A DNA stretch of 4,054 nucleotides from a virus (Duplodnaviria > Heunggongvirae > Uroviricota > Caudoviricetes), in the IMG/VR virus record IMGVR_UViG_2695420685_000017. One strand, written 5' to 3'. The notes beneath the pieces were generated by a model. The model saw only the letters and a program-made list of their open reading frames with translations. It was not told the origin of the DNA and made no database searches. Made by a program: the position numbers and the translations under genes. Positions 1 through 4,054 of this stretch are shown one piece after another. Every line of letters begins with the position of its first letter. Positions within the stretch are counted from its first letter, which is position 1.

Positions 1-199
1 CCCCGTCAGTAGCTGAACAGGAGGGACAGCTGATAGAAACAGAAGCCACTGGAGCACCTCAAAAACACCATCATACACTAAATCAGTAAGTTGGCAGCAT
101 CACCAAGGCATTAAAACTAAAAAATGATGAACTTGCAGTCGAGATTGAAACATTGAAAGTACTTGTACAATCACTATTCGATAATAAATAAATACAAAA

Positions 200-219
200 G
201 GGATAAATGGATTTATCCC
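200..219. promoter_or_regulatory. Perfect 9-bp inverted repeat GGGATAAAT-GG-ATTTATCCC, 29 bp upstream of the major tail protein start; possible operator or stem-loop
   Basis: Read directly: 200-208 GGGATAAAT is the exact reverse complement of 211-219 ATTTATCCC, with a 2-nt spacer. It lies in the untranslated leader upstream of the Shine-Dalgarno AAGGA (237-241). Function is not established. Confidence 0.35.
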
Positions 220-248
220 ATTAATTCAATTCTTATAAGGATATAAAT

Positions 249-710
249 ATGGCTATGGATATTTTTGCAGGTGCTAACCTACAGGTCGAAGTAGGTACAA
301 GTGCTGGCAGTACTATTGCAACGGATTTTGAAGTAATCCCGGAAGTGAATACCTTCACGACTTCAGGCTTTGAGAGTGCCGTAATTACTGTAAAAACATT
401 TAATAATGCGTATGACCGAAAATTATTAGGTACTAAATCAATCCCTGATATTAGTCTTGAAGTTAACTACTTACCGGATAATGTAGTACACCAAAAATTA
501 GAACAGCTTGCCGATGATCAGAAACGTTGTCAAATCAAACTCAGCTATTTTGAAGATGCGACTAAAACAACAGGATTCTATGTTATCTATACCTGTTTCG
601 TGTCGAGTACGACTATCGGTGGTGACAAGGATGAAGTCGTAACTAAGACCTTCACGCTTGCTGTAGATGGTGCTGCTATTGATTCAGGACTGATTACTGA
701 AACTCCATAA
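249..710 (+). CDS. Phage major tail (tube) protein, 153 aa
   Basis: ATG at 249 is preceded by AAGGA (237-241) with 7-nt spacing, and the ORF ends TAA at 708-710. It sits immediately upstream of the chaperone pair and tape measure gene, the conserved siphovirus order. Size (about 150 aa) and the predicted beta-rich, Thr/Val/Ser-rich composition fit a tail tube subunit. Family assignment is by synteny, not homology search. Confidence 0.75.
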   Translation: MAMDIFAGANLQVEVGTSAGSTIATDFEVIPEVNTFTTSGFESAVITVKTFNNAYDRKLLGTKSIPDISLEVNYLPDNVVHQKLEQLADDQKRCQIKLSYFEDATKTTGFYVIYTCFVSSTTIGGDKDEVVTKTFTLAVDGAAIDSGLITETP

Positions 711-720
711 TTTAATAAAT

Positions 721-749
721 AAAGGGAAGGTTATTAACTTTCCTTTTTT
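721..749 (+). terminator. Putative weak intrinsic terminator or attenuator hairpin between the major tail protein and chaperone genes
   Basis: 721-729 AAAGGGAAG pairs with 738-746 CTTTCCTTT (9 bp, one G-U pair, 8-nt loop), followed by TTT (747-749). The stem is AU-rich, so termination would be partial at best. Confidence 0.3.
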
Positions 750-767
750 CGTATATGGAGATAACAG

Positions 768-1067
768 ATGAATTTAATGGAACTAAAAAAGAAACTACAA
801 CCAGAGCTAAAACCATTTGAGATCGAAGGCTTCACGCTCTACATCCACCGTCCAAATGGTCGCGATTTTGCAAACTGTACTGATGTAGCAAATACTCTCA
901 TTCTTTGTGTTAAAGATGAAAATGGTGATCCTATTTTCTCTGATGAAGATATTGATGGGCGTATTAATGTCAACAGCATTGATTATGTTATGCAGGGCAA
1001 AATCTATCAGGCAATTATTCAACTTGTCAGTGACAGTAATCCAGTGGATGAAGTCGAAAAAAAGTAA
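768..1067 (+). CDS. Tail assembly chaperone, lambda gpG-like (99 aa), the upstream partner of a G/GT frameshift pair
   Basis: ATG at 768 has GGAG (757-760) at 7-nt spacing. It is a small acidic protein lying between the major tail protein and the tape measure gene, and it ends at a slippery heptamer followed by TAA (1065-1067). Confidence 0.8.
   Translation: MNLMELKKKLQPELKPFEIEGFTLYIHRPNGRDFANCTDVANTLILCVKDENGDPIFSDEDIDGRINVNSIDYVMQGKIYQAIIQLVSDSNPVDEVEKK
1058..1064 (+). promoter_or_regulatory. Programmed -1 ribosomal frameshift slippery heptamer A_AAA_AAG
   Basis: In the 768 frame the codons are GAA AAA AAG TAA, so the heptamer A AAA AAG (1058-1064) is in the correct X_XXY_YYZ register and is followed directly by the zero-frame stop. 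The -1 frame is open from 1052 through 1456. The downstream ORF has no Shine-Dalgarno of its own before its ATG at 1100. Confidence 0.65.
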
Positions 1068-1099
1068 GATGTGATAGCCATCTGCGGTACTTCTGTAAA

Positions 1100-1456
1100 A
1101 TGGTCAATAAACGTGGTTTATCACCAGATGAGTACTTTAATTTAGATCCTGAAGTACTCGATATGCTTATGGTTTACGATGCCTATATAGAACCGACAGG
1201 TACGCAAATTGAGATGTTGAAACATGCTTATCAGTGCTATTACACCACGATAAGTAATGGGAATCTCACGCCAGAGGCACGGCGTAGTATCAAAGTTGCT
1301 GATTTTGATTTTCTGGATGTTTTTAATAGCGATCTCACTACACAAGAAAAAGCAGAAGTGAAAGAACAGAAGAAAAAAGAAGCTCAGGCCAATGATATTA
1401 AATCAATCGGTGACGCTATCAGGAATCAGGTATTAGGAAAGAAGAATGGCAAATAA
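1100..1456 (+). CDS. Tail assembly chaperone -1-frame extension (T segment of gpGT-like protein); probably expressed mainly as a 768..1456 frameshift fusion of about 229 aa rather than from the ATG at 1100
   Basis: This frame is -1 relative to 768..1067 and is open from 1052, with its upstream stop TGA at 1049-1051. No SD-like motif precedes ATG 1100 (upstream sequence is GGTACTTCTGTAAA). Its stop TAA (1454-1456) overlaps the tape measure start, and the position matches the lambda G/GT arrangement. Confidence 0.7.
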   Translation: MVNKRGLSPDEYFNLDPEVLDMLMVYDAYIEPTGTQIEMLKHAYQCYYTTISNGNLTPEARRSIKVADFDFLDVFNSDLTTQEKAEVKEQKKKEAQANDIKSIGDAIRNQVLGKKNGK

Positions 1457-3665
1457 TAATAGAATTCGTTTTGATATTGACGGGGATACGTCAGGTTTAC
1501 AGCGTGCTTTGCGACAAGGCACCTCATCACTTGAAGAATTCGGTTCAAATGCTGGCGGTGTGATTGAAGATCTCACTGGCAGTTTTAGTGGGCTTGCTGG
1601 CGGTTTCGGTACGGCAATGACAGGTTTAGCGGGGGCTGCTGCAATTGGTATTGGTGGCCTTACTGCACTGGTCAATTCAAGCCGCGAATATGTGCGTGAA
1701 ATGAATGAAATCAGTCGTAGTGCTGGATTGTCCGTCATGCAGCTTCAGCAGCTATTGGCGGCGTTTAGCGGTCTTGGGCTTGAAATGGATAAGTTTGGGG
1801 ATTTCAACAAGGATACGCTCGATAAACTCGGGGATGCGTTCCGTGCTGGCGGCGGTGTTAGTGACGATCTTAAAGAGTACGGGCTGAACCTACAGCAATA
1901 TAACAAGTACCTTAAACAAGCAGATGGCGGTATGCAGGCCGTGATCCACACGTTTTATGCCATGCGGGATGCAGGTAAGTCACAGGCCGAAATCGTCAAC
2001 GTCATGGAAACACTGGCGAGTGATTCAAGCCACATGATCAGTACTCTACAGCAGTTCAATACTGAAGCCGATGCAATGACGTACATACAGGGCCAGAACG
2101 CCGCAGTGAGTAACGAGGCAGCGGCAAACTATGCAGAGTTCGATAAGAATCTGGATAAGCTGACAACCCGTATCAAAGGTACTATCGCTGATGGTCTGAA
2201 TCCACTCGTGGGGGCAATGAATGCAATACTGGATGCCGCCAATCAGAAGCCCCATGAAGCAGGGCTATTTGAAGATCTGAACGAGAAGATTAAAACGTCG
2301 AAGGGGTCATTACAGGATTTTTTAGACATATGGGAAAAGTTACGCACCTCCGGGGCTTTAAACTACCAGGGTGCAGCCTTGCAAACTGGCAGTATGGATA
2401 ATGGCAAGCAGAGTGTGTACGCCAGTGCTCAAGCCAATCTTGAAGGACTCGTGAATAACTTTCGCAATGACATAGCTACTGTTACGGCTCCGCAAGGTGG
2501 CTGGAAAGACGAAGCTAAAGAACGTGAGGATGCTCAGAAGAAAGCCGATCAGCTACGGAAACAGGCAGAACAAGTCCAAAAGCAGGCTGATACAAAAAGG
2601 CTACAGGCACAGCGTAATCTTGAAACGGCACTTGCTCAGGTCGGGGAAGAGGGCTTCAAAGTACGCCTACAGCAGTTCGACAGGCAACAGAAAGCCCTTC
2701 TTAAGACGATTACGGACAGTGCTCAGGTACTTGGAATATCACCAAAGCAACTTAAAGAATATGTCGATGCCGCAAATGCTTCTGGTACTAAACAACGTAA
2801 TGATTTAATCAATTCAATGGTTGGTTATCAAGATCCCAATCAGGGTCTGAAAGATACAAATAGCTTAATTTCTTCTGGTGTACTGAACAGTACTCAAAAA
2901 TCATTCCTAACAGATCAGCAAAATCAGCGTATCAATGGTGGTAATCCCTTAAGTTATGATAATACCGATCAATTACTGAAAGATAATCAGGATGCCATGA
3001 ATGCAGAACTTCAGCAGAATGATTTATTACTGAAGGGGCATGAAGATTATGAAAAGAGAAAGGCAGAGATTACGGCAAAGTATAATGCTCAGGCTATCGA
3101 TATCAGTAACCAGAATGCACAGCAACAACTAACAATTTTCAGCGATACAGCCCAATCCTTAAGTGATGGCATGGTCGCAGCGTTTGGTGAATCTTCAGGG
3201 GCAGCACAGGCGGCATTCGCATTGAGTAAGGGCATTACTATTGCTCAGACAGTACTCTCAATACAATCAGCATTAGCACAGGCTCTTGCTACGCCGTGGC
3301 CCGCAAGCCTCGCAAACTACGCTCAGGTACTATCGTTAGGTATGAGCATTATCAGTACTGCGAAGGGGGCTGCAAGTGGGCAGTTCCACGGCGGTGTAGA
3401 TGAATTGCCCGCTGGTATGGATAACAAAAGTTTTATACTGAAAGCCGGTGAGCGTGTAGTACAGCCAGAAGCTAACAAGAAGCTGACTAAGTTCCTCGAT
3501 ACTCAGGAGAAAGGCGGTGGTACTGCTGGAGATATCACCGTCAACGCCCCCTTGATCATTCAGGGAGACGTTGCAGGTGATGATAAGAAATTCAATGAAA
3601 TGTTGAAGAAGCACGCTAATAGCGTTACTCAGGCCGTAAGAAGCAGTCAGAGACGGAATACTTAA
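1446..3665 (+). CDS. Phage tail tape measure protein, 739 aa
   Basis: ATG at 1446 has AGGA (1435-1438) at 7-nt spacing and overlaps the upstream ORF by 11 nt. The protein is long and low in complexity: a Gly/Ala-rich hydrophobic N-terminal segment (GLAGGFGTAMTGLAGAAAIGIGGLTAL), a long Gln/Lys/Glu/Ala-rich helical central region, and a hydrophobic C-terminal segment (ITIAQTVLSIQSALAQALATPWPASLANYAQVLSLGMSIISTA). Position directly after the chaperone pair is diagnostic. Confidence 0.9.
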   Translation: MANNNRIRFDIDGDTSGLQRALRQGTSSLEEFGSNAGGVIEDLTGSFSGLAGGFGTAMTGLAGAAAIGIGGLTALVNSSREYVREMNEISRSAGLSVMQLQQLLAAFSGLGLEMDKFGDFNKDTLDKLGDAFRAGGGVSDDLKEYGLNLQQYNKYLKQADGGMQAVIHTFYAMRDAGKSQAEIVNVMETLASDSSHMISTLQQFNTEADAMTYIQGQNAAVSNEAAANYAEFDKNLDKLTTRIKGTIADGLNPLVGAMNAILDAANQKPHEAGLFEDLNEKIKTSKGSLQDFLDIWEKLRTSGALNYQGAALQTGSMDNGKQSVYASAQANLEGLVNNFRNDIATVTAPQGGWKDEAKEREDAQKKADQLRKQAEQVQKQADTKRLQAQRNLETALAQVGEEGFKVRLQQFDRQQKALLKTITDSAQVLGISPKQLKEYVDAANASGTKQRNDLINSMVGYQDPNQGLKDTNSLISSGVLNSTQKSFLTDQQNQRINGGNPLSYDNTDQLLKDNQDAMNAELQQNDLLLKGHEDYEKRKAEITAKYNAQAIDISNQNAQQQLTIFSDTAQSLSDGMVAAFGESSGAAQAAFALSKGITIAQTVLSIQSALAQALATPWPASLANYAQVLSLGMSIISTAKGAASGQFHGGVDELPAGMDNKSFILKAGERVVQPEANKKLTKFLDTQEKGGGTAGDITVNAPLIIQGDVAGDDKKFNEMLKKHANSVTQAVRSSQRRNT

Positions 3666-3686
3666 GAAAGCCCTACATGGGCTTTC
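3666..3686. terminator. Hairpin GAAAGCCC-TACAT-GGGCTTTC between convergent genes; putative bidirectional intrinsic terminator
   Basis: Read directly: an 8-bp stem with 4 G-C pairs and a 5-nt loop, starting 1 nt after the tape measure stop (3663-3665). It overlaps the last codons and stop of the minus-strand ORF and is followed on the + strand by the T-rich TCTTTG. Confidence 0.5.
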
Positions 3687-3927
3687 TCTTTGCAAGATAT
3701 TCGCATTTCTTTTTATAGATCAATTTGCGGGTATTGATCGACTTAATCTTTCTAAGTAACTGACTAAAACTTAACACTGTACTGGCAGAAATGAGAAACG
3801 TGTAAATGAATAGATTTGCTAATTTACCACCGTCAAAAGTGGAAATGTCTTTAAATATAAAAACGCCAACAAATATAGGTAGCAAAAAGCCACCTACTAA
3901 TATTACAACCAGACTAATATTAAACAT
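3673..3927 (-). CDS. Small hypothetical membrane protein, 84 aa, two predicted transmembrane segments and a strongly basic C-terminal tail; convergent to the tail operon (moron candidate)
   Basis: ATG is the complement of 3925-3927 and the stop TAG the complement of 3673-3675. Two hydrophobic stretches (ISLVVILVGGFLLPIFVGVFIF and LANLFIYTFLISASTVLSF) are followed by a Lys/Arg-rich tail. An 84-codon stop-free frame is unlikely by chance in such AT-rich DNA. Caveats: the SD is weak (only AAGTGA upstream), and AT-rich DNA yields Phe/Ile/Leu/Lys-rich translations by default. Confidence 0.5.
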   Translation of the reverse strand: MFNISLVVILVGGFLLPIFVGVFIFKDISTFDGGKLANLFIYTFLISASTVLSFSQLLRKIKSINTRKLIYKKKCEYLAKRKPM

Positions 3928-3973
3928 TTCACTTTTAGGGAAGGTGCGAATAAGCGGGGAAATTCTTCTCGGC

Positions 3974-3984
3974 TGACTCAGTCA
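3974..3984. promoter_or_regulatory. 11-bp palindrome TGACTCAGTCA in the upstream region of the minus-strand small gene; possible regulator binding site
   Basis: Read directly: TGACT-C-AGTCA is a 5-bp inverted repeat around a single central base, lying about 47-57 bp upstream of the minus-strand ATG (3927). No function is demonstrated. Confidence 0.2.
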
Positions 3985-4054
3985 TTTCATTTCTTCATGT
4001 TTGAGCCGATTTTTTCTCCCGTAAATGCCTTGAATCAGCCTATTTAGACCGTTT

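What the first reader, a model, noticed from the sequence alone, without database searches (positions are those of the whole stretch)
1052..1102. G/GT-type programmed -1 frameshift between the two chaperone ORFs (A_AAA_AAG directly on the stop codon)
The 99-aa ORF ends GAA AAA AAG TAA, and the heptamer A_AAA_AAG (1058-1064) is the same slippery sequence used in E. coli dnaX. The -1 frame is open from 1052 to 1456 and its first ATG (1100) has no ribosome-binding site. The simplest reading is therefore two products: the 99-aa protein, and a fusion of about 229 aa (768..1064 joined to 1064..1456) made at low frequency, as in the conserved tail-assembly frameshift of dsDNA phages. The immediately adjacent stop codon could add ribosome pausing. 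A possible 5-bp downstream stem (1067-1071 AGATG with 1079-1083 CATCT) is too weak and too close to count as a stimulator. Automated annotation would usually call 1100..1456 as an independent gene.
Basis: partly seen in the sequence, partly recalled or inferred. Interest (0 to 1): 0.5.

Follow-up and report, generated by a model that had tools for sequence, protein, structure and literature searches.

The report
Phage tail-chaperone G/GT frameshift site
This is the usual programmed -1 ribosomal slip that lets tailed phages make a short tail-assembly chaperone and a rarer long fusion from two overlapping genes; it sits in a prophage family where nobody has annotated it, and the mechanism is ordinary.

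Summary
The 99-aa ORF (768-1067) ends GAA AAA AAG TAA, the heptamer A_AAA_AAG (1058-1064) is in frame, and the -1 frame is open from 1052 to 1456. The predicted fusion is 229 aa (26.2 kDa). The one error is the junction peptide, which reads ...VEKK-VRCDSH..., not VKCDSH (AGA = Arg).

In 48 unique relatives (G identity 43-99%), GAAAAAAAR-TAA is invariant. Seventeen of 18 other invariant G residues vary in codon. A second in-frame A_AAA_AAG at 785 is not conserved.

The 9 codons before ATG 1100 show pN/pS 0.36 in the -1 frame, against about 1 and frequent stops in the other two frames, so they are translated although no start codon precedes them. In 24/48 the two frames overlap over exactly the heptamer. 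The T ATG has no Shine-Dalgarno sequence family-wide.

No conserved RNA structure or upstream SD stimulator exists. The only conserved context is the abutting TAA.

Transcriptional slippage on the A7/A8 run would give the same fusion and is a minor rival. Verdict: a new, unannotated member of a well-known kind, of modest interest.

The parts
249..710 (+). Major tail (tube) protein gene, 153 aa. It is the upstream neighbour that defines the canonical G/GT position.
   Evidence: PF08813 Phage_tail_3 E 1.4e-7, above the cutoff. phrog_158 major tail protein E 2.9e-18.
768..1067 (+). G: tail assembly chaperone ORF, 99 aa, the product of standard translation. It has its own Shine-Dalgarno sequence (GGAG).
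1049..1051 (+). TGA in the -1 frame. It closes that frame 5' of the site, so the two frames overlap only over 1052-1064.
   Evidence: In 24/48 relatives the equivalent stop directly abuts the heptamer, giving an overlap of exactly 7 nt.
1058..1064 (+). Slippery heptamer A_AAA_AAG, where the P- and A-site tRNA-Lys re-pair in the -1 frame.
   Evidence: In frame. Invariant as A_AAA_AAR in 48/48 unique relatives. E97 and K98 use a single codon in 44/44, while 17 of 18 other invariant residues use two or more codons. The in-frame copy at 785 is not conserved.
1065..1067 (+). Zero-frame TAA stop directly abutting the heptamer. It is the only conserved context element.
   Evidence: TAA in 48/48. The fourth base is G in 37, T in 8 and A in 3.
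1064..1099 (+). Linker of 12 codons (VRCDSHLRYFCK) in the -1 frame. It can be translated only after the frame change.
   Evidence: No start codon lies upstream in this frame. Over the 9 codons before the ATG, pN/pS is 0.36 in this frame against 1.19 and 0.94 in the other two frames. This frame has no stops, while each of the other two has stops in 32/48. The AF2 helix 5-17 runs through Met13.
1064..1456 (+). T segment, 130 codons plus stop, in the -1 frame. It forms the C-terminal part of the 229-aa GT fusion. Automated annotation calls 1100-1456 as a separate gene.
   Evidence: It matches no known family. The model is all-helical with pLDDT 72.5. The SD duplex at ATG 1100 is -3.1 kcal/mol, and the family mean is 0.0.
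1446..3665 (+). Tape measure protein gene, 739 aa. It is the downstream neighbour and the presumed client of G/GT.
   Evidence: phrog_13674 tail length tape measure protein, E 2.7e-88 over residues 4-736.

Best explanation
The site is a programmed -1 ribosomal frameshift of the lambda G/GT type.

Most ribosomes translate 768-1064 and terminate at TAA 1065, giving the 99-aa chaperone G. A minority slip back one base while the two tRNA-Lys occupy AAA-AAG (1059-1064), re-pair on AAA-AAA (1058-1063) and continue with GTA at 1064. This gives the 229-aa fusion GT.

By analogy with lambda, the G parts coat the tape measure protein and the T part recruits the tube protein. The shift frequency would then set the G:GT ratio.

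Shown here: the signal, its frame, its nucleotide-level conservation, translation of the linker in the -1 frame, the chaperone fold of G, and the lack of an SD sequence at the T ATG.

Inferred: that the frame change is ribosomal, its frequency, and the roles of G and T. The signal appears to need no RNA structure. The abutting TAA may add a pause.
For: - Gene order is tube, G, T, TMP.
- The heptamer is in frame and the stop abuts it.
- 51 of 53 related loci keep GAAAAAAAR-TAA, all 48 unique sequences among them, across 43-99% G identity.
- In 24/48 the frames overlap over exactly the heptamer.
- Synonymous-site control: E97 is GAA and K98 is AAA in 44/44, while 17 of 18 other invariant residues vary in codon. 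For example, E51 is GAA 33 / GAG 11 and K49 is AAA 39 / AAG 5.
- The in-frame A_AAA_AAG at 785-791 decays freely in relatives.
- Linker pN/pS is 0.36 in the -1 frame, similar to 0.30 in the T body. It is about 1 in the other two frames, each of which has stops in 32/48 sequences.
- SD duplex energy at the T ATG averages 0.0 kcal/mol, against -5.4 for G and -5.2 for TMP.
- There is no plus-strand promoter-like site ahead of T.
- G has the TAC fold.
- Literature: lambda G/GT is made at 30:1, and some tailed-phage shifts need no stimulator (PMC5009743). HK97-like TAC frameshifts were measured at 6-7% (PMC3711429). A_AAA_AAG is among the most shift-prone heptamers in E. coli because of tRNA-Lys(UUU) (PMC4066793).
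Against: - No protein data exist for this family.
- No stimulatory RNA structure is conserved (RNAalifold finds 0 pairs) and there is no upstream SD-like element. The efficiency may therefore be low.
- TAAG and TAAT are, to my knowledge, efficient terminators, so a pausing role for the stop is uncertain.
- The Met at 1100 is invariant. One clade (L013, L016, L018) has an SD-like motif plus an earlier ATG, so some independent T synthesis cannot be excluded.
- The 48 sequences are related by descent, so the counts are not independent events.
- T matches no known T-domain family.
Confidence: 0.8

Rival explanations
1. Transcriptional slippage. RNA polymerase adds one extra A on the A7 run (1057-1063; A8 in some relatives). 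Ribosomes then read the edited mRNA normally as GAA AAA AAA GTA..., which gives exactly the same GT fusion.
For: - The site is a homopolymer: A7 followed by G in 36 of 48 unique sequences, and A8 followed by T in 12 of 48.
- The predicted product is identical to that of a ribosomal shift.
- Polymerase slippage on GAAAAAA gives about 2% edited transcripts in potyviruses (PMC5009743), and only a few percent of GT is needed.
- Homopolymer-length variants appear in assemblies.
Against: - Programmed realignment in bacteria is described for A runs of n > 7 (PMC3711429). The window and 36/48 relatives have n = 7, and no relative has 9 or more.
- The run is always in X_XXY_YYZ phase and always abutted by the stop. 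Both features matter to a ribosome and neither matters to a polymerase, although shared descent could also explain them.
- AAG in the A site is the best E. coli -1 context (PMC4066793).
Confidence: 0.09
2. Two independent proteins with no fusion. T (118 aa) starts at ATG 1100, by weak de novo initiation or by termination-reinitiation after TAA 1065. The heptamer merely encodes a conserved Glu-Lys-Lys C-terminus.
For: - Met 1100 is invariant and lies at a nearly fixed distance from the stop: 35 nt in 43 and 38 nt in 5 of 48.
- Gene callers annotate it this way.
- One clade has an SD-like GAGGTGAT followed by an ATG 9 nt later.
Against: - The codons upstream of the ATG are under purifying selection in the T frame and never contain a stop.
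- There is no SD at the ATG family-wide.
- The heptamer codons are frozen at synonymous positions, unlike other conserved Glu and Lys codons.
- A -1-frame stop abuts the heptamer in half of the family.
- Met13 sits inside a conserved block and a predicted helix.
Confidence: 0.07
3. A chance or decaying arrangement. The A run marks a frameshift mutation or sequencing error in a defective, IS-riddled prophage, and G-T was once a single gene.
For: - The window's prophage is interrupted by IS1 and IS5.
- Some relatives carry lesions: L005 has a short T, L014 has a stop in G, and L004/L052 have one A fewer.
Against: - The same out-of-frame arrangement is present in 51 of 53 loci from many genera and metagenomes.
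- Four independent assemblies are 100% identical to the window at the site.
- Both ORFs are under purifying selection.
Confidence: 0.02

Closest known systems
Bacteriophage lambda gpG / gpGT tail assembly chaperones (Levin, Hendrix & Casjens 1993; Xu, Hendrix & Duda 2004, 2013, 2014, as cited in PMC5009743)
   Same: - Position between the major tail gene and the tape measure gene.
- A short G ORF and a -1-frame T ORF without its own start signal.
- A slip site near the end of G.
- No required RNA stimulator.
- An expected low-frequency fusion.
   Different: - The heptamer is A_AAA_AAG, whereas lambda uses G_GGA_AAG (from my own knowledge).
- The zero-frame stop abuts the heptamer (distance 0). 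The average distance is 26 nt in SEA-PHAGES chaperone frameshifts (PMC10885494).
- There is no detectable sequence similarity to lambda G or T. T matches no family.
HK97 tail assembly chaperone (PDB 2ob9) and its HK97-like prophage cluster, with frameshifting measured at 6-7% (PMC3711429)
   Different: Identity is only 18%. Sequence profiles do not link the two directly; a search of PDB sequences with the G profile found nothing.
E. coli dnaX frameshift signal
   Same: The heptamer A_AAA_AAG is identical, and the same shift-prone tRNA-Lys is involved (PMC3711429, PMC4066793).
   Different: - dnaX has an upstream SD-like element and a downstream hairpin. Both were tested here and are absent.
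- In dnaX the shift gives a shorter product at about 50%. Here it gives a longer fusion, presumably at a few percent.
IS3/IS1-family transposase frameshifts (e.g. IS911, A_AAA_AAG)
   Same: They share the heptamer class, which makes up 72% of IS heptamers (PMC4066793), and they also make a trans-frame fusion.
   Different: IS signals usually carry hairpin or pseudoknot stimulators. The proteins and their biology are unrelated.
Phage P2 gpE / gpE+E' (own knowledge: Christie et al. 2002)
   Same: It is a -1 frameshift chaperone pair placed between the tube gene and the tape measure gene.
   Different: It belongs to a myovirus module with a sheath gene and a different slippery sequence. No homology was detected here.

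Membership tests
Tail assembly chaperone G/GT programmed -1 frameshift (lambda-type) | The gene pair lies between the major tail (tube) gene and the tape measure gene. | tested here: met
   Tube at 249-710 (PF08813, phrog_158). TMP at 1446-3665 (phrog_13674, E 2.7e-88)..
Tail assembly chaperone G/GT programmed -1 frameshift (lambda-type) | The second ORF is in the -1 frame, overlaps the end of the first, and lacks its own initiation signal. | tested here: met
   The overlap is 1052-1064. The SD duplex at the T ATG is -3.1 kcal/mol in the window and averages 0.0 in the family, against -5.4 for G. There is no promoter-like site.
Tail assembly chaperone G/GT programmed -1 frameshift (lambda-type) | An in-frame slippery heptamer lies in the overlap and is conserved among relatives. 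| tested here: met
   A_AAA_AAR is invariant in 48/48 unique sequences. Synonymous positions are frozen, and the control heptamer at 785 is not conserved.
Tail assembly chaperone G/GT programmed -1 frameshift (lambda-type) | The downstream-frame sequence is translated from the slip site, not from an internal start. | tested here: met
   Linker pN/pS is 0.36 in the -1 frame, against 0.94-1.19 in the other frames. The -1 frame has no stops, against stops in 32/48 sequences in each other frame. This evidence is comparative, not direct.
Tail assembly chaperone G/GT programmed -1 frameshift (lambda-type) | G has the tail-assembly-chaperone fold or homology. | tested here: met
Tail assembly chaperone G/GT programmed -1 frameshift (lambda-type) | Both G and GT proteins are made, in a large G excess, and both are needed for tail assembly. 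The T domain binds the tube protein. | not testable with these tools
   This needs protein detection and genetics. T has no recognisable family or fold match.
Pfam PF16459 Phage_TAC_13 | The whole-protein score reaches the curated gathering threshold (28.8 bits). | tested here: not met
   The window G scores 20.5 bits, E 6.4e-4. 39/44 relatives hit at E < 0.01, best 2.2e-5. One database homologue carries a precomputed PF16459 hit. G is a distant relative, not a curated member.
dnaX-type tripartite frameshift signal | An SD-like element lies about 10 nt upstream of the heptamer. | tested here: not met
   The anti-SD duplex 5-20 nt upstream is -3.1 kcal/mol in the window. The family mean is -2.45, against -1.33 for random windows in G.
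dnaX-type tripartite frameshift signal | A stable hairpin lies downstream of the heptamer. | tested here: not met
   RNAalifold predicts 0 pairs on 45 sequences. The window fold has z = -0.32. There is no Rfam frameshift element.
Programmed transcriptional realignment | A homopolymer run long enough for RNA polymerase slippage (A runs of n > 7 according to PMC3711429). | tested here: not met
   The window has A7 (1057-1063). 36/48 relatives have A7, 12/48 have A8, and none is longer. Low-level slippage is not excluded.

The most novel reading that the evidence does not exclude
The invariant arrangement of a heptamer directly abutted by TAA, with no RNA structure and no upstream SD, may be a distinct 'shifty-stop' form of the chaperone frameshift. 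After normal translocation the P-site tRNA-Lys on AAG would wait opposite the stop codon and slip to AAA. Termination kinetics (release-factor availability in the infected cell) would then set the G:GT ratio, not an mRNA structure. A further possibility is that polymerase slippage on the A run contributes in parallel.
Probability: 0.2. Interest if true: 0.4.

Novelty: new member of a known kind. Interest (0 to 1): 0.28.

Why it matters
Practically, this corrects an annotation. In this enterobacterial prophage family, found in Escherichia/Shigella, Enterobacter, Klebsiella, Scandinavium, Pluralibacter, Buttiauxella, Rahnella and Phytobacter, G and T are both labelled 'hypothetical protein'. T is called as a stand-alone gene from an internal Met, or even from a CTG/TTG codon. 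No deposited phage genome carries a detectable homologue. Recognising the G/GT pair identifies the tail module and gives the correct 229-aa product.

Scientifically, it is one more example of the conserved tail-assembly frameshift. It is a clean, minimal one: 7 nt plus a stop, with no structure, and in half of the family the frame overlap is exactly the heptamer. That makes it a convenient natural substrate for asking how much frameshifting A_AAA_AAG next to a stop codon gives on its own. It does not change the current understanding of the mechanism.

Tried and rejected
- Megablast of the core (106-3932) against phages, plasmids and complete E. coli genomes found nothing except the IS ends.
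- tblastn of the GT fusion against 50,697 phage records found no match, so no annotated phage could serve as a reference.
- The first homologue search, using the whole fusion as query, returned only three T hits. Separate searches with G and with T were needed.
- A profile of G against PDB sequences gave only spurious hits at E about 0.4. The fold search was needed to see the HK97 chaperone.
- T was searched against Pfam and PHROGs, singly and as 44 members, and its model against BFVD. Nothing meaningful came back. The T model is only moderately confident (pTM 0.38).
- A downstream stimulatory structure was sought with RNAalifold, a single-sequence fold and Rfam. None was found.
- An upstream SD-like stimulator is absent.
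- I considered the SD-like GAGGTGAT just 3' of the stop as part of the signal. I rejected it because it is present in only 20/48 sequences and is weak in the window.
- I considered that L004/L052 might be a different architecture. It is the same sequence with one A fewer in the run.
- I considered the window to be an isolated prophage remnant. I rejected this as unproven, because the window is a whole short-read contig that breaks at IS copies.

Full report
**What is in the window.** The 4054-base window holds a plus-strand tail-gene block:
- 249-710: a 153-aa protein that matches tail tube families (PF08813 above its cutoff; phrog_158, E 2.9e-18).
- 768-1067: a 99-aa ORF, here called G.
- 1052-1456: an open -1 frame, here called T.
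- 1446-3665: a 739-aa tape measure protein (phrog_13674, E 2.7e-88 over nearly its full length).

The two ends of the window are the ends of IS1 (1-105) and IS5 (3933-4054).

**Check of the observation.**
- The codons are 1056 GAA, 1059 AAA, 1062 AAG and 1065 TAA.
- The heptamer AAAAAAG (1058-1064) is in X_XXY_YYZ phase.
- The -1 frame carries TGA at 1049-1051 and is then open to TAA at 1454-1456.
- ATG 1100 is its first possible start codon.
- The fusion is 229 aa, 26.2 kDa, against 11.3 kDa for G.
The codon at 1067-1069 is AGA = Arg, so the junction is VEKK-VRCDSH....
- The bare occurrence of AAAAAAG is not unusual (4 found, 1.7 expected).
- In-frame heptamers of this class occur at 4 of 1101 codon positions in the four ORFs. 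One falling in a 13-nt overlap has roughly a 1% chance. Taken alone the single sequence is suggestive, not decisive.

**Comparative test.** Scans of genome and viral contig collections with G returned 53 loci at 43-99% protein identity. They come from Scandinavium, Pluralibacter, Buttiauxella, Phytobacter and many metagenome-derived prophage contigs.
- In 51 loci (all 48 unique sequences when the window is included), G ends GAA AAA AAR TAA. The -1 frame then runs on for about 380-400 nt in nearly all of them (it ends early in L005).
- Positions -9 to +2 around the stop are invariant, while the neighbouring third-codon positions vary freely.
- The two exceptions, L004 and L052, are one and the same Phytobacter massiliensis sequence with seven As where its nearest relatives have eight. 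This is a one-base homopolymer difference. It is either an assembly error or a lesion, and I cannot tell which.

**Nucleotide-level selection at the heptamer.** Three controls show that the conservation exceeds what the protein sequence requires.
- Among the residues of G that are invariant and have degenerate codons, 17 of 18 use two or more codons (for example E51 GAA 33 / GAG 11; K49 AAA 39 / AAG 5). E97 is GAA and K98 is AAA in 44 of 44. K99 alternates only between AAG and AAA, and both keep the site slippery.
- The window has a second in-frame A_AAA_AAG at 785-791 (Lys-Lys-Lys). In relatives that keep these lysines the codons drift (AAG AAA AAA, ATG AAG AAA and others) and the heptamer is lost.
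- In 24 of 48 sequences a -1-frame stop codon directly abuts the heptamer. There the two frames overlap over exactly those seven bases, so nowhere else could join them.

**The linker is translated in the -1 frame.**
- The peptide from the slip site to the conserved Met, (V/I)(R/I/K)xxxxL(R/K/Q)Y(F/Y)(C/L)K, is conserved while its codons change (Leu TTA/TTG/CTG/CTA, Arg CGC/CGT/CGG/CGA, Tyr TAC/TAT).
- Over the nine codons before the ATG, pairwise pN/pS is 0.36 in the T frame, close to the 0.30 of the T body. It is 1.19 and 0.94 in the other two frames.
- The T frame never contains a stop there, whereas each other frame does in 32 of 48 sequences.
- No start codon precedes this stretch, so it can only be reached from G by a change of frame.
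- The T ATG has no Shine-Dalgarno sequence. The anti-SD duplex is -3.1 kcal/mol in the window and averages 0.0 in the family, against -5.4 for G and -5.2 for the tape measure gene.
- No plus-strand promoter-like site lies ahead of T.
- In the structure model of T, a helix (residues 5-17) runs through Met13. This is a weak further hint that the Met is internal.

**What the proteins are.**
- G alone gives weak hits: PF16459 Phage_TAC_13 at 20.5 bits (cutoff 28.8) and phrog_344 at E 1.3e-5.
- Across the family, 44 of 44 hit phrog_344 (tail assembly chaperone, best E 6e-10) and 39 of 44 hit PF16459.
- An AlphaFold model from 42 homologues is confident (pLDDT 87.7). Its C-terminal residues 94-99, where the slip site lies, are disordered.
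- Foldseek against viral models returns annotated tail assembly chaperones from unrelated phages at probability 0.96-1.0.
- T matches no Pfam or PHROG family and no fold. From my own knowledge, T segments are poorly conserved in general.

**Stimulators.**
- RNAalifold on 45 sequences from the heptamer to +90 predicts no base pair.
- The window's own fold is no better than shuffles (z = -0.32).
- Rfam has no match at the site.
- There is no SD-like element upstream (family mean -2.45 kcal/mol, against -1.33 for random windows in G).
- The only conserved context is the TAA that abuts the heptamer, in 48 of 48 sequences. The fourth base is G in 37, T in 8 and A in 3.
- Published work supports a signal without a stimulator. 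[quoted passage not shown] HK97-like chaperone frameshifts were measured at 6-7% (PMC3711429). A_AAA_AAG is among the most shift-prone heptamers in E. coli because of tRNA-Lys(UUU) (PMC4066793).

**Mechanism and rivals.**
- Best explanation (0.8): a -1 ribosomal frameshift at A_AAA_AAG gives G (99 aa) and a minor GT fusion (229 aa). By analogy with lambda, G would bind the tape measure protein and T would recruit the tube protein. That functional part is inferred.
- Main rival for the step itself (about 0.09): RNA polymerase slippage that adds one A, which yields the identical protein. Against it, the run is A7 in the window and in 36 of 48 relatives and never exceeds A8, while programmed realignment is described for n > 7 (PMC3711429). 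The fixed codon phase and the abutting stop matter to ribosomes only. It cannot be excluded without RNA data.
- Independent initiation or reinitiation at ATG 1100 as the only route to T (about 0.07) conflicts with the selection on the linker and the missing SD.
- In one clade (L013, L016, L018) an SD-like GAGGTGAT is followed 9 nt later by an earlier ATG, and gene callers start T there. Some free T in some relatives is therefore possible.
- A decaying or erroneous gene (about 0.02) is excluded by the breadth of the conservation and by four independent assemblies that are identical to the window at the site.

**Context of this copy.**
- The window is 100% identical to positions 21-4074 of a 4080-bp draft contig (GCA_966507045.1). 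Its IS ends are therefore real junctions at which a short-read contig breaks.
- IS1 cuts the 3' end of a gene that in relatives encodes a 911-aa protein. That protein has an N-terminal tube domain, tail-fibre repeats and an S74 intramolecular chaperone domain.
- IS5 cuts a minus-strand gene (DUF6216, 209 aa in L054).
- In L054 the same prophage has IS1 at window position 718 instead. It continues after the tape measure gene into a pb9-like distal tail protein and a tail tip protein.
- This copy is thus probably crippled as a phage, yet its G/GT signal is intact. Relatives of its proteins are named as E. coli, Shigella sonnei, Enterobacter, Klebsiella, Rahnella and Phytobacter proteins, all 'hypothetical'.

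**Comparison and verdict.**
- The site works like lambda G/GT and meets every defining feature that can be tested by computation.
- It differs in the heptamer (the dnaX/IS type) and in having the stop at distance 0. The average distance is 26 nt in SEA-PHAGES chaperone frameshifts (PMC10885494).
- It does not reach Pfam's threshold for PF16459.
- It is not a dnaX-type tripartite signal, because both flanking stimulators were tested and are absent.
- No deposited phage has a detectable homologue, and no database entry names these proteins.
- It is therefore a new, unannotated member of a well-known kind. The interest is modest: it corrects an annotation and offers a clean minimal frameshift cassette, not a new principle.

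**Limits.**
- The 48 sequences are related by descent, so the counts overstate the number of independent events.
- The pN/pS values are simple pairwise proportions without a tree.
- No protein or RNA data exist.

Noticed in passing
window 1-105 and 3933-4054; L055, L054: The window ends are IS1 and IS5 ends. The window is 100% identical to positions 21-4074 of a 4080-bp draft contig (GCA_966507045.1), so it is a whole short-read contig that breaks at IS copies. In another assembly (L054) the same prophage is 100% identical over 718-3938, but IS1 joins at position 718 and there is no IS5.
   Followed up: yes
window 106-190; L005 689-3424: The ORF cut by IS1 is the C-terminal end of a 911-aa protein in relatives. 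That protein combines an N-terminal tail-tube domain (phrog_158, residues 1-151), tail-fibre regions and a Peptidase_S74 intramolecular chaperone domain. It lies directly upstream of the ordinary 153-aa tube gene. This tube-fibre fusion paralogue is unusual.
   Followed up: partly
window 785-791: A second in-frame A_AAA_AAG lies in codons 6-8 of G. A -1 shift there would stop at 818-820 and abort G. It is not conserved in relatives and served as a control.
   Followed up: yes
window 721-746: A terminator-like hairpin followed by a T run lies between the tube gene and G. It could lower expression of G/GT and TMP relative to the tube protein. IS1 joins at 718 in L054, right beside it.
   Followed up: no
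window 1068-1075; relatives at +3 to +10 after the G stop: A sequence complementary to the 16S 3' end (GAGGTGAT or GGGGTGAT, duplex down to -10.6 kcal/mol) lies 3 nt after the stop in 20 of 48 relatives. The window has the weaker GATGTGAT (-3.5). It overlaps the codons Arg-Gly-Asp. In clade L013/L016/L018 an ATG follows 9 nt later, and gene callers start T there. Its meaning is unknown.
   Followed up: partly
window 3673-3927 (- strand); L054 3060-3689: The 84-aa minus-strand ORF after the tape measure gene is the part left by IS5 of a 209-aa DUF6216 gene. That gene is inserted in the opposite orientation between the tape measure gene and the distal tail protein gene, like a moron. The closest relatives L005/L007 carry a different minus-strand gene at this place, because similarity ends at 3669.
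   Followed up: partly
L004/L052 about 4290; P0003; L005 T ORF; L014 G ORF: The A run varies in length in some assemblies. Phytobacter massiliensis JC163 has 7 As where its nearest relatives have 8, which puts T in the +1 frame. P0003 is an in-frame G-T fusion from a run two bases shorter. L005 has a T frame that ends after 99 codons, and L014 has an internal stop in G. These are either homopolymer sequencing errors or decay of individual prophages.
   Followed up: partly
P0046, P0072, P0074 (homologues of T): Some gene callers start T at the Leu codon six codons upstream of the conserved Met (a CTG in the window and its close relatives), giving 'MRYFCKMVNK...'. This shows that annotation pipelines see the open frame upstream of the ATG but have no proper start for it.
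   Followed up: no

Follow-up and report, generated by a model that had tools for sequence, protein, structure and literature searches.

The 84-aa minus-strand open reading frame (ORF) that follows the tape measure gene in this viral DNA is very probably the remnant, cut by IS5, of a moron-type cargo gene of the DUF6216 family. The intact form of the gene encodes a protein of 209 aa. Siphovirus-type prophages of one kind, found in E. coli, Klebsiella and Scandinavium, carry it as an optional accessory gene, and it is a genuine moron-type gene that occupies a variable slot in the tail operon. The copy analyzed here, judged from its sequence, is almost certainly an inactive fragment.

Insertion sequences bracket a siphovirus-type tail module

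The window, by which we mean the whole stretch of 4,054 nt that was analyzed, is a prophage fragment bracketed by IS1 and IS5. The tape measure protein encoded in it was found, exactly, in 57 collection blocks and on 24 contigs that were read, and seven loci (L001-L007) match the window interior (105..3938) at 3833 of 3834 bases. The features located in the window are:

1..104, minus strand: IS1 terminus (insA-proximal end), 104/104 identity to the end of MG1655 IS1A
105..190, plus strand: 3' end of a fibre-like gene (917 aa when whole), cut by IS1, from mapping to L002
249..710, plus strand: major tail (tube) protein gene, 153 aa, from PF08813 (Phage_tail_3) on the identical gene of L001-L007
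768..1067 and 1100..1456, plus strand: tail assembly chaperone pair, from ORFs in the canonical place between tube and tape measure genes
1446..3665, plus strand: tape measure protein gene, 739 aa, from the ORF and its homologues
3666..3686, no strand assigned: hairpin GAAAGCCC-TACAT-GGGCTTTC, from folding energy against shuffles
3673..3938, minus strand: probable 3' remnant of a DUF6216-family gene, residues 123-209 and stop, from identity to L002 12228..12493
3673..3927, minus strand: 84-aa ORF, starting at the internal Met126 and equal to residues 126-209 of the intact protein
3935..3938: TTAG, the IS5 target site, abutting the IS5 end that starts exactly at 3939
3939..4054, minus strand: IS5 terminus (the one on the side of the transposase gene's 3' end), 116/116 identity to MG1655 IS5A

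The IS1 edge is exact at position 104, and the remainder of this element falls outside the window, to its left. On the other side, the IS5 match is to the end of MG1655 IS5A with the lower coordinates, from which insH1, encoded on the minus strand, is 147 nt away; the transposase gene, on the minus strand, is oriented toward the remnant. An earlier note on this DNA had covered 3666-4054 as one region, of which the last 116 nt are IS5 and not phage DNA. The alternative offered there, that the region marks the edge of a degraded prophage, was partly right, given that the copy is bracketed by the ends of two insertion sequences. When the whole window was compared by megablast with 5,426 complete E. 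coli genomes, matches were confined to its two ends, where thousands of records carry annotated IS1 and IS5 transposases. Megablast returned no near match to the interior among complete E. coli genomes, plasmids and phages.

The interior is part of a siphovirus-type tail module. Window position 105 corresponds to position 8660 of L002, within the 917-aa gene (L002 5993..8746), the product of which has a weak Peptidase_S74 match in relatives. RefSeq names the product of 249..710 'phage tail tube protein'. The two chaperone ORFs are joined via an A_AAA_AAG slippery site (1058..1064), and the -1 frame, read from the sequence, is open from 1052. The tape measure protein shares 32-52% identity with tape measure proteins annotated in phages of Klebsiella and Serratia, and plus-strand coding ends with its ORF at 3665, as had been noted earlier. 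The nearest sequenced phage, Klebsiella phage KLB5, has a tip module of another, lambda-like type following its tape measure gene and is therefore uninformative on whether the insert is present or absent.

The 84-aa ORF as the 3' end of a 209-aa gene

Several of the observations first made on the minus-strand ORF hold. It was found at 3673..3927 with the sequence originally reported, and its product has the two hydrophobic helices and the basic C-terminus described for it (11 K/R vs 1 D/E in the tail). However, the reading of these features as a small, self-contained two-TM gene does not survive comparison with the related loci. In all seven of them (L001-L007), the tape measure gene is followed by an intact minus-strand gene of 209 aa, and the 84-aa product is the C-terminal part of this DUF6216 protein, which has three predicted TM helices. 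Upstream of its ATG, the reading frame of the remnant stays open and continues into IS5, which starts 11 bases upstream of that codon.

The intact copy reads ...cacttTTAGatgttt... across the junction and the window reads ...cacttTTAG followed directly by ggaaggtgcg. Because intact and window DNA differ there, we place the insertion of IS5 at TTAG within codon 122. YTAR is the preferred target of IS5, and an exact terminal inverted-repeat end of the element stands against such a target at 3938/3939. The insertion is read from one junction, the far end of the element and the 4-bp duplication lying outside the window. A simple insertion predicts CTTGTTCGCACCTTCC-TTAG-ATGTTTTTTTGACTTTC, with codons 1-122 and the gene for the distal tail protein coming next, and other sequence past IS5 would mean an IS5-mediated deletion or rearrangement. 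Like other cases of IS5 gene disruption in Enterobacteriaceae, this one has an exact IS5 terminus at TTAG inside an ORF, and it shows nothing unusual beside them. An exact search for the junction in species-representative genomes, metagenomes and viral contigs returned none. The remnant is unmutated and the flanking 3.8 kb is one base off the intact copies; thus, the interruption is recent. The feature of the window itself is an ordinary, recently IS5-broken accessory gene, of a kind common in Enterobacteriaceae.

What is left of the gene is the C-terminal 40% of the 209-aa protein, lacking TM1, the conserved cytoplasmic domain, the native start and the upstream region. None of the 12 conserved family residues (0/12) is kept, and the 84-aa product alone does not match PF19723 in a Pfam scan. 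The window sequence has no Shine-Dalgarno-like sequence before the ORF (CCTAAAAGTGAA-ATG). With no conserved family residue and no recognizable ribosome-binding site, the remnant is most likely a dead pseudogene fragment. By its sequence, the window copy would be classed as a fragment of a DUF6216 member and not as a functional member.

The intact protein and the DUF6216 family

The intact 209-aa protein matches PF19723 (DUF6216) over residues 11-144 with 75.7 bits (E 4.8e-21), against a gathering threshold of 27.3 bits, and RefSeq labels it 'DUF6216 family protein'. All 27 relatives that were aligned also match DUF6216. The family is small, with 90 clusters at 50% identity in an exhaustive profile search. 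Members occur in a short form of ~200-209 aa, the sequences of which align end to end, and in a canonical long form of 270-300 aa, which has, between TM2 and TM3, an extra segment of ~80 residues that includes two conserved cysteines. The intact gene shares with the family the succession of TM1, cytoplasmic motif block, TM2, TM3 and basic tail, and is a short form without the two-cysteine segment of the canonical members.

Conservation is concentrated after TM1, in a cytoplasmic motif block (RSGS...NK.W..F.G.K...D[IV].[KR]FN). The conserved residues are Y30, R34, G36, S37, N43, D69, F73, N74 and N78, with G51, I87 and F90 near-invariant, and all 12 are present in the intact gene. Hydropathy places the TM helices at ~11-27 (TM1), ~131-147 (TM2) and ~161-177 (TM3). 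Based on hydropathy and charge distribution, the protein is predicted to have a short periplasmic N-terminus, TM1, a cytoplasmic domain of ~90 aa (17 K/R between TM1 and TM2) and TM2, followed by a predicted periplasmic loop of 12-13 residues, TM3 and a strongly basic cytoplasmic tail. This predicted orientation is supported independently by the long forms, since their cysteine insert falls exactly in the predicted periplasmic TM2-TM3 loop.

Between orthologues, dN/dS (Nei-Gojobori) is 0.06-0.09 in both halves of the gene, which indicates that the intact gene is functional and under strong purifying selection. Its frame and position are kept down to 56-58% identity. The hosts named in the source records are E. 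coli, where 156 contigs encode the exact protein, as well as Klebsiella and Scandinavium. The short-form members sampled, at 100-56% identity and thus excluding more distant members of ~200 aa, are prophage cargo. The long-form members sampled are orphan chromosomal genes without a conserved partner. One in Aeromonas lies at the end of a P2-like prophage, beside a restriction-modification pair and H-NS; one in an Enterobacteriaceae isolate lies downstream of fdhE, near colicin-E5/immunity genes and toxin-antitoxin pairs; and one sits among metabolic genes.

Searches for a more telling relative returned little. PHROG, PADLOC and NCBIfam gave nothing usable for the DUF6216 protein, 50,697 phage records held no homologue, and the literature search found one paper that mentions DUF6216, in an unrelated context. 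There is no solved structure among the relatives of the protein, and the AlphaFold predictions, moderately confident at pLDDT 78 and 75, had no informative structural neighbour. Besides DUF6216, a Pfam scan of the intact protein at E<=1 gave two unrelated sub-threshold matches only. A SLATT-like DUF4231 lead (E 0.05) was dropped, as it scored 14.4 bits against a cutoff of 24.7 and appeared in one of 27 members.

A variable slot after the tape measure gene

Whether plus-strand tail genes resume after the insert had been left to the sequence downstream. In L001-L007 they do so directly after the DUF6216 gene, with genes for the distal tail protein (185 aa), a protein of 207 aa, a DUF6950 protein and an fn3/Phage_Tail_Tip protein of 1,067 aa. 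A search of viral contigs, with the neighbouring distal tail protein as query, gave 23 related modules (99-70% identity), in which the tape-measure/distal-tail junction has one of four states:

empty slot: 12 of 23 modules, gap 35-66 bp
slot with DUF6216: 4 of 23 modules, gap ~665 bp
slot with a single-TM protein of ~190 aa (PHROG 3829): 5 of 23 modules, gap ~590 bp
slot with a DUF726 hydrolase-like protein of ~260 aa (PHROG 35015): 2 of 23 modules, gap ~900 bp

Each cargo is one gene on the opposite strand. A moron is recognized by its occurrence in some genomes and its absence from the corresponding place in close relatives (PMC3594210), and here 12 of the 23 slots are empty. Since the slot is empty in half of the relatives, the intact gene is dispensable for the phage. 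The proposal that the region is a moron thus holds for the intact gene, with tail genes resuming after it and other cargo in 7 of 23 modules, but not for the window copy, which is a remnant. PADLOC gave no match for the two alternative cargos. The literature searched contains no description of this three-way variable slot, and no paper in it reports a hotspot at the tape-measure/distal-tail junction.

The hairpin that directly follows the tape measure gene (3666..3686) is stable, with folding energies of -15 kcal/mol on the plus strand and -16 kcal/mol on the minus strand (z -3.6 and -4.4), and none of 200 shuffled sequences folds equally well. It holds the last four codons of the minus-strand gene (the K-R-K-P/M region) and its stop, which sits in the loop. 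A consensus terminator scan did not call it; 4 T follow the stem (hand count) where 5 are required. The earlier note had read it as a terminator belonging to the ORF. The hairpin is real, but relatives with an empty slot have comparable hairpins 3' of the tape measure gene, so that it is a feature of the backbone and probably not a private terminator. At the other border, a ATAAATAC motif lies ~30 nt before the start of the distal tail gene whether or not the slot is filled, and the start codon of the DUF6216 gene abuts it. With hairpin and ATAAATAC present in filled and empty slots, the slot is an operon boundary and the insert essentially the ORF alone.

The start codon of the DUF6216 gene lies 35 bp from that of the distal tail gene. 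Neither consensus scanning nor aligning the sequence upstream revealed a convincing σ70 promoter of its own; one σ70-like match directly upstream (12885..12856) overlaps the DUF6216 start codon. Base composition separates the insert clearly from the tape measure gene, but little from the tail genes on its other side. The remnant (3673..3938) has a GC content of 0.32 vs 0.465 for the tape measure gene, in agreement with the AT-richness noticed by eye, but the other tail genes are themselves only at 0.36-0.39. Across modules, the ranges are 0.31-0.37 for cargo, 0.39-0.47 for the tape measure gene and 0.35-0.39 for the downstream tail genes.

These data place the DUF6216 family in a defined setting, as optional, selected, opposite-strand cargo of a tail-operon hotspot, and add two further uncharacterized cargos of the same slot. 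Together they offer three single-gene candidates for anti-phage or lysogen-benefit screens.

Possible roles of the gene

That the 84-aa ORF is a complete two-TM gene, functional in this DNA and with its own terminator, is very unlikely. The ORF does start with ATG, its product has two TM helices and a basic tail, its 3' end overlaps with a hairpin, and read-through transcription is conceivable, as the IS5 transposase gene is oriented toward it. However, the ATG is an internal methionine codon of the longer gene, with IS5 beginning 11 bases before it and nothing like a ribosome-binding site, the conserved residues are all gone, and the hairpin belongs to the backbone. Moreover, the 84-aa product is not on record as a gene among 153 billion gene positions. 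A role of the gene, intact or as a remnant, as a holin or other membrane protein of lysis timing is more improbable still. The remnant alone resembles a class II holin in its ~80 aa, two TM helices and charged C-terminus, and a holin-like function had been offered as an alternative on that account. Class II holins are proteins of about 65-95 aa with two TM helices that are endolysin-linked and needed for lysis, and this assignment was rejected, as the protein actually encoded is 209 aa long, spans the membrane with three TM helices and has a cytoplasmic domain of 90 aa. The lysozyme gene of the relatives lies ~6 kb away, the gene is absent, and hence dispensable, in 12 of 23 of them, homologues on chromosomes are solitary and have no endolysin gene in their vicinity, and no PHROG lysis family matches.

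The readings that deserve more weight concern the intact gene. It may be another kind of lysogen-benefit or conflict gene, one that does not block DNA injection, and the window copy would then still be an IS5-cut remnant. Such a gene could encode an infection-triggered abortive-infection membrane effector, a protein that modulates a membrane function of the host, or one that serves immunity or addiction. We consider this a possible reading and hold it tentatively. It fits the moron-type behaviour and the purifying selection too, and the long forms are orphans in variable regions, some near toxin-antitoxin, bacteriocin/immunity or restriction-modification genes. In addition, the conserved core is predicted to be cytoplasmic and not periplasmic, so that intracellular sensing or signalling fits at least as well as contact with a tail tip. 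Against it, the DUF6216 protein has no enzymatic or known effector domain, the weak DUF4231 match is limited to a single aligned member, and both position and layout parallel those of SieA, the superinfection exclusion protein of phage P22. This parallel leads to the proposal that the intact DUF6216 protein acts in superinfection exclusion, which is plausible by analogy but which we regard as less likely than not. The protein would be made in the lysogen and located in the inner membrane, and would stop incoming long-tailed phages from injecting their genomes, with the block at the tape-measure/inner-membrane step. The effect would be superinfection exclusion like that of P22 SieA or HK97 gp15, without homology to either.

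In a broader and similarly doubtful form of the exclusion proposal, short-form DUF6216 proteins would be a new inner-membrane exclusion family that converges on the architecture and position of SieA, and the slot would be a dedicated anti-phage hotspot. Such a hotspot, speculative to the same degree, would hold at least three interchangeable single-gene systems (DUF6216, PHROG 3829 and the DUF726-like PHROG 35015). If it is true that DUF6216 blocks injection, it would provide an independent example of inner-membrane proteins that interfere with tape-measure-mediated DNA entry.

Comparison with known exclusion systems

P22 SieA is a superinfection exclusion protein of 164 aa in the inner membrane, with three TM helices, that blocks DNA injection (PMC10883804). 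By analogy only, we consider it the best analogue of the DUF6216 protein. The sieA gene of P22 (13336..13830, minus strand) directly follows gene 16 (11484..13313, plus strand), the last of the genes for ejection proteins. Like the DUF6216 gene after the tape measure gene, it is thus convergent with, and placed right after, a DNA-delivery gene, and each of the two is a single-gene unit of similar size (164 vs 209 aa). Analyzed by one hydropathy method, both proteins show TM1, a charged cytoplasmic segment, TM2, a loop, TM3 and a cytoplasmic tail. Unlike the conserved block of DUF6216, which lies between TM1 and TM2, the conserved motif of SieA is in the C-terminal tail. SieA is a podovirus protein that acts on ejection proteins, whereas DUF6216 is known here from sequence.

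Alignment of DUF6216 with SieA (hhalign) gave a probability of 0.6%, that is, no detectable homology. The likeness to SieA therefore points to a possible mode of action and not to membership in its family. The same value disposes of a short 'FN[FK]' resemblance that had raised the question of homology. The SieA motif FxRYPxEAxxFNK is absent from DUF6216, where the resembling D-V-A-K-F-N sits in a different segment.

HK97 gp15 is the founding moron, an accessory gene for an inner-membrane protein that is inserted next to the tape measure gene within the tail operon (PMC3594210), and the earlier comparison with it concerned this neighbourhood. The gp15 gene lies between the chaperone and tape measure genes (PMC3594210), thus before the tape measure gene, whereas the DUF6216 gene lies after it. 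The gp15 protein belongs to the YebO family (PMC3594210), for which the Pfam scan of the DUF6216 protein (E<=1) gave no match. The relatives of gp15 are mostly chromosomal (PMC3594210), and the long forms of DUF6216 are likewise orphan chromosomal genes.

Other cargos and signals at the tape measure junction

The junction between the tape measure gene and the distal tail gene is either empty or occupied by an opposite-strand gene, and its occupants are not restricted to DUF6216. In the same slot of related prophages we identified two further uncharacterised single-gene cargos, neither of which is present in PADLOC. One encodes a protein of ~190 aa with a single N-terminal transmembrane helix (PHROG 3829), and the other a DUF726/alpha-beta-hydrolase-like protein of ~260 aa with a GHSLG motif (PHROG 35015).

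Other-cargo genes in the same slot of related tail modules
L022: 4427-4999 (-), alternative cargo gene
L033: 4424-4999 (-), alternative cargo gene
L031: 4141-4923 (-), alternative cargo gene
L032: 4149-4937 (-), alternative cargo gene

Filled and empty slots share two backbone signals: a hairpin directly after the tape measure stop, which in the related module L027 has the textbook form of a terminator, T-run included, and a ATAAATAC motif ~30 nt upstream of the distal tail gene start. The junction looks like a terminator-plus-restart boundary, making the site permissive for cargo.

Junction backbone signals (hairpin and ATAAATAC motif)
L002 (intact 209-aa gene): 12221-12241 and 12858-12866
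L027: 4939-5000

The short-form DUF6216 proteins (~200-209 aa) have an invariant C-terminal K-P that is encoded within the hairpin stem (AGAAAGCCC; window 3673-3686). Conservation of these residues may be due to the RNA/DNA hairpin and not to protein function.

Tail-assembly chaperones and tape measure gene

Reading by hand, we found a canonical -1 frameshift site (A_AAA_AAG, window 1058-1064) at the end of ORF 768..1067, and a -1 frame that is open from window 1052 on into ORF 1100..1456. Window 1052-1456 has the tail-assembly-chaperone G/GT arrangement. The sole difference across the window interior, T at 1322 versus C in all seven intact loci, falls within the second chaperone ORF.

With a GC content of 0.465, and parts above 0.50, the tape measure gene (window 1446-3665) is the compositional outlier of the tail module, the adjoining genes having values of 0.36-0.39. 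A low-GC patch inside it, at window ~2700-3000, suggests on compositional grounds that the gene is a mosaic.

IS boundaries and distribution

A 917-aa fibre-like gene, whose match to Peptidase_S74 in relatives is weak, is truncated by the IS1 end at window 104/105. Given this boundary and the IS5 at 3939, the tail genes form a 3.8-kb island between two IS elements.

The window interior has no megablast match among 5,426 complete RefSeq E. coli genomes, a collection that apparently lacks the prophage. The exact 209-aa protein occurs on 156 contigs labelled E. coli, one of them 4.9 Mb.

Elsewhere, Aeromonas caviae (L014/L015, 8001-12519) carries a long-form DUF6216 gene in a P2-like prophage. 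The gene lies in the accessory end of this prophage, just past the GpA replication gene, and its neighbours are a restriction-modification pair of the XamI type and an H-NS-like gene.
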